Source: an uncultured Muribaculaceae bacterium
Lineage (GTDB): Bacteria; Bacteroidota; Bacteroidia; Bacteroidales; Muribaculaceae
NCBI GenBank assembly: GCA_947625935.1
Contig: CANQQE010000007.1
Location: 13,724 to 77,723 of the forward strand
Length of the DNA: 64,000 bases
Direction: 5' to 3'
The notes beneath the pieces are model-generated. The model searched no databases and was not told the origin of the DNA. It was given only the letters and a program-made list of their open reading frames with translations. A program made the translations under genes and the position numbers. Positions within the stretch are counted from its first letter, which is position 1. Each line of letters begins with the position of its first letter. Shown in pieces: positions 1 to 64,000 of this stretch.

Positions 1-2453
1 AAATAAAACGTCTTGACCAGCATACCTGAACCCGTATCTTTGATCTGGAGCCTTACCCATGCCTTCTCGCCGGAATAGATTCCTTTAAAGAAATACCTCG
101 CCCAGCCCTCACGGGAAACTGTATCTTCGTGATAAAAATCCTTGCCCATGTTCTCTTTGAATTCGGGATCCTTAAAGGATTCCCAAATACACTGCATGCC
201 GACAAAATGCTGGGACTTTAAATAATCCATGTGGAACCGGACGCCGAATCTTCTGGGGAAGGACAATCCCGCCAGGTCGACGTTCTGAGAGAGCGTGCCG
301 GAAGTCAACGTCGAAATCGTAGGATCCGTAAAGAATGCCATGGCCGTGATAGCTATACCGTATACCGAAGCCATCATCTTCTCAGCCCCGCCCATTGCTT
401 TCAAAGCATTATTCGCATTTGACACCAGCGTCCTCATGGAATTCTTCGGCAGCATATCCGTAGCGTTGAAATACAGCGTCAACAGATCCGGCTCTTTCTG
501 ATGGTCCCATACAGGCTCACGTTCCAATGCTTCTTCTGAAAGACGTTCTATTTCAGCCTGTTCTTCTGCTGAAAGCTCCGTATAATCACGCCCATGCGCG
601 ATTTCATCCGCTTTCTCTTTTGCCAAAGTCGTCGGCGGCTGTTGTTTCTTGGAACTCATCTGGACAAAAAGCTGGTAACAGTTATACAGCGTCACCTTGC
701 CCCACATCTCGTCGATCTTGAGTTCCAGCACCTTACGATCGATATTTTTGACCGCAGCTAAACGGCGCATTTCTTTCTCTTCTTCCAGGTAATAGTCGAT
801 CAAGCCGTAAGCCGCACGCTTAAACGCATTGTTTGCCGCATTAGGCCACACCGGGTCTTCTCCGCCGTCTACCGGGAAAAAGACTTCCGCGATATTTTCG
901 ACGTACATAGCGCACTTCGTAGAGTTTCCATCCCGTGCCGCGTCTGCCGCCAGTGCCAGAGGATTATAGATATCCGTTTTCATCGGGTTGATGAGGTTGA
1001 ACTGCACGATCGTAAAACCGCGCACCGTGCCCCTCACGTAATTTTTAACCAAAAGCTCGCCTTTTGGATCGTTGATGACCATATTATTCGGTCTATTCTC
1101 CCGCGTCCACATGTCGATCGTCGGTTCGATAATGGTCTGACCTTTACCTGCACGAGTGATAGCAAGGACCATCGTGTTGACCGGCGCCGTATCAACGATG
1201 TAAATGCCGCCGGGCCTCTGAGGCTCATATACCGGAAACGTCCAGTCTTTATTGATCAGAGCGTCCACGGTATCGTAATCCTTTAATTTATCCAAATTAG
1301 CGTTACCGGGATTATAAGGAATATCCGTAGCGTTATAATACTTCCGGGCATATTTCTCTTTCGGCACTTTAGAAGAATCGAACAACGCCTCAGAAAAAGA
1401 GTTATCGATCATCGGTACCATAGTCGTAATCGGCTCTCCATTTTCGTCACGCAGGATGTCGCCTTTGTAAGTGATGATGTCGCCGTCCTCGTCTTTGATG
1501 TCTTTATCCGCACGCTTTGCCAGCGCGATCTTTTTCAGTCCCTTGTTCGTGATCATCATATGCGAGATCATCGAACTCACCATTACGTTGCTGTGCGCTC
1601 CCACGTCCGGAAAAATATCGTACATGGTCTGCACTTCTTCAGGGAGGGCAATATGCTGATCATTGTGATACTGATTGATATCCGAAGTATCAGACATGAT
1701 ATTCTGTGCATCCAGGTTCTTCTTAGCCACCATATACATAATGGCGAACACGCCCATTGCAACAATAAAAGAAAATACTAATTTAATAGGCGTCGGCCTT
1801 AAATCCAGAAGCCTTTTATGAAACAGCTTATCTGCTGTGTCAACCGGCTGCATTTTATGATCCAGGATCACATAACGGTATGCGTTCTGATCAAGCACAA
1901 AGCCGTAATTTGCCAGATAGACGTTGTCCTGAATGCCGTTCTCGATCTCGATATCGTCAGCATTGCCGTATTCATTATCATAGTCGATATACGTATGCAG
2001 TGCGGCATCGGTATAAACATCGCCGTATCCGTCCACCGTTCCGAGATAATACTCTTCGTTAATGTCCAGCTTTTGATAGATGCGGGAATATACCTGTTCC
2101 GTCTCAATATCCTCTTTTGTTTCAGGCGTGATATAAGACGGCATCTTCCGGTCCGTAATATTGATCAGAACGCCGCTCGTCTTATTGTAAATATATTTTG
2201 TGAACTGATTCTCCGTAACGACGTTACCCTCTTCGTCATACTGGATCTTCTCGTATTTAAGAACAGGTACCTGCGTCCGGATCGTGACATATTGATAGTT
2301 CGACTCGATCTTGCTCGCATCGTAGAACTTTTTGTTCCACGCAGCGTTGATCCCGTCACAGACGCCGGTCATCTCGACCAGCGCAACGATCCAGTAAACC
2401 AGCGCGAACACAACCAGCGACAACGCCAGCACCATAAGAGCGCGTGACGTCAT
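1..2453 (-). CDS. Type IV coupling protein (VirD4/TraG family), C-terminus cut by the window edge
   Basis: Minus-strand frame is open from ATG 2453 to position 1. It is missing from the ORF track only because it has no in-window stop. My translation shows an N-terminal TM helix MTSRALMVLALSLVVFALVYWIVALV, P-loop LAITRAGKGQTIIEP, NDPKGELL, and EDPVWPNAANNAFKRAAYGLIDYY, all typical of T4CPs. Confidence 0.8.
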   Translation of the reverse strand, partial: MTSRALMVLALSLVVFALVYWIVALVEMTGVCDGINAAWNKKFYDASKIESNYQYVTIRTQVPVLKYEKIQYDEEGNVVTENQFTKYIYNKTSGVLINITDRKMPSYITPETKEDIETEQVYSRIYQKLDINEEYYLGTVDGYGDVYTDAALHTYIDYDNEYGNADDIEIENGIQDNVYLANYGFVLDQNAYRYVILDHKMQPVDTADKLFHKRLLDLRPTPIKLVFSFIVAMGVFAIMYMVAKKNLDAQNIMSDTSDINQYHNDQHIALPEEVQTMYDIFPDVGAHSNVMVSSMISHMMITNKGLKKIALAKRADKDIKDEDGDIITYKGDILRDENGEPITTMVPMIDNSFSEALFDSSKVPKEKYARKYYNATDIPYNPGNANLDKLKDYDTVDALINKDWTFPVYEPQRPGGIYIVDTAPVNTMVLAITRAGKGQTIIEPTIDMWTRENRPNNMVINDPKGELLVKNYVRGTVRGFTIVQFNLINPMKTDIYNPLALAADAARDGNSTKCAMYVENIAEVFFPVDGGEDPVWPNAANNAFKRAAYGLIDYYLEEEKEMRRLAAVKNIDRKVLELKIDEMWGKVTLYNCYQLFVQMSSKKQQPPTTLAKEKADEIAHGRDYTELSAEEQAEIERLSEEALEREPVWDHQKEPDLLTLYFNATDMLPKNSMRTLVSNANNALKAMGGAEKMMASVYGIAITAMAFFTDPTISTLTSGTLSQNVDLAGLSFPRRFGVRFHMDYLKSQHFVGMQCIWESFKDPEFKENMGKDFYHEDTVSREGWARYFFKGIYSGEKAWVRLQIKDTGSGMLVKTFY

Positions 2454-2594
2454 CGTCTGTTTTTCTTCGATATGGGAACGGTCTAACTGCTGGTCCTCGT
2501 AGACGTCGCGGTACCTGGCGTCGTCCTCGGCCTTTTGATTTTGGATCTTATTCCAGTTGGTTTTCTTCGCCATTTTGTTCAATCCTTTCCGGGT

Positions 2595-2774
2595 TTAATT
2601 TTGATCACCCTGCGTACAGTAATTTAAGATCGCACGCTCAATGGCCTTGGTCTTGGACTGGCCGGTTATTTCGCAGTGCCGGATCAGTGCGTCATATGCC
2701 GGTTTCTCGACATACGCGCTGACCAGCGTACCCTCTTTTTTATGTCTTTTTTCCTCAGATCTTGTTCCGTTCAT
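2595..2774 (-). CDS. Ribbon-helix-helix (CopG/MetJ-like) DNA-binding protein, 59 aa; candidate relaxosome accessory protein or regulator
   Basis: Below the 60-aa cutoff of the ORF track. SD GGGAGGAC lies 6 nt upstream of ATG 2774. Translation: MNGTRSEEKRHKKEGTLVSAYVEKPAYDALIRHCEITGQSKTKAIERAILNYCTQGDQN. It is a clear paralogue of CDS 43105..43296 (shared motif HCE(I/V)TGQ(S/T)KT.AIERAI). Confidence 0.7.
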   Translation of the reverse strand: MNGTRSEEKRHKKEGTLVSAYVEKPAYDALIRHCEITGQSKTKAIERAILNYCTQGDQN

Positions 2775-2788
2775 GTTAAAAGTCCTCC

Positions 2789-5239
2789 CTATTCTTGAAT
2801 CTCAGAATCCTGAATCTCAGAACTCATGCCATCATGGATCTGCATATCTTCGTCAAGCTCGTAGTAATGCACAATAGGTGCTGTCTGTGTATCGTTTCCA
2901 CCGGCCATGATCCTGCAGCCGATCAGGATGCCGATGCCCAATGCAGCGGCCACGCCGACCACCATTACCGAAATTTTGATCTTATCGGTATATCTATGCA
3001 GGTTCTTGATCTGATTTGCGCGATCTGTCCAGGCTTCCCGCTCGGATTTCAGCATGTCGATCTGATTTGCATATTTCCTGCCGACTTTTTCATCAAGCTC
3101 GGCATATTTCTTGGTCATGACTTCGATCCGGTTGTTTGCGGAACTGAGCTGTTCTTCCAGTGTCTGAACTTCTTTTGCCTTGAGATTCATCTGTTCTGCA
3201 TGACGGTCACGCAGCGTCTGCATATCTTTTTCATGGGCATCCTGCATTGCCTGGATATGGTTCTCATGTTCTGCGTTATTCTGAGCGATCTCCGCCCGAA
3301 CAGCTTCCAAACGCATTTCGAAATCGCTTTTCGCAGCATCGAGCTTGGCGTCATATTCATTCTGGGCATTTACGACTTCGTTGCTGCGGCGCTGCTGTTC
3401 CGTAAGAGCCATGATACGCGTATGCTCAGCGGCCATGTTCTCATTCTCAAAGTTTGTGATGACCTGCTGCAGCCGGACATATTCGGCACGCTCATTGGCC
3501 ATCATCTTCGTGTACTCATCGGCACATAATTTCAAGGCATCGGTGATACCTACATCCAGCTGCCGCTTTGCCTCATTCTTGCGCTCTTTTTGAAGATTCT
3601 CATATGCGGCCACATATTCAGATTCAATATTGCTGCGCAGATCCATCTCAATATCGCGCATCTCGCGCTCATGTTCCTTGCCCCATTTGTTGATGAAGTT
3701 GATCTTAGCAACATTCGCACCGTTCGCCATTTCCTGCTGCAGCCTGTCCTGGTAATTCTTCTCTTTCTCGCGCTTATACGCCTCTGCTGTCTGCGCAATG
3801 CCTGCCAGCTGCTCTTCTTTGACCTGACGAATCGCTTTTAACGCATAGCCGAACCGACTCTTAGGATCGTCTGTGGCCACGGCTTTTACGATCTGCTCAC
3901 AGTGCTTGTTGATGATCAGCATGAACCTCTCACGCATGAGCAGCAGATTTTCCTGATGCAGTTTTGCGAGCCTTGCGTTCGCGTCCCGTCTTAAATTATT
4001 GACCTGCCCTGCCAGCCATCCGCCGCTCGTATCCTCAACAAAAGGCACATAAGTATTATTCTGCAGAAACATCGCGTCAAACGGCTGAGAAGAGATTTCA
4101 AGATCCAGCTCGTCAGAATAATATTTTCTTGTAATATAGGAATCCATTTCCTGCACATCAAATGTCGATACCGTCGGAGAAATCAGGTTTGACGCCGCGA
4201 TATCGGGATCCTGCTCTGCCTCAGAAACAGCCTGCGCCGTGGCGTTTTTTAACGCAGCCAGCTTATCCGACATGGCGCCGGCCTCAGGATTCGTATCCGC
4301 GGAAGCCTCAGCAGGCGTCTCATCCGGATTTTCGCCCGCGATCTCATTCTTCGTCTCGTGCATACGGTTCTCTGCCGCAGCCGCTTTATTTGCCGCTTCT
4401 GTCACGGTCTCAGCCAGCTGCTCTTTCTTGGTCTCGACATTTTCAGGATCGATCTCATCAAGTCCTGCCTGGTCATCCGGGATATCTTCATCGTCATCAG
4501 GCTCTTCGTCGTCAGGCTCCGCTTCATCCCCAGGCTGCTCTTCAGGTGTCTCATCAAGTTCTGCCTCAGATTTCGACTCGTCCGGACAGATGATTTCCCG
4601 CTCACCGGTCAACTCATTGATCTCGCCATACTGGATATTAGACTGCAGACCGCGGATCCATTCTTCCACAGAAATATGATTCTTGATCTTTTCGTGAATG
4701 CTGTTCATATCAGTGTAAATCGGATCTTTAGTATCAATATAAGTCTCAATCGAGATATCATGATTATCGTTCACATATATGATAGAAAACTTGAGATCAA
4801 AAGTCTCCTCAAATTCTTCCAGGGCATGAATCGTCTTTTCCGTAGGAATCAGTAAGATCAGTTCGCTGTCGAAAAGCGCGTTTTCGATTACAGCATCCAT
4901 AGAACTCTTGATCGCCGTCATGATCGAGCCGATATCGTCATCTGCCTTGTTCGAGAAATCATCGACAATCTTAGTGTCAAAACCGAGCAAGACGTATTTC
5001 GTTCCCTGGGTGCCGTCATCGTAATCCTCGACCATGACGAAATCAGGAATATCGGTCTTCATGATATCCAGCACGCTGTTCCACACTGTCTCATCGAATT
5101 TCTTCTTCATGTTTTTGATCTTTTTGATCCTCTGCCTGTCAATCTCAGGCTCTTTCGGCTGCTTGGACTCCTTGATGTTCTCGTCTGTCCCGTCCTCTGT
5201 CTTCGTCTTTCTTTTGAATGAATTTTTAAAAAATCCCAT
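2789..5239 (-). CDS. Tail-anchored coiled-coil protein of the transfer operon (function unknown)
   Basis: 816-aa ORF with an AAAGGA SD. It has an N-terminal globular part, an acidic P/E/D linker, a roughly 450-aa E/K/Q/A-rich coiled-coil-like region and a C-terminal TM VMVVGVAAALGIGILIGC. Confidence 0.7.
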   Translation of the reverse strand: MGFFKNSFKRKTKTEDGTDENIKESKQPKEPEIDRQRIKKIKNMKKKFDETVWNSVLDIMKTDIPDFVMVEDYDDGTQGTKYVLLGFDTKIVDDFSNKADDDIGSIMTAIKSSMDAVIENALFDSELILLIPTEKTIHALEEFEETFDLKFSIIYVNDNHDISIETYIDTKDPIYTDMNSIHEKIKNHISVEEWIRGLQSNIQYGEINELTGEREIICPDESKSEAELDETPEEQPGDEAEPDDEEPDDDEDIPDDQAGLDEIDPENVETKKEQLAETVTEAANKAAAAENRMHETKNEIAGENPDETPAEASADTNPEAGAMSDKLAALKNATAQAVSEAEQDPDIAASNLISPTVSTFDVQEMDSYITRKYYSDELDLEISSQPFDAMFLQNNTYVPFVEDTSGGWLAGQVNNLRRDANARLAKLHQENLLLMRERFMLIINKHCEQIVKAVATDDPKSRFGYALKAIRQVKEEQLAGIAQTAEAYKREKEKNYQDRLQQEMANGANVAKINFINKWGKEHEREMRDIEMDLRSNIESEYVAAYENLQKERKNEAKRQLDVGITDALKLCADEYTKMMANERAEYVRLQQVITNFENENMAAEHTRIMALTEQQRRSNEVVNAQNEYDAKLDAAKSDFEMRLEAVRAEIAQNNAEHENHIQAMQDAHEKDMQTLRDRHAEQMNLKAKEVQTLEEQLSSANNRIEVMTKKYAELDEKVGRKYANQIDMLKSEREAWTDRANQIKNLHRYTDKIKISVMVVGVAAALGIGILIGCRIMAGGNDTQTAPIVHYYELDEDMQIHDGMSSEIQDSEIQE

Positions 5240-5264
5240 CTCCGTAAATCCTTTCTTATTATTT

Positions 5265-7088
5265 TTATTGGTTCATAGTTTTTGCTATCTGGTTAAACGT
5301 ATTCTGCGTCTCATCGTCAAGCTCTACAAATTTCTCGCCCACAACAACGTATGCCTGTGTTTCCAGCTGTGTCTTATCCAGTACGGCCATCTTTCCGGCA
5401 ATGCTGACGTAGACATCTTTTTGCGTCTTGTGTTCGTTAATGTATCTCGAAAGCGGTACGATCAATTCACGCTCCAGCTTAGATACAACGATACGGGCAC
5501 CACCGGAATCAGAATCCGTATCCAGCTTATCATATATCAGATATAAAAATATATTCTTGTGGACATGCAGGTTCACATTATGCCGCTGCTTCACACGGTC
5601 TTTGAGCGACTGCAGCTTCATATTGACGATGCCCATCATCGTACGCTTTGACAGCGGCTGAAAAGGAACAATGCAGTCGATACGGCCTAACAGCTCAGGC
5701 GGAAACTTATTTCCTGATTGGCTCTTGATCGACTCACGGATCAGCTTATCGTACTTTTCCATCATACGGAAATCCGCTTTATCGGATTCGCCATACGCCG
5801 AAATAACTTTATAGATCTCATTACCGGCATTCGTTGTGATGATGATATAAGCGTTCTTAAATGTCACCTCACGCTCATTCTCATCCAGCAGACGGCCGTC
5901 ATCCAGCACCTGCAACAAAAGCCTTGTCACGGACGGCGCCGCTTTCTCGATCTCATCCAGCAAAATAATGCAATACGGCAGAATAGAGACCTTTCTGGTC
6001 AGCTCAGTCCTAAACCTGGCGATTGAATCATCCTGCGCATACTCTGTCATATCGAAACGGATCAGGTTACGGTCATCATCATATAAGATCTGGGCCAGCT
6101 GCTTTGTCGTCTCTGTTTTACCGGTACCGGTAGATCCTGTGAATAAAAACGAACTCATAGGCCGATTCGGGTTGTTCAGGCCGGCCACGCAGATCTGTAG
6201 TCTCTGCTCGATCATTGACGTGGCTACTTCCTGGGCCAGGACTTTTTTATCCAGCTCTTTTTTAATTGTCGTCGCATCTACTCGGAAGGCCACGTTGATG
6301 CCCTCTGTTTCGTAGATAACGTCTGCCAGGAGCTTAGAATCCAGGCGCCGCCCCGTAAGCCTGTACCAGCCGATCATGGAATCCAGGATTAAAATCGACT
6401 TACGCGGCTGGGAATTAGCCGGGATATACCGGTTCGTATACTCATAAATCGAGTGATAAAGCGACTCTTTATGCGGTTCCACACCGTAACGCTCGCACAT
6501 ATTTTTCAAAATCGAAACCACAACATCTTCACCCGGCTGTACCAGCTTAATACGCTGCAGACGTTCTACCAGAGGCAGGTTCGGCGCAATATACTGCTGA
6601 TACTCAACATGCGTGGTTGCAGCGATAACTCTGATGCCGCGGGTACCGGAATCAGCCAGCAGCGGCTTTAACACTTCGACTGCAGCCGGCGATAACTGCA
6701 CGATCTGATGGAACTCGTCAATGAATAACACGATTTCACGGTTCATGTTCACGCGGTATCGGGAAACCTCATCAAACAAAGTTTTTAATCGATCAGCCAT
6801 CTCGTTTTCATTTTTTAAATTCGCGATCATTTTGGAAAGATCAACTTCCAGATAAGTACGCCCGGTATCTTTGACCATGATGCCCTGCACCAGGGCTGTT
6901 TTACCGGCACCGGCCTCAGCCAGCAGCAGCACATTACAATACTCAGGCTTCAGCATGGCAGCCATGACCTGCTCCATCTCATGTTCCCTGCCGACGAGCT
7001 GTCTGGTCATGGGCTTCAGATGATTCGTATATTTGTTCATATACGGATACGCTTCAATCAGATCTGTATCTTTATCATCGAAAAGCAT
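5265..7088 (-). CDS. ClpA/ClpB-like double-AAA+ ATPase (no N-domain or M-domain)
   Basis: D1 has Walker A LLLAEAGAGKTALV and Walker B VLFIDEFHQ. D2 has Walker A FLFTGSTGTGKTETT, Walker B IILLDEIEKA, DGRLLD..REVTFKNAYIIITTN and PPELLGRIDCIVPF. GGAGG SD. Confidence 0.8.
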   Translation of the reverse strand: MLFDDKDTDLIEAYPYMNKYTNHLKPMTRQLVGREHEMEQVMAAMLKPEYCNVLLLAEAGAGKTALVQGIMVKDTGRTYLEVDLSKMIANLKNENEMADRLKTLFDEVSRYRVNMNREIVLFIDEFHQIVQLSPAAVEVLKPLLADSGTRGIRVIAATTHVEYQQYIAPNLPLVERLQRIKLVQPGEDVVVSILKNMCERYGVEPHKESLYHSIYEYTNRYIPANSQPRKSILILDSMIGWYRLTGRRLDSKLLADVIYETEGINVAFRVDATTIKKELDKKVLAQEVATSMIEQRLQICVAGLNNPNRPMSSFLFTGSTGTGKTETTKQLAQILYDDDRNLIRFDMTEYAQDDSIARFRTELTRKVSILPYCIILLDEIEKAAPSVTRLLLQVLDDGRLLDENEREVTFKNAYIIITTNAGNEIYKVISAYGESDKADFRMMEKYDKLIRESIKSQSGNKFPPELLGRIDCIVPFQPLSKRTMMGIVNMKLQSLKDRVKQRHNVNLHVHKNIFLYLIYDKLDTDSDSGGARIVVSKLERELIVPLSRYINEHKTQKDVYVSIAGKMAVLDKTQLETQAYVVVGEKFVELDDETQNTFNQIAKTMNQ

Positions 7089-7132
7089 AAAAATTCCTCC
7101 ATAACAAAATTATTAAGATTCTATCGAAACCT

Positions 7133-7161
7133 ATTTTATCATATAATTTTTTAAAAAACAA
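7133..7161 (-). promoter_or_regulatory. Sigma-A-type promoter for the Clp-like/coiled-coil/RHH/T4CP operon
   Basis: Read on the minus strand: TTGTTT - 17 nt - TAAAAT. Confidence 0.5.
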
Positions 7162-7191
7162 TATAAAAATGTATATTTTTATTAAATAATA

Positions 7192-7232
7192 ACATAAAAA
7201 AAGAACAATGTTTAAATCTAAACATTGTTCTT
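7192..7232 (-). terminator. Rho-independent terminator after CDS 7240..8340
   Basis: 14-bp stem AAGAACAATGTTTA / TAAACATTGTTCTT with a 4-nt loop and a U-run on the minus strand. Confidence 0.85.
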
Positions 7233-7239
7233 GAATTTT

Positions 7240-8340
7240 TTATGCGTTTGCTTTCGCAGCTGCCTGCAATACTTCGGATTTCAGATCCGAAACCGAATCC
7301 CTAAGATTCTTCGCCAATGTATCGCCTTGATGTTCCTGCACGATCATCTCGGACAAGACATCAATAGGAGCTGCTGTTCCGTTCGCCCTGCTCTTCACCA
7401 GCGCATCCAGATTTCCATCAGAATCAGAATGTTCAAGTTCCTGGTTATAAAGGTTCTCACAGTACTGAACGCCATAAGTGCTGTCTTTGCCGGTAATGTC
7501 GGACGCGCTGACAAGTGAAAGTGCCGTCGTCTGCGTACCCGTGTTAATCGCCTGATTTGAATTTACTGCTGAATCGCTTCTCGTCTCGCCGCTGCTCTCC
7601 GCATTCTCGTTGTCCGCGTCGTCATCATCGTTTTCGTTAAAGGATTCAGCGCCATCCGCATCACCTGTTCGACCACTCACAGCCGGTGCTGCACCGGTCG
7701 ACCTGTTGTTATCATAGCAGAGATGATCTTCTTTGTCAAGCGTTTCATAAAAAATTTTTACGAAATCACAGATCTCATCAGGATACATGCTCTGCAGCAG
7801 CTCTGTAAGGCCCTGATGCAGCTCGAACAGCACTGTTTTTCCATCCAGCCTCAGATAATCAAATAAAATACAGTGCGGCGATTTATAGATCATATCGCCC
7901 CGCAGCGGCGCATCCAAAAGCATCTTGTTAAAATTAAATTTCAAAACTTTGACAGGATTCATGAGTGAAATATCATGCAGTCCCATCTGCTGGAACATTT
8001 CTGCCAGATACGGATTGTTCTGATCCAGTTCCATATTTACGAAACGCTTATATTCCATCAAAAAGCCGTCGCCCCGCAACAGTTCTTTGTAAAAATGCTT
8101 CGAAAACCCATAATCCCGGCGGGCCATCAGGTCGACCAGCATTTTGAACGCGATATCTGAAAAATAGACGATCCCGTTATCTTCGTTCTTGACATACACC
8201 TGCCGGCTGCTCTTGCTGTGATCACCTTCTGCCTCAGAATAAGCGAACACGCCGACCTGAGCGAAAATATGCTCGCCGTCCGGCTTATATTCGTTAATTG
8301 CGTCAAGATCCAGAATATCATCATTGCATCGAATTTTCAT
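7240..8340 (-). CDS. Hypothetical protein (acidic central region)
   Basis: ORF track gives 7240..8361. I moved the start to ATG 8340 because AAGGAG lies 7 nt upstream. The gene has its own promoter and terminator. Confidence 0.7.
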   Translation of the reverse strand: MKIRCNDDILDLDAINEYKPDGEHIFAQVGVFAYSEAEGDHSKSSRQVYVKNEDNGIVYFSDIAFKMLVDLMARRDYGFSKHFYKELLRGDGFLMEYKRFVNMELDQNNPYLAEMFQQMGLHDISLMNPVKVLKFNFNKMLLDAPLRGDMIYKSPHCILFDYLRLDGKTVLFELHQGLTELLQSMYPDEICDFVKIFYETLDKEDHLCYDNNRSTGAAPAVSGRTGDADGAESFNENDDDDADNENAESSGETRSDSAVNSNQAINTGTQTTALSLVSASDITGKDSTYGVQYCENLYNQELEHSDSDGNLDALVKSRANGTAAPIDVLSEMIVQEHQGDTLAKNLRDSVSDLKSEVLQAAAKANA

Positions 8341-8388
8341 GGTCAATCTCCTTATATACAATTTTATATAAACTTATTATTTTTATTT

Positions 8389-8417
8389 ATTTTAATATAA
8401 AAGCACACACCTGTCAA
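8389..8417 (-). promoter_or_regulatory. Promoter for CDS 7240..8340
   Basis: TTGACA - 17 nt - TAAAAT. The -35 box overlaps the relaxase stop codon. Confidence 0.55.
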
Positions 8418-10762
8418 GAGAATTCGTTCGGATTTTCAACTTCAGGCTTGCTGCTTTCGCTCATGATTTTCTGAAGCGAAGCCATCACGTTCTTATCCGA
8501 GAGTTCTTCGTAGATCGGATTGTCGAGCCGCATTGTCGCGGTGTTCCGCCGCAGCTGTTCCGTATCATCGAATTTCGTCCGGTACATATTGTTATCGCCT
8601 TTTAACTCGTCGGCCAGACTTTTTGCCGTCATAATATCATTTACGTTCGTGATATCATTTAATAGCGACAGCTGCCCCGTATCTGACAAATATTTCTGAG
8701 CTTTTTGATACTGCTCATACCGCCGATTTGCCATTTCTGAAAATTTATTTACGTTCTCCAAGGCAATCTTAAAATCATAAGTGAAATCATAAGACATATG
8801 GTGCAGATCATACGCCTTCACGTCGTCAAAATCATACTCATATCCCTCAGATATCTTATCATTGTTCTCATCATACAGCATACCGATGACCGCCAGCCGC
8901 TCCCTGAAATTCCGCAGGCCCTGCATGTATTCCCGGTCTTCCGCCTGCTGCATCTGATTATATAACGAGATATTCGTACTCAGATAACCCGCACCTGAGA
9001 TCCCGTAGATTTCGCGCCCGGCCTGCTCCGCATTTTCAGGCGTCATCCGCCTCAAAGACTTATCGTTCTTCATATCACGCCTGGCCGTACTGCGGTGCCG
9101 CAGATACATCAGATCGTCATATTCGTCCTGATATTCATCTTTTACGTGATAGAAATGCAGAAACGTCTGGTATTTACACATCAGCGCATGATTATACTCC
9201 TGCTCGGTCTTCAAGAAATCATAAACCGAACGGGATTCCGGCGCATATCTGGACTGGTCGCCGTCCTCATACTGATGAATATATTCATTCACCTTTTTAT
9301 AATTGTTCTTATGATATTCCAGCCGGCTGGAGTACGAGCGCAGCTTAAAACCGAACTCGATCATCTTATCTTCTTTTACATAGGCAGCCATTTCTTCATA
9401 AGGCATGCTCATCGCGTCCAACAGCGGCGTATGCAGTGTGACCGTATTATCGTCGATATTCTTGAGGATATCGTAAACGGCGTTCATACCTTTCGTCACG
9501 ACCTCTTCCCGATACTTCTGTTCCTCTACACGAACTGCTTCATCGGGATTGATCCTGGTCTTCACGCTCTCTTTTTTGCTCCCGCGCAGACGCGTAGTAT
9601 AAATCGTATAATTTTCAAAGTCGCCGCGGTCACGGCGGGTTACCAGATATTCATGTTTTGCACGCATAGCCTCGGTAAAACCGGAATCCGGGCGGTTTAA
9701 CAGATCTGTCACATAAGACCGGACGATCTCGTTCGCCTTTTTCATATTACCGTGGATCTTTTTCACGGTATTTCCCTTGCGGACTTCCATGATGTTTTCC
9801 GCCCCGCCGTCCGTATTGATGCTGGCTTTCCATAAGGACTTATCATCTTTCGGAAGACATGCAAGAAGATACTGGGAAATTCCGCGCCCTTCCATTACAT
9901 GATAGGTAAAACGCTTAATGAAGCTGATCATGTTCCGCCGTTCGCTTTCCATCTGGATAGACAACGGCTTAATAAGCTGCGACTGATCCAGAGAATTATC
10001 AATTCCACGGCGGATCGCCATTTTCATCTCATTCGAGAGCATGCCTTTCTGCTCTCCATTCTTCGTAAAATTCTTACCAGGGCCTTTATCTACCATTGCA
10101 AGATGGCAGTGGATATGCTTCGTATCCACCTGAATCACGCCGATCCAGTCAAGATCTGAATAATTAGGCCGGATATTTTTTAACCCGTGCTGGATCGCAA
10201 GCCTTAATTTGGCCTGGTCCGCCTTTCCGTGCAGATCACCGCGCTTTAAAATAACAACGTCTTTTGGAAGCACGCCTTTTTCTTTTAAATACTCTGTATC
10301 AAAAGAAATAACGGTCTTTAATACCGGCTTGCCTTTCTCATGCTCCGTCTGAATCATTGCTGCTTTTTCTTTCACCTGGTCATGAGATAACGAAAGATTG
10401 TCTGCACCGAAAGCAACGCCGGACAATCCCTGGATATCATCGAACTCAGAAACCAATTCTCCGATGCTCGTCTCGCCGTCAAGCGACAGCATCTCTGTCG
10501 CTGTATCTCTGGCCATATATCGCACCACATAGTCAGATAGATTTTTATCAGATGTATCAGACTCAGCATTACGCTTAAATTCTTCGTGCATCTTTTTCTC
10601 AATCTTTTTGATCCTGTTAGAACGAACAAGAGTAGGCGTCAGATTTTCCGACGCCTGATCCCTTGCCATATATTCCAACACATAGTTTCCGGGCGTCGCT
10701 CCGCGGCTGCCACCGATCGTAAATTCATTTCGGACCACGATGTTCTGACTCAATTTTGCCAT
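8414..10762 (-). CDS. Conjugative relaxase (MobA/VirD2-type HxDxxxHxH nuclease domain) with a long C-terminal extension
   Basis: Metal-site motif IQVDTKHIHCHLAMVDKG. N-terminal Tyr motifs NYVLEYMARD and DYVVRYMARD. GGGAGA SD. Lies within the T4SS cluster. Confidence 0.6.
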   Translation of the reverse strand: MAKLSQNIVVRNEFTIGGSRGATPGNYVLEYMARDQASENLTPTLVRSNRIKKIEKKMHEEFKRNAESDTSDKNLSDYVVRYMARDTATEMLSLDGETSIGELVSEFDDIQGLSGVAFGADNLSLSHDQVKEKAAMIQTEHEKGKPVLKTVISFDTEYLKEKGVLPKDVVILKRGDLHGKADQAKLRLAIQHGLKNIRPNYSDLDWIGVIQVDTKHIHCHLAMVDKGPGKNFTKNGEQKGMLSNEMKMAIRRGIDNSLDQSQLIKPLSIQMESERRNMISFIKRFTYHVMEGRGISQYLLACLPKDDKSLWKASINTDGGAENIMEVRKGNTVKKIHGNMKKANEIVRSYVTDLLNRPDSGFTEAMRAKHEYLVTRRDRGDFENYTIYTTRLRGSKKESVKTRINPDEAVRVEEQKYREEVVTKGMNAVYDILKNIDDNTVTLHTPLLDAMSMPYEEMAAYVKEDKMIEFGFKLRSYSSRLEYHKNNYKKVNEYIHQYEDGDQSRYAPESRSVYDFLKTEQEYNHALMCKYQTFLHFYHVKDEYQDEYDDLMYLRHRSTARRDMKNDKSLRRMTPENAEQAGREIYGISGAGYLSTNISLYNQMQQAEDREYMQGLRNFRERLAVIGMLYDENNDKISEGYEYDFDDVKAYDLHHMSYDFTYDFKIALENVNKFSEMANRRYEQYQKAQKYLSDTGQLSLLNDITNVNDIMTAKSLADELKGDNNMYRTKFDDTEQLRRNTATMRLDNPIYEELSDKNVMASLQKIMSESSKPEVENPNEFS

Positions 10763-10765
10763 GTT

Positions 10766-12169
10766 TTACTCATCTCCCAGGGAATTGATAAGATCATCCA
10801 GATCCTTTCCTGAGAATCCTTCAGAAAATACGTCATTCTTGTCTTTTGACACAGTACGTTCCACTTTTGCGGTGTTCGGCATCTTTTCAGCCATTTCCGG
10901 ACTCATGGCAGGCGCGGTCTGATTTGCAGCCTCAAGCTGTTTCGCTCTTGTCGCTGCCTGATTCTTACGCCGCTGCGCCAGCTTATCTTTCCGGGAGAGT
11001 TTTGTAACGATGTCTTTTGCCGTTTCTTCGGCATCGAAGACCTTGCCGTGCATTTCCTGGGACTTATCTTCGATGATATTGGACGCGTCTGCCGTCTTGG
11101 TATCCGTCACGGGCGATGTCATACGAGCATCATTCTTACCCGGCTTCTTTTTATCGACCAAAGGCTCAGCCGGAATCTTTCCAGGATCCACAGAAATGTT
11201 CTCCGCGCCTGCGTATACGACACGCTGGGCCATATCAGACATCTTTTCGCTGAGGCCTGCCCCGTCAACTTTATCCGGGTCGTTATCGGCGTTGAGCAAA
11301 GCATTGCGCTTTTCTGTATTCTCCTGATTCTTGATCATAGTCAGCGTATCGACGATGTTAGCTGCGGTCTTATTGCCGGTATTGGTGCCGAGCACGTCGC
11401 CCTTGGACATACTGTCACGCAGCCGTTCCGTCATGCGGTCCTGGGCAACTTTGACGAAATCCGCGCCCTCACTCTGCTTAGAGTGCCGTACCGGCTCTTG
11501 AAATTGCAGAGCCTGCATCTCGAACGCATCACGCTGCCGAATAAGAGACTTCTTATCGTCCATCTTGCTGATGTGGATGACCTTCGCATGCTCTTCCACA
11601 TCATGCCTCTGCAGATCATAAGGCAGAAAAGTTGCTACCATGGTCTTATATCCTGACTGCTTGGTATTCGTCTGGATCGCATATTGGTCATGGATCCTGA
11701 TATATGTAATCGGCGTATTAGCGATCGCACTATAATCGATACGACACGGGATCTCCAAAAGATTACCGATCACCTTGCCCTGCAGGGAATAGTCGTTATG
11801 GTAAAGGCCGTTCGTCGCAAGCGTGGCGATCTCGATATCATTCAGGTCATAATTGACTTGCGTTTCTACCGGATAGTCCGGACGGAAGTCCAGCTGGTCG
11901 CATCCGTTTGGAAATAACAACCCGGTCTTCGGCTCAAGATAAACACCCTCGGCATTGCCGTACATGATCAGATACGGCCGGTGGTTCTCATTCATGTCGA
12001 ATTGCACATATGCCCCACGCACCCGCATAAGCATCGTACAATCCACATCATAGATAGTCATGAGCTCGGATTTCTTGAACCGGTGGATCAGGTCGTTCAG
12101 TTTGGGATCCCGCCTGTCAAAAACAGCGCTGTGGATCCGTCCGTCGTTGAATTCTTGTGCTGCTGCCAT
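10766..12169 (-). CDS. Hypothetical protein, translationally coupled to the relaxase gene
   Basis: ORF track gives 10766..12178. The second ATG (12169) has better spacing from the AAGGAG SD. The stop is 4 nt from the relaxase start. The C-terminal half is K/E/A-rich and low complexity. Confidence 0.65.
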   Translation of the reverse strand: MAAAQEFNDGRIHSAVFDRRDPKLNDLIHRFKKSELMTIYDVDCTMLMRVRGAYVQFDMNENHRPYLIMYGNAEGVYLEPKTGLLFPNGCDQLDFRPDYPVETQVNYDLNDIEIATLATNGLYHNDYSLQGKVIGNLLEIPCRIDYSAIANTPITYIRIHDQYAIQTNTKQSGYKTMVATFLPYDLQRHDVEEHAKVIHISKMDDKKSLIRQRDAFEMQALQFQEPVRHSKQSEGADFVKVAQDRMTERLRDSMSKGDVLGTNTGNKTAANIVDTLTMIKNQENTEKRNALLNADNDPDKVDGAGLSEKMSDMAQRVVYAGAENISVDPGKIPAEPLVDKKKPGKNDARMTSPVTDTKTADASNIIEDKSQEMHGKVFDAEETAKDIVTKLSRKDKLAQRRKNQAATRAKQLEAANQTAPAMSPEMAEKMPNTAKVERTVSKDKNDVFSEGFSGKDLDDLINSLGDE

Positions 12170-12174
12170 AGATA

Positions 12175-12597
12175 TCATTCTCCTTTATTGCTTTTCTTAG
12201 TTTCTTTCTCGCTGATATGAACACTCGTGATCGCGTCACCGTCACGATGCCAGAGACGCTTTTTTAATGCCCGGATCACAGCGTTCTCTAACTTAAACGC
12301 AAAGAACAGGCAGAATCCGGCAGTCATCAGCATGCACATCTGGAATACCAGAGCACCCGCGATCGTACTGGTATCATAGGCACCGTAATAGCCGATCATA
12401 GCCGCCGAAATCACGTTAGCCAGATGGCAGGCCCCGATGAAGATCAACGCCATTACAGCCAGATATACCGTTGTCAGGATACCGTTATGAGCCATGATCT
12501 TGCCGTTGATGAGCGAATTTTTACTGATTTCCGACATAATGCTTTTTGCTGTCGGATTCTCTTTCTTTGCGATTTTTTCTGCAGTCATTGCTTTCAT
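12175..12597 (-). CDS. Small polytopic membrane protein (T4SS-associated, function unknown)
   Basis: 140 aa with an AAGGAG SD. Hydrophobic helices include ILTTVYLAVMALIFIGACHLANVISAAMIGYY and GALVFQMCMLMTAGFCLFFAF. Confidence 0.7.
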   Translation of the reverse strand: MKAMTAEKIAKKENPTAKSIMSEISKNSLINGKIMAHNGILTTVYLAVMALIFIGACHLANVISAAMIGYYGAYDTSTIAGALVFQMCMLMTAGFCLFFAFKLENAVIRALKKRLWHRDGDAITSVHISEKETKKSNKGE

Positions 12598-12612
12598 GAT
12601 TACACTCTCCTT

Positions 12613-13305
12613 TTATTGCGTGATATTTGCCGTTTTTACCGGCCATACGTTGAAATTGTCGATCACCACATCATTTGTATCCAGATGCGTGATCTTGTAA
12701 GTGAACAGCATGACATTCCGGCCGTAATCTTTATACGCCTTGGAACTGTCAAAAGTTACGATGCCCATGTAAGAATATCCGTCTTCGGATAAACTCATCG
12801 GAATCGACGCGAATGAGCTGCTGCGAATCATCATTTCGTCATTTGCTTGATCCGGATTGTCGTAAGATTCTTTGTCAAAAGGCCCCATTACATTCGTAGT
12901 GAACAAGCAATAACCTAAAGAATCTACGTATTTCTGGCGAATTTCGTTATATTCGTCGCCGTTCTTAAAGCTGAACGCCGGAGACAAAAACTCCCAGAAA
13001 TACTGATCATCTGCCTGCCACAAGCCGATGTCGATCTTGTTGCCGACATATTCAACTTTGGTATTCGTATGTTCCGCCACTTGGTTCATCGTGTTTTGGT
13101 TAATGGCATCGTTGAGCTGGTTTGTCTGATTCCTGACGTCCGTGATCTGGCTGTTTACGGACACAAGGCCGTCTCGGAACACGCCCCGCACGCTGCTCGT
13201 GATGATCAGAACGATCAATAAGAGAACTGTGCCGACGCCTGTTACGATCAGGTTCTTTTTGTTTTCCTGTGCGAACTGCTTAAATAATTTGATACGCTGC
13301 TGCAT
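12613..13305 (-). CDS. Membrane-anchored extracytoplasmic protein (VirB8/TcpC-like topology only)
   Basis: ORF track start 13317 is a GTG sitting directly on the SD. ATG 13305 is better spaced from AAAGGGG. N-terminal TM LIVTGVGTVLLLIVLIITSS is followed by a soluble domain of about 190 aa. Confidence 0.6.
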   Translation of the reverse strand: MQQRIKLFKQFAQENKKNLIVTGVGTVLLLIVLIITSSVRGVFRDGLVSVNSQITDVRNQTNQLNDAINQNTMNQVAEHTNTKVEYVGNKIDIGLWQADDQYFWEFLSPAFSFKNGDEYNEIRQKYVDSLGYCLFTTNVMGPFDKESYDNPDQANDEMMIRSSSFASIPMSLSEDGYSYMGIVTFDSSKAYKDYGRNVMLFTYKITHLDTNDVVIDNFNVWPVKTANITQ

Positions 13306-13326
13306 AATTCTTTTCACCCCTTTATT

Positions 13327-14880
13327 TTATGGATTGCACTTTTCACACGGCGACCAGCCATTACTGATAACATCTTCTCTGGTGCCTGTAAATTTCGTCC
13401 AATTTGCTCCATCATGGTTTCCAATATAAGAACAGCTCTCATAGTGAAATTTTCCGGTATTACTATTTAACCAGTAAATCCATGTATCTCCAGAAGAATC
13501 AGATTGTGCCGTTGTGTTTGCCGTATTTGAGTTTTTAGGTGTTTCCGTCACTTTTTTTGCTTCAATTCCAGGTGTATGGCATTTCAAACAGCTGATGTAG
13601 CCTTTCTGCTGGATATACGAGTCTGACATCTGAGATGTAGGAATTACGGTATAAACTCTGGACGGATGATCCGAAATCTCTTTGCAGTCATGATAATGAA
13701 TGATATTGTACGACGTATCCAGCACATACAGCTCACCGTACTGCTCATATTCGCCCAGAGCATCACATATCGGGCAGGAATGATAACTGGAATTTAAACT
13801 CTTTAATGAAGATTCCGATATCTCTGTCTTGCTGCTGATATTTGCTACTGCCGGGCAGCCGCCGAGATGTATCGTATTAACCGTTTTGTCCAGATAATAC
13901 TTCCCATCGGCATAAGAATTTGTTCCGTTGTCATTAACGCTCATGTTATCGTCAGTATCGCCGGCATTAGCCTCAGATGATTTTTCAGATTCTTTTTCAG
14001 CATTATCACCATCCAGATCCATATCCAGCTTTACTTTCGTATCGGAATCTGCTTCGGATTCCGCATCGCTCTTCTTCTCAACATCTGTATCCTCAGCCTG
14101 TTCCGATTCGCTGTTATCGAACAAATCGCTGTTACTGAGTTCGTCTGCCAGATCATCTACCGTCTCAGCGTACACATTGCCGTTTTCGTCCGTATAATAC
14201 TGGTCAGATTCAATCGAACCGAACCGAATATACATATCACCGAATATCGTCGTATACTTGGACTTGATCTTGAACGAATCCGTCGCGCTCTCATAAACGC
14301 CTGTCACCAGCATCAAAAGATAAGACTCATCTTCTGTATAACAGCCCCAGGCCACATTGTAGCTTAAATTCGTCGTATCATATTCCGTGAGGAACTTCCA
14401 GACGATCGGTGATGTCTCAGGGTTTAACTTATCCCCATACCACATGGTCGTATCATTTGATAAGACCTGCAGCTCTGTTTTTAATTCCGACGTCAAATAT
14501 CCGTCGCCGCGCATTGCATATTCCGTCTGGATCTCTGCCACACGGTCGCCGGACTTCTTTGCTGAGTGCATCTGGATCTCCTGCGTCACCTGCCCCGGCT
14601 CCGTTGCCGGATTATCCGGATCGGCCAAAGCGCCTTCGGAATCCATAGCAGATTTCTTGCTGAGCACGTTCACATATTCCTGCTGCGCTGCTGCGTATTC
14701 TTCGTTTGCAGAAGCTATCTTTTTATTCGTGCTGACACAGGAAAAGACCGTATAGCCGACAATGCCGAGAATTAACATCCCGATCACGGCCCATGCGATC
14801 TTGAAGTTCCTGTTCCGTTCTTCCTGAACGGCAATCTGTTCTTTTTTTCTATCCTCAGAGATATCAAGTTTGAGTGCCAC
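13327..14880 (-). CDS. Membrane-anchored protein with an acidic linker and three Ada-like Cys3His (H-x3-C ... C-x2-C) modules
   Basis: GTG start with AGGAGG 8 nt upstream. TM helix FKIAWAVIGMLILGIVGYTVFSC. Three modules: IHLGGCPAV...SCPICDA, IHYHDCKEI...SCLKCHTP and FHYESCSYI...SPCEKCNP. Confidence 0.7.
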   Translation of the reverse strand: MALKLDISEDRKKEQIAVQEERNRNFKIAWAVIGMLILGIVGYTVFSCVSTNKKIASANEEYAAAQQEYVNVLSKKSAMDSEGALADPDNPATEPGQVTQEIQMHSAKKSGDRVAEIQTEYAMRGDGYLTSELKTELQVLSNDTTMWYGDKLNPETSPIVWKFLTEYDTTNLSYNVAWGCYTEDESYLLMLVTGVYESATDSFKIKSKYTTIFGDMYIRFGSIESDQYYTDENGNVYAETVDDLADELSNSDLFDNSESEQAEDTDVEKKSDAESEADSDTKVKLDMDLDGDNAEKESEKSSEANAGDTDDNMSVNDNGTNSYADGKYYLDKTVNTIHLGGCPAVANISSKTEISESSLKSLNSSYHSCPICDALGEYEQYGELYVLDTSYNIIHYHDCKEISDHPSRVYTVIPTSQMSDSYIQQKGYISCLKCHTPGIEAKKVTETPKNSNTANTTAQSDSSGDTWIYWLNSNTGKFHYESCSYIGNHDGANWTKFTGTREDVISNGWSPCEKCNP

Positions 14881-14925
14881 TTTTCAGACCTCCTATCAAA
14901 ATGTTTGCTTGTCTCGCTGAAAGAT

Positions 14926-14954
14926 ATTATAGCATATCTTTTTCTGCAAGACAA
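14926..14954 (-). promoter_or_regulatory. Promoter for the operon from 13327..14880 to the relaxase
   Basis: TTGTCT - 17 nt - TATAAT. Bracketed by the inverted repeat 14904-14914 / 14949-14959. Confidence 0.55.
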
Positions 14955-14991
14955 GCAAAACAATATAATTTTATTAAAATTATTAAAATAA

Positions 14992-17900
14992 TTATCTTGA
15001 ACTTTCCATCTGATCATTATAAGTGTCGATCAGGACTTTATACTTCCAGTCTGTCTGGTTCCAATCATCTCTCGTAGCAGTTTCCCGTGTCTTGCCTATA
15101 CTCTCTAATTCTTCGTCGATCGACTTCGGCGTGGACATGAACAGCATATACGAAAATTTCTTGCCTTCCTGCTCAAAAAATCCATAAAAATCCAGATATG
15201 CCACTTTCGGCCCGCGGGTGCCGCGCGATCCGTGGACTACCCAGTGTGCAAAGTCACCCACCGGATCTAAGATTTCGTTGCCGTACATATCATAATGCGA
15301 ATCCTCGTCACGCGCCACTCTCGGCGAATTGAGCCCGCCCAACCCGGCGTGCATCACATGGTCGCCGCCGGCAATCTTGCTGATAAGAGAATACGAACCC
15401 TGCGGATTGCCGAGCATATCAGGCTCTGAATGAATACCGTTGACATACTGCCAGTCTGCAGCCGTGCCAGTATATAACTCTTTGATCAGCTCTTTTGTAT
15501 GGACACCGAACAGATCTTCCACCGTTACATGTGTTGTACGCTGTGCATAATTGGCGATCGTATTCATCAGATAATGCTTGCCTTTTGTCTTATCCTGCAG
15601 ATAACTGTCCGTCATCGTACCTGTCCCGGCCGCATCGGATTTCAGATGCTCATACATCACAAGGCCGTCCGCGCCCACTGCAATAAACGCATACGCGTTG
15701 CCCGGATCATCCGCTGTTGCAGCAATATACGGCGCCGTCTTATCAGGTCTTGGATAGCCGTAAGATGGGGGCGGATCCCCTGCAGACCAGCTCTCGCCTG
15801 CCGAAGCCGTCCACTGGTTCGCCCAGTCGATATCCGTACGCTCACTGTCAAGGCTTTCAAACGTATATTTAATATTGTCCGGTTTTAACTGGACTACATA
15901 ATCCCTGTTCGGACGTCTGCGGCCGCTCATCTGAGACGGGCTGAAATCGCTGAACTCATCAAAATCTTTGTCGTTCATCTGAACATATACGACAATCTCA
16001 CCAGGCTCGATCCCCTCACCTGTTTCGTTATCATAGACTTCGCCCTCGATCACCTGGCCATCTTCTGTGGGATCTTCTTCCGGCGCATAATCTTCCGCCG
16101 GGAACCATTCTGTCTCAAATTTCTCGACCAACTCTTCCCAGGTCATCTCGTTGCCATTCTTATCCAAATAGCGCCATTGATAATAATCATCATCTTTATG
16201 GTCATATCCGGCATGTGCCCAGAACTCATCATAAGCCTTGATATCAAGAGACAGATCCACTTCGATGCCGCCGGTCTCAGGATTTAAACGGCCTGTTTTC
16301 TTCCATTGGAGTCTGAATGTCGTAGCAAGTACGGTATCCGGAATATTGGAAGTGTCAATTACTTCATAGTGGCCTTCTCTATCTTCGTGGCCAGGAATTT
16401 CAACCTCATAAGATAAATTTTTGTGTAATTCTTCTACCTGATCAAAATCTTCCCAGTTTGAATAAATGGACTCGTCGTAAACTTCTTTTGTGTCGATAAA
16501 AGGCTCGCGGCCTACATGGTCGGCATCCAGACCGAAATTGTCACCGTATTTATTTTTCCGACCTTCTTCATCCGTGATATCCGCACCGAGCATATCTGCC
16601 CGCTCCGTCTCGTCGTCATTCAAATGAGACTCATCGGCGTTGATGATCAGATAAACCTTTGGCATGTAAACGCCGTCAATATTCTCATAATGTTCATCGA
16701 GCCATGTCGGAACGCGGTCGTCTTCGTCTTCATAGACTTCTTCGGATTCCGGGTCCGGATTTTCTTCAGGATCATATGTGAACATCAAAGGATTGCTCTC
16801 ATATTCCGTATCTTCTTTTTCGATCGTAATCGGCACGAACAGATCGTTATATTCGTTAATTTGGTCCTGATAATCCTCATACCCCATAGAAGTAAATTCA
16901 ACTTCACGAAAATCCTCAGCCGTCACGCCCCAGGTCCGCCCCGCATCCTGATACACGTCTTCATCCAGGGCCTTTTGCTTTTTGGACCACATCTGCATCA
17001 AATCCTGGAACAAATCGTTCGAAATAACCGTATTGTACTGGAAAAACTCATGCGCATACGGCGCGGTCACATCATTGACCGGATCGTCGATCCAGTATTT
17101 TGCCCGCGGATTATCCTCGTCAAATAATGCTTCTTCTTCTTTTCCGAACAGTGAAAATTTATGGCTGATCAATTCACCGGAAGCGTCCACATGAGCCGGC
17201 ATATACTGATATCCGTTCACATAGGCATTTTGGTCGAGCCCCTCGGCATTATCGTAATAAGTACCGATGGCCGCATCTTCTTCATTCGGCAAACTGCAGT
17301 ACTGAGTAATCAACATCCATCTGTTATGCTGTTGCTGCTGATAGACCATATCCGTAAACGCTTCTACCTGGTCAGCCGACCAGCTGGGACAGGACTGCTC
17401 GATATCGTGCTTGATCTCTTCCCACGCTTTGAACGTGTTCAAACCGTTCTTTTCTTCCCCAGCCGTTAAGAACGATTCTTTCTGATCGTTGCCTTTCTTC
17501 GCGTATTTACGCTTGAATGAATTCCCAGCAGTCATAACTTCGTCAATTTTTGCCGTAAAATCGCCATAATCTAAGAAGAACGCGTTCTCACGGGTGCTGT
17601 TGGAAGTACCCTCGTAATCGTCCATATCCGTGTTATCCGGCTGATGATAGTCAAACGCTAATTCTTCTTTGATCCAGTTAAAGATCGGCACTTCCTGTCC
17701 CTCCGGCAGGTCTTCCGGTTCTGCAATATCTGAAGTCACGCTCTGCGACTCGTCTGCCGTTGCAGCATAATTGCGCTTCTGATCATAAATATAATCACCA
17801 TAATAGCTCTGTACGGCATTCGCCCCGGCATAGATCATGATATGTCTCGTCGTCAAGTTGCTCATATCTACGAACCGGGAAGGCAGATTGCCAAACCCGT

Positions 17901-19662
17901 TATCCTGGTTGCCCATGCTGACCATGATCGTACCGGAAGAAATATTTGCCGCACCGGTATAAGAATACAATACGTCGCCGCGCAAAAATCCAACAGGGTT
18001 CCATAATTCATTGCCGTCGGCGTTTCGTGTGCCCTCGGCTGCCGTCAGATCACCCGCATCATAGCTTTCATTTACACTGTCCGCGTCGTCTACCTCGCCC
18101 GCGTTGCTTGCCGAACCGGTCAGCATATAAGTAAGCTGCATCACAGGGTTTCCTGCGGGGAAATTTGCATCTGCCCCTGACATACGGACAGGGACGCATG
18201 CCGACCTGTCACAGGACGAGAAATAACCGTCACTGCCGATACCTGTTTCCTGCGGCAGTACGAACAAATGCGCCTGATAATAATACTGGGTAGACGCCCA
18301 TAGGTCACGTTTCTCGCCATGCGTGAAACTTGCATCGTTAATAATATACGGCGCAAAGAAGCTCCGCCTGAGGCTCGCCCCGGCCTCGTCATCATTTGCG
18401 TAATCACCGCCTTCCAGCCATGCCACAGAGAGAGCTGCGTCTACGATTCCGGAGGTCTGCAGCACATATCCGTTATCGCAAATCGTCGCATCTGCGTTTC
18501 TCGCGGATCCCGCAGCCAGATCCGAACCGGCTAAGATCGACGCCATATTATCTACATCGCTTGTGTACTGGCTGTTCGCCGCGGCGGCCATTACATAGCC
18601 CGTCGCTTCCGGAATATTATCTGTTCTCTGGCTCACCAGGGCAGGATCGCTGTTCCCGCCGCTGACAAAAGTTGTAAAGAAATTTACGGTGGAATTATAA
18701 GCATCCAGCCCCTGCCACTCACCGCTGTCCGGCGCGAGGCTTGGATAGCTGTTCTGAAACTCAGCCAATAAGAACGCAAGCTGATAAGCCAGGTCATACC
18801 AGTGATAATCGCCGGAAATAACATCCTGGCCGTCCAATAATTTATCGCCGCGCTCACCCGTCCACTGCACCAGGCCAAGACCTACGCAGACATTGCCGTT
18901 AGAATCCATATATCCGCTGTTCGCATTTGGGAACTGCTGCCCGTATGCCCAATATGCCTGTTTGGACGTATTGGCGTCTGCACCGCCGCTCGGAGACCCG
19001 CAGGCTGCGAAAAATGCCTGCTCTGCTGCTTCGCCCGCGCCGTGCTCGATAATCTCAGCTTGGACGTGCGACTCTGTAATAAAACATGAGATCATGCCGA
19101 TCAGGAACTGTTCGGAATAACCGTAATGGTTGACAAAAACATCATACATGATGTTCACGTTTTCCTGAATGTCCTCATCCTGAGAAGCCAATCCGGAATT
19201 TGTGTCGATCACGTCTCCCACGCAGGTCCATGGGATCTCGTTCTTGACCAGGCCTTCGTGCTTCCGATATTCAAACTGCGATAACGTGAACAACACACCA
19301 CCGCCTATGATGATAGATAAAAACATGATCGCCGTTTGATCTTTTACGCCGAACATGGACGCCACTTTTGTAATGCCGCCCATGATATTTTTACCCATAT
19401 TTGCTTTGAATGTGAAAAAACCATTTTTCGCACCCTGGGCCAGATTTGATGCCTCTTTATTGCCAGCGCCTAAAAGCCTTGACAATAAAGACTGTTTTTT
19501 CTTCCCAGAATTTTGAGTTTCCCGCGTCGCATTCTGCACATGCTCTTTATTCTGTTCCGTAGACGCCTTGACCTGCGCGGTTCTGTCTTGAATCGACTGA
19601 AACTGTTCCTGGTCTTCAGGCGTGATCTCTATATCACGCCTGTCTTTATCTTTTTCACTCAT
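14992..19662 (-). CDS. T4SS cell-wall hydrolase (lysozyme-like plus NlpC/P60-like domains) with a roughly 900-aa C-terminal extension
   Basis: 1556 aa with a GGAGG SD. N-terminal TM IMFLSIIIGGGVLFTL. GLGLVQWTGERGDKLL is a muramidase/phage-tail-lysozyme-like motif. Cys and His motifs YFSSCDRSACV and TRHIMIYAGAN resemble NlpC/P60. This two-domain layout is known from CwlT/TcpG/PrgK-type hydrolases. Confidence 0.7.
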   Translation of the reverse strand: MSEKDKDRRDIEITPEDQEQFQSIQDRTAQVKASTEQNKEHVQNATRETQNSGKKKQSLLSRLLGAGNKEASNLAQGAKNGFFTFKANMGKNIMGGITKVASMFGVKDQTAIMFLSIIIGGGVLFTLSQFEYRKHEGLVKNEIPWTCVGDVIDTNSGLASQDEDIQENVNIMYDVFVNHYGYSEQFLIGMISCFITESHVQAEIIEHGAGEAAEQAFFAACGSPSGGADANTSKQAYWAYGQQFPNANSGYMDSNGNVCVGLGLVQWTGERGDKLLDGQDVISGDYHWYDLAYQLAFLLAEFQNSYPSLAPDSGEWQGLDAYNSTVNFFTTFVSGGNSDPALVSQRTDNIPEATGYVMAAAANSQYTSDVDNMASILAGSDLAAGSARNADATICDNGYVLQTSGIVDAALSVAWLEGGDYANDDEAGASLRRSFFAPYIINDASFTHGEKRDLWASTQYYYQAHLFVLPQETGIGSDGYFSSCDRSACVPVRMSGADANFPAGNPVMQLTYMLTGSASNAGEVDDADSVNESYDAGDLTAAEGTRNADGNELWNPVGFLRGDVLYSYTGAANISSGTIMVSMGNQDNGFGNLPSRFVDMSNLTTRHIMIYAGANAVQSYYGDYIYDQKRNYAATADESQSVTSDIAEPEDLPEGQEVPIFNWIKEELAFDYHQPDNTDMDDYEGTSNSTRENAFFLDYGDFTAKIDEVMTAGNSFKRKYAKKGNDQKESFLTAGEEKNGLNTFKAWEEIKHDIEQSCPSWSADQVEAFTDMVYQQQQHNRWMLITQYCSLPNEEDAAIGTYYDNAEGLDQNAYVNGYQYMPAHVDASGELISHKFSLFGKEEEALFDEDNPRAKYWIDDPVNDVTAPYAHEFFQYNTVISNDLFQDLMQMWSKKQKALDEDVYQDAGRTWGVTAEDFREVEFTSMGYEDYQDQINEYNDLFVPITIEKEDTEYESNPLMFTYDPEENPDPESEEVYEDEDDRVPTWLDEHYENIDGVYMPKVYLIINADESHLNDDETERADMLGADITDEEGRKNKYGDNFGLDADHVGREPFIDTKEVYDESIYSNWEDFDQVEELHKNLSYEVEIPGHEDREGHYEVIDTSNIPDTVLATTFRLQWKKTGRLNPETGGIEVDLSLDIKAYDEFWAHAGYDHKDDDYYQWRYLDKNGNEMTWEELVEKFETEWFPAEDYAPEEDPTEDGQVIEGEVYDNETGEGIEPGEIVVYVQMNDKDFDEFSDFSPSQMSGRRRPNRDYVVQLKPDNIKYTFESLDSERTDIDWANQWTASAGESWSAGDPPPSYGYPRPDKTAPYIAATADDPGNAYAFIAVGADGLVMYEHLKSDAAGTGTMTDSYLQDKTKGKHYLMNTIANYAQRTTHVTVEDLFGVHTKELIKELYTGTAADWQYVNGIHSEPDMLGNPQGSYSLISKIAGGDHVMHAGLGGLNSPRVARDEDSHYDMYGNEILDPVGDFAHWVVHGSRGTRGPKVAYLDFYGFFEQEGKKFSYMLFMSTPKSIDEELESIGKTRETATRDDWNQTDWKYKVLIDTYNDQMESSR

Positions 19663-19677
19663 AATAGGACCTCCGTT

Positions 19678-21117
19678 TTAATACAAGAAGAACTTCGATG
19701 TATCCATATTCGTGGTCAGCATCTGGTTCACGGATTTTGCCTGATATTCCAGTGCTAAAAGCTCATCCAGATGCGTATAATAATTCTTCTTATTCGTCAT
19801 ATAGCCGTTCAGCGCCGACGTATATGCGTTAATATCAGCTACGAGAGAAGACATATAATCTTTGGCAATACCATCCTGCGAATTGTTTGTTGTCTGCATT
19901 TCAACATAACTTCCGTCGATCTGCCGCCAGCTGTCGTATTTAATCGTCGAAGGCATCAATGACGTATACTCATCCGACTGATATGTCTCTTTATCTCTTT
20001 GGTATTGCGCATAATATGTCAGATAATCCTGATCGGAGATCTGCTCGCCGCCTGCATACGCCTGGGCCAGCATACCGTAAGATAACGGCTTATTCTGCCA
20101 CTCGAAATCCACACATCCGGGATACAGATAATCAGTATGCAGAAAATAATAATTATGTTCGATCTCGTCTTTATCGGTGTATTTGATACCCTCTCCCGCA
20201 GCTGCTTCAACCATATTATCCGAAATTACTGTCTCTGATGTCTCGCCGATCTCAGCACCGTCATAATTAGAAGAAATGCCGCCAGTTGAATCATAACACA
20301 TTTCAGGCTCAAATTTCAACGGCTGCGTCTCAGCCGGCTCGCTGATGTCCACCACGTCGCTCGCTATGTAATACGGCAGCTCCGGCACCAGAACACTTAA
20401 AGCCAGACGCTCAGACGTTGAAGTAAAATCCAGATAATTCTGCCGCATGGAATTTGTATCATTGATAAGCCTCAGATTCAGATTATTATATTCATCTGCT
20501 AAGACAATATCGCCGTATACATCCGTAGGCGATACAACTGTCTTATCCAGACATTCCAGCTCTTCCATCATTGGCGAACCCAAATTAAACTGCAGTCTGA
20601 CCTGGTTATGATCATAGAACGACTGATCTTGTTCGATGTTCGGGTCAAACGTATTTGTATCGGCAATAATAGACGCTGCTGTATCATCACGGATGATCAG
20701 GCTGTACACCTGACTGGCAAAACCTCTGTTATCCGTCAATAAGATCCCGAAATATCCGGTATTGCCGTAAGAATACATAATACAAGTCGGCTTGTTGGTC
20801 ATCTTCGTATTCACGCCGCTCATATAAATAGAATAGTTGCCCGCATTGACCGAAGACTTACTGCCGTTGTGCAGCATGATGAACGCTTTTGTGTTGTCGC
20901 TGTTCGTGCGGACATCAACAACATTGCCGGTATCACCGGTACGTGACCATGTATAAGACGGCGTATAAATCACTGTATCCGACAAATGCGCTCGATTGGA
21001 CACTTCCTGCAAATGGATTCCATACACCGTGAAAGTGCAGATTAAAAAGAAAAACGCGAAGATCAGCGCAAAGAACCTTTCAGTTCCGTAGTGGCGCCCA
21101 AAAAATTTTCCGATCAT
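19678..21117 (-). CDS. Membrane-anchored T4SS-associated protein (function unknown)
   Basis: 479 aa with a GGAGGAGG SD. N-terminal TM FFALIFAFFFLICTFTVYGI is followed by a large extracytoplasmic domain. Lies directly upstream of the hydrolase gene. Confidence 0.7.
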   Translation of the reverse strand: MIGKFFGRHYGTERFFALIFAFFFLICTFTVYGIHLQEVSNRAHLSDTVIYTPSYTWSRTGDTGNVVDVRTNSDNTKAFIMLHNGSKSSVNAGNYSIYMSGVNTKMTNKPTCIMYSYGNTGYFGILLTDNRGFASQVYSLIIRDDTAASIIADTNTFDPNIEQDQSFYDHNQVRLQFNLGSPMMEELECLDKTVVSPTDVYGDIVLADEYNNLNLRLINDTNSMRQNYLDFTSTSERLALSVLVPELPYYIASDVVDISEPAETQPLKFEPEMCYDSTGGISSNYDGAEIGETSETVISDNMVEAAAGEGIKYTDKDEIEHNYYFLHTDYLYPGCVDFEWQNKPLSYGMLAQAYAGGEQISDQDYLTYYAQYQRDKETYQSDEYTSLMPSTIKYDSWRQIDGSYVEMQTTNNSQDGIAKDYMSSLVADINAYTSALNGYMTNKKNYYTHLDELLALEYQAKSVNQMLTTNMDTSKFFLY

Positions 21118-21156
21118 GGTTTTGATATTCCTCCTCCAGATTCAAAGTCTTTCTAA

Positions 21157-21185
21157 ATTATATAATAAAAATAATAAAAAATCAA
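21157..21185 (-). promoter_or_regulatory. Promoter for the 19678..21117 plus hydrolase operon
   Basis: TTGATT - 17 nt - TATAAT. Confidence 0.55.
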
Positions 21186-21299
21186 CAATTTTAATAAAAA
21201 TAAATATGAAAAAAGGCATCTGCCGGTCATGCCGTACAAATGCCATTTTTCTGATAGCCAATCTGCGCAGATGGTTATGTATGATAACCAGTCGATCTC

Positions 21300-21668
21300 T
21301 TATTGGCCAAGCTCTTCCAGCTCATTCGACAATGCGTTACCGAGACCGCTCTCATTAGATGCGGTCAAAGTGTCTTTGAAAAATGCACCGCCGGCACAGA
21401 ACAGAGCGCCGATAATGATCAACAGGATATTCACTACCCAGTTAACCTGAGTCTTACCATGAGAGATAAGGCCCTGTGCGATCTTGAAAATGCCGACGAT
21501 GATCATCACAATACCGATAACGATCATCAACGCAGCACCGATGTCGCGGAGTTTGTCACTCGCATTGCTAAGAACGTTCTCGATAGACCAGCCGCCGGAA
21601 CCGCTGAACATAATTCTTGTGAACGCCGCATTGCAGGCTGCTGCAGATTTTACGACCATAGAACCCAT
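21300..21668 (-). CDS. Small two-TM protein, candidate VirB2/TrbC- or Maff2-like component
   Basis: 122 aa with an AGGAGG SD. Two TM helices (GAALMIVIGIVMIIVGIF and WVVNILLIIIGALFCAGGAFF) are joined by a short KIAQGLISHGKTQ loop. Monocistronic, with its own promoter and terminator-like hairpins. Confidence 0.4.
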   Translation of the reverse strand: MGSMVVKSAAACNAAFTRIMFSGSGGWSIENVLSNASDKLRDIGAALMIVIGIVMIIVGIFKIAQGLISHGKTQVNWVVNILLIIIGALFCAGGAFFKDTLTASNESGLGNALSNELEELGQ

Positions 21669-21708
21669 CGCTGTTTACCTCCTTCTTTCATAATATCTTA
21701 CACGGCTT

Positions 21709-21737
21709 ATAATAACAAATCTGGTGCAGAATGTCAA
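21709..21737 (-). promoter_or_regulatory. Promoter for the small two-TM protein gene
   Basis: TTGACA - 17 nt - TATTAT. Confidence 0.55.
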
Positions 21738-21799
21738 TATATTTTTGATATTTTTTTTAATGGTTTTTATTATTTTAATAGTAAATTATATAAAAGAAA

Positions 21800-21827
21800 A
21801 TACCCCTTGACATTTATCAAGGGGTAT
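21800..21827 (-). terminator. Terminator after the VirB6-like gene (bidirectional shape)
   Basis: 11-bp stem ATACCCCTTGA / TCAAGGGGTAT, T-rich on both sides. Confidence 0.75.
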
Positions 21828-21831
21828 TTTT

Positions 21832-24800
21832 TTAAGAATTAGAATTCTGGCCGATCGAACCGTTCTCATAAACGCCTTCAACTTTCTGAGCCGTGTCGTT
21901 ATTATAAAGATCAATCTGATCGCCGTCACCGATACCGAGCTTAGCCGCCGTCGAACTTAAAGCATTATACGTCGTCGCCGCGGCTTCACGCAGCTTCATC
22001 TGAGCCGAAGCGTTGATCTGCTGTCCGCCCGATGTAGTTACGTTATCATGCAGACCTTTCTCCTCCATGCTGCCCGCTGAAAGCGTAACGTCCATGCTCT
22101 GATCTGAATACGTAGTTCCACCGCCTGCGATCCTTGCGTCAATGAAACTTGCGTCTCCGCCGTCAACGCTCATTGCGTAAGAAGCTGCTACCGCTCCGCC
22201 ATTCTGGCTGACATTTCCCGCTCCGCCGCTTGTCGAACCTATAGTCATCATGCTGCCGCGAGACACATCACCATAACTTGCCTGCATACCGGATCTTCCA
22301 GCGTGACTGTTGATTGCGTCGATCGAATCACGGTAATCTGCTGTTCCGAAATTACTCTGCGCCATCTGATCCATGCGTGAAGCGATTTCCTGTTTTGTTG
22401 CACCGTCTGCGACCATTTGGTCGATCTCTTCGCCCTGGACAGCCGTAAGTCCGTTGACATCATAAGTGTTGGCCAGCTTCGCCCATCCCTGATCGCTGTT
22501 CGTTTGATTCGGATTCGGCCTTGCCTCGGCTGTTTTCGCCTCGCCGGAATACTGCTCCCTGAACTGCTCTGCCCGCTCAGCATCACCGAAGTTCTCCTGA
22601 TCGTATTGGCCTTCCAGTTCTTCCGCGCCTTTCAGATCGCCGCTGTCCAATTTCTCGTTAATTGCATCCTGCTGCTCGTCTGTATAGCCGCTGTCGTTAT
22701 AGTTGCCAAATCCGGCCAGCGCCCGCCTTGTTGCATCGTCCTCTTCGTTGTCAACACCGGAAGCCTGCCAATCGCTGATATCGCCCTCTGCAGCCGCCTC
22801 GTCAACAGAACCGTCATCCATATCACCGCGGGGATCTGCTGCCGCACCGTCAACACCTGCGCTTCCGTCTGCACCGGAACTGCCGGAACCGCCGTTCTTG
22901 AGCGCATCTACGCCCTCAGCCATAGAGTCTACGGCACCGCTGATATCGCCGTCTTTGATCTTATCCATTGCATCTGAGAACGATTCACCTGCGTCACCGG
23001 CCATGTCGCGCACTACGTCGCCCAATGCGCCATCGGTATTCAAAGCATGGGCCGCCATAGCACCTGCACCCACTGCTGCGACAGCACCAAGCGTCCCGCC
23101 ATTCGCGCCCATAGGCATCTGAGCCTTTGTACCGAACATAGAGTTTAAAATCGTCGTGATGAAACTCTTGATCGTGATAATAATCGCTTTCCGCCAGCGG
23201 ATCAACTGCATCGTGCCCCAGAGAATACCGCATATTGCGACGGCATTGCCAATCGCCGTAGGAATATCATATCCGGCGCCGCTCAGAATACTGCTTCCGC
23301 CGCCACCTCTCAAGATACCCATGATGAATTGAATGGCCACTTTCATCAGACGGACGATGAAATCGACAATGTGGACTGCCAGGGAGTACAACAGGCCTGT
23401 CACGGCCAGCTCCGTAATAATCGCCATGACCGTTGCAAGAGACTCTACGAAGCCCTGGATCGAACCGACCATCATTTTGAAGATCGACGGGATCATCTTG
23501 ATCGACTCAACGATAATGTTCATCATCATCGAAATTCCGAACACCCACCCCAGCATGCCGAACGAAGTCAACATAACAAGCGTATAAGCCAGCTGAATGA
23601 TCTCGTTGAGACCAACATACGCCGCCGTCACGCTGTAATGCGCAACTGTAACACCGGAGCTGGACAACAAATCCCTTGCATGTACATGCACGTTACCGTT
23701 TTCAAATATGCTCTGCATATAGTTATACATAGACATAGCCGACATGCTGTTATGCACAGATAAGTCAAATGTAGCTTTTATAATTTCACCACTGCCACTA
23801 GCATCGTTGACACGTATGCCGTCAGCATAATTATCCCCGGCACGTAATGTATGCGTAAACAAATATTCGCCGCCGCCGCAATGCAATACGACACTTTGGC
23901 CAACGCCTGTGGTGCCTAATAATTCCAAGTATATGCGTTCATTTGAATCACTGGCATTGATATCTATTTCATTCTGATCACTATCAACGCCATCATCATA
24001 CATTGAAAAAGCCCATAAGCCGTTTGTGGCTGTATCTTTCGACAGTAACGCAGATAAAATTGCATTATATATTGATTGGTATTGTTTAAGCGTATCAGAA
24101 TCACTACCGTTTGAATATCCTGTAAGCGACTTTACTGCTTTGGATATTTGATTGATATCCGGAGTAATTGCGCCTGTATATGTATCAGGATCAATCGTTT
24201 CGCCCTGCGCATACCGCAGCACAAGGCTGCGGCAGTAATCATATAATTCTGCTGTATCAGCACCGGACGCAGCATTTCTTGCAACAAGATTAGCATAATC
24301 AATCGTCCGATCGCTGGTATTTGCCACATTATGTGTAGCCGATAACCCTGCAACTGAACCGCCTGAATTATAATTCAAATTATAAATCAGTTCTGCCATC
24401 TCAGGAGCGTTGCCATCGGCTAAAACGACCATATCATGAGTAACAACATTATATTCTATTGAAAGCGATTTACCTACAGGAAAACAATATTTTGGATTTG
24501 CTGTAGCTGAACCAAAATCACAGAATTCTTCATAAATATACGAAGAAACTCTGTATTGCGTAGAATCCGTATACGCACCGAGAATCGAAATACACTCATG
24601 GTAGATCATCATGACCAAAGGTACGCCGATGAACATTACGACAACCCGATAGAACAAAGTTTTAGCCTTTTGATATGCCACCTGCGTCGCGTTATAAGCC
24701 TTTGTCTTAAACACCGTAATAGATGCGACAAAAATAATGATCATCAAGCCCAGAATAACAAACCTAAAATTACCGAGAGCTGTATAGATCCTCTTTACGT

Positions 24801-25554
24801 CCTGCATAAGAGGTGCGCTCTGGATCGTCGATATGATCGTACTGTCACCGCCATTGATACCTGGTGAAGTAGAACCATTGAACAAATAACCAATGATATC
24901 CAAGCTGCCCATAGCTTTAATTACAGTCGATACCAATCCGGATGCCGTATATGCCAGTACATAGGCAATATAAATCGTATATCCAAAAAATACGCGGAAA
25001 ATATCATTTGAGTCGCCTGCATTCAAAGTCTCATCAAGACCCATATCAGCCCACATCTGGCCAAACATGATATATTGAATGAATTTATTAGCAGATGCAC
25101 CTGATAAATCTGTATATTTTTGTGCACCGTCTTCAGCATTCTGTGCATAATAAGACAAAAAAGTATCAATCGTTTTTGTATATGAATCCGCCGATTGACC
25201 GCTTGATACAGCTCCACCGGAACCTTTATCGCTCGTAGCCTCTTTATCTGACGGACCTAAATAATTACCAACCGTACCAAGTTTAACATTACCTAAAAAG
25301 GTATCATTACCGTCAGCTCCATGTGCCTGAAACCGCCCTTCAATCGTCTCTTCCGCCTGGCTCAGAAGATTTGCAAGATTCAAAAACGAAGTATTCGCCG
25401 TATCGCCTGAGGACGCGTTCCCGCCGTTCGCCGCGTTTACGACCATGAGAGAACAGGTACCTGCAACGACCAGAACGGCTAACAGAAGCGTCAGCCGGTC
25501 CGATACGTAAAAAATATTTCTGCATTTGTGTTTGATCTTATTTAAGAGTTTCAT
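21832..25554 (-). CDS. VirB6/TcpH/PrgH-like polytopic membrane protein with a Gly/Asp-rich C-terminal tail
   Basis: 1240 aa with many hydrophobic helices in two clusters (around aa 170-330 and 640-800). The start overlaps the stop of the VirB4-like gene (ATGA-type coupling). The size and position fit Gram-positive VirB6 analogues. Confidence 0.6.
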   Translation of the reverse strand: MKLLNKIKHKCRNIFYVSDRLTLLLAVLVVAGTCSLMVVNAANGGNASSGDTANTSFLNLANLLSQAEETIEGRFQAHGADGNDTFLGNVKLGTVGNYLGPSDKEATSDKGSGGAVSSGQSADSYTKTIDTFLSYYAQNAEDGAQKYTDLSGASANKFIQYIMFGQMWADMGLDETLNAGDSNDIFRVFFGYTIYIAYVLAYTASGLVSTVIKAMGSLDIIGYLFNGSTSPGINGGDSTIISTIQSAPLMQDVKRIYTALGNFRFVILGLMIIIFVASITVFKTKAYNATQVAYQKAKTLFYRVVVMFIGVPLVMMIYHECISILGAYTDSTQYRVSSYIYEEFCDFGSATANPKYCFPVGKSLSIEYNVVTHDMVVLADGNAPEMAELIYNLNYNSGGSVAGLSATHNVANTSDRTIDYANLVARNAASGADTAELYDYCRSLVLRYAQGETIDPDTYTGAITPDINQISKAVKSLTGYSNGSDSDTLKQYQSIYNAILSALLSKDTATNGLWAFSMYDDGVDSDQNEIDINASDSNERIYLELLGTTGVGQSVVLHCGGGEYLFTHTLRAGDNYADGIRVNDASGSGEIIKATFDLSVHNSMSAMSMYNYMQSIFENGNVHVHARDLLSSSGVTVAHYSVTAAYVGLNEIIQLAYTLVMLTSFGMLGWVFGISMMMNIIVESIKMIPSIFKMMVGSIQGFVESLATVMAIITELAVTGLLYSLAVHIVDFIVRLMKVAIQFIMGILRGGGGSSILSGAGYDIPTAIGNAVAICGILWGTMQLIRWRKAIIITIKSFITTILNSMFGTKAQMPMGANGGTLGAVAAVGAGAMAAHALNTDGALGDVVRDMAGDAGESFSDAMDKIKDGDISGAVDSMAEGVDALKNGGSGSSGADGSAGVDGAAADPRGDMDDGSVDEAAAEGDISDWQASGVDNEEDDATRRALAGFGNYNDSGYTDEQQDAINEKLDSGDLKGAEELEGQYDQENFGDAERAEQFREQYSGEAKTAEARPNPNQTNSDQGWAKLANTYDVNGLTAVQGEEIDQMVADGATKQEIASRMDQMAQSNFGTADYRDSIDAINSHAGRSGMQASYGDVSRGSMMTIGSTSGGAGNVSQNGGAVAASYAMSVDGGDASFIDARIAGGGTTYSDQSMDVTLSAGSMEEKGLHDNVTTSGGQQINASAQMKLREAAATTYNALSSTAAKLGIGDGDQIDLYNNDTAQKVEGVYENGSIGQNSNS

Positions 25555-27479
25555 ACCTGTTTAAACCTCCCGCGAATATTTCCAACCCCAAGAACCAGAT
25601 CCATGTTGAACAGCACGTTCGCGCCATTCCGCCGGATGAACGTCCTCATAGGGCCTTTCTTCGTCAAGCTGCGTGACAGATTATCGGGAATACGCTGGTT
25701 GATCAGCTTCTGATAAGCATCTACCTGCACCGGCGTGAACGATCCGAAGATCGTATAATCCGCCTGATCTATCTTGCAGAACCGGTTATCATCAAAAGAC
25801 TTGTCGATGCTGTCATATAAAAAGCATACCCGCCCGCCGCGCCGGTATAACGCGTCGAACTGCCGGTTCACATATTCTTTCACGGCGCCGTCGATATGCT
25901 CAACACCGTGGATCACGACCAGATCGCCCTTTGACAAACTACGCACCGCATACGAAACAATGTTCACGAACTGTGCCATAGCTAACCCGTTGCCACGGAT
26001 CAGCAGATCCGAAAAATTATAAATCACGCGCTTTGACCTGACCGCATCATCAATCTGAGAATTTGTAACTACGTTAAATAAGTCGCCGTCCGTATCCAGC
26101 ATCTCGGTAAATGCGATCTTTAATATTCCCAGCGCATCCACTCTCTGCTGATCTTTCACATCCGCCGCATTGGCCTTTTTATGTTCCATCTCGATATAGG
26201 CGTTGAACATCGCTAATTTGGGATACGAGGTATGAGGTAGGCCTAAAATCCTCAGCAGATGCTTTTGCTTCTGAGCATCTTTATACCACATGCCCTGGTC
26301 GATGTAATATTTCTCCAAAATTTCTTTCAACACGCCCAGTGTAACGCCGCGCTGCTCCTGTGTCAAGGGATGCACCTGTTCCAGCATCAACGATATTTTC
26401 TGCAACTGCTCTGAAAAAATCGAAAGCTCGTCATCCAGATACGGATCACCGAACATCTCGAACATGTTGATGTCGCCTTTGCTCAGATTCAAACGCCTTG
26501 TGATCCCGTTAAACTTCGGCCCCAGCTCATCCAGTTTGGTATCGTCAAAGATAAAATGCACGACACGCCCGTTCTGCATCAGCGTACTCTGCGCCAGCTT
26601 AGATCCCCAGTACGCCGAAACAGGATTTCTGGCATCCGTTTCGTCAAAATCGTTGTTCGCGATTACGACATGATGCTTGTAACCGTTCACATCAAACAAA
26701 ATCGCCGCGTTATTTACATCATCAGTCATAACGCCGACATACTCGCCATTCTTATCATCCAGGCCCTTTGTGACCAGATTATAAGAACCGGCAAATTCGA
26801 CAGATGTAAAACCGAACATCTTCCCGCGCTGCTTCTCAGGATTTGCCAGAAGAGAACCCAGTTCATCGCGCTGACAGGCATCCATCGGCCCTGCCTGCAG
26901 AGAACCGAAACGCTCGATATACGTCTGTTCCATTTTATCAACTGTCTTATCAAGCAGTTCCAGCGAATCCGCTTTGACAAGCATCTTATAGATAACTCCT
27001 AAATAACAGCCGCTGGACTGAAGTTCTTCAGCAATCCGCTGGAAATCTATGGCCTTTGTCCTGTTCCGCAGCTTTGCCGTAGACGTACCGCCGTTATTGT
27101 TGATCTCGGTCTCGTTCATCTGCGTGATGCCTTCGGCCTTGCTCTGATGGGAGCTGATCCAGCTCTCCGTAAAACGCTTGATATTTTCGAATGAAATAAT
27201 CGAGACACCGTCCGGAATGCTCATCACGACACGGTTGATGCCCCAGAACGCACCAAAATGATCGTCTACCCCGTCAGGGTGCATATAAGTCAGGATCGTA
27301 CAGTATTTACCGTCGATCTCAAAATAATCAGAATGAAAAACATATTTTCTTTTCGGCTTGATATTTAACAAAAACGGTTTCTCGTCATAAGTAACGCGCA
27401 TCATTTCATCCGCTTTGTCTTTGGACTTTTTCTTTGTCGCAGTCAGCTTCTGTGCCAGCGCATCCGTAAAATTCGGCAT
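25551..27479 (-). CDS. VirB4/TraE/PrgJ-like T4SS protein lacking recognisable Walker A/B motifs
   Basis: 642 aa with a GAGGAG SD. Position (between the VirB3-like and VirB6-like genes) and layout resemble VirB4. Where the P-loop is expected the sequence reads NGYKHHVVIANNDFDETDARN. Where DEAW is expected it reads LVVIHGVEHIDG. There is no GK[ST] anywhere in the protein. Confidence 0.5.
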   Translation of the reverse strand: MPNFTDALAQKLTATKKKSKDKADEMMRVTYDEKPFLLNIKPKRKYVFHSDYFEIDGKYCTILTYMHPDGVDDHFGAFWGINRVVMSIPDGVSIISFENIKRFTESWISSHQSKAEGITQMNETEINNNGGTSTAKLRNRTKAIDFQRIAEELQSSGCYLGVIYKMLVKADSLELLDKTVDKMEQTYIERFGSLQAGPMDACQRDELGSLLANPEKQRGKMFGFTSVEFAGSYNLVTKGLDDKNGEYVGVMTDDVNNAAILFDVNGYKHHVVIANNDFDETDARNPVSAYWGSKLAQSTLMQNGRVVHFIFDDTKLDELGPKFNGITRRLNLSKGDINMFEMFGDPYLDDELSIFSEQLQKISLMLEQVHPLTQEQRGVTLGVLKEILEKYYIDQGMWYKDAQKQKHLLRILGLPHTSYPKLAMFNAYIEMEHKKANAADVKDQQRVDALGILKIAFTEMLDTDGDLFNVVTNSQIDDAVRSKRVIYNFSDLLIRGNGLAMAQFVNIVSYAVRSLSKGDLVVIHGVEHIDGAVKEYVNRQFDALYRRGGRVCFLYDSIDKSFDDNRFCKIDQADYTIFGSFTPVQVDAYQKLINQRIPDNLSRSLTKKGPMRTFIRRNGANVLFNMDLVLGVGNIRGRFKQV

Positions 27480-27504
27480 GATACTCTCCTCTTTCTCTTA
27501 AATT

Positions 27505-28377
27505 TTATGCAGCGTAGATCGTGTGATATACGAACTCGACATCCTCTTTGTATAAGGCTTCGACCGTGTTGAACATCAGCGAAGAATTATGTACTTCATT
27601 GGATAAGATCGAATGAGCCTTGGCAGCATACTCTTTGGAGCCGGCTACCAGCAGTAAATACTGATGAATGCTCTTAAATTCCGAACCGACGAATTTGTCA
27701 AGCACATCATAAGAATCCTGCATGATCTTCTGGATGTCCTTATCGTTGTTATCGCGCTCACGAAATAATTTTTTGAAATTCATCTTTTGGCGGATCACTT
27801 TTTGCGGCTCTTTGACCGTAATATATTCGATCCGGATATATTCCGGCATTTTTCTATAAAAGTTATCCACGCGGTCGATGATCGCGGCTTTATCGCTGTC
27901 AAATAAAAGCGCCGACGCATTGCCTACGACGCGATACATAAACCCGCAGGTGCCATCCAGGAACGTAATGAGGCCGGTATTCTCATCAATATCTTTTACG
28001 CCGACCATGCGGTAAAACGCCGTGGGATTGTCGGTCCGCCTTGTCTTTAAGACTCTCGTGGACTTGTTGAACATATAAGTTGCCATATAACGCAGCGCCT
28101 TGAACCGGCTCTGCCCGCCTTTATCCGTCGTTGTGACCAAAAAGACGAACGCGAGAACACTTCCCATGAAAAGGACTTTGAACAACGGATTCAAATAATG
28201 AAACGGCAGCGCCTGTGTGAAACACATAATGAACGAACCGAATACCGCCGCGATCCAGACAAGAATCACCTTTAACGGTAAGGGCCGCAGGCCGACGCCG
28301 CCGTTCGTCTGCAGTGCCACTTCTGTATCAAGATACGAAACATCCAGGTTTGTGGGGATCTTATACGATGCTTTCAT
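27505..28377 (-). CDS. PrgI/TcpE (VirB3-like) membrane protein with an extra C-terminal cytoplasmic domain
   Basis: ORF track start 28383 is TTG; ATG 28377 is better spaced from the GAGGT SD. The N-terminus YKIPTNLDV...GLRPLPLKVILVWIAAVFGSFIMCF plus a second TM LFKVLFMGSVLAFVFLV forms the typical VirB3/PrgI hairpin. Confidence 0.5.
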   Translation of the reverse strand: MKASYKIPTNLDVSYLDTEVALQTNGGVGLRPLPLKVILVWIAAVFGSFIMCFTQALPFHYLNPLFKVLFMGSVLAFVFLVTTTDKGGQSRFKALRYMATYMFNKSTRVLKTRRTDNPTAFYRMVGVKDIDENTGLITFLDGTCGFMYRVVGNASALLFDSDKAAIIDRVDNFYRKMPEYIRIEYITVKEPQKVIRQKMNFKKLFRERDNNDKDIQKIMQDSYDVLDKFVGSEFKSIHQYLLLVAGSKEYAAKAHSILSNEVHNSSLMFNTVEALYKEDVEFVYHTIYAA

Positions 28378-28417
28378 AGACAATCTACCTCATTTTCTTT
28401 AAAAATTTCATGAAACC

Positions 28418-28446
28418 AGTATAACATAATCCGCTAAATAAATCAA
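28418..28446 (-). promoter_or_regulatory. Promoter for the VirB3-like/VirB4-like/VirB6-like operon
   Basis: TTGATT - 17 nt - TATACT, with an A/T-rich UP-like tract upstream. Confidence 0.55.
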
Positions 28447-28470
28447 TAAAAATAATAAAAATATATAAAA

Positions 28471-28503
28471 GGACTCAAATTTAATAAAAATAAACTTGAG
28501 TCC
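28471..28503 (-). terminator. Weak terminator-like hairpin after CDS 28512..29396
   Basis: 8-bp stem GGACTCAA / TTGAGTCC with a 17-nt AT loop, T-rich downstream. Confidence 0.4.
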
Positions 28504-28511
28504 GTTCAGAC

Positions 28512-29396
28512 TTACATGTACTTGGACATCTTGGACGCCAATGGTGAGATCAGTTCGTCATCCTGCGCCGCCTCAGGCTGCTGCTTATTCGGATCCTGCT
28601 CTTCTATTTGAGTCAAATCATTATAGAGCATCATGCGCTCATACGCAGACTTGGACGAATCATTTAATAATTTGTCCTTATCATAATTATCAGGCACCGA
28701 TTCGACCGGCCGCTCCACCCGCGCTTCTTTTAAATCAACATAGTTTTCCTGAATCTTCTCACGGTATTCCGTCTGATTCTGCCGTTCCGGATTCACGGTC
28801 TCCTGCATTTCCTGATCTAATTCCAGAGCGCCGGGATTAAAATCTTCGTATGTGATCTCATAGGGATCTTTGAAAAAATTATCGAAATCAGCATTTTCTG
28901 CCAGACAGTGAACCAGAGAAAGTCCTCTCGCCATCTCAATGATCGTCATCGGAAATCCGGAATCATTAGGTGAAGAATAGATTGCATATTTGGACGCCGG
29001 ATTCGCATTATCGCCCAGATAGCTGTCCGCGTCACCGTAGGCTGCCTGCGAGCGCATCTCTTTTAATATCTTCTGGAACTTGACCACGGCGTTCGGGGCG
29101 TTCAGATCGCCGGGCGTGAATACTGCCTGGAATCCGCCCTGGGCGTTCACCTGTTCCATAAATTCATCCGGAGTAAGTTCCAGATGTGTTCCTCTCACGG
29201 AATTGAACCCGTCCTTTCCGCCGAGAATGTAGTCCCCGGTGAACAGAACGCAGTCAGGTTCCACGATCGTCGGTCCGGTATACTGGAACAGACAGTTCTG
29301 ATAATCTCTCATAGTCTCGACGATCTCCTGCTGCCTGCGGGCGGACATTTTCTGCATATATTCAAAAGTATCCTGTGTATTGATATTATTCTGCAT
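28512..29396 (-). CDS. Hypothetical protein
   Basis: 294 aa with a GGAGGAAG SD. It has its own TTGACA-17-TATAAT promoter and a downstream hairpin. No motif recognised. Confidence 0.75.
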   Translation of the reverse strand: MQNNINTQDTFEYMQKMSARRQQEIVETMRDYQNCLFQYTGPTIVEPDCVLFTGDYILGGKDGFNSVRGTHLELTPDEFMEQVNAQGGFQAVFTPGDLNAPNAVVKFQKILKEMRSQAAYGDADSYLGDNANPASKYAIYSSPNDSGFPMTIIEMARGLSLVHCLAENADFDNFFKDPYEITYEDFNPGALELDQEMQETVNPERQNQTEYREKIQENYVDLKEARVERPVESVPDNYDKDKLLNDSSKSAYERMMLYNDLTQIEEQDPNKQQPEAAQDDELISPLASKMSKYM

Positions 29397-29421
29397 GGTC
29401 TTCCTCCAATCTTAAACTCAA

Positions 29422-29450
29422 TTATATAAATATATGAACGCCTTGTCAAG
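29422..29450 (-). promoter_or_regulatory. Promoter for CDS 28512..29396
   Basis: TTGACA - 17 nt - TATAAT (full consensus). Confidence 0.65.
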
Positions 29451-29465
29451 ATAACAGGTATCTTA

Positions 29466-30599
29466 TTATTTTTTCGATTCAGTGCAAATAGCCAGATCTT
29501 CCGTTGTGTGATAACCGGTATAATCTCCTTTTCGATTAAAAACACGTACCACCCGGTTATAATAATCGATCCCCGCAAAATTCATAAATTCCTGAATTGT
29601 ATGTTCTTTCCCCGGCCCATAAATACCAAGATATTCAGGACTGCCAAATTCACCAAATAATATCTGATTATGAACCTGTTCAGATGTTCGTTTAGAACAT
29701 CCGGTAGAACTTAACGCCGGTTCTTTTGTAAAAATAGGAATCTCAGGATATGTGTTCTGCCTGTGATATAAATGATAGATACATTCGATATGAGGTGCAA
29801 AAATACGCCACCCGTGTGTCCACAGCCGTGCGGCATAGGAACATTCATCTGACATATGGTACATATCCGGATCATTCAGTACTTCTTTATCAAATTCAGA
29901 CGGCCCGAACAAACACCCGCCGCTGATAAAAGCGCTCTCTGAATTATGCTGAGACGGTTTATATGCGAACTGGCACCGATACGTCATCGAAAGTTCATGA
30001 AAATCCAAAGCGGTCGCTAAAAAACAATAATGGACTGCTGTTCCTGATGTAAACGCTGTATCATAGATATCTGCCGTACGCATTTTTTCAGTCAAAGATA
30101 TCGGGTACCCGGAAATAACGGATTTTTTCACGGGGTTTTCTTTTAAACAGGCGATCAGTGCTGCATCCCAGAAATCAGCGAACCGCATGTGGCTGTCGAT
30201 ATGAAAAGAATACTGCTCATCATCCACCATCTGCTGGCAGATATTCCGCGCCGCGCATAGACCAGGCGCTTCTTCCGGCTGGATCTGTATATATTTGCAA
30301 TTCGGCAGTCCCATCACGAATTTAACGCGATCAGGATCATTATCCTGCAGACAGATACAGAAATGCAGACGTGAAGGATTTGCTGCTTTCGCCAATGCCG
30401 ATTGAATCGTAGGAATCAATTCCGGATCACAGAACGCCGGTATCTGTATCGCAATCTTGGACGTCAGATCCGGTTCTTTTACATTCAAAAGATAGGATAA
30501 GTACGGTATCGTTCCGATTTTTTGTTCCAGGGATTTTATCTTTTTGTGAAACAGTTCCGGCCGTCTCGCCTCCAATGCCGCTTTTTTATCAAAACTCAT
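29466..30599 (-). CDS. Glycosyltransferase, GlcNAc-transferase-like (GT-A fold)
   Basis: ORF track start 30605 is TTG; ATG 30599 is 8 nt from GAGAGG. Motifs IAIQIPAFCDPELIPTIQSAL..RLHFCICLQDNDPD and QYSFHIDSHMRFADFWD match the pattern of the 'glycosyltransferase (GlcNAc)' family as I remember it. Confidence 0.55.
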   Translation of the reverse strand: MSFDKKAALEARRPELFHKKIKSLEQKIGTIPYLSYLLNVKEPDLTSKIAIQIPAFCDPELIPTIQSALAKAANPSRLHFCICLQDNDPDRVKFVMGLPNCKYIQIQPEEAPGLCAARNICQQMVDDEQYSFHIDSHMRFADFWDAALIACLKENPVKKSVISGYPISLTEKMRTADIYDTAFTSGTAVHYCFLATALDFHELSMTYRCQFAYKPSQHNSESAFISGGCLFGPSEFDKEVLNDPDMYHMSDECSYAARLWTHGWRIFAPHIECIYHLYHRQNTYPEIPIFTKEPALSSTGCSKRTSEQVHNQILFGEFGSPEYLGIYGPGKEHTIQEFMNFAGIDYYNRVVRVFNRKGDYTGYHTTEDLAICTESKK

Positions 30600-30630
30600 A
30601 TGCAATACCTCTCTATGTTTTTATAAAAGC

Positions 30631-30659
30631 ATTATACCAAATAAAATTCTGTATATCAA
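30631..30659 (-). promoter_or_regulatory. Promoter for the glycosyltransferase gene
   Basis: TTGATA - 17 nt - TATAAT. Confidence 0.6.
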
Positions 30660-30705
30660 TAATATTTTTATATAAAATAATTTATCTTTGTTTATTCATA
30701 ACAAC

Positions 30706-30734
30706 AAAAACCCGCCTGTCGTATAACAGGCGGG
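30706..30734 (-). terminator. Terminator after the topoisomerase gene
   Basis: 9-bp GC-rich stem CCCGCCTGT / ACAGGCGGG with a 6-nt loop and a U5 run. Confidence 0.85.
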
Positions 30735-30741
30735 CCCGTTC

Positions 30742-32907
30742 TTATTTTACGAACTCTACGACCTCGATCTTCTCGGCAGATGCGTTCCATTTCACTTTTG
30801 CTTTGAACGCCTTGCCGGATTTCCCGATGAATTTATTTCCGAGAATTGTCTTCCCGGCCTTCAGATCGGCTTTCTCGGCATCTGTGAATGTGTACTGGCA
30901 CCAGCTGCTCGGTCCGTCGTTAATGAAACGCGTCCTGGAAAAACCGACGAACTCAACGCCGTTATAGGTCTGCTTCTCCAGTTTACCGGCACATTTGTAC
31001 GGCTTCCCTGCAGACGAGACCGCGTCGATCTGGATTTCTTCACCGTTAAGCAGCGCCTCGCATTCATCATCCGTAAAACGGTGTCCCGACCATATTCTTT
31101 TCGGATGCACTTCCTCACCGTTCCATGTTCCCTCAAATCTTTCCGCCTGATCTCCACTCATAGTTAAATTAAGCTCCTTTCTCATATTTTGGCCGTTTGT
31201 GTTCATAACGGCGATATCGTCCAGGACAAAACCTGCGACTTCTGCGAGGCATTCGTCCGGATCTTTTTTCTTCTCAGCGATCAGCTTCATGTCATCAAAG
31301 ACATGTGTCGTGATCTCAAGCGTGCCGATATGCGTTCCCGGCAGCAGCTTGTAGCTCATCGTGCCGTATTCCGTCATCGTGATCTTGCCCTTGCTGTCCT
31401 TCAATAACGGATATTTGGACTTCTCATTCGTGATCTCAGCGTATGTGCTCGTCCGCGTCGCACCGGTCCCCACGTCTGCCTTGTCAAGCTGGTTCATGAG
31501 CCACTTCATCGTAGGCGACTGCGGCTTCGGCGGAAATCCTTCGTAGATAAAAGGCGAACCCGTCATACCGAATCCCGCTGCATTTTCGGACTCATCCGGA
31601 TCATCGTCTGTCTGATACACCAGCTTCCATCCGGGCTTGACCGGAATGCTGACGTGAGACTTAAAATCCGGATATTTCTCTAAATAAGCGTCCTGCGCAT
31701 CGTACTCATAATCCTCGCACAGCATGGCCAGATACGACGTCGCCAGGATATAATAGATCTCTCCCGCGCACTTTCCATAAGACGCCAAGTCGTTTAATTT
31801 ATCCGGCACATTGGTTCCAGGCCGGTTCGCGCCGTGGGCCATGCCTTCTTTTACAAAGCCTGTCCTGGGAGATTTATTTGTCAATAATGCCGGATCTACG
31901 CCGACTACATTAGCGATTTTATCGCAGTACGGCAGCAGTTCATTGAACTGTTCCAGCGTAATTGCTTTATCTTCGGTCCTTGGATAAGACACTACCTGGG
32001 CTTCATACATCTTCTGATAAGTGTCCAGCACCTCTTTTGCTTTGTAGCCTTTTGACGACAATCTCGCGGATAAAGTCGCCAGGTCGATCAGCTTGGGCGG
32101 CGCTTTTTTCTTACGCGTCTTCCCGCCACAGATCACGGCCGAGTCATTGTACTTACCTTTCGGAACCTGGTTCTTGTCGTCGTATTTCTGCTCGTCCGGA
32201 TTCACAAAGATATTGGAGTTCTCGTCTTTGAACCGATACTGGTAATACGGGATCTTTTTGTATCCATTTACTTTGGCCAGCTGGTCGCCTACCAATAAGA
32301 TCATCGCTGATTTCAGCCGCCCCTGACGCAGCACCGCCTTTCCGTCCCCGCATTTTGTGGCCACTCTTGTGAACTGCATCGACAGAAAATCCCACTTAGA
32401 CCTGTAAAGCGCCTTCTGATAATCAGGATCGTCATAGATCGAAGCGAAATGCTTGCGGTTCACAAAGGCTTTTTGCAGCGAAGCCGGCGCCTCATCGGCA
32501 AAGAACATCCTGGAATACTTTTTTCCCGAATCAAAACCGAGATTGATGATGATCTCGTCTGCCAAAAGCGTTCCCTCACCGGAAGGGTCATCATCCGTCG
32601 CAATCACGATCTCATCGCATTTCAAAAACGTATCGCGGATCGCGTCCAACGTGTCCGTCACATCATCTTTTTCGGCATAGTCCCACTTGAAATCACCAGG
32701 ATCCCAGGGCATATTATTCAGCGCCCAAGAATGATACTTATCTTTTTTATCTTTCGGCACCTGATGTTCCGGATCTTTGAACTCATACAGGTGTCCGCGG
32801 GCGCAGCACAGCTGGAATGATTCACCGTTGTAAGTCCCGTTCGTCCCGCCGAACGCTTTGGCCATGTTCCGCATTGCGCTGGGTTTTTCTGCTAAGATAG
32901 CTAACAT
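30742..32907 (-). CDS. topB: Type IA DNA topoisomerase (topoisomerase III-like) of the conjugative element
   Basis: Toprim N-terminus MLAILAEKPSAMRNMAKAFGG. Acidic cluster VIATDDDPSGEG. Active-site tyrosine context QVVSYPRTEDKAI. Repeated C-terminal beta-rich modules. AAGGAG SD. Confidence 0.85.
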   Translation of the reverse strand: MLAILAEKPSAMRNMAKAFGGTNGTYNGESFQLCCARGHLYEFKDPEHQVPKDKKDKYHSWALNNMPWDPGDFKWDYAEKDDVTDTLDAIRDTFLKCDEIVIATDDDPSGEGTLLADEIIINLGFDSGKKYSRMFFADEAPASLQKAFVNRKHFASIYDDPDYQKALYRSKWDFLSMQFTRVATKCGDGKAVLRQGRLKSAMILLVGDQLAKVNGYKKIPYYQYRFKDENSNIFVNPDEQKYDDKNQVPKGKYNDSAVICGGKTRKKKAPPKLIDLATLSARLSSKGYKAKEVLDTYQKMYEAQVVSYPRTEDKAITLEQFNELLPYCDKIANVVGVDPALLTNKSPRTGFVKEGMAHGANRPGTNVPDKLNDLASYGKCAGEIYYILATSYLAMLCEDYEYDAQDAYLEKYPDFKSHVSIPVKPGWKLVYQTDDDPDESENAAGFGMTGSPFIYEGFPPKPQSPTMKWLMNQLDKADVGTGATRTSTYAEITNEKSKYPLLKDSKGKITMTEYGTMSYKLLPGTHIGTLEITTHVFDDMKLIAEKKKDPDECLAEVAGFVLDDIAVMNTNGQNMRKELNLTMSGDQAERFEGTWNGEEVHPKRIWSGHRFTDDECEALLNGEEIQIDAVSSAGKPYKCAGKLEKQTYNGVEFVGFSRTRFINDGPSSWCQYTFTDAEKADLKAGKTILGNKFIGKSGKAFKAKVKWNASAEKIEVVEFVK

Positions 32908-32940
32908 ATCGTTCGTCTCCTTATTTGTTGATTTTTAATA

Positions 32941-32969
32941 ATTATATTAAAAATAATATCAAAAGTCAA
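32941..32969 (-). promoter_or_regulatory. Promoter for the topoisomerase gene
   Basis: TTGACT - 17 nt - TATAAT. Confidence 0.6.
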
Positions 32970-32980
32970 TAGGTTTACGC

Positions 32981-33008
32981 AAAAAATCTGCCGTTTTTCA
33001 CGGCAGAT
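32981..33008 (-). terminator. Terminator after CDS 33015..33956
   Basis: 8-bp stem ATCTGCCG / CGGCAGAT plus a U6 run. Confidence 0.8.
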
Positions 33009-33014
33009 CTTAAT

Positions 33015-33956
33015 TCAAGCCTCATATTGTTCTTCAGATTCGGACTCAGGTGCTTCGGTACTCTTGCCTGTCGCCTCAAGCAGCTTTGCAAAACTCGTAC
33101 CGAGCATCTGCATCGTACCACCGCCGGTCTTTTCAGCAATACCTTCGGCGATGTTATTAAGCAGGCCGTCTTCATTTGTGAGCGATTCTGACGCCGCACT
33201 GAGGATCTTTGCTGCGCCAGGCGATGTCTGCGCAAGGCTGTCGCCGATACCGTCCAGTACATTGCCGAGCTCCGTCATATTCATAGAGAGAACATCGTCC
33301 GTGGTCTCAGCGTCCACAACAGTCTCTTCGCCGGGAACCGTTTTATCATCTGCGTCTGCCTCTTCTCCGCCGTTATCGACAACGGCGCCATCCGTCATTT
33401 CTTCATCCGAAGATGCGCCTGGAACATATTTAGCGTCTACGTCCGTTTCATTTTGGCCGTCTAAGAAATTAAACCCGTCAGCCCAGTTTTTAATGCCCAG
33501 ACCGACCAAGCCGAGCGCTCCGCTTGCTAAAAGTCCTTTCTCACCCACGTTATTCCAAACGGTAGACGCGAAACCAGCGCCGCCATGCAGGATCGTTGCG
33601 CCCATATCTTTCACGTCGGACCATACTTTCTTGCCGCCGGTCTTGATCATCTCAAACTTCGCCTGCGCAAGCTGTTTGTCCGCAGCAGACTCTGCATCGA
33701 CCATCTTTAAGGCATCCTCAAACGTCACATAAGATCCCTGCGCCACTGTGTCGCGGGCCGTCTCGTCCGCGTTAACGTCTTTTTCTTCCAGCTGTTTTAG
33801 GGTATTTTTTGCCGCCTCGTAGTTATCGTCGATCGCTGCCTGGTTATGCTCATAAGCATCTTTGGCATTTTCCGTCTGCGCTGCGATATTCTGATCTACA
33901 TTCCGTCTGGAATCAGATACAAGCTCCTGCTCTTTCTGCTTATTTTCATCACTCAT
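33015..33956 (-). CDS. Hypothetical protein (coiled-coil N-terminus, Gly-rich hydrophobic centre, acidic C-terminus)
   Basis: 313 aa with an AGAGGT SD. It has its own consensus promoter and terminator. Confidence 0.7.
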   Translation of the reverse strand: MSDENKQKEQELVSDSRRNVDQNIAAQTENAKDAYEHNQAAIDDNYEAAKNTLKQLEEKDVNADETARDTVAQGSYVTFEDALKMVDAESAADKQLAQAKFEMIKTGGKKVWSDVKDMGATILHGGAGFASTVWNNVGEKGLLASGALGLVGLGIKNWADGFNFLDGQNETDVDAKYVPGASSDEEMTDGAVVDNGGEEADADDKTVPGEETVVDAETTDDVLSMNMTELGNVLDGIGDSLAQTSPGAAKILSAASESLTNEDGLLNNIAEGIAEKTGGGTMQMLGTSFAKLLEATGKSTEAPESESEEQYEA

Positions 33957-34001
33957 AAAAACATTACCTCTTTTAATATCGGATTATCGTTCACACTGTC
34001 G

Positions 34002-34030
34002 ATTATATAATATATATATAACAGTGTCAA
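34002..34030 (-). promoter_or_regulatory. Promoter for CDS 33015..33956
   Basis: TTGACA - 17 nt - TATAAT. The -35 box overlaps the stop of the upstream gene. ACACTGT/ACAGTGT arms flank the -10 box. Confidence 0.65.
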
Positions 34031-35268
34031 GATTTAGACTTTGAAATGCGCAGCTTCTTCATATTTTCCTGTACCTGCTTTCCACGCGCGATCATATCCT
34101 GCGTGGATTCATGCCCCTGTTCCAGCTCGGCATTTGCATCGCCGTACACGCCGTTCATCATATCCTCCGTATCATCATAATCTATTTCCAGATCCGTATA
34201 TTCAGGTTCATCTTCATAATTATAATATCCATCATCCGGTTCATAGCTGTCTGATTCAGGCTGTGCATCATCTGACGAGACAGTCTGTACCGGCGGCGTA
34301 TAGATAGATGCACGAGTTTTCCGGCGCACCTGGTCTTTATACAGCTCACGGCCGTTCTTCGTTCTGAAATACTCATATGCCGTGTCCACGCCGGACATCA
34401 TATCCCACACCATACCGTTTGATAAAAAGTCTACGTCTGAAGGAGATTCTCCCGGCATGATGGGCGGAGCAAACGCCAACATGTTCAAGACATTGTAACA
34501 AATCGCAATATAGATCTTATCCAGCCGGACTTTTTCATCAACTGAATCTTTCGCCGCAGCAGTCATCAGAGTAGAAACGATGTTGATCTGGTTCTCCAAA
34601 GTTTCTAACTTATCGACCAGGCTGTTCGACGCATTGTAGCTCATCCGGTTCAACTTTGCCGGTGAAGCATGGATATCCAGGTTCTCAGCAATTTCAAAGA
34701 TACGTTCCAGCGTCTCTCGTGATTCAAACGCCACATCCTCAGGCTGTCCGAAATACCAGTACAGAAAGCCGGCCATGATCTCATTCTGCGTGGCCCGCGT
34801 CGAAAGCTGTCCGATTTCGCCCTGAACATATCTTAATAACTGCGTAGGAATAGCGATCGTGCTGACCTGATTCTTTGACACGACTCTTGCAGAATTACCG
34901 GATCTGGACATGCCGATCTCTTTGTTCATACCCCGCTCCTGGTTCATGCGCCTTATCATCGAAACAGAATTCTTCATGAGGGTAGCATTTAACAGTTGAG
35001 ACGCCAGCTGCTTCTGGACATCCTGATATTTCGTATCGAACTGCCCGGTGCCTAATTCTACTTCACGGCTTTCTTTTACCGATTCCGCTGCCTCGTCCCG
35101 CGCCTCTTGATTCACCGCCGCTTTCTCCGCATTTTTTTTAGAAATGATAGCATCTGATTTATTTTTGCTGGCCGCATTATTCAGATTTTCTTTTAACGTC
35201 TTCCCCTGCGTTTCACGCTGCCGCTCATCATATTCAGATAAGAAACCCTGCACATCATATCCATTCAT
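34027..35268 (-). CDS. Hypothetical protein
   Basis: 413 aa with a GAGGTG SD. Follows the RHH gene 35283..35615 in the same operon. Confidence 0.7.
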   Translation of the reverse strand: MNGYDVQGFLSEYDERQRETQGKTLKENLNNAASKNKSDAIISKKNAEKAAVNQEARDEAAESVKESREVELGTGQFDTKYQDVQKQLASQLLNATLMKNSVSMIRRMNQERGMNKEIGMSRSGNSARVVSKNQVSTIAIPTQLLRYVQGEIGQLSTRATQNEIMAGFLYWYFGQPEDVAFESRETLERIFEIAENLDIHASPAKLNRMSYNASNSLVDKLETLENQINIVSTLMTAAAKDSVDEKVRLDKIYIAICYNVLNMLAFAPPIMPGESPSDVDFLSNGMVWDMMSGVDTAYEYFRTKNGRELYKDQVRRKTRASIYTPPVQTVSSDDAQPESDSYEPDDGYYNYEDEPEYTDLEIDYDDTEDMMNGVYGDANAELEQGHESTQDMIARGKQVQENMKKLRISKSKS

Positions 35269-35282
35269 GCTGTTTCACCTCA

Positions 35283-35615
35283 TTATACCATATTTGTATC
35301 ATCATCTTCATACAAATAGTTATCGCCTTTTGTCAAATTGATCAAAGAGTTAAAACCCTCAATCGTAAGTTTTTCCAGATTAGCCACATTAGAACTCAGA
35401 ATGGCCAGATGATCCGTGATCTGATTGATCCGCTGCGCTTCGAGCTTTGCGAGAGGATAATAATCCTCGTTATCGTAACGGATCTCTAAGTCGATCGCCT
35501 CTCTCAATAATTCAGAAATAGAAATATTCTTCTTCTCAGCAATGTAGACCAGCTTATCGTATGTATTCGAGTCTACAGTTGCAGTGACTCTTTTATCACT
35601 CTCTTTTCGCGCCAT
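35283..35615 (-). CDS. Ribbon-helix-helix (CopG-like) domain protein
   Basis: 110 aa with an AAGGAG SD. The N-terminus RVTATVDSNTYDKLVYIAEKKNISISELLREAI has the RHH pattern. Confidence 0.55.
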   Translation of the reverse strand: MARKESDKRVTATVDSNTYDKLVYIAEKKNISISELLREAIDLEIRYDNEDYYPLAKLEAQRINQITDHLAILSSNVANLEKLTIEGFNSLINLTKGDNYLYEDDDTNMV

Positions 35616-35618
35616 AGT

Positions 35619-36482
35619 TCATTCTCCTTTATGGATCAGCGTTGCCGTGCGCGTCTTCACACAGACTACGATCAATCTGTTCGACGTTCCGGCACGCCCT
35701 TTGCATGTCGAAAGCACCAGGATGCGCTTTGCCGGATCGAACTGCATGTCGACTTCTACTTCACTGTTAGAAGCCAGTCCGTCCAGCAATTCCTGATACT
35801 CCGGCGTCTCTAATGAATAAGCGCCGAAATCGAACACCGGATGATGCTTGTCTACGACGCAGACGGCCACGGCCTTATATTCCTCACGGTATTCCGGCGT
35901 ATAGATATAAATCGGCGTCTCATTTGCAAATTTGGACTTCTCGAACTTATTCAACTGCGTGAACATGTCGCCGGACGCCATATGATGCCCGAATAAATAA
36001 TTCACCGTCGGCTCCGGCCCGCCCAGCTGCTCGTCGCATAATTCAAAGATCGAGCCGTATGCGGAATTATGGCCGTAAATATCGTGGCTCTGATAATAAT
36101 ACGCATAAGGCTCTGTTTCTTTCAGAACAGGATAATCAATATTCGTCCCAGGGACATAAATATATTTTGACACGTCGGCATTGATCGCCCGCAGGGCATC
36201 AAAATCAATGATGCGGTAAAGCGGATCTTCTGTCGTATTATCGACCGATACTTTTTTTCCGGAATCATCCATGAAATCCTGCTCTAATTCTGAATTATCG
36301 GCAATATCCTGGATCTCCCGCCAGAGCAGTCTTGTATTATACAGCTTCATGAAATCCATGATGCCGAACACCAGCAGAACGACGCACACGATGCTCGTAA
36401 CGCTGATCGCCGCAATCGTTTTTCTGTTGTATTTTTTATCGGGTTTCGGCGCAGAACCTGCATTTTTTAATTCAATAGCCAT
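35619..36482 (-). CDS. srtB: Class B sortase
   Basis: N-terminal TM. VPGTNIDYPV, LFGHHMASGDMF (catalytic His), ILVLSTCKG (TLxTC-type Cys) and SNRLIVV (Arg). AAGGAG SD. Adjacent to the surface-protein gene. Confidence 0.85.
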   Translation of the reverse strand: MAIELKNAGSAPKPDKKYNRKTIAAISVTSIVCVVLLVFGIMDFMKLYNTRLLWREIQDIADNSELEQDFMDDSGKKVSVDNTTEDPLYRIIDFDALRAINADVSKYIYVPGTNIDYPVLKETEPYAYYYQSHDIYGHNSAYGSIFELCDEQLGGPEPTVNYLFGHHMASGDMFTQLNKFEKSKFANETPIYIYTPEYREEYKAVAVCVVDKHHPVFDFGAYSLETPEYQELLDGLASNSEVEVDMQFDPAKRILVLSTCKGRAGTSNRLIVVCVKTRTATLIHKGE

Positions 36483-36486
36483 AGTT

Positions 36487-36843
36487 TTATTCTCCTTTTA
36501 ATTCAATATAAAATTCCGTGCATGTGAACACCGGCAGCTTTTTATCCGACACACCGAACAAAACGCCGTCCCGGACATAGATCTTTGATATGTCGTCATC
36601 CTCAAGATAATAAACAGCCGACCGGTTCCCGTTCACCGTTTCCAGAAAAACAGCATCAGAACATAAATATTCATATTCTTCGCCGTTCATGACCAGATAA
36701 ACGGTATCGTAGTTCTTTTCCTCGGCTTTCTCTTCTTTTGCCTCAGCCCGGAACCATACAGACGAATATGCAAAAGCAATAACCGCCAGCACCGCAAACA
36801 AGCTGATGATCTTCAAGGCTTTCGATGGTTTCTCTTCTTTCAT
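36487..36843 (-). CDS. Small membrane-anchored protein (sortase operon)
   Basis: ORF track gives 36487..36906, but the TATAAT box at 36878-36883 lies inside that extension. ATG 36843 follows AAAGGAAAAA. N-terminal TM ALKIISLFAVLAVIAFAYSS. Confidence 0.6.
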   Translation of the reverse strand: MKEEKPSKALKIISLFAVLAVIAFAYSSVWFRAEAKEEKAEEKNYDTVYLVMNGEEYEYLCSDAVFLETVNGNRSAVYYLEDDDISKIYVRDGVLFGVSDKKLPVFTCTEFYIELKGE

Positions 36844-36877
36844 ACACGTTTTTTTTCCTTTCACGAATTTTACAAAA

Positions 36878-36906
36878 ATTATAGCATATAAGATATTATT
36901 CGTCAA
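36878..36906 (-). promoter_or_regulatory. Promoter for the small-protein/sortase/RHH operon
   Basis: TTGACG - 17 nt - TATAAT. Confidence 0.6.
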
Positions 36907-36936
36907 TAAAATAATATAAAAATAATATTTTTGAAC

Positions 36937-36969
36937 ATAAAAACAGGACGGTCATAAAAACCGCCCTGT
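36937..36969 (-). terminator. Terminator after the adhesin gene
   Basis: Stem ACAGGACGG / CCGCCCTGT (one mismatch) plus a U-run. Confidence 0.65.
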
Positions 36970-36980
36970 CTGTAAAAACC

Positions 36981-39900
36981 TTATTCCTGATCATCGTTCA
37001 TGGTGTCCGCGATCTTTCTGCGTGTCCTGATGATATACCAGGTACATCCGCCGGCCAGTGCCAATACCGCACAGATGAGCCAGATATAATACTGAACTGT
37101 ATCTGTCTGAGGCACACCGTTCTGCGCGTTCGGATCGTCTGAATTTAACGAATCGTCTTCGCCTTCGCCCGGCGCAAAACCGGAAACCGTGACTGTCTGA
37201 GCCACGTCGCCGAGGTTCTCATGCTTGATGATCGTCGCGCCGCTGTAATTATCTTTGATCGTCTCGAACGCCGTCACTTTCTGGCCATTCAATGCTAAAG
37301 TGTCAACTACCATGCTGACAGATACGCGGCCGGAAGCCTCATCCGGCGTGAACTCGGTCTCCACGGGAGTACCGATCGCCGCGCCGCTTGCCTGTGCTAC
37401 GACAGAAGATTCGATCTTGTAAGTCGTTCCGGGAACCAGGCCCTCATATTCCAGAATGTCGATCACCGTAATCTCGGTGCCTGCCAAAATTGTCTTGTCG
37501 CTGCCGTTCTCACCTACCAGAGTCGTCTTTAATGTCGGAATTTCCAGCGTCTGCTTTTCATCCGAAGGATCGCAGTGGGACAGGATCAGTTCCAGGCCCT
37601 CTTCATCATAGACTTCCTCAAAAACGACTACCTTGCGGCCTGAGAAACCGCTGCTGTTCACCGGCAGATTTACGTCTACACGCCCCTGACCGAGATCATT
37701 TGTCGTAATCTTCGTCTCGACCATCGGCACCTGTGCGATCACGTTGCCGGTCTTTGCATCCGCCAGAGTCGTTCTTAACGTATAAGTCGTTTTGGCACGG
37801 AGTCCGGTATAAGTGACTTTATCAAGGATCGCCGCCTGAGAGTCGCATGCCAGTGTATGTGTACCGTTATTGGCATCCACAGCTGTCGTATAAATACCGG
37901 GCTCAGCCAGCTTCAGGTTAGCCGTAAATTCGATCATGTCGTCCTGCTCTTCGATGGAATCCGTAACGAACAGATCTCCGTCGATCTCATAGCCGTCAGG
38001 AATTTCTGTAAGGGCCACCAGATAACGGCCGTAAGGCAAGTCTGCCGTGATGCCCGCGCTCATCTGCCCGATAGGGATCACGATCTCACGGCACTTTGCG
38101 GCATTCTGAGCCAGCAGCAGGCTCTGCAGCTGTTTCATATCCATATTTTTGTTATTCGCAATATTCGTTTTATAGAGAGACTGCATGGTCTCATAACGCT
38201 CTTTGTTACCGTCCGCGTCGTATTCAGAAAGCGTGTCATAATATTTGCCGTCGCCCTTCGCGTCTGTCCAGACATAACTGTCTGAAATATTATAAACAGA
38301 GACAGTTACCGTATCCGCCGGGTCGAGCAGCTCTTCATTACAGTTGATCGTATACAGCTCGCCGCCAGTCAGAATCGTATTGGTCAGAAAAGTAGGCGCG
38401 GCATTGTTGTTCTTGATCCCAAGGATCGAAGGATATGCCGGATTCTCTTCAGTCTTATTTACCGTATTAACCATATCCGCCGGAACGTTCACATCAAAGA
38501 ACATACTGTCTTCCTGTGCCACGGTCACGCCGTCCACAGTCACGTCCTCGCCGCTGGGAGAAGAATATCCGTCACCCACTTTATACTGAGACAGCGTGTA
38601 CTCGCCATAAGGCAGGTAATCGCCCGTGAACTCGCTCAGGTTGCCCTCGTCATCCACGACCATCATGCCGTCCTTTGTCCAGCGCAGCGTGATGCTGTCG
38701 TCATCCAACTGCTTTTGATTGTAAATATCATATACAAAATAGCCGTCCGGAATCTCGATTTCGAACTCCGAACCGATGAACTTCGCGTCGCCCTGCGGCT
38801 CGTTAATATATGCCGTGCCTTTCTGGTTCTTGTTCTTGATATATTTCTTGGTCTCATATAATACCGGAGAACCGATGTCGTCACGGTCCGCCAGGTTCAC
38901 CTGGTTGCCGCCCCTGATCACGGCATCATATGCCGTGAACCGGTTATAGCCATTCATAGGTGCCATACGCTCGGCATCTGCCGCAAAGGTCACCTCGGTG
39001 CCGTCAGATAAAATTTCTGTCTTTTTCTGCACATGGGAGAACGATCCGGAAGCGTGCTGCAGCAGCTCCGTTCCATCAGAATCGCTTGGCGCCTTGCCGT
39101 AAATCAGAGCCTCACCGCCGCTGAGCGACATACTCAGCGTTACTTTGCTTGATCCGTTCTTCCATACTGTACTGATACCGCTCTGGACATCTACACCTTT
39201 ACCGGAAAAATTGATTGTCACGAGTTTATCTGTAGAACCGAGATCCGTGTTTGCATTCGTCGGGATCATGATAACGGAACACCCGTTTGATGCCGCAGCA
39301 TAGTCGCTGCTCTCGCTTTCGTCCGTGGGTTTCTGGATCGCACCGTTGTCACCGCAGGTATAGGTCCTTGATAATAAATCCCACCTATCAGGCACTGCGT
39401 CAATAGACTCCAGTTTTTCATCGCCTTCACCAAACTCAGATGTGCCGGGAGCGCTCGTGAATGTCGCCTGGAGCGTACGCGTTGCGTTCACCGTATATTC
39501 ATTGCCCGCAATTACTGCCGATCCGGAGCGGATAACAGACTCACCTGTCGTACCTGATGTCGGGTATATCGTATCAAAATATGTATGCCCGATGCTCACG
39601 ATCGGCCGGAAATTCTCGTCAATATAATAGCCTTCACCAGCAGACACCTGTAAGACCAGATAATTGCCCGCCGGAAGCGCCTGATCGGAACTGCATGCCA
39701 CATTGCCGGAATTATCGGCATCCAGGATCATAGCCGGAATGATCGGCACAGAACGGTTCGCCCTGGTCGTCGTGCCCAGGATAAACTCATCCTGCTCCCA
39801 TACTCTGACCGCATTACTGCCGGTGCCGTTGATATCCTTGCAGTTCTCTTCATAAGTATTACCGCTCTTGAGATAAGAATTATAAGCCTTCAGGATCTCC

Positions 39901-41063
39901 TCGACGCTGTAGGCGGGGACGAACTGGTTCCTGTTATCTTCCAGACCACCGTCGTTGTCGCGGTCCGAGATCACATAACCCTTGATCGCCTCAGACGCAC
40001 TGGTACCATGCTCGTTGATATTATAAACCGCGAATTTCGCCCCGGAATACATATCAGCCGCGCCCTGGGACTGCGTCCCGTCGGACTCGTTATCACGTAA
40101 ATTAAACGAAAATGCCCCGCGCTCGATGCGGTCAGCGAGGGGATAGTTGCACCAACGGTTTTTGACGTTCCCGCTGGTAGTACTAGGTGTCAGAGTCTGA
40201 TTATACTTCGTCCCGGAAGCAGCATATTCCATCATCCCGCCGGATTCAGCCGTCGTCCAGAGTGTACAGGACATATCGTCGTTCCACTGGATGAACTGGC
40301 ACGCGTCGGCGTCATATTGAAATACGCAATACCATCTGTCGGTATTCGTCAAATCCGTAATATGAGTTTTCGTCGTATTATCGCCGATCATCGGCAAATA
40401 CATGCTGTCCGGCGCGTTGGAGCCGTAGCGGTGGGACGTCGTTCCGTCTTTTGCATTATCCGGATTCGTCGCATACTGCGTCACCAGGATGTAATCACCG
40501 TCAGAAACACTGCCGCAGTCGCCGCATTTTTCCAGCATGTCTTTCGTGATGACGAAATACCCGTCGCTGTTGACCGTGACAGTGATCGCCTTATTCGTCG
40601 ACGTATCCTTCTGCATCAGCAGGTCTTTGACTTTATTGTCCAGATCACTCTCTGTCGATTGAAAATGTTCTACAACAAGCTGCTGGCCCTCGAAGCTGCC
40701 CGCGCCCTGCGGGGTAAGCGCAAAATCGCGGTACTTGGGGCCGACCACGCCCCAGAACTGGTCCGTGAACTTTCCGGTAGCCAGCGCATACGACGTTTCG
40801 TCGTTGACCGCACCGTAAGGCTTTGCAGGATTTGTAGCGGTTTTATGCTCGCCGTTGTCGGCCTGGGCGCCGTACACATCGGCGTCGCACATCTGGATCA
40901 CAATACTGCCCGGCGACGTATATTTATCAGGCACAGGCGTAGAAAGCGTATCAGCTTTCTCAGCTGCCGCGCTTGCCGTCAAAGGTGTGATGATGCCGAA
41001 CATCATGGCACACACGAGCAGTCCGGACAATAAATGCTTAAAATGCTTTGTCCTTGAAATCAT
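36981..41063 (-). CDS. Sortase-anchored surface adhesin with SpaA/Cna-B-like domains and VaFE (Thr-Gln ester-bond type) repeats
   Basis: Signal peptide MISRTKHFKHLLSGLLVCAMMFGIITPLTASA. Three LP.G.Y.L...(P/G)DGY motifs. Two repeats carry KVVVFEEV / KVTAFETI and H.D...QT (SHCDPSDEKQT, KHENLGDVAQT). The C-terminal sorting signal is VPQTD followed by TM IWLICAVLALAGGCTWYII and RTRRK. Confidence 0.85.
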   Translation of the reverse strand: MISRTKHFKHLLSGLLVCAMMFGIITPLTASAAAEKADTLSTPVPDKYTSPGSIVIQMCDADVYGAQADNGEHKTATNPAKPYGAVNDETSYALATGKFTDQFWGVVGPKYRDFALTPQGAGSFEGQQLVVEHFQSTESDLDNKVKDLLMQKDTSTNKAITVTVNSDGYFVITKDMLEKCGDCGSVSDGDYILVTQYATNPDNAKDGTTSHRYGSNAPDSMYLPMIGDNTTKTHITDLTNTDRWYCVFQYDADACQFIQWNDDMSCTLWTTAESGGMMEYAASGTKYNQTLTPSTTSGNVKNRWCNYPLADRIERGAFSFNLRDNESDGTQSQGAADMYSGAKFAVYNINEHGTSASEAIKGYVISDRDNDGGLEDNRNQFVPAYSVEEILKAYNSYLKSGNTYEENCKDINGTGSNAVRVWEQDEFILGTTTRANRSVPIIPAMILDADNSGNVACSSDQALPAGNYLVLQVSAGEGYYIDENFRPIVSIGHTYFDTIYPTSGTTGESVIRSGSAVIAGNEYTVNATRTLQATFTSAPGTSEFGEGDEKLESIDAVPDRWDLLSRTYTCGDNGAIQKPTDESESSDYAAASNGCSVIMIPTNANTDLGSTDKLVTINFSGKGVDVQSGISTVWKNGSSKVTLSMSLSGGEALIYGKAPSDSDGTELLQHASGSFSHVQKKTEILSDGTEVTFAADAERMAPMNGYNRFTAYDAVIRGGNQVNLADRDDIGSPVLYETKKYIKNKNQKGTAYINEPQGDAKFIGSEFEIEIPDGYFVYDIYNQKQLDDDSITLRWTKDGMMVVDDEGNLSEFTGDYLPYGEYTLSQYKVGDGYSSPSGEDVTVDGVTVAQEDSMFFDVNVPADMVNTVNKTEENPAYPSILGIKNNNAAPTFLTNTILTGGELYTINCNEELLDPADTVTVSVYNISDSYVWTDAKGDGKYYDTLSEYDADGNKERYETMQSLYKTNIANNKNMDMKQLQSLLLAQNAAKCREIVIPIGQMSAGITADLPYGRYLVALTEIPDGYEIDGDLFVTDSIEEQDDMIEFTANLKLAEPGIYTTAVDANNGTHTLACDSQAAILDKVTYTGLRAKTTYTLRTTLADAKTGNVIAQVPMVETKITTNDLGQGRVDVNLPVNSSGFSGRKVVVFEEVYDEEGLELILSHCDPSDEKQTLEIPTLKTTLVGENGSDKTILAGTEITVIDILEYEGLVPGTTYKIESSVVAQASGAAIGTPVETEFTPDEASGRVSVSMVVDTLALNGQKVTAFETIKDNYSGATIIKHENLGDVAQTVTVSGFAPGEGEDDSLNSDDPNAQNGVPQTDTVQYYIWLICAVLALAGGCTWYIIRTRRKIADTMNDDQE

Positions 41064-41111
41064 CTTTTTCGTCTCCTTTTTTTTAATTAAAATTTTATGC
41101 TAAGTCTGCCC

Positions 41112-41159
41112 AAAAAACTGAGCAATTTCAATATTAAATATAATACCAAAATTGCTCAG
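41112..41159 (-). terminator. Long-loop inverted repeat after the parM-like gene (terminator and/or operator overlapping the adhesin promoter)
   Basis: 11-bp arms at 41118-41128 and 41149-41159 with a 20-nt AT loop. U6 run on the minus strand (41112-41117). Confidence 0.4.
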
Positions 41160-41168
41160 CCCTGTCAA
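41140..41168 (-). promoter_or_regulatory. Promoter for the adhesin gene
   Basis: TTGACA - 17 nt - TATTAT. Embedded in the inverted repeat 41118-41128 / 41149-41159. Confidence 0.55.
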
Positions 41169-41197
41169 TACACAAACTTATACAAAACACATTATTT

Positions 41198-42460
41198 TTA
41201 AAGCCCCCGCAGGTCTTCCGTGCTGCGCTCTTCATCCGAGGAAACAAGCAGATATAACCCGTCCCGGTTCAGACATCTGGAATAACTGGAATCCAGGTAC
41301 AGCACGGGTACGAAAGCGTCTTCGCCGAAAGTTTTCTGGATCATCTTGATCAGCTTCGGATAGAGCGAATCCTGCACCGACGTCGCCCCACCGCCATATA
41401 CGTAGATCACTTCGGCAAATGCGCCATTGCGCTCAAGCACTCCGGAAAATTCTCTGGCAACTTCATCCGTGAAGATATTGATCTCGGCCTCGACCACCTG
41501 GAACACTTCTTTGCCGCGGGAACGCATCAGCGGCTTATCTTTCGCGTCGATGATCCATTCCGTTAATTTCTTTCTGGAATCGAACGGCCTGCCCATCTGC
41601 GCCAGCTGCGCCTGCGCCTCATCCATCACGGAACCGTAGCCTTTATTTAAGGTCTTGGACGTATCCGGATTAAACCGCATATCCTGGTAAATCGGGAAAT
41701 TTACAGTGCCTTCGCCGATGTCGATACCGATAATGCCGCCGGCATCCATGATATCTTTCACGGTAATACCCTCAGGCAGAGAGATCCCTGCATCCGTAGC
41801 CATCTTTTTGACCAGGGCATTCATAAATCTTTCGCCTTTTGACGCAATAGCGAACTGAGCGCTCGCCCCTTCAGGCGCCACGATGATTTCTGTAATGTGA
41901 ATATCCACCCGAATCACGTTCTGGAAATTATGGATGCGGACCAAATGCGGTTTCGCCTTATAGTTCCTGGGAACAGTGTTCTTGCTGCGCTTATACTCAG
42001 CAATCGGCAGGGAGACGGCCATCTGCGCCTGCACGGTCAGCGTCTCGTCCTTTGCGGGAAGCGTGCTGCCGTGCGTATCGTAATAGTCCTTTAACGCTTT
42101 TCCGGCCAAAATAGAGAGCGTCAGAATCGCGGACAGCTCTGTCTCGGACTTAGAACGCTGGCTCTCGCGAAGATTAAACTCCTGCAGGCTCTTTCCGGAG
42201 CGAACCGCCCTCTTGCCTACATAGAAACGCATTTCTTTATCGTCGATGAGCGGCGAATCGAACGACACCTCTAACTTATTATAGATATCCTCGAACTCAG
42301 CTTTGACCGCCGAAGGCTCGGTGATCCTTACGTCCGCGGAATTCGTGATAACGGCCGCCGCACTAGGCATGTCGACAGCCCTGGCCTTGTCGTCCAGATC
42401 GGGATTCTTGACCAGTGCCTTCACATACCCGTTGCCAATGTCAAGACCTGCTTTTAACAT
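41198..42460 (-). CDS. parM: ParM/Alp-like actin-family partition ATPase
   Basis: MLKAGLDIGNGYVKAL (phosphate 1), GIDIGEGTVNFP (phosphate 2) and VIYVYGGGA (adenosine). AGGAGG SD. Confidence 0.8.
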   Translation of the reverse strand: MLKAGLDIGNGYVKALVKNPDLDDKARAVDMPSAAAVITNSADVRITEPSAVKAEFEDIYNKLEVSFDSPLIDDKEMRFYVGKRAVRSGKSLQEFNLRESQRSKSETELSAILTLSILAGKALKDYYDTHGSTLPAKDETLTVQAQMAVSLPIAEYKRSKNTVPRNYKAKPHLVRIHNFQNVIRVDIHITEIIVAPEGASAQFAIASKGERFMNALVKKMATDAGISLPEGITVKDIMDAGGIIGIDIGEGTVNFPIYQDMRFNPDTSKTLNKGYGSVMDEAQAQLAQMGRPFDSRKKLTEWIIDAKDKPLMRSRGKEVFQVVEAEINIFTDEVAREFSGVLERNGAFAEVIYVYGGGATSVQDSLYPKLIKMIQKTFGEDAFVPVLYLDSSYSRCLNRDGLYLLVSSDEERSTEDLRGL

Positions 42461-42507
42461 AACTTATATCCTCCTATAAAATATTGGTTTACTGCGTTTA
42501 TGAAACA

Positions 42508-42536
42508 AGCATAACACATTTCAATCTATAAAGCAA
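42508..42536 (-). promoter_or_regulatory. Promoter for the ParM-like gene
   Basis: TTGCTT - 17 nt - TATGCT, with a TG extension. Confidence 0.5.
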
Positions 42537-42570
42537 CACATTTTTATTAAAAATATTAAAAATATTATAG

Positions 42571-42602
42571 AAAATCAAACAGCCGCAAAGACTGCGGCTG
42601 TT
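42571..42602 (-). terminator. Terminator after CDS 42621..43112
   Basis: 10-bp stem AACAGCCGCA / TGCGGCTGTT with a 5-nt loop and a T-rich tail. Confidence 0.8.
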
Positions 42603-42620
42603 CTGCATACGTTATAAAAT

Positions 42621-43112
42621 TTACATTCCGCCCATCATAGAGTCGATATCATCATTGCCTGAATCATCCGCGCTGCCGGGATCTTCCATTGAAAAACTTG
42701 TTTTTTCACCAGCCGTTGCATTGTGATAGGCTTCCCGCGCCGACTGCTGTTTCACAGGCTCGGCCTGCGGTTCCGGTTCATCGGTTTCAACCTGCAGTTC
42801 TTCCGATTCTGCCGGCTCTTCTTCAGAGACGACAGTAATCTCCGGAACCTCTGTATTATCAGGTTCTGTATCGTCTATCTGCAGTTCCTGCGCCTCCCGT
42901 TCGACTTCTATTAAAGATCTGTCGTCGATCACGCTGTTCTGCAGCAGCTCTTTGAGATCCATCACGGCAATGTCGGGGTACCGGTCTTTGTAATTTGACA
43001 AGAAGCCTTTGATCAAAAGCCTGACGGAAAGAGAAACATTTGACTGCGAATCAAGAAAATCGCAGAGCTGTTTATCCTGTTCCGGAAAATAGATGCAGTA
43101 TCGTTTATCCAT
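42621..43112 (-). CDS. Hypothetical protein with a highly acidic C-terminal half
   Basis: 163 aa with an AAGGAGAG SD. Overlaps the stop of the upstream RHH gene by 8 nt, which suggests coupling. The E/D/P-rich region runs through aa 75-125. Confidence 0.7.
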   Translation of the reverse strand: MDKRYCIYFPEQDKQLCDFLDSQSNVSLSVRLLIKGFLSNYKDRYPDIAVMDLKELLQNSVIDDRSLIEVEREAQELQIDDTEPDNTEVPEITVVSEEEPAESEELQVETDEPEPQAEPVKQQSAREAYHNATAGEKTSFSMEDPGSADDSGNDDIDSMMGGM

Positions 43113-43296
43113 TCGCTCCGCTCTCCTTCGTCATCTGTTCGATCGCACGCTCGATCGCAATAGTCTTTGTCTGCCCGGTAACCTCACAATGTTTGATCAG
43201 TTTTTCGTAGATATCGCTGCGGATATAGCAAGATATGGTCTTGCCCTCTTTGAGCTTGCCTCTGGGCCGGCCTTTCGCCTGCTTCACCTCATCCAT
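43105..43296 (-). CDS. Ribbon-helix-helix DNA-binding protein (paralogue of 2595..2774); candidate ParR-like adaptor or regulator
   Basis: 63 aa: KTISCYIRSDIYEKLIKHCEVTGQTKTIAIERAIEQM. GAGGT SD. TTGACT-17-TATACT promoter. Confidence 0.7.
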   Translation of the reverse strand: MDEVKQAKGRPRGKLKEGKTISCYIRSDIYEKLIKHCEVTGQTKTIAIERAIEQMTKESGANG

Positions 43297-43351
43297 TATG
43301 ATATACCTCGCTTTCTGTTACTATTTTGAAACTACGACTTAGCATATGCAG

Positions 43352-43380
43352 AGTATAACACAAAAATATACAGCAGTCAA
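43352..43380 (-). promoter_or_regulatory. Promoter for the RHH/acidic-protein operon
   Basis: TTGACT - 17 nt - TATACT, with an A/T tract immediately upstream. Confidence 0.6.
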
Positions 43381-43412
43381 TAAAAATAATAAAAAAATTT
43401 AAAAATATTATT

Positions 43413-43441
43413 AAAAATGCAGGATATAAAATATCCTGCAT
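43413..43441 (-). terminator. Terminator after CDS 43448..45865 (bidirectional shape)
   Basis: Stem ATGCAGGATAT / ATATCCTGCAT flanked by A5 and T7 runs. Confidence 0.8.
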
Positions 43442-43447
43442 CTTTTT

Positions 43448-45865
43448 TTAATACTCAAGTCCTGCATTTTCAGCTTCAAGTCCCACCACGGATATTGCAG
43501 CCGCATGATCCAGTTCTTTGAATCCGGGATATGTCTCGCCGAGCTTCTCGATGATAGCTGAATATTTACCCTGGCCCTCTGAATCGTAATTCAGCGCCGC
43601 CGTCTTGAGCTTCTGCTTGACATCCAGCAGTAAATCATGTCCAATCTCACCCTGGTCCGTTCTTTTATATTCATCTTTCAAGACCTCGATAAAAGGCGTA
43701 TCTTTTGTATATTCTCTGGAAGGCATCCGTCCGGGATCATTTGCGTAAAATGTTTTTAAGACCGCGGCTTCCATCTGATCTTTCGGCCGGTAATACATAT
43801 GGCCATCAGATCCGGCATTACGGATATCCTGATCCAGATGTTCAAAGATCGAATCTTTGCCGGAATAATAAACGTCGCTCATAGTTAGAAAATCATTGAG
43901 CCTGCACTGAGCCGTGAACTTTGCTTTCGGCAGCGTCACATCACGCTCGTCCAGCTCCTCTCTTGATAAAGACGGCCTTTCAGCATATTCTTTGAGCTGC
44001 CTGTTGCAGTCGGCGATCTCTTTCGTATATTTCTTGTAAAAGCGTTTATGCTCCCAATTCGGCCTCTCGTTTTCAGGTACGGCCTGAAGCCTTGCGTACT
44101 GGCACGCTGTCAGGTCTTTCCCGCGGAACGTGGCCGCCTTAGAGCAGAAACTGTTCTTTGTCTGAATATGCGCCGCTCCTGCTGCAGCTTTTTCATAATC
44201 CGTATCAGGCGCCAGCCTCATCCAGCCGTCAGGAAACCTCATACTCTGCCACATCCGTCCGCCCTCGAATTTCGTGAACAGATTCGGGTCACCGCTCAGA
44301 CTGTCCATTTTCAAACGGTCATAGACATTGCCTTTCGCGACATATCTAGCATACATATCCGCCCGCGCCTCCGTATACGCCTTTTCGATCTTAGACCGCA
44401 CATCGGATTTCGAGAACAGTTTCATGTCAAGCGCAGCTGCATCTACGTGATCTATAGGATTCGACCCTTTGAACGCAATATCGTTCAACGCGCCGGCCAA
44501 TTCTGCCGGAGTAGTGATCGCTGCGTCAATAAAATCAAACTTTTCTTTCTGGGAATTGCAGAACTCCTGCAGCGTATGAGGCGCCGGATTTCCATCGTAA
44601 CGGACGATCCAGCTGTTCGCGTCTTTATTATAGTCGAACATTGCCACCGGCAGCTCAGAAGGACCGTGCAGCTCATCATTCACGATCAGATCGTAATACT
44701 GATCCTCCGTCCGGTCACCGGATTCCGTTGCGTTCTTCATATCATAATACAATTTATACGAAACGTCTAAGCGGGGCGTATCTGCTGAGATCGTCGTCCC
44801 GAAATTGAGCCTGCGCGGACAGTGCAGAGCCGGATCGACGTGATATTTCACACACTGAGCCTCGAAATTGCGGCTGCTGTTCAGGCTTTCATACACGTTC
44901 CGCCTCGTGTTCGCATTTAATAAATTCCTGCAGGCCGTGTCCCTCTGCCTGGTCTGCGAGATCGTGTTATATTTCTTACATCCCGCATACTGCCCCAGCA
45001 TATTAAGTCCCGCATATGCAGAAGCGTTATTCTGAAGCGCGTCTTTTAAGTTAAATCCCGTACTGCCTGTAACATCCAGCCCCATCCTGCCGCATCGGTT
45101 CGCCGCGTTGTTTGCATTCTCTAAAACAGTTTTTAAGGCATTCAGATTATTTTCAGTTGCAATGAAAGTCTGTGCCGCCGCCCTGGCGTCCCATTCATGA
45201 TAATCTCTGAGACTGGAATTTTCTTTCGCCTGCTTGATATCAGCAATCGTATCCGCGATACGTTTCGGAATTTTAAGTCCTTCGGTATTAAAATCCGCCA
45301 GACCGTCTGCGTCTTTCACCATACAGAACGCGCAGGCTTCGCGGTAATCCTTGAATTTTAAGATATCTTCATTAGTAAAAGGCTTCTGTGCCAGCGCGGA
45401 AATCTCATTGTGGATATCCTGCCTGGTCAGATTTTTATTATCCTCAAAATCAAAATGATAGAACCAATACCCGGAATTTGCGTAAGGCGTTCCGATCGGC
45501 CTGTCGTTCCCGTTTCCGACATAATCCGTATTCGCGTTCTTGGCCAGGTCAAGCAGCATCTCATCCGAATCATTCTCTCTTACAGGCGCCGCCGTCCCGC
45601 CGTTCGGCTTCAGAATCGATTCAGCTTTGTTAAAATGCACGGACCGCATGCTGCTCTCTCCAAGATTGCTGATATCGAACTTATATGCAAGCACGTTAGA
45701 ACCCGCCGCTAAATTTAATTTGACGGAGTTCGAGTTCTTTAAACTTAAATTGATATCCGGCAGTTTGCTTTTTACATAACTCTCAAAATCAGCGAACAGA
45801 TTGACGATCTGATCGTTTAGTGCAATATCCGCTGCGCCGGGCCTTGTTCCATAGTTGAATCCCAT
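43448..45865 (-). CDS. Large hypothetical protein
   Basis: ORF track gives 43448..45931. ATG 45865 follows AAAGGATG with good spacing (MGFNYGTRPG...). 805 aa with its own promoter and a perfect terminator. No catalytic motif recognised. Confidence 0.7.
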   Translation of the reverse strand: MGFNYGTRPGAADIALNDQIVNLFADFESYVKSKLPDINLSLKNSNSVKLNLAAGSNVLAYKFDISNLGESSMRSVHFNKAESILKPNGGTAAPVRENDSDEMLLDLAKNANTDYVGNGNDRPIGTPYANSGYWFYHFDFEDNKNLTRQDIHNEISALAQKPFTNEDILKFKDYREACAFCMVKDADGLADFNTEGLKIPKRIADTIADIKQAKENSSLRDYHEWDARAAAQTFIATENNLNALKTVLENANNAANRCGRMGLDVTGSTGFNLKDALQNNASAYAGLNMLGQYAGCKKYNTISQTRQRDTACRNLLNANTRRNVYESLNSSRNFEAQCVKYHVDPALHCPRRLNFGTTISADTPRLDVSYKLYYDMKNATESGDRTEDQYYDLIVNDELHGPSELPVAMFDYNKDANSWIVRYDGNPAPHTLQEFCNSQKEKFDFIDAAITTPAELAGALNDIAFKGSNPIDHVDAAALDMKLFSKSDVRSKIEKAYTEARADMYARYVAKGNVYDRLKMDSLSGDPNLFTKFEGGRMWQSMRFPDGWMRLAPDTDYEKAAAGAAHIQTKNSFCSKAATFRGKDLTACQYARLQAVPENERPNWEHKRFYKKYTKEIADCNRQLKEYAERPSLSREELDERDVTLPKAKFTAQCRLNDFLTMSDVYYSGKDSIFEHLDQDIRNAGSDGHMYYRPKDQMEAAVLKTFYANDPGRMPSREYTKDTPFIEVLKDEYKRTDQGEIGHDLLLDVKQKLKTAALNYDSEGQGKYSAIIEKLGETYPGFKELDHAAAISVVGLEAENAGLEY

Positions 45866-45987
45866 AATGATTACATCCTTTCTTATTATAAAGATTGAAA
45901 AGCTAAGCCGTTCCGCCCCTGTCTCCGTCACAGAACAAACAGAGAGTCGATTTTAAAAACACGGCCTGGAAGATCATATACTTATAT

Positions 45988-46016
45988 ATAATAACACACA
46001 CAGGCGTATAAGGCAA
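45988..46016 (-). promoter_or_regulatory. Promoter for CDS 43448..45865 (leader of about 120 nt)
   Basis: TTGCCT - 17 nt - TATTAT. Confidence 0.5.
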
Positions 46017-46099
46017 TACCCACGCAGCCATCAAAATCATAAGAAGACTATACAGGACATGTTTTTGAATATGTGTATGAGGATAAAGGATTGGACCGA

Positions 46100-46139
46100 A
46101 TAAAAAACCATTTTTCCTGCGTCCGCAGGAAAAATGGTT
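46100..46139 (-). terminator. Terminator after the LysM gene
   Basis: Perfect 16-bp stem AACCATTTTTCCTGCG / CGCAGGAAAAATGGTT plus a U-run. Confidence 0.9.
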
Positions 46140-46165
46140 TTCTAATCGTATGAACTTACAAGGCA

Positions 46166-47116
46166 TCACAGAGAAGAAGTGATGCTGCTGTCTGATAAAT
46201 TCGGATAGCGTAAAGTCGTAAATGCGATGATCAGGTTTTTGTCTTGGATATGATTATATGCCGCCAGAAAATCGACGGAAAAACCAGTCGCATACGAGAT
46301 ATGGGATAAAGTGTCGCCGGGCACGATGTCGTATACGATGTCGCTGCCAAGATACCCGTTCCCGCCGGTGCTGATCCTCAAGGCCATCTGCTCAAGCAGC
46401 TCGTCCTCGATCTCTTTTGTCACCGGAAAATAAGTCTTATTGTTCTTTGCTTCATCAGCAGGCTCCTCGGCTCCATCGTTTTTAGATTTTTCCGTTTCAG
46501 CCTGCTCAGTGCTTTCTGTTCCACCGGTATCGTCCTCTTCTGTTTCGCTGTTCTGCGCTTCAGATGATTCGATGCCCTGCGTTGCATCGTTCGCTGCTTC
46601 ATCCGTTACTTCATTGTTGCCAGCATTGCCGGTCTCTTTTTCATCAGCCGGCTGCACTGCATCTTCACTGCTGCCCGTATCACCGGAATCAACAGGTTTT
46701 TCCGTAATTTGTTTTTCCGGTTTTTCCTGCGTTTCAGGCTTCACTTGTTCCGTGACATCGTAATCATTTACGTATACACGATCCAGGTCAGGCTTCAGGT
46801 AAACATCCATATGCAGGTCGTTTCCTACATAATAGGCCTGCAGCTCCGTGATCTGATGATTTCCGGCCACATAGACCGGATTTGTGTTGTTCGCGCCGCA
46901 CATCGTTTTAATACTCGACACGACGCACGCTCCTACGGCAGCGATACCTGCCAGGCACACAGCCATACACGCCAAAGTGAACGCCAGTTCTTTTGTGCGT
47001 GCCGGCTGCTTTTTTGGAAGAGGCTTTTGTACGGCAGGCTCTTCAGGCCCGGTATCATCATAGGAGTCGTCTTCCAGATCAAGATCCATGATTTCTTTAT
47101 CTTCGGGATCTCTCAT
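46166..47116 (-). CDS. Membrane-anchored LysM-domain protein with an acidic linker
   Basis: TM FTLACMAVCLAGIAAVGACVV. C-terminal LysM motif YDIVPGDTLSHISYATGFSVDFLAAYNHI. GGAGG SD. Confidence 0.75.
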   Translation of the reverse strand: MRDPEDKEIMDLDLEDDSYDDTGPEEPAVQKPLPKKQPARTKELAFTLACMAVCLAGIAAVGACVVSSIKTMCGANNTNPVYVAGNHQITELQAYYVGNDLHMDVYLKPDLDRVYVNDYDVTEQVKPETQEKPEKQITEKPVDSGDTGSSEDAVQPADEKETGNAGNNEVTDEAANDATQGIESSEAQNSETEEDDTGGTESTEQAETEKSKNDGAEEPADEAKNNKTYFPVTKEIEDELLEQMALRISTGGNGYLGSDIVYDIVPGDTLSHISYATGFSVDFLAAYNHIQDKNLIIAFTTLRYPNLSDSSITSSL

Positions 47117-47134
47117 GTTTGACCTCCATTTCTC

Positions 47135-47153
47135 ATGTCAATGAACTTGACAT
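47135..47153. repeat. Operator-like inverted repeat ATGTCAA-N5-TTGACAT; a third ATGTCAA box lies at 47198-47204
   Basis: Exact 7-bp arms at 47135-47141 and 47147-47153 in the divergent control region. Confidence 0.5.
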
Positions 47154-47175
47154 ATGTATTTTTTTATGTTATTTT

Positions 47176-47204
47176 ATATTAAAATAATATTCAAAATATG
47201 TCAA
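47176..47204 (-). promoter_or_regulatory. Promoter for the LysM protein gene
   Basis: TTGACA - 17 nt - TAATAT. Confidence 0.55.
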
Positions 47205-47218
47205 GTAGTTTTTATGAT
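47190..47218 (+). promoter_or_regulatory. Candidate divergent promoter for the plus-strand arm (SSB-like operon); implies a leader of about 250 nt
   Basis: TTCAAA - 17 nt - TATGAT. Overlaps the minus-strand promoter back-to-back. Confidence 0.4.
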
Positions 47219-47244
47219 TTTTCCGACATTTATACCGGTATGCT

Positions 47245-47274
47245 TTTCTGCAGGAACTTGCCAGCCTGCAGAAA
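47245..47274 (+). other. Perfect 10-bp hairpin in the divergent region or leader
   Basis: TTTCTGCAGG (47245-47254) pairs with CCTGCAGAAA (47265-47274), with a 10-nt loop. Confidence 0.6.
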
Positions 47275-47475
47275 TTTAAAACATACAACACCTTCCTTTC
47301 ATTATTGGGTTCCTTTTTGTCGAGGTATGAAAGGCCAGGACAGGCACAAGGCGCCAGCGAACAGCACCGGATCGGCCCCGGTTGTCCTGATTTGCGCTTC
47401 CGGCGGATACGCCGCATTTATCTGCCGGGAGCGCGTAACTGAAAATCAACCATCAAAGCAAAGGAGATTTAAAAC

Positions 47476-48204
47476 ATGAAACTTAACGAAGTAAGTTCCA
47501 AGATTAAGAACAAAACGAAGATTTTCGTGAACGGCGTTGTCAGCTATTCACATATCGCAACGAAGATCGCAGGCGCCGAGCTGGACCGTGCAAATCAGTA
47601 CACCAACTTCCCCAGCAAGGACCCGTATTTCAAGATGACCATCAAAGTCGACGGCAATGATCCCAAGCAGTACATCGAATTCGATCCCGGCAACGAGAGC
47701 GAGTGCTATCTCGCAGCTTACGCAGGCTCCCGCGTATATCAGAGTAAAAAAGAGGAAAACAAAGGGATCAATTACTTCACGGCGCTGTCCAAGGGTAATG
47801 AGATCCGCGTCTACAAACTGGGCGAGGACGGCAAGCTGCACAAGGTCGCGCTGAACGGCAACGAACTTGGAGACGGCTGCCAGGTGAAATTGGAGCTTCA
47901 GTATTTCGAGAGCAAGTTCGGTCCCGGCGTCGGCCTGAACTCTGTCGTGATCATCGGCGACATCAAGCTGTTCGAAGGGAGCAATTCCGTCAAGGGCTTC
48001 GATGTAGCAGACGATACCGTTACCCTGCCTAAGCGCGAATTTGCGCAGGCTGACATTGCACAGCAGGATGCTGTCGCAGAAGAGATGCCCGTTGCGGACA
48101 ACGCATCTGAAGTCGAAGTTGACGAGGAACCCGTCGGCTCCACGACTGCCGAGGCGAATACCGCTTTCGACCAGCTCCTCAAGGAATTCAAGGCAGGCAA
48201 TTAA
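47476..48204 (+). CDS. Putative ssDNA-binding protein (phage gp2.5/DUF2815-like OB fold with an acidic tail)
   Basis: AAAGGAG SD. The N-terminal pattern KIFVNGVVSYSHIA...DPYFKMTIKV and the acidic C-terminus AEEMPVADNASEVEVDEEP resemble that family. First gene of the plus-strand arm. Confidence 0.4.
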   Translation: MKLNEVSSKIKNKTKIFVNGVVSYSHIATKIAGAELDRANQYTNFPSKDPYFKMTIKVDGNDPKQYIEFDPGNESECYLAAYAGSRVYQSKKEENKGINYFTALSKGNEIRVYKLGEDGKLHKVALNGNELGDGCQVKLELQYFESKFGPGVGLNSVVIIGDIKLFEGSNSVKGFDVADDTVTLPKREFAQADIAQQDAVAEEMPVADNASEVEVDEEPVGSTTAEANTAFDQLLKEFKAGN

Positions 48205-48276
48205 GTACACGCGGCGGACCTGGCATGAAATATGCTGGGCCTGCTTCTTATATTATGCAGTATTGGAGGGCCGGCC

Positions 48277-49245
48277 ATGATTCCCGAACGGATAAAAAGA
48301 TATCAAAAATGGTGCGTGTCGAAAGAGAAGATGCCCCTGGACGTATTTGCTTTACAAAAAGGCTACGAATGGGGCGCCTCATTCAAACGTACCCACTCTG
48401 CGCATGCGGATTTTGATACGGTGAAAAAGATCTACGACCAGACAAGCTACCGCCCCACTCTATTCGTAGACACGGCGGAGCAGAACATCATGATCCTGGA
48501 TATTGAACCGGCCTGCCCGGTCGAAGTGCGTGAAGCGCTGCTCACCGGCCTGAAGAACGATATCCAGTATATCGAAAGGTCGATGTCAGGGCATGGTTAT
48601 CATTTGATCATAGGAGTAGACGGCAGCAGCCACCATCATACCGTGAAATACAAGAAATGGTTCGAGCTGCTGTCCAACCATCACTGCACATTCACCCTGG
48701 AAGAGATAGACCTGGCAACGGCGATGTCTGAAGACCACGGCACGCATGAGTCCATCACGGATGACGACAAAGATATCGAACTCCTCGAAAAACTCCGTCC
48801 CGGCATTTCTTCCGAAGAACTGTATCAGTATATCGGCGGAGATCGTGCCTCTGTTGCTGCGGCGGCAGCAGAGAGCGGCTCTTATGCTGAGTATAAAAGC
48901 GCATGTGCCGGTTTCGACGGACGCCACGCAGATCTGTTCTCACAGCTATGTGCCGTTGAATACCAGAAAACAGTAGACGGCGACTTTTTCGGCGATTATT
49001 CCAAATATGAGTTTGGGTACGCATCAAAGATGTATCACGCTTTAAAGCGCTTCAGCGCGAATATGATCGATTCTGACGCCAACTTTTACGAGCTGAAACT
49101 CAGTGAGAAAGAAACCATCATGCTGATCTACATGGTCTTGAAGCAGATGCTGCCCTACCGCCCAAAACACGACGAAACGCGGCGCGGGCTTCCCTGGCTG
49201 CTCTATACGGCGGAACAGGTATGTCTGAAGCAGGATCAGAAATAA
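48277..49245 (+). CDS. Archaeo-eukaryotic primase (AEP) / primase-polymerase-like protein
   Basis: ORF track gives 48232. ATG 48277 lies 7 nt after GGAGGG. Motif I is IMILDIEP (DxE/D) and motif II is SMSGHGYHLII (sGxGxH). Confidence 0.5.
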   Translation: MIPERIKRYQKWCVSKEKMPLDVFALQKGYEWGASFKRTHSAHADFDTVKKIYDQTSYRPTLFVDTAEQNIMILDIEPACPVEVREALLTGLKNDIQYIERSMSGHGYHLIIGVDGSSHHHTVKYKKWFELLSNHHCTFTLEEIDLATAMSEDHGTHESITDDDKDIELLEKLRPGISSEELYQYIGGDRASVAAAAAESGSYAEYKSACAGFDGRHADLFSQLCAVEYQKTVDGDFFGDYSKYEFGYASKMYHALKRFSANMIDSDANFYELKLSEKETIMLIYMVLKQMLPYRPKHDETRRGLPWLLYTAEQVCLKQDQK

Positions 49246-49266
49246 CGACTGGAAGGATGTGACATT

Positions 49267-49932
49267 ATGAACGCATTTTACTGGCTCGGCGTCCTGCTCA
49301 TTGCGGACATTGTCGTGATCTGCGTCTACAAGCTGCTGATCGGAATGCACGACCGCAGGCTGGACGAGATCGACCCTGTTCCGGAACGGAAAGGGCTCTG
49401 GGCGCGGCAGTTCTACAAGAGGCCGCGTACTTACAGGCGCATCATATTCGAGAACCTGATCATGATCGCCCTGGGCGGGCTTCTCATCGCCTTTGCGTGC
49501 GTCATGCACTGGTATGAAAAATACGGCGCCTTTTACGGAGATTATTACAAATACCCCGGTGTGGAAGAACACCTGATATTCGATGCAAAGGACAACGACT
49601 ATCTGGAAAAAGTTTATGAAAAAGACCCGGAAGGCTTTACGCTCGGACATTACAACATCGTGCTCGTCAAAATGGGCTGCGAGGATTGTGAACGCATGAA
49701 GGAAGAGATCAAAGATCTCCAGAACAGCGGCTATCTGCTGGTGTTCACCGACTCAAAAGTAGGCCGGCTCTGCCGTGAACAGTACCATATCGCAAATGTG
49801 CCATGCGTGATCGAAGAAGGTGCAGTCAGATATATCGACCAGGCAGGGATTTCAACGGATTACGGCGATATCGACAACTGCTCGCCAGAACAGGATCTGG
49901 AGCAGAACTGCGTCGAAGAATATGTTGAATAA
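49267..49932 (+). CDS. Membrane-anchored thioredoxin-fold protein (CxxC)
   Basis: Two N-terminal TM helices are followed by IVLVKMGCEDCERMKEE ... ANVPCVIEEG, a thioredoxin-like layout. Confidence 0.5.
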   Translation: MNAFYWLGVLLIADIVVICVYKLLIGMHDRRLDEIDPVPERKGLWARQFYKRPRTYRRIIFENLIMIALGGLLIAFACVMHWYEKYGAFYGDYYKYPGVEEHLIFDAKDNDYLEKVYEKDPEGFTLGHYNIVLVKMGCEDCERMKEEIKDLQNSGYLLVFTDSKVGRLCREQYHIANVPCVIEEGAVRYIDQAGISTDYGDIDNCSPEQDLEQNCVEEYVE

Positions 49933-49953
49933 AAAATTAAATAGAGACAAAAA

Positions 49954-50005
49954 GGCCGAGGAAGGTGTATGCTGGTAACAAGTGAATCCTTTCCCGGCCC
50001 TTTTT
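49954..50005 (+). terminator. Probable terminator after the thioredoxin-like gene
   Basis: 12-position stem GGCCGAGGAAGG / CCTTTCCCGGCC (one mismatch, one wobble) with a long loop, followed by T5. Confidence 0.5.
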
Positions 50006-50051
50006 ATGAAATTGCCCAAAAAATATCTTTTTCTATAGGAGGAAAAAAATT

Positions 50052-51224
50052 ATGTTATTAAATGATACTGGAATCAAGGTAATCGAGAGTGATATGCAGA
50101 ACGACGGGCTGATCCCTTTCCTGCTCGGCGCACCCGGAATCGGAAAGTCCAGCGTGGTACGCGCGATCTGCGAGAAGAACAACTGGGGCTTCCATGAGCT
50201 TCTCTGCAATCAGATCACCATGCCTGCCGACCTGACCGGCGCAAGGACCATCTCTGTCAAAGATGACCAGGGCGTTGACCACTTCAGGCAAACGTTCTTC
50301 CCGCATGCCGTTATTCAGGATGCGATCGACGAGGCGGAAGCAAATCCCAGCAAGACCGTAGTTCTCTTCCTGGATGAGATCAACAGGACTTCATCTCATG
50401 TAACTTCTGCCCTGCTGACCTTTATCACCGCGAGAACGATCGGTACCGAGAAGCTGCCCATGAACATCAAGCTGGTCGCTGCCGGAAACGACGATGGCAA
50501 CGTCATTGCTCTGGACCAGGCATCCATCACCAGATTCATGCTCAGACGCTGCGAGCCTGACGCACAGGTATTCTTAGGTCTCGGCAAGATCCATCCCGTG
50601 ATCGAAGACCTGCTCAAGCAGCAGCCTGCACTGATCTACCAGATCCACAATGCTGTCGTGGACGAGAACTCTGAAGAGATTTACTCTGAGGAAGAGAACG
50701 ACTTCCAGCAGATCGCGACACCCAGAACCATCATGGGCCTGAACAAGGCGCTGCTGAACAATTCCAAGATGGTGATGCAGATGGACGAAGCTGCCCTGAA
50801 GGAATATGTATCCGGCTTTACCGGCGATACCCTCTTTACCGAGGCTGTCGTTACGGCGATCATGGCCAACAAGTACAAACTCGCTACACCTGTCGGCATC
50901 GAAGCGCCTGCGAAGCCCGCATGCCTTGACATGCTGATGAATGCAAGCTCTATCACCGATATTCAGTCCATGGTGGCCGGCATGTCCGATGAGGACCGCT
51001 CTGCGGCAATGCTGTACATGCTGTACGACAAGAACACGAACTATACCAACGTAATGCCTGAGGTACTCCACGCTTACGGGAAGAACATGCTTCTCGGCGA
51101 CGGCCAGAGCAAGCTCACCACGATCATCAACAGCGGCGAGTTCAACCATGATGCGTACGACGTGATCATGAACGCCGACACGCAGCTGACAAACGTGTTC
51201 AAAATGGTCTACGGCGGGGTCTAA
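50052..51224 (+). CDS. MoxR/AAA_5-type AAA+ ATPase
   Basis: Walker A FLLGAPGIGKSSVVRAI. Walker B VVLFLDEINRTSSHVTSALL. AGGAGG SD. Followed by a VWA partner gene. Confidence 0.75.
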   Translation: MLLNDTGIKVIESDMQNDGLIPFLLGAPGIGKSSVVRAICEKNNWGFHELLCNQITMPADLTGARTISVKDDQGVDHFRQTFFPHAVIQDAIDEAEANPSKTVVLFLDEINRTSSHVTSALLTFITARTIGTEKLPMNIKLVAAGNDDGNVIALDQASITRFMLRRCEPDAQVFLGLGKIHPVIEDLLKQQPALIYQIHNAVVDENSEEIYSEEENDFQQIATPRTIMGLNKALLNNSKMVMQMDEAALKEYVSGFTGDTLFTEAVVTAIMANKYKLATPVGIEAPAKPACLDMLMNASSITDIQSMVAGMSDEDRSAAMLYMLYDKNTNYTNVMPEVLHAYGKNMLLGDGQSKLTTIINSGEFNHDAYDVIMNADTQLTNVFKMVYGGV

Positions 51225-51261
51225 TGCCCTGCCGGACCATATTCTATAAGGAGGTGCCAAA

Positions 51262-52851
51262 ATGCCTACAATAACGACGATTGCAAGCAAGCTGTCCGCT
51301 GCAAATTCCCAGCTGCAGACGCTGCAGTTATATCCCCAGGATGCTTCCGTCGATATCAACACGATGCTGAACGACATCCTGGCAAAGATGTGGACGGACA
51401 TCACTTCCGGCCAGCTGACACAGGACGAGATGGATCTGTGCATCGGCACGTTCGCCAACGCTATCATCACAAACCTGGTCGACCGGCAGGCACAGACAGA
51501 TCTGGACCTGCTGTTCATGAACACCCTGGCGTGCTACAGCGCGAACAAATTCGACGCGGTATATTTAAGCCAGATCCTCAGAGCGAACAAGATGCCGGAA
51601 CCCAGTTCCAAGTGCATCTATGTGGCAGGCGACGTGACGGACGCTGCGAAGAATTACGATATCAACAGGGACGCCCAGTCAAAATCAGCGCTCCTTGCGA
51701 CGCTCGGCGCGTTTTACAACAATGCGTCGGCAATGTATGTGCTGATGGACGACGACTTGGAATTAGATAATTTCAAGAACCTGATCAATCCGATGCTTCA
51801 GGCAAAAGGGCTCGACCCGTTCCCTGCGGACTTTAATCTGCAGGCCAAGATCAGCGACGGCGTGATTTTACGTCCGGATTACAAACTGAGCGACCAATCC
51901 AACGATCCGGATTCCAACGCAAGGATCGTGATGAGCGTGCTCACGAACGCATATGCGAACCAGATCCTGCCCACCAGGACGATCGACGCGCTCATTCCGC
52001 AGACGGTCGTGTTCTTTAACGCCAGAAAGCTCGCCCGCGCCACCAGTACTGAGATCATGAACGCCAAGAGCGACATCGGCAAGCTGGCCGGGATCGACAA
52101 GGCGCGTATCCTGAGCTTCAGCCAGATGGCCAGCCTTTCCCAGGTCGCGAAGATCATAAACAAGATGGCCGTCATGAACAACCAGCTCAACAACATCCTG
52201 GCCAAATCAGCACTCTCCCAGGCCACCGGTAAATTCGTGATCCGGCATATCAACATGAAGCGCGTGCAGAAGAAATTGGAACGCGCCCTAAAAGCCATGA
52301 AAGATGTAGCGGTGTCCAAGAATCCCAGAGAACATGAGTACGACACGTACCAGAGGCCGAACCGCCGCGATCCTGAGAACTGGGACCTGCCCGGCACGGT
52401 GACGGACTTCGGCTACTGCCCCGACATTCATCTTTATGTTGATACGTCAGGCAGTATCAGCCAGAAAGATTACGAAGATTCCGTAGCAATGCTTGTGGAT
52501 ATTGCAAAAAAGTTCAACTGCGATATCTATTTCAATTCATTCACGACGGATATTTCGCAGGAAACGCTGGTCAAGTGCCGGGACAAGTCCAAACACCAGA
52601 TCCAGAAAGCTATCGAGAAGATTCCGAAACTGAGCGGCGGAACCACGATCGACCAGGTATGGCAGTATATCAACTGTTCCAAGAAAAACCGCAGACAGTT
52701 AAGCGTGCTGATCTCCGACTTTTACGTGGATGTTCCCAGGTATATCAAACACCCTGACCACCTGTTCTACATTCCTACGAAAGATACGAGCGTCAAATAC
52801 GCCGAAGAGTTTGCGAACAAGCTGCCGAATCCCTGGCGGGTATTATTTTAA
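51262..52851 (+). CDS. VWA-domain protein (MIDAS DxSGS), partner of the MoxR ATPase
   Basis: C-terminal IHLYVDTSGSISQKDYEDSV is a MIDAS motif. AAGGAGG SD. Terminator lies directly downstream. Confidence 0.7.
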   Translation: MPTITTIASKLSAANSQLQTLQLYPQDASVDINTMLNDILAKMWTDITSGQLTQDEMDLCIGTFANAIITNLVDRQAQTDLDLLFMNTLACYSANKFDAVYLSQILRANKMPEPSSKCIYVAGDVTDAAKNYDINRDAQSKSALLATLGAFYNNASAMYVLMDDDLELDNFKNLINPMLQAKGLDPFPADFNLQAKISDGVILRPDYKLSDQSNDPDSNARIVMSVLTNAYANQILPTRTIDALIPQTVVFFNARKLARATSTEIMNAKSDIGKLAGIDKARILSFSQMASLSQVAKIINKMAVMNNQLNNILAKSALSQATGKFVIRHINMKRVQKKLERALKAMKDVAVSKNPREHEYDTYQRPNRRDPENWDLPGTVTDFGYCPDIHLYVDTSGSISQKDYEDSVAMLVDIAKKFNCDIYFNSFTTDISQETLVKCRDKSKHQIQKAIEKIPKLSGGTTIDQVWQYINCSKKNRRQLSVLISDFYVDVPRYIKHPDHLFYIPTKDTSVKYAEEFANKLPNPWRVLF

Positions 52852-52857
52852 ACAGAA

Positions 52858-52888
52858 AGCGCGGTCTGATTTCAGACCGTGCTTTTTT
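52858..52888 (+). terminator. Terminator after the MoxR-VWA operon
   Basis: Stem GCGCGGTCTGA / TCAGACCGTGC followed by T6. Confidence 0.85.
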
Positions 52889-52905
52889 CATGAGAAGGTA
52901 TCTAT

Positions 52906-53088
52906 GTGAAATATGAAGTAGAATACGACATAAAAACAAAATACGTATGCGAAGTCGAAGCCGGCAGCGTTTCGGATGCCATGAAACAGGCCGATGAGAA
53001 GTTAAAAGCCGTTTCCACCGGCGACCTTGCCGTAAAAGACTGCCGCACGAAAGCTGTGAGGGACGAGAACGGCAAGCGCTATTATTAA
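52906..53088 (+). CDS. Small hypothetical protein (60 aa), first gene of the RT operon
   Basis: GTG start 6 nt after GAAGGT. Follows terminator 52858-52888. Its stop is 19 nt before the RT start. Confidence 0.45.
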   Translation: MKYEVEYDIKTKYVCEVEAGSVSDAMKQADEKLKAVSTGDLAVKDCRTKAVRDENGKRYY

Positions 53089-53107
53089 AAAAAGGAGCTG
53101 CGGATCT

Positions 53108-54391
53108 ATGGACAAATTATTGGAACAAGTTTTCTCAGACCAGAAGATCTGGGAACAGGCGCTGTCCGACGGCATCGAGAAAAAGATTAAAAAAGAAGTC
53201 CTGATCAGCTATTCTGACCCGGCATACCGGGAAGAGATCAAGCAGCAGATCGCGGAACATGCCTATCAGGTCGTCCCGCCACACGAGGCGCAAATCCCGA
53301 AAGACGACGGCACCATGAGGACTGTCTATGCCAACGAAGCAAAAGACCGCGTCCTGATGACCGTGATCAACAATACACTGTTCAAACTCTGTCCGGAAAT
53401 GATACACCCGGCCTGCAAATCCTATCAGACCGGCATCGGCTGCGGCATGGTGGCGCGAAATGTCGTAAAAGATCTCAAACGACTGCAGATCCACGGCGAT
53501 AAACTCGGCTACAAGATCGACCTGTCCAAATATTTTGACAGCGTGCCGATCGAATACATCGAGCAGGCGTTCAAAGATATCGAGGCCAAAGTCGGAAAAT
53601 CAGCCGTCCTGGACCTGTTATGGGACTACTATCACGATAACCGGCTGTACGACCTTGACAAACATATCTTTGAGAAATACACGAGCCTCAGACAAGGCTG
53701 TGCCGTAGCGGCGTTTCTGGCCGACGTGGTATTGTACGATATTGATGCCCAGATAAGTGCAATGCCCGCTGTTTCTTATTATAGATACAGCGACGACATC
53801 TTGATATTAGGAGAAGCAAAAGATGCGGACGAAGCCTTCGGCATTTTAAGCGCCATGCTGGAAGAACGGTCGTTAAAGCTGAACCCCAAAAAAGTCGAGC
53901 AGATCGACGCTGACCATTGGTTCACGTTTTTAGGATTTTCGATCCGGAACGACCAGATCTCGCTCTCCAAAAAACGGACGAAGAACCTTCAAAAAGTAAT
54001 TCAGGAGCTGACTCTTAACGCAAAAACAAAAACCGTAGAATCAGCTGCCAGAAAAGTCTACCGGTATCTGTACGGGCAGTCGAATGTTCCATACAGTTAC
54101 TGCGAAGGCATACTCTCAGTGATCAACAACAAGCACGACATCATGATGATAGATACTTACATCATGGACTGCATCAGGGCCTGCGCGACACAGAAAACAA
54201 AAATCGGCGGGCTCGGCTATAACAAAACAGGAAAAGACGGCGTGATCGTGCGCGGCCTCGGCCGGAACGTGAAACAGAACAAGATCAAACTGCCGGAGAT
54301 CCCGTATACGACCATGTCGTTCATGCAGTCGCTCTTTAATTCCGATAAAGACGCCTATCATACTTACGCGAAATCACTGATATTAACTTAA
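53108..54391 (+). CDS. Reverse transcriptase (stand-alone; retron/DRT/group-II-like palm, no maturase or endonuclease tail)
   Basis: RT motifs IPKDDGTMRTVY, GYKIDLSKYFDSV, LRQGCAVAAFLADVVL, YYRYSDDILILG, LKLNPKKVEQI and FTFLGFSI. AAGGAG SD. Confidence 0.85.
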   Translation: MDKLLEQVFSDQKIWEQALSDGIEKKIKKEVLISYSDPAYREEIKQQIAEHAYQVVPPHEAQIPKDDGTMRTVYANEAKDRVLMTVINNTLFKLCPEMIHPACKSYQTGIGCGMVARNVVKDLKRLQIHGDKLGYKIDLSKYFDSVPIEYIEQAFKDIEAKVGKSAVLDLLWDYYHDNRLYDLDKHIFEKYTSLRQGCAVAAFLADVVLYDIDAQISAMPAVSYYRYSDDILILGEAKDADEAFGILSAMLEERSLKLNPKKVEQIDADHWFTFLGFSIRNDQISLSKKRTKNLQKVIQELTLNAKTKTVESAARKVYRYLYGQSNVPYSYCEGILSVINNKHDIMMIDTYIMDCIRACATQKTKIGGLGYNKTGKDGVIVRGLGRNVKQNKIKLPEIPYTTMSFMQSLFNSDKDAYHTYAKSLILT

Positions 54392-54413
54392 ACCGAAAGG
54401 AGGCATATCCTGT

Positions 54414-55037
54414 ATGCGGTATTTGAATAAACAGCTCAACGGCGCGGATACCCGCAACAACTTCGTCAGATCTATGGATCTGTACGGCGGAACGAGCTTT
54501 GAACAGGCATTAGAAAATTACAACAAAGAGTGGTTTTCCAGCAAACGCAAGCAGTATCTGAACCAGGCATTCAAGCTGGTATTGGAGAAACAGCTGTTCT
54601 GGCCTGCCAGAGTGATCCCTGAGATGCTTGACGAGATCTATGTCAACGAATCAGACCGCTACGATGCGAAAAAGATGGCCCAGGATATCGACAACTTGAA
54701 ATCCAAGTACCAGATCTGGGCGTCGAAGCGCAAGAACCAGCCGGTAACGAGCAATGATATCTTAAAAGAGATCAAGAGTTTCGAGATGAAATACCGGTAC
54801 TCCTGCCCCGAATCCTTTAAGTTTTACTGGATGAACAACGGAGCATTTATTACGTTATCTTATGGAATAAAATTCGAGGATCTGGTCTTTCCCGGCATGG
54901 ACCAGGCGCAGAGCCTATCAAAGTTACAGGCGATGGGCCTCGAAGTACTGACCGACCATGACCACGACGTCGATGAAAGGCTGTTCAAGCTCTGCTATTT
55001 TCTTTACAGCAAAAAAGCGATTGCAGCCGAAGCATAA
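54414..55037 (+). CDS. Hypothetical protein co-transcribed with the RT
   Basis: 207 aa. AAGGAGG SD lies 22 nt after the RT stop. No motif recognised. Confidence 0.7.
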   Translation: MRYLNKQLNGADTRNNFVRSMDLYGGTSFEQALENYNKEWFSSKRKQYLNQAFKLVLEKQLFWPARVIPEMLDEIYVNESDRYDAKKMAQDIDNLKSKYQIWASKRKNQPVTSNDILKEIKSFEMKYRYSCPESFKFYWMNNGAFITLSYGIKFEDLVFPGMDQAQSLSKLQAMGLEVLTDHDHDVDERLFKLCYFLYSKKAIAAEA

Positions 55038-55099
55038 CAAAATTTTTTATGATAAGAACTGCGCCGAACACACGGCGAAACGGCAAGCGAGACGGCCGC

Positions 55100-55145
55100 G
55101 CTCAAAGCCCCGCGAGGATGTAAATGGCGCGCGGGGGCTTTGAGC
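55100..55145 (+). other. Strong GC-rich hairpin without a U-tract at the end of the RT operon and start of the ORF-free region
   Basis: GCTCAAAGCCCC (55100-55111) pairs with GGGGCTTTGAGC (55134-55145). After a one-nt bulge (G55133), 55112-55114 pairs with 55130-55132 for 3 more bp. Confidence 0.6.
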
Positions 55146-56786
55146 AGGTACAAAATGCGTAGAATATATAAATCCATGATTTAGCGAGCCTAACGAGGGG
55201 AGTGAGACCACCTCTCCGGCTGGAACCCGCTTTACGCATTTTCGTTACACTCAGAGCAATGACTATCGGAATGTGTCATGGCCGCAAGCTGCCAGAAAAT
55301 TTCAGCCCGGCACAGGGCTGACAGCGGAAATGAGCGCACTCCCCCAGATCCGTAGGACTGGGGGAGTTAAACGAAGAGTAAGAACAGGGTTTTTTTTTAA
55401 AACGGGGTTGACGAGGGGACTAAATGTCACTTGAGAAACCGCATATGAGCGGTCTTCAAGGATCCATGAGAAGACGCGTCGGCGAACCAGCTGGCACCGC
55501 GGTATCAAGGAGGTTCTCCGAGGCAGGGTCTCGAAGATCGTATGATCACGATCATTCCGGATGACCCGTAAGTCCAGAGAGGCTGGAATGCCACGACCGT
55601 GCAGCACAGTGCACTATAAGTGAAAGTCCACCCAGTCGTATGAGCCCGGTGAATTCAGGATCATTATCAAAACTCCCTCTGGGATTACAGCGTAATTAGC
55701 TGCCTGGAAGGCGAGCTGATCATGAGCTTGAACCTTGGACCAGGATGAATTCACTCGCAGGTCACCGTTCAGCTGGAGGAAAGATGATTTGGACGCCGTC
55801 AATCCTTGGCGCCAATGAATCATGATCACGTACGTAAATTCCAGAAGGCCTGAACCAGAGCTCCATGAACCATGGAATTTCGAGTCGGCAAAGCCACCGG
55901 CAATGCGAATCTGATCAAAACGTTCGCGATGAAACAGGCATGCCTGATGCAGGCGACACTGCCGTAGCTGTCGAATGAACTCGGATGGTGATGCTTCCGG
56001 TAGGACCCGTACTCACAATTGTACAACCAGGACAATCCGGATGAATTCCAGGGATGCCGTTTATGATCATGTTTGATATCAAAAGACAAAGCATTCGTAG
56101 AAGCCGTCGGCTGGATCCGCAATCATGAATCATGTGACTTATAGTCGACTAGGCTGCCCGCGATAGCGAACTTCAACGCACCAGTGTCAATCCGCCAGGC
56201 TTAATCATGATCGAAATGATGTCCAGAACAACTGGATAAACACATGCTGCGGGACACAGGTCCGAGCAGGTGATGGATCCTGGCTGGGATACCTGGCTTA
56301 GGCGCCTTTCTTCGAGCAACAAATGCTGCCATATGAAGAGCATCAGTTACGATCGGAATCAGACGACCTGAAGAAATGACTGATCAGTCAGCTGTTTCGG
56401 AACCTGATCCAATCAAATGCCTCAGGTGCGTGCGATCAAAGTTTCGAGACACGTGGAATAACTTCAGAAATGTTGGAATATTTGTGAGGACCATGCAATG
56501 GATCTGGGATTAACGCGCGCCAGCACTGTGAAATATTCCATGTGGCCTGTAACAATTCCAGACCGGTTGTTGAAGACGAGGATCATCCATCCGGATACGA
56601 TCAGTCGCTCCTCCCTGCGGTACCATGGAACTTCGCATCCACGGTCCGTCTCCAAGGACGTCCATGAAAACCGGCTGCCCAATGATGAGTCGAGTTCCGA
56701 ATGCTCAGCCTGACCCGTTTAAACTTTTCGCTATGAAACAACGATTATCTGAATGTGCTGTGTTCAGACCCGCTGTCACTTTTTTT
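55146..56786 (+). ncRNA. Candidate very large structured non-coding RNA, or an extremely long structured leader of the Clp-like/helicase operon
   Basis: The 1.77-kb gap has no ORF over 101 aa and no SD-led ORF. Its base composition is coding-like, unlike the AT-rich spacers elsewhere. It contains several exact helices and repeated sequence modules (see findings). It ends in T7 at 56780-56786. The strand is inferred from flanking gene polarity only. Confidence 0.4.
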
Positions 56787-56806
56787 CAAATAGGAGGTAA
56801 ACAGTT

Positions 56807-58537
56807 ATGCCCTTAGATTTCAGACAAAATCAGAACAACGCTCCGGGAACGATGGGGCCGCCCCCTGGTGCCGTCACGCCCAATCAGGCCATGCAGGCAG
56901 TACAGAACTCTGCGACCGAAGAGCTGATGATCAACTACAACAAGAAATTCGCGAACGGCATGCCCGCCAAATACCGCGACAAAGAGATCTTCACGGTTAT
57001 CTCGCAGCTCATGATGAGCCAGAAATCCTGTTCTTTATTGGTCGGAGCGCCCGGTGTCGGCAAGACCAAGATCGTTGAGGAGATCGCCCGCCTGATCGCG
57101 GCGAAATCGCCTTACACCAATACGCTCAATGAATATACAGTCTACGAACTGCCGCTGACGAACCTGATGTCCGGCACAAGCTACCGGGGCGACTTGGAGC
57201 TGCGCGTGAAGGAGCTGGTCGAGTACTGCGAGAACAACAAAGTGATCCTGTTCATTGACGAGATCCATCAGCTGATCGACGGCCAGGCAAGCATGTCGGG
57301 CATCGCGCAGATGCTGAAGCCGGCTATGGCCAGAGGCTCGATCAAGATCATCGGCGCGACAACCACGCAGGAGTCCAAGAACTTATTGGACGATCCTGCT
57401 TTCAACCGCAGGTTCAACAAAGTCCAGGTATGCGAACTCTCTATTGAACAAACCGTGGACATCATCCAGACCGTGTATATTCCGAAAATGGGAACGTTTT
57501 ACGGCTGCTCCTTTGCAAATAACCTGGCAAAAATCGTCGTTGAGGCTGCTGAGCGGTCCAAAACAATCACCTGCCACCGCCCCGACAACGCGATCACAAT
57601 GCTTGACCAGATCTGCGCAAACACCGTCCTCACCAGGAACTATAACATAGCCACCTGCCAGGATCCGGCCGTCAAGCAGACGCTGCAGGCTACGCCGTGC
57701 GTCGTGAACGCCAACCATGTGGAACTGTTCAACCGTGAAGCCAATTTCACGCTGCCTGACAGCTTTGACAGCTTGAAATCCAAGCTGCTCTATCAGGACA
57801 AAGCGGTCGACGCACTCTATGAGAACTTAAAAGAGTTCGTCCAGATCAACGAACTGTTTCCTGAGAAAAAGCCGCTCGTGCTGAAAATTTTCGGCGCGGA
57901 CAAGACAGGCAAAACGACGCTGGCAAAGCTGGCGGCCGAGATGATCGACGAATCTCCGGTATATCTCGATCTGGCCGATTATTCCGACGCACCCAGCCTG
58001 AACCGTATCATCGGCTCTCCCATGGGCTATGTCGGATCGGATTCCAAGAAAGAAATGCCGTTCGACATTATCGAGTCTTCGCCGAGAAAAGTGATCATCT
58101 TAGACAATCTGGATTGCTGTCACGCCGTCATCCACGACTTCTTTGAGTCCGCGATCGACACGGCGCTGATCAAGTATGCCGACAACCGGATGATCGACAT
58201 CTCGAAGTGCATTATCATCATTACGAGCCATATGGAGAAAAAGACCGCCACGATCGGACTGGTCGTTCCTGAAGCAAAGACCGCGAAGAACGAGATCACT
58301 ATGGAAATACTCACGGACAACGAGCTCGTCGACGGCACAAAGACGATCATGCGCCAGCTTATTGCAGGCATGAAATCGTCCCATACAAAGTATTCCAGCC
58401 TTCCGGATGAATTGGACTTGACTGCGGAAGACGAAAAAGGCATTATAAATGTTGGTGATATGACGCGGACAGCGAAAAATGTGATCCTGCGCTATATCAA
58501 CCAGCCTGTAACAGCGGCCGCGGCAGAGAAAAAATAA
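56807..58537 (+). CDS. ClpA/ClpB-like double-AAA+ ATPase, second paralogue (D2 Walker B degenerate)
   Basis: D1 has LLVGAPGVGKTKIVEEIA, VILFIDEIHQL and IIGATTTQESKNLLDDPAFNRRF. D2 has KIFGADKTGKTTLAKL, but the Walker B position reads VIILDNLD. AGGAGG SD. Confidence 0.8.
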   Translation: MPLDFRQNQNNAPGTMGPPPGAVTPNQAMQAVQNSATEELMINYNKKFANGMPAKYRDKEIFTVISQLMMSQKSCSLLVGAPGVGKTKIVEEIARLIAAKSPYTNTLNEYTVYELPLTNLMSGTSYRGDLELRVKELVEYCENNKVILFIDEIHQLIDGQASMSGIAQMLKPAMARGSIKIIGATTTQESKNLLDDPAFNRRFNKVQVCELSIEQTVDIIQTVYIPKMGTFYGCSFANNLAKIVVEAAERSKTITCHRPDNAITMLDQICANTVLTRNYNIATCQDPAVKQTLQATPCVVNANHVELFNREANFTLPDSFDSLKSKLLYQDKAVDALYENLKEFVQINELFPEKKPLVLKIFGADKTGKTTLAKLAAEMIDESPVYLDLADYSDAPSLNRIIGSPMGYVGSDSKKEMPFDIIESSPRKVIILDNLDCCHAVIHDFFESAIDTALIKYADNRMIDISKCIIIITSHMEKKTATIGLVVPEAKTAKNEITMEILTDNELVDGTKTIMRQLIAGMKSSHTKYSSLPDELDLTAEDEKGIINVGDMTRTAKNVILRYINQPVTAAAAEKK

Positions 58538-58579
58538 ATCTGCCGCCCCGCGATTCGCATAAAAGGAGGAAAAAAAGTT

Positions 58580-60217
58580 ATGCCACTTATTTTGGAAGAC
58601 ACCGCTGCCGAAAAACAGCCAAACGGCGGCACAGTTCCTGCAGCGCTCCAGTACAGCCCGAAAGATTACAGTTCGATCTTAACAGGCAACGGAGTCAACC
58701 AGGGTCTTCTGCGCAGCATTGTAACGGCCGGAGGCTCTGCAAATGTTCCCAACCATATCATCCAGACCATTGATGACGAACGGTACAATGCAAAAAACCA
58801 TGCGTATCATGTTCATGACGACGTGCGCTCTTACACCGTGCTGCACCAGGACATCTCGCTCTGCGGCGGACTTAGCTCAAACGCTTCGGCCGTCCCCGCC
58901 CACCTGCTCAGAGACCATTTCATGACACTGGAGGACGCAAACGGCAATACCGTAACATACAGATCAAGGCTGTTCCTGAAAAAGATCTATGTCTATAAGG
59001 CAGTCAACAACTATGTACTGGGAAGCTATATCCTGATCGCCGCAGACGAGGCAAACCCGTTCAACTTTGTGATCGCCTCAGAAGATGCGCTCTTCACAAA
59101 AGGACAGAACGGCCTGATCACCAAGCTCTACAAAGAAGTGGAGGGCCAGGTCATCGCAAAATGCCGGAAGAACGGCTTTACGGTCAAGATCAATGACGCC
59201 GCGATGCTCGCCCAGGACGAAGAAAGCCGCACGATGTACGAGCTTATCATGTCCGAACTGGAAATCATCAAGACGCAGGGCCTGCTCAAGCAGACGCTGC
59301 AGAGTCTTTCCGCGAGCAGCTATGATGCGCTGAGCTACGCCAACGGCATCCTGAATCTGATCAACCTGCCGTTCGCGCTCTATCAGACCGATGTCATTGA
59401 TGTCGTAAACAGCAGATCGGCAGATGAAGCAGTAATGCTCAAGAACGCGAACATGTCGCTCTCTCTTGCTGACACGCTGAGCGCGATGCAAAACCGCAGC
59501 AGCATGGTGATCCCAGAGCTTACCGGCAAACATTACACCACGAACCAGATCCATCTGACGACCGAACAGATCGCTGCCATTGAGGCCGACTCGAAGATCA
59601 CGATCATAGCGGCCGGAGCGGGGACCGGAAAATCATCCAGCATCATCCATAGGCTTCACTTCATGGAGGAGAACGGCTGCAACATGCACCAGACCTATGT
59701 ACTGAGCTTTACAAAAGCAGCCGCGGGACATATCAAGAAGCTGTTCAAGGCGTGCAAATCCTGTACGATTGCAGATTTTACGCACAGCTTTGTGAACGTG
59801 ATATTAGACGACGGCTCCGGCACGCACGTGGACATCATCGCGCACTCTGACTTCGTTCAGAAATTAAGGATCCAGATCGACGACCTGGTGAACGCGAACA
59901 TTTTACAGAAGGCAACAGAAGACGCGCTGCTCAAGTTCCTGCAAGCATGTGCCAACATCGAAACCCAGCAGAACACACTGCTCAACATGCTGGACGCTTC
60001 TTTGAATCCCGAAGCAATGAACATCTTATCGGTGTTAAAGATGATGCGCGTTTCTTCTTTGGAACTGGATCCCATTATTTTCCACACGCAGCTTTCGGTG
60101 CTTACACCAAACATCGAGCACATCGTTATCGACGAAAGCCAGGACTCGAACCGGCTGGAATTCCTGACGATGCTCAAGATGGCAATGCTGCATGATATCA
60201 GTATCTACGTAGTGGGT
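58580..60217 (+). CDS. UvrD/PcrA-like superfamily-1 helicase, exon 1 (N-terminal unknown domain plus motifs Q, I, Ia, II)
   Basis: IIAAGAGTGKSSSI (motif I), VLSFTKAAAGHI (Ia) and HIVIDESQDSN (II). The reading frame runs into intron sequence after ...ISIYVVG and stops at 60224-60226. Confidence 0.8.
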
Positions 60218-61390
60218 AAGGCATAATTGCCCACTTTAAACCCTACTAACTGCGGGAAACCGACATGAAAAAATCATGTAAAACATACCTGCTACCGCGC
60301 TGTTTTAGAAATAGAACAGGCAGCACAACGGATAACGCCGTTGGGATGGTAAAAACGCAGGATCATGGCGGCAATCACGAAAACGCAGCCAGACAGCATA
60401 ACGTAAAGACGATGCTGTAAGGTTCATCGACTATCGAAAGCTATAAATCCATAAGAGTCAAGCGATTGACGGGGTTGAAAATAAGGGTAGGTGAAAACCT
60501 ACCGCGAAGCAAGTAGAGTAGCGCCCGGCGGCATGACCGGGTCAGTCTTCGGCTGAGATTAGGCCGGAATAAGCCTGTTAAAGCGAAATGACGGGCTTGC
60601 ATGTCTTAACGGATTTAATATTATTCGGTAAAATAAGACATACAAGATGATATAGTCAAAAATTTGGAGAACGGAGGGACCTCATGCAGACCTCAACACA
60701 GGTAAACAGAAAACATACAGTGAATGAATCTTATTTTAACAATATCGACACGCAGGAAAAGGCATACTGGCTCGGTTTTATCTGGGCCGACGGCAGCATC
60801 TCAAAAACGAGCAAACGGTCAAGCGGGCCAAACAGACTGCGAGTTACACAAAAAGATGCAGAATCTGACCATCTTAAAAAATTCAAAACCGCGATTGGTG
60901 CTGATAACGAAATTAAATTCGTTGACAAAGGGAACGGCCATATTATTGCGCAGCTTGACATCAACTCCCGCTTATTGTGTGAGTCGCTGCAGAAATTAGG
61001 ATATGGGCCAAAAAATGTCAGAGTTCATATTCCAAAGATCCGAAAAAACCTGCTGCACCACTTCATACGAGGTTATTTTGACGGCGACGGATGTTTATCG
61101 GTATACGAACAAAAAGTCAAAAAGTATATGATAAACAAACAGGAGTGGTCGCTGACAGGAAACAAAATCCTCATGCAGGAAATACAAGATCTGCTGACAG
61201 TTTCGGCACAAGTCACACCGACAGTTGCTTTAAAAGATTACAAAAAATCACCTGCGACCGCCTCGCTCCGCTACGGTAAAAACATCGATATTATACTGCT
61301 GTATGTTTATCTTTACAAAAATGCTGCTGTTTATCTACACACAAAGCACAATAAATTCATAGAATTTTTCTCCAGATCCGCGTCAAAAAG
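60218..61390 (+). mobile_element. Group I intron (1173 nt) interrupting the helicase gene between motifs II and III
   Basis: The 5' exon ends in U (60217). P1 forms between GUGGGU (60212-60217) and GCCCAC (60229-60234), with the U.G wobble at the splice site. The intron ends in G (61390). Joining the exons restores YVVG|DCAQTLYEFRDAD (motif III). The intron carries a LAGLIDADG ORF. Confidence 0.75.
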
Positions 61391-61442
61391 GATTGTGCCC
61401 AGACGCTCTATGAATTCAGGGATGCCGACCCGCGCATCCTGA
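60684..61442 (+). CDS. LAGLIDADG homing endonuclease (double-motif), intron-encoded
   Basis: Motifs YWLGFIWADGSI and IRGYFDGDGCLS. GGAGGG SD. The stop codon lies 52 nt past the predicted 3' splice site. Confidence 0.85.
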   Translation: MQTSTQVNRKHTVNESYFNNIDTQEKAYWLGFIWADGSISKTSKRSSGPNRLRVTQKDAESDHLKKFKTAIGADNEIKFVDKGNGHIIAQLDINSRLLCESLQKLGYGPKNVRVHIPKIRKNLLHHFIRGYFDGDGCLSVYEQKVKKYMINKQEWSLTGNKILMQEIQDLLTVSAQVTPTVALKDYKKSPATASLRYGKNIDIILLYVYLYKNAAVYLHTKHNKFIEFFSRSASKRIVPRRSMNSGMPTRAS

Positions 61443-62401
61443 ACAACTTGACGAAACTGTTCAACACGTTCGACCTTACGATCAACCATCGGTCCACCCA
61501 GATCATTCTGGACGTGGCCAACCTGATCAGCAACACGATGAACATGCACAAAACAACGCTCAGGTCCAACAACCTGACGCAGCCTATCACCAAAGCCGAG
61601 ATCGACAAGACCATTACGATCAACACTTATAATAAAGTGACCGATCCGGATACCCAGCTCATTCTGGACAACTACCTGGAAAAACATCTCGGCAACGCGA
61701 ACGGCGAAACGATCGCTGTCATCGCCCGCTCCGGAAACGATGTGGTGCATCTGTATGAGTATTTGGAAACTAAATACGGCTCCAAATACGAAATCCAGAA
61801 CATCACGTCCCAGCGGCGGAACGACATCACGATCCTGTCTGCCATCGGCAACAACCTGCAGACGCTTGTCAACAACACGGCGATCCAGAGCTGGAATGAT
61901 TTCGAGAGCATGATCACGACCGAAAACCTCAGGCTCAATGCAAACAGCCGCCGCAACCGTACCAACGGCACTATGCCCAGCGTCAATAAAGTAACGATGG
62001 AATGGCTGGCGGAGCAGCAGGCCGACGCGGCCAATATTATCGCGGAATTAAACGATCCGAACCAGCAGGCCGCCCGCGTACGCAAACTCCAGATGTCCCT
62101 GCTCGATACGCAGACCAAGAAGAACAATCTGCTGCAGAGAGTCATGGACGCGAAGAATGCAAAACTCAAAGAGAAAAAGGCAGACATCGTGGTCTGCACC
62201 GTGCATGGCGTCAAAGGCCTGGAATACGATCATGTGGCATGTTTCATCAACACCGAAGCTGAAAAATCTTATTCCGTAACGGATGAGAACAAACGTATCG
62301 CGTACGTAGCGCTCACCAGAGCAAAACAGACGGAATGCGTATTCTGCACCAGGGAAAAGCTCGTAAAGGATTTCGAGGCTTATTACCAGGCGCAGCCGTA
62401 A
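61391..62401 (+). CDS. UvrD/PcrA-like helicase, exon 2 (motifs III-VI)
   Basis: In frame with ORF 61448..62401. DCAQTLYEFRDAD (III), TINHRSTQIILDVAN (IV), VCTVHGVKGLEYDHV (V) and RIAYVALTRAKQ (VI). Terminator lies downstream. Confidence 0.8.
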   Translation, partial: DCAQTLYEFRDADPRILNNLTKLFNTFDLTINHRSTQIILDVANLISNTMNMHKTTLRSNNLTQPITKAEIDKTITINTYNKVTDPDTQLILDNYLEKHLGNANGETIAVIARSGNDVVHLYEYLETKYGSKYEIQNITSQRRNDITILSAIGNNLQTLVNNTAIQSWNDFESMITTENLRLNANSRRNRTNGTMPSVNKVTMEWLAEQQADAANIIAELNDPNQQAARVRKLQMSLLDTQTKKNNLLQRVMDAKNAKLKEKKADIVVCTVHGVKGLEYDHVACFINTEAEKSYSVTDENKRIAYVALTRAKQTECVFCTREKLVKDFEAYYQAQP

Positions 62402-62411
62402 CAACTGACCT

Positions 62412-62447
62412 CAGCGGGAGAGCTGAACTGCTCTCCTGCTGTTTTTT
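62412..62447 (+). terminator. Terminator after the helicase gene
   Basis: 12-bp stem CAGCGGGAGAGC / GCTCTCCTGCTG (one mismatch) followed by T6. Confidence 0.8.
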
Positions 62448-62469
62448 AAGACAACATAGGAGTGAAGAT

Positions 62470-62790
62470 ATGCCGAAAAACGACGACCCTTATATTCGAT
62501 TAAATGGCATCCAGGGCGACAGCCTGGAAGATTACAGTACGGTCTTTGCCGAAATTCAGAAGATCTTGAAAAAAGACGTCCCGCAATACGATCCGCAGCA
62601 CATGTACATCGAAAAACAGTCATTCCACCCTGATGACTGGTATTTATGGTCAGTAGCGGCCCGAAAACGGAGCGACCCGGACAAGTACGGTGTGTGGACG
62701 GCCAACCTAAGCCTCAGCGGCCTGTATAACGGTCATTACGACGTTCCTGTTACCGAAGTAACAGGGTTTTTGAATGAAAAAAGGAGGTGA
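62470..62790 (+). CDS. Hypothetical protein (106 aa)
   Basis: ORF track gives 62335, but that start lies inside the helicase gene and its terminator. ATG 62470 follows AGGAGTGAAG. Confidence 0.6.
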   Translation: MPKNDDPYIRLNGIQGDSLEDYSTVFAEIQKILKKDVPQYDPQHMYIEKQSFHPDDWYLWSVAARKRSDPDKYGVWTANLSLSGLYNGHYDVPVTEVTGFLNEKRR

Positions 62791-62794
62791 CATT

Positions 62795-63649
62795 ATGCCC
62801 GACATTGAACAGAAACCGGAATTTACCGGTTTCATAGGCAATTTCGTTCTCACGCCTGAAAATTATTACTCTGACGAGGCCAACAAGCGTTTTCTGTCAA
62901 ACTCGCTGTTTAAATCATTATACGGCTATCCCGCCCATCCGCATCCATGCCAGGCAGCAGCTGTTTACGGCGGAAAAGAAACAACAGAGGCGCTGCTGGT
63001 CGGCTCTTATATGGACGCGTGGTTCGAGAGTACAAATGCTTTCGAGGATTTCTGCCGGGAACATGAGAACCAGATCTATACAAAATCCGGCAAGACCAAG
63101 TATAAGTTCATCATCGACGCAGATAATGCGATCAACCGTGTCAGAAAAGACAAGACGTTCATGCGTTTCATGGGCGGCAGCCACCAGACCGTATTGACCG
63201 GAACGATCGCGGGGCATCCGTTTAAGATCAAGATGGACGCGTACCACCCTGGTGAAATGATCGTAGACCTCAAATACGTGAAATCGTCGATGCCGGTATG
63301 GAACGAAGTCTTGAAACAGCGTGTCAGCTTTATCGAAGATTACGGTTACACGATCCAAGGTGCGATCTATCAGGAAGTCGAATACCAGAATTCCGGAAAG
63401 AAACTGCCGTTCTATATTGCCTATGTGACAAAAGACGCGGAACCGGATTTCGGCGTGGTACAGATCCCTCAGGAACTTCTGGACGAGGCCCTTGAATTCG
63501 TAAAGATCAACCTGACCGCAAAACCCTACCAGTCGATCCTGATGGCGCCCAAAGCCTGCGGACGGCGCTCCTGCCCTTACTGCAGGAAGAACAAAAAGCT
63601 CTCCGGCCCGATGGACTGGAAAACATTTACAGAGTACATTGCATCTTAA
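62795..63649 (+). CDS. PD-(D/E)XK nuclease (RecE/exonuclease-VIII-like or Cas4-like with a Cys cluster)
   Basis: ATG 62795 follows AAAGGAGG. Core KMDAYHPGEMIVDLKYVKS (D...D/ExK). One N-terminal Cys (HPCQAA) plus C-terminal CGRRSCPYC suggests an Fe-S or Zn cluster. Confidence 0.6.
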   Translation: MPDIEQKPEFTGFIGNFVLTPENYYSDEANKRFLSNSLFKSLYGYPAHPHPCQAAAVYGGKETTEALLVGSYMDAWFESTNAFEDFCREHENQIYTKSGKTKYKFIIDADNAINRVRKDKTFMRFMGGSHQTVLTGTIAGHPFKIKMDAYHPGEMIVDLKYVKSSMPVWNEVLKQRVSFIEDYGYTIQGAIYQEVEYQNSGKKLPFYIAYVTKDAEPDFGVVQIPQELLDEALEFVKINLTAKPYQSILMAPKACGRRSCPYCRKNKKLSGPMDWKTFTEYIAS

Positions 63650-63657
63650 ACCAGAAT

Positions 63658-63693
63658 GGGGCTGCCGCGACACACTCCGGCGGCTCCGTTTTT
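63658..63693 (+). terminator. Terminator after the nuclease gene
   Basis: 10-bp stem (two G.U pairs) GGGGCTGCCG / CGGCGGCTCC, followed by G and then T5. Confidence 0.7.
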
Positions 63694-63803
63694 AAAAACG
63701 AAAAAAGTTCTTGCCAAAAGATAACGGATATGATATTCTATTTTTGGTATTAAAAATAATAAAATTATATATCGTAAATTTCACAGAAAGGAGGCGCCCT
63801 TTT

Positions 63804-64000
63804 TGGAGACACTTCAGCGTATCATTGTCGAAGAAACGCAGAAGTATGTCGCCACCCTGAATGTTGGAGATGATGATTATTTACAGATGGAAGAAGATCT
63901 GATGAAACGAATAAAAGTCAGGATCACTCAGACGAACCAGGTGAGGAATCAAGGAGACGCTCGTCTGTCAATGCCCAAGTACCTGTCTTTCGGCCAGATC
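63804..64000 (+). CDS. Hypothetical protein, 5' part only (runs off the window)
   Basis: TTG start 8 nt after AAAGGAGG. The frame stays open to the window end (LETLQRIIVEETQKYVATLNVGDDDY...). Confidence 0.4.

What the first reader, a model, noticed from the sequence alone, without database searches (positions are those of the whole stretch)
60218..61390. Group I intron with a homing endonuclease splitting a UvrD-like helicase on a conjugative element
The helicase frame breaks after ...DISIYVVG (60217) and resumes at 61391 with DCAQTLYEFRDAD. That is exactly the conserved motif III expected after motif II (VIDESQD). The boundaries obey group I rules. The 5' exon ends in U, which forms a U.G pair in a P1 helix (GUGGGU 60212-60217 with GCCCAC 60229-60234). 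The intron ends in G. It carries a double-motif LAGLIDADG ORF. Group I introns of this kind are typical of phage DNA-metabolism genes. On conjugative elements, group II introns are the usual finding, so this points to phage-like ancestry of the plus-strand arm.
Basis: partly seen in the sequence, partly recalled or inferred. Interest (0 to 1): 0.6.

Follow-up and report, generated by a model that had tools for sequence, protein, structure and literature searches.

The report
Mobile group I intron in helicase
A 1,173-base group I intron carrying its own homing-endonuclease gene interrupts a DNA-helicase gene on a conjugative element of a gut bacterium; this kind of intron is normally seen in phages and RNA genes, and I found no report of one in a conjugative-element backbone gene.

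Summary
The UvrD-like helicase frame stops at 60217 (...IYVVG, then 2 codons and TAA) and resumes at 61391 (DCAQTLYEFRDAD). Twenty-eight uninterrupted homologues read ...VG|DCAQTLYEF across exactly this point.

The 1,173-nt insert is a group I intron.
- Twelve homologous copies at the same site, five of them lacking the ORF (501-535 nt), support a P1-P10 fold: 96% of cells pair and 59 of 121 pairs show compensatory changes, against 10-13 pairs in slid controls.
- P1 has the U.G wobble at the 5' splice site and the intron ends in G.
- A 9-bp P10 covaries with three different exon-2 sequences.
- The P/Q/R/S core elements are present. P9 encloses an intact double-motif LAGLIDADG gene.

Rfam's group I model does not detect this lineage. 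It does detect a close relative of the core (L037, 69 bits) and the Twort introns. The host element is conjugative (MobL relaxase, coupling protein, topoisomerase III) with no phage structural genes found.

Intron-less, intron+endonuclease and endonuclease-deleted alleles are interleaved on the helicase tree, as expected for a homing cycle. It is a new member of a known kind in an unusual genomic setting.

The parts
58580..60217 (+). Helicase exon 1: N-terminal domain plus SF1 motifs I-II, ending ...DESQD...ISIYVVG
   Evidence: ORF list. Pfam UvrD-helicase and AAA_19 on residues 326-546. Homologues.
60218..61390 (+). Group I intron, 1,173 nt
   Evidence: Boundaries are fixed by intron-less homologues and by 12 homologous introns. 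The fold is supported by covariation.
60212..60234 (+). P1 hairpin: exon GUGGGU (60212-60217) pairs with GCCCAC (60229-60234), with U60217.G60229 at the 5' splice site. The internal guide sequence is 60220-60234. The in-frame stop TAA (60224-60226) lies in the P1 loop.
   Evidence: P1 is invariant in 12 of 12 copies. All intron-bearing alleles use GTG GGT, whereas intron-less alleles vary at these synonymous positions.
60241..60246 (+). P3 5' strand (CCCUAC). It pairs with 60590-60595 (GACGGG) as 3 G-C pairs, 2 mismatches and a closing C-G. This is the weakest helix.
   Evidence: Position assigned by analogy with SP-15, Twort and L037. It is invariant, so there is no covariation.
60250..60388 (+). 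P4 (60250-60254 / 60384-60388), P5 (60260-62 / 60369-71) and a roughly 105-nt branched P5 extension (P5a-d, 60263-60361). The A-rich J4/5 and J5/4 junctions also lie here.
   Evidence: P5 C-G changes to G-C in two copies. P5b-d are rich in compensatory changes.
60389..60422 (+). P6/P6a hairpin
   Evidence: Six of 11 pairs show compensatory changes.
60429..60434 (+). P7 5' strand (GACUAU) within the R element AAGGUUCAUCGACUAUCG. It pairs with 60652-60657 (AUAGUC) within the S element CAAGAUGAUAUAGUC.
   Evidence: Matches the Rfam consensus GUUCAaAGACUA / AAGAUAUAGUC shown.
60440..60577 (+). Peripheral domain between P7 and P3': closing helix 60440-44 / 60518-22, P7.1 (60446-60476), P7.2 (60485-60503), and two extra hairpins Ha (60524-60541) and Hb (60543-60577)
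   Evidence: Covariation is seen in P7.1, P7.2, Ha and Hb. The conserved linker GAAGCAAGUAGAGUA is shared with the L033, L037 and SP-15 introns.
60596..60646 (+). P8 hairpin, shortened in the ORF-less copies
   Evidence: Six of 7 pairs show compensatory changes.
60665..60671 (+). P9 5' strand (UGGAGAA). It pairs with 61368-61374 (UUCUCCA), so the helix encloses the endonuclease ORF. A Shine-Dalgarno-like GGAGGG lies at 60673-60678.
   Evidence: Compensatory variants are GGGAAUA/UAUUCCC (L038) and CGGGAAA/UUUCCCG (L042).
60684..61442 (+). LAGLIDADG homing-endonuclease ORF, 252 aa. Motifs are WLGFIWADG (D36) and RGYFDGDG (D135). The last 18 residues are read from exon 2 in another frame.
   Evidence: Pfam and PHROG hits. 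Seven intact homologues at 56-71% identity, with both motifs invariant. The AF2 model has the alpha-beta-beta-alpha-beta-beta-alpha x2 pattern, and all top PDB matches are LAGLIDADG enzymes. In 3 of 7 copies the stop lies 2 nt before the 3' splice site.
61390..61399 (+). Terminal G of the intron (61390) and the exon-2 bases GAUUGUGCC (61391-61399), which form P10 with the guide sequence GGCAUAAUU (60220-60228)
   Evidence: helix 2: 9 pairs, 99% paired, 4 pairs with compensatory changes across three exon-2 variants (GUGCC, GUAGC, GCAGU).
61391..62401 (+). Helicase exon 2: motif III (G)DCAQTLYEFRDA through the UvrD_C domain

Best explanation
Positions 60218-61390 are a mobile group I intron of the phage-type IA-like architecture (P7.1 and P7.2 present). 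It lacks P2 and has an enlarged P5 domain. It sits between the codons for G and D of helicase motif III in a UvrD-like SF1 helicase gene, on a Gram-positive conjugative element.

Inferred mechanism:
- After transcription the ribozyme folds. The in-frame TAA two codons into the intron stops ribosomes inside the P1 loop.
- The guide sequence 60220-60234 aligns exon 1 (P1, U.G wobble) and exon 2 (P10).
- Exogenous guanosine attacks after U60217. The freed exon-1 3'-OH then attacks after G61390. This joins GUGGGU|GAUUGU and restores an 882-aa helicase.
- The LAGLIDADG protein encoded in the P9 loop cuts intron-less alleles of the same helicase gene when two related elements share a cell, for example after mating. 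Repair from the intron-bearing copy then copies the intron in (homing).

Shown here: the exact junction, the conserved and covarying fold, the intact endonuclease, the conjugative context and the patchy distribution. Inferred: splicing itself, endonuclease activity and the target site.
For: - Junction. Twenty-eight intron-less homologues read through ...VG|DCAQTLYEF.
- Fold. Twelve introns at this site align throughout. My P1-P10 model, with the P3/P7 pseudoknot, gives 96.1% paired cells and 59 of 121 pairs with compensatory changes, and 0 of 500 shuffles reach this. Slid controls give 33-40% paired and 10-13 pairs. The window's copy forms 120 of 121 pairs.
- Group I hallmarks. There is a U.G at the 5' splice site and a terminal G in 12 of 12 copies. 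One guide sequence pairs with both exons, and P10 covaries with exon-2 variants. The P, Q, R and S elements match the Rfam consensus shown.
- Homology. An nhmmer profile of the family hits L037 (E 3.5e-24), L033 (7e-16) and the annotated spliced DNA-polymerase intron of Bacillus phage SP-15 (2e-14). L037 scores 69.3 bits on RF00028 (cut-off 50). SP-15's intron matches the Twort orf142 introns, which score 64-101 bits.
- Exon constraint. All 12 intron-bearing alleles have GTGGGT|GATTG. Three intron-less alleles differ at synonymous sites.
- Homing cycle. Intron-less alleles, intron+endonuclease copies (7) and endonuclease-deleted copies (5; 501-535 nt) are all found. At least 4-5 gains or losses are needed on the helicase tree, and the window's gene is sister to an intron-less one.
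- Endonuclease.
- Context. T4SS coupling protein, MobL relaxase, topoisomerase III, sortase with adhesin, and a ParM-like protein.
Against: - Rfam RF00028 gives no hit. This holds at E<=10 on the intron region of the window, and at E<=1 and E<=10 on copies that lack the ORF.
- P3 is only 3 G-C pairs plus a closing pair, and it is invariant, so it is not supported by covariation.
- P2 is absent.
- The endonuclease in this copy has lost its stop codon and carries an 18-residue tail read from exon 2, which might impair it.
- The endonuclease structure model is of moderate confidence (pLDDT 65, TM 0.3-0.46 to PDB enzymes).
Confidence: 0.9

Rival explanations
1. It is a splicing-competent but no longer mobile intron. 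The ribozyme still removes itself, but the endonuclease of this particular copy is inactive, so the intron is inherited only with the element.
For: This copy has lost the stop codon that lies 2 nt before the 3' splice site in L023, L029 and L038, which adds 18 unrelated residues. Five of 12 family members have already lost the ORF, so decay is common in this lineage. No PDB enzyme matches by sequence.
Against: The ORF is full length. Both LAGLIDADG motifs and their acidic residues are invariant among seven copies at 56-71% identity, with no frameshifts. Three other copies carry the same tail, which suggests it is tolerated.
Confidence: 0.15
2. It is a dead insertion. The insert no longer splices, and the helicase is a pseudogene or is made as two separate polypeptides.
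For: No transcript data are available. Rfam's model does not recognise the RNA. Gene callers annotate two helicase fragments.
Against: The window copy keeps 120 of 121 model pairs and every invariant core position. Both exons remain open and conserved. Exon 2 has no start codon at motif III; the first candidate is a TTG 19 codons downstream. Flanking exon codons are held to the P1/P10-compatible form in all 12 carriers.
Confidence: 0.05
3. It is another kind of intervening element: a group II intron, an intein, or a free-standing homing-endonuclease gene cassette without a ribozyme.
For: LAGLIDADG genes also occur in inteins, in a few group II introns and as free-standing genes.
Against: There is no reverse transcriptase in the insert, no GUGYG...AY boundaries, and no Rfam group II hit. 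The host frame is closed by TAA after 2 codons, and the endonuclease is in a different frame, so it is not an intein. Some 466 nt of non-coding, covarying RNA lie upstream of the ORF, and ORF-less copies keep the whole RNA.
Confidence: 0.01

Closest known systems
Group I introns of Bacillus and Staphylococcus phages: SP-15 DNA polymerase intron and the Twort orf142 introns I1-I3 (subgroup IA2, from my own knowledge of the Twort ribozyme literature)
   Same: They share the core blocks (GUUCAnCGACUA; GAAAG; GAAGCAAGUAGAGUA; GAAAU-P3'; GAUAUAGUC). P7.1 and P7.2 lie between P7 and P3'. The insertion follows a U in a conserved motif of a DNA-metabolism gene, and the intron carries an endonuclease gene. 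The profile of the helicase-intron family hits the SP-15 intron at E 2e-14, and the SP-15 intron matches Twort.
   Different: This intron has no P2. It has a branched P5 extension of about 105 nt and two additional hairpins before P3'. The ORF lies in P9 rather than P6. The endonuclease is LAGLIDADG, whereas phage introns mostly carry GIY-YIG, HNH or related enzymes (PMC3984707). The host is a conjugative element, not a phage. It is not detected by RF00028, although Twort scores 64-101 bits.
Metagenomic introns L037 (in a UvsX/RecA-like gene) and L033 (in an NrdD-like gene)
   Same: They contain the same 24-nt R-region word and a highly similar P7-P7.1-P7.2-P3'-P8 domain. L037 is a bona fide RF00028 match (69.3 bits).
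   Different: They sit in different host genes and insertion sites. L037 has P2 and a short P5. L033 carries an HNH-type ORF upstream of the core.
Bacterial chromosomal or prophage group I introns in protein-coding genes: Bacillus recA, nrdE, nrdF and the flagellin gene (PMC3984707, PMC2504315)
   Same: They are bacterial group I introns in conserved protein-coding genes, often with an in-frame stop just inside the intron, and with endonuclease-bearing and endonuclease-deleted forms.
   Different: Those lie in chromosomal housekeeping genes or in prophages. Tourasse and Kolsto (2008) stated that no group I intron was known in a standalone plasmid gene outside a prophage. This one is in a backbone-arm gene of a conjugative element.
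Ll.LtrB and other group II introns in conjugative-element genes (PMC7293003, PMC4256276)
   Same: These are self-splicing introns that interrupt a DNA-processing gene of a conjugative element, so expression of that gene depends on splicing.
   Different: The ribozyme class and mobility mechanism are entirely different: retrohoming by a reverse transcriptase, as opposed to DNA-level homing by a LAGLIDADG nuclease.

Membership tests
Group I intron | The 5' exon ends in U, which forms a U.G wobble with the internal guide sequence in P1 | tested here: met
   U60217.G60229 within a 6-bp P1, plus 2 A-U pairs; present in 12 of 12 copies.
Group I intron | The intron's last nucleotide is G | tested here: met
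   G61390. All 12 complete copies end in G directly before GAUUG.
Group I intron | The same guide sequence also pairs with the start of the 3' exon (P10) | tested here: met
   Nine pairs, 99% paired. Four pairs show compensatory changes that track three exon-2 variants (helix 2).
Group I intron | Conserved core: the P4-P6 stack and the P3-P7-P8 pseudoknotted domain, with P/Q/R/S sequence elements | tested here: met
   P4, P5, P6, P7 and P8 all form. P6 and P8 covary strongly. P7 GACUAU/AUAGUC and the R and S elements match the RF00028 consensus. P3 is weak and invariant (3 G-C pairs plus a closing C-G), so it is assigned by homology only.
Group I intron | Match to the Rfam RF00028 covariance model at or above the gathering score | tested here: not met
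   No hit on the window, on three ORF-less copies or on the whole genome. As a control, the same search finds Twort I1-I3, L037 and, more weakly, SP-15. The likely causes are the missing P2 and the long insertions in P5 and before P3'.
Group I intron | Guanosine-initiated self-splicing, with ligated exons present in RNA | not testable with these tools
Subgroup IA2 (phage type) | P7.1 and P7.2 lie between the P7 5' strand and P3' | tested here: met
   Two covarying hairpins at 60446-60476 and 60485-60503.
Subgroup IA2 (phage type) | A P2 hairpin lies between P1 and P3 | tested here: not met
   Only UUUAAA (60235-60240) separates P1 from P3 in all helicase-site copies. The relative L037 does have P2. 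I therefore call it IA-like and do not assign it to IA2.
Monomeric LAGLIDADG homing endonuclease | Two LAGLIDADG motifs, each with a conserved acidic residue, in one chain | tested here: met
   WLGFIWADG (D36) and RGYFDGDG (D135), invariant in 7 copies. Pfam LAGLIDADG_3 and LAGLIDADG_1 score above their cut-offs.
Monomeric LAGLIDADG homing endonuclease | Tandem alpha-beta-beta-alpha-beta-beta-alpha fold | tested here: met
   The AF2 secondary structure shows the pattern twice. The 50 best PDB matches are all LAGLIDADG enzymes or maturases at probability 1.00. Model confidence is moderate (pLDDT 65, TM 0.3-0.46).
Monomeric LAGLIDADG homing endonuclease | Site-specific cleavage of the intron-less allele | not testable with these tools
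   Candidate targets are the intron-less junctions listed.
Group II intron | GUGYG...AY boundaries, domain V, and an intron-encoded reverse transcriptase | tested here: not met
   The intron starts AAGGC and ends AAAAG. There is no Rfam group II hit. The ORF is LAGLIDADG, not a reverse transcriptase.
Intein | The insert is translated in frame with the host protein | tested here: not met
   A TAA stop lies 2 codons after the junction, and the endonuclease is in another frame.

The most novel reading that the evidence does not exclude
This may be the first documented lineage of group I introns that lives in backbone genes of conjugative elements rather than in phages, organelles or RNA genes. 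In that reading, the transient co-residence of related elements created by mating plays the role that co-infection plays for phage introns, and the endonuclease may also work as a weapon between competing elements by converting a rival's helicase allele. The lineage is invisible to the standard Rfam model, so similar introns may be systematically missed and annotated as split genes in gut metagenomes.
Probability: 0.4. Interest if true: 0.55.

Novelty: new member of a known kind. Interest (0 to 1): 0.45.

Why it matters
Group I introns in bacterial protein-coding genes are uncommon. They have been tied to phages and prophages, and a 2008 survey stated that none was known in a standalone plasmid gene (PMC2504315). 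My literature searches found no later report of one.

This family extends the habitat of homing group I introns to conjugative elements of gut Clostridia. It offers a natural series in closely related sequences: intron-less alleles, intron with endonuclease, and endonuclease-deleted introns. That series suits study of the homing cycle.

It also exposes a blind spot of RF00028. The practical consequence is that the helicase is annotated as two fragment genes plus a hypothetical protein in every carrier.

Tried and rejected
- Rfam at gathering and at permissive thresholds gave no hit, on the window, on ORF-less loci and on the whole genome. I kept this as a negative membership row but not as evidence against the fold, because the control hits show the model works on simpler relatives.
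- blastn of the locus against INPHARED phages and PLSDB plasmids found nothing. tblastn against plasmids found only a 27%-identical Streptomyces helicase.
- IMG/VR holds only helicases of 22-26% identity over the full length (up to 44% over short C-terminal stretches).
- A single-protein scan of genome contigs found nothing. The alignment-based scan found two Oscillospiraceae MAGs.
- A PDB sequence search with the endonuclease gave no hit.
- RNAalifold proposed pairing of GGCGGCAAUC (60367-60376) with exon 2, and of ACGC with the 3' tail. I rejected both: they break in L036 and L038, whereas the P10 guide-sequence pairing compensates.
- RNAalifold also paired 60575-60577 with GGG 60593-60595. 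I replaced this with the covarying Hb stem plus P3.
- I considered P3' = GUAGAG (60518 region) and rejected it, because that block is conserved in L033, L037 and SP-15, whose P3 5' strands differ.
- I did not build a covariance model of my own. The full alignment exceeds the 400-column limit, and the nhmmer and Rfam chain already linked the family to verified introns.

Full report
OBSERVATION

The helicase ORF 58580-60226 ends ...DISIYVVG-K-A-stop. The codon GGT ends at 60217 and the TAA lies at 60224-60226. Position 61390 is G. GAT TGT GCC CAG... (DCAQTLYEFRDAD) starts at 61391, in the frame of the downstream UvrD_C-bearing ORF. Pfam puts UvrD-helicase profile positions 1-246 of 271 on the upstream piece and UvrD_C on the downstream piece.

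A search with the conceptually spliced 882-aa protein returned two groups. Twenty-eight uninterrupted homologues (49-81% identity) read ...ISIYIVGDCAQTLYEFRDADPRILNN... Seventeen clusters (the window's own included) stop right after ...VG.

RELATED COPIES

I recovered DNA for 12 complete inserts at this same codon boundary, from MAGs and metagenome contigs.
- Ten lie in helicases about 62-81% identical to the window's.
- Two (L036, L038) lie in helicases only about 27% identical.
- Seven carry the LAGLIDADG ORF (1,157-1,189 nt).
- Five are ORF-less (501-535 nt) and keep only the ORF's first and last few codons.

THE RNA FOLD

The non-coding 466 nt upstream of the ORF and the last ~45 nt align throughout. 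RNAalifold found most helices. I added the elements it cannot represent (the P3/P7 pseudoknot and P10) and corrected three pairings using covariation and comparison with simpler relatives.

Counting pairs on the alignment gave:
- 96.1% of cells paired, against 85.2% for shuffled columns (0 of 500 shuffles reach the observed value) and 33-40% for slid partners;
- 59 of 121 pairs with compensatory changes, against 10-13 for slid partners.

The window's copy forms 120 of 121 pairs.

The group I features are as follows.
- P1 (60212-17 / 60229-34) has U.G at the splice site.
- The intron ends in G.
- P10 is 9 bp, between the guide sequence GGCAUAAUU and exon 2 GAUUGUGCC. It changes in step with exon-2 variants: GUAGC with GCUAC in L036, GCAGU with ACUGU in L038, and GCGCC with GGCGU in L042.
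- P4 is CUGCG/CGCAG, flanked by A-rich junctions.
- P6 and P8 are rich in covariation.
- P7 is GACUAU/AUAGUC, inside the R-like (AAGGUUCAUCGACUA) and S-like (AAGAUGAUAUAGUC) elements.
- P7.1 and P7.2 are present.
- P9 (UGGAGAA/UUCUCCA) encloses the ORF, with compensatory variants in L038 and L042.

Weak points:
- P3 is only CCC/GGG plus a closing C-G, and it is invariant.
- There is no P2.
- The P5 domain is unusually large, and two extra hairpins precede P3'.

LINK TO KNOWN GROUP I INTRONS

Rfam RF00028 does not detect any copy. This holds without the ORF and at E<=10, and it detects nothing in the whole genome either.

A 24-nt invariant word from the R region found two other metagenomic introns:
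- L037, in a UvsX/RecA-like gene;
- L033, in an NrdD-like gene, with an HNH-type ORF.

An nhmmer profile of the helicase-intron family hits L037 (E 3.5e-24), L033 (7e-16) and the intron of the Bacillus phage SP-15 DNA polymerase gene (2e-14). The SP-15 gene is annotated as a joined CDS with an 'intron endonuclease'.

In the same Rfam search, L037 scores 69.3 bits (cut-off 50), SP-15 scores 36.6 bits, and the three Twort orf142 introns score 64-101 bits. The Twort record notes 'contains group 1 introns'. SP-15's intron also matches Twort directly.

The window's intron therefore belongs, by sequence homology of its catalytic core, with verified phage group I introns. The Rfam miss is a sensitivity problem.

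EXON CONSTRAINT AND MOBILITY

All 12 carriers have GTGGGT|GATTG at the junction. The three distinct intron-less alleles I could read have GTCGGC|GACTGT, GTAGGT|GATTGT and GTTGGT|GACTGT. This is expected if P1 and P10 pairing, or co-conversion, fixes the synonymous positions in carriers.

A maximum-likelihood tree of exon-1 proteins needs at least 4-5 gains or losses of the intron. It places the window's gene (P0029) as sister to an intron-less gene (P0001; support 100/98), away from the main intron-bearing clade.

Among 301 genomes of the host's family, only the window's own genome has the intron. Together with the ORF-less derivatives, this is the pattern of a homing-endonuclease life cycle.

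THE ENDONUCLEASE

The ORF is 252 aa, preceded by GGAGGG. Both LAGLIDADG motifs and their aspartates are invariant among seven intact copies at 56-71% identity. Pfam and PHROG assignments agree.

An AF2 model (pLDDT 65) shows the alpha-beta-beta-alpha-beta-beta-alpha pattern twice. All of its best PDB matches are monomeric LAGLIDADG enzymes or maturases.

In L023, L029 and L038 the ORF stops 2 nt before the 3' splice site (UGA, UAA or UAG). In the window, L002, L003 and L027 that codon is AAA/AAC. The ORF then runs 52 nt into exon 2 and adds 18 residues that are simply motif III read out of frame. The overlap is thus a recent loss of the stop codon, not a designed feature. The last ~11 conserved residues (KFxEFFSRxAS) are co-encoded with the P9 3' strand.

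CONTEXT

The minus-strand arm encodes the following:
- a T4SS coupling protein;
- a MobL relaxase;
- a ClpB-like ATPase;
- a large cell-wall hydrolase;
- topoisomerase III;
- a sortase with a Thr-Gln ester-bond adhesin;
- a ParM-like protein.

PHROG scans of ten large proteins gave no virion or packaging hits. The helicase is flanked in relatives by the same AAA ATPase, LPD24, DUF3799 and D5-type primase genes.

Nothing shows that the plus-strand arm is of phage origin; only the intron is phage-like.

LITERATURE

[quoted passage not shown] A survey of the Bacillus cereus group states that no group I intron had been found in a standalone plasmid gene outside a prophage (PMC2504315). Three full-text searches found no later report of one in a conjugative-element gene. 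The library is incomplete, so this is absence of evidence.

VERDICT

This is a genuine group I intron with a LAGLIDADG homing endonuclease (confidence 0.9). It is structurally IA-like with lineage-specific peculiarities, and it sits in an unusual genomic habitat.

Noticed in passing
window 60433 and 60649: A purine in the P7 5' strand (GACU[A/G]U) and a purine in J8/7 (GAUG[A/G]UAUAGUC) change together, A with A or G with G, in 12 of 12 copies. The A/A state occurs in copies that are not each other's closest relatives (win, L023, L036, L038). The two positions are not Watson-Crick partners, so this may be a base triple on the P7 R-U pair.
   Followed up: partly
L037 (whole locus, minus strand of the stored record): A metagenomic group I intron in a UvsX/RecA-like recombinase gene. 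It scores 69.3 bits on RF00028, and its exons resemble the Bacillus phage AR9/PBS1 UvsX-like gene. It shares the window intron's P7-P8 domain almost word for word.
   Followed up: partly
L033:900-1500: An intron core of the same family lies in an anaerobic ribonucleotide reductase (NrdD-like) gene. An HNH-type endonuclease ORF lies upstream of the R element, so the ORF position differs from the helicase intron.
   Followed up: partly
L036 and L038 (also L035): The same intron sits at the same motif III codon boundary in helicases only about 27% identical to the window's. In L036 the ORF has been lost. The homing site is therefore conserved across a deep split of this helicase family.
   Followed up: partly
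window 53108-54391 and 55038-56806: A reverse-transcriptase gene (Pfam RVT_1, PHROG reverse transcriptase) is followed by a long gene-free stretch just upstream of the AAA ATPase-helicase pair. Earlier notes of this scan read it as a UG27-type system. It is not part of the intron.
   Followed up: no
window 56807-58537 and 5265-7088: Two ClpB/ClpA-like double AAA+ ATPase genes lie on the element, one on each arm. The plus-strand one is always immediately upstream of the helicase in relatives.
   Followed up: no
L042 intron, P5d region: A run of 10 N interrupts the stored sequence inside the intron. This is a scaffold gap or masking in the source record, not biology.
   Followed up: no
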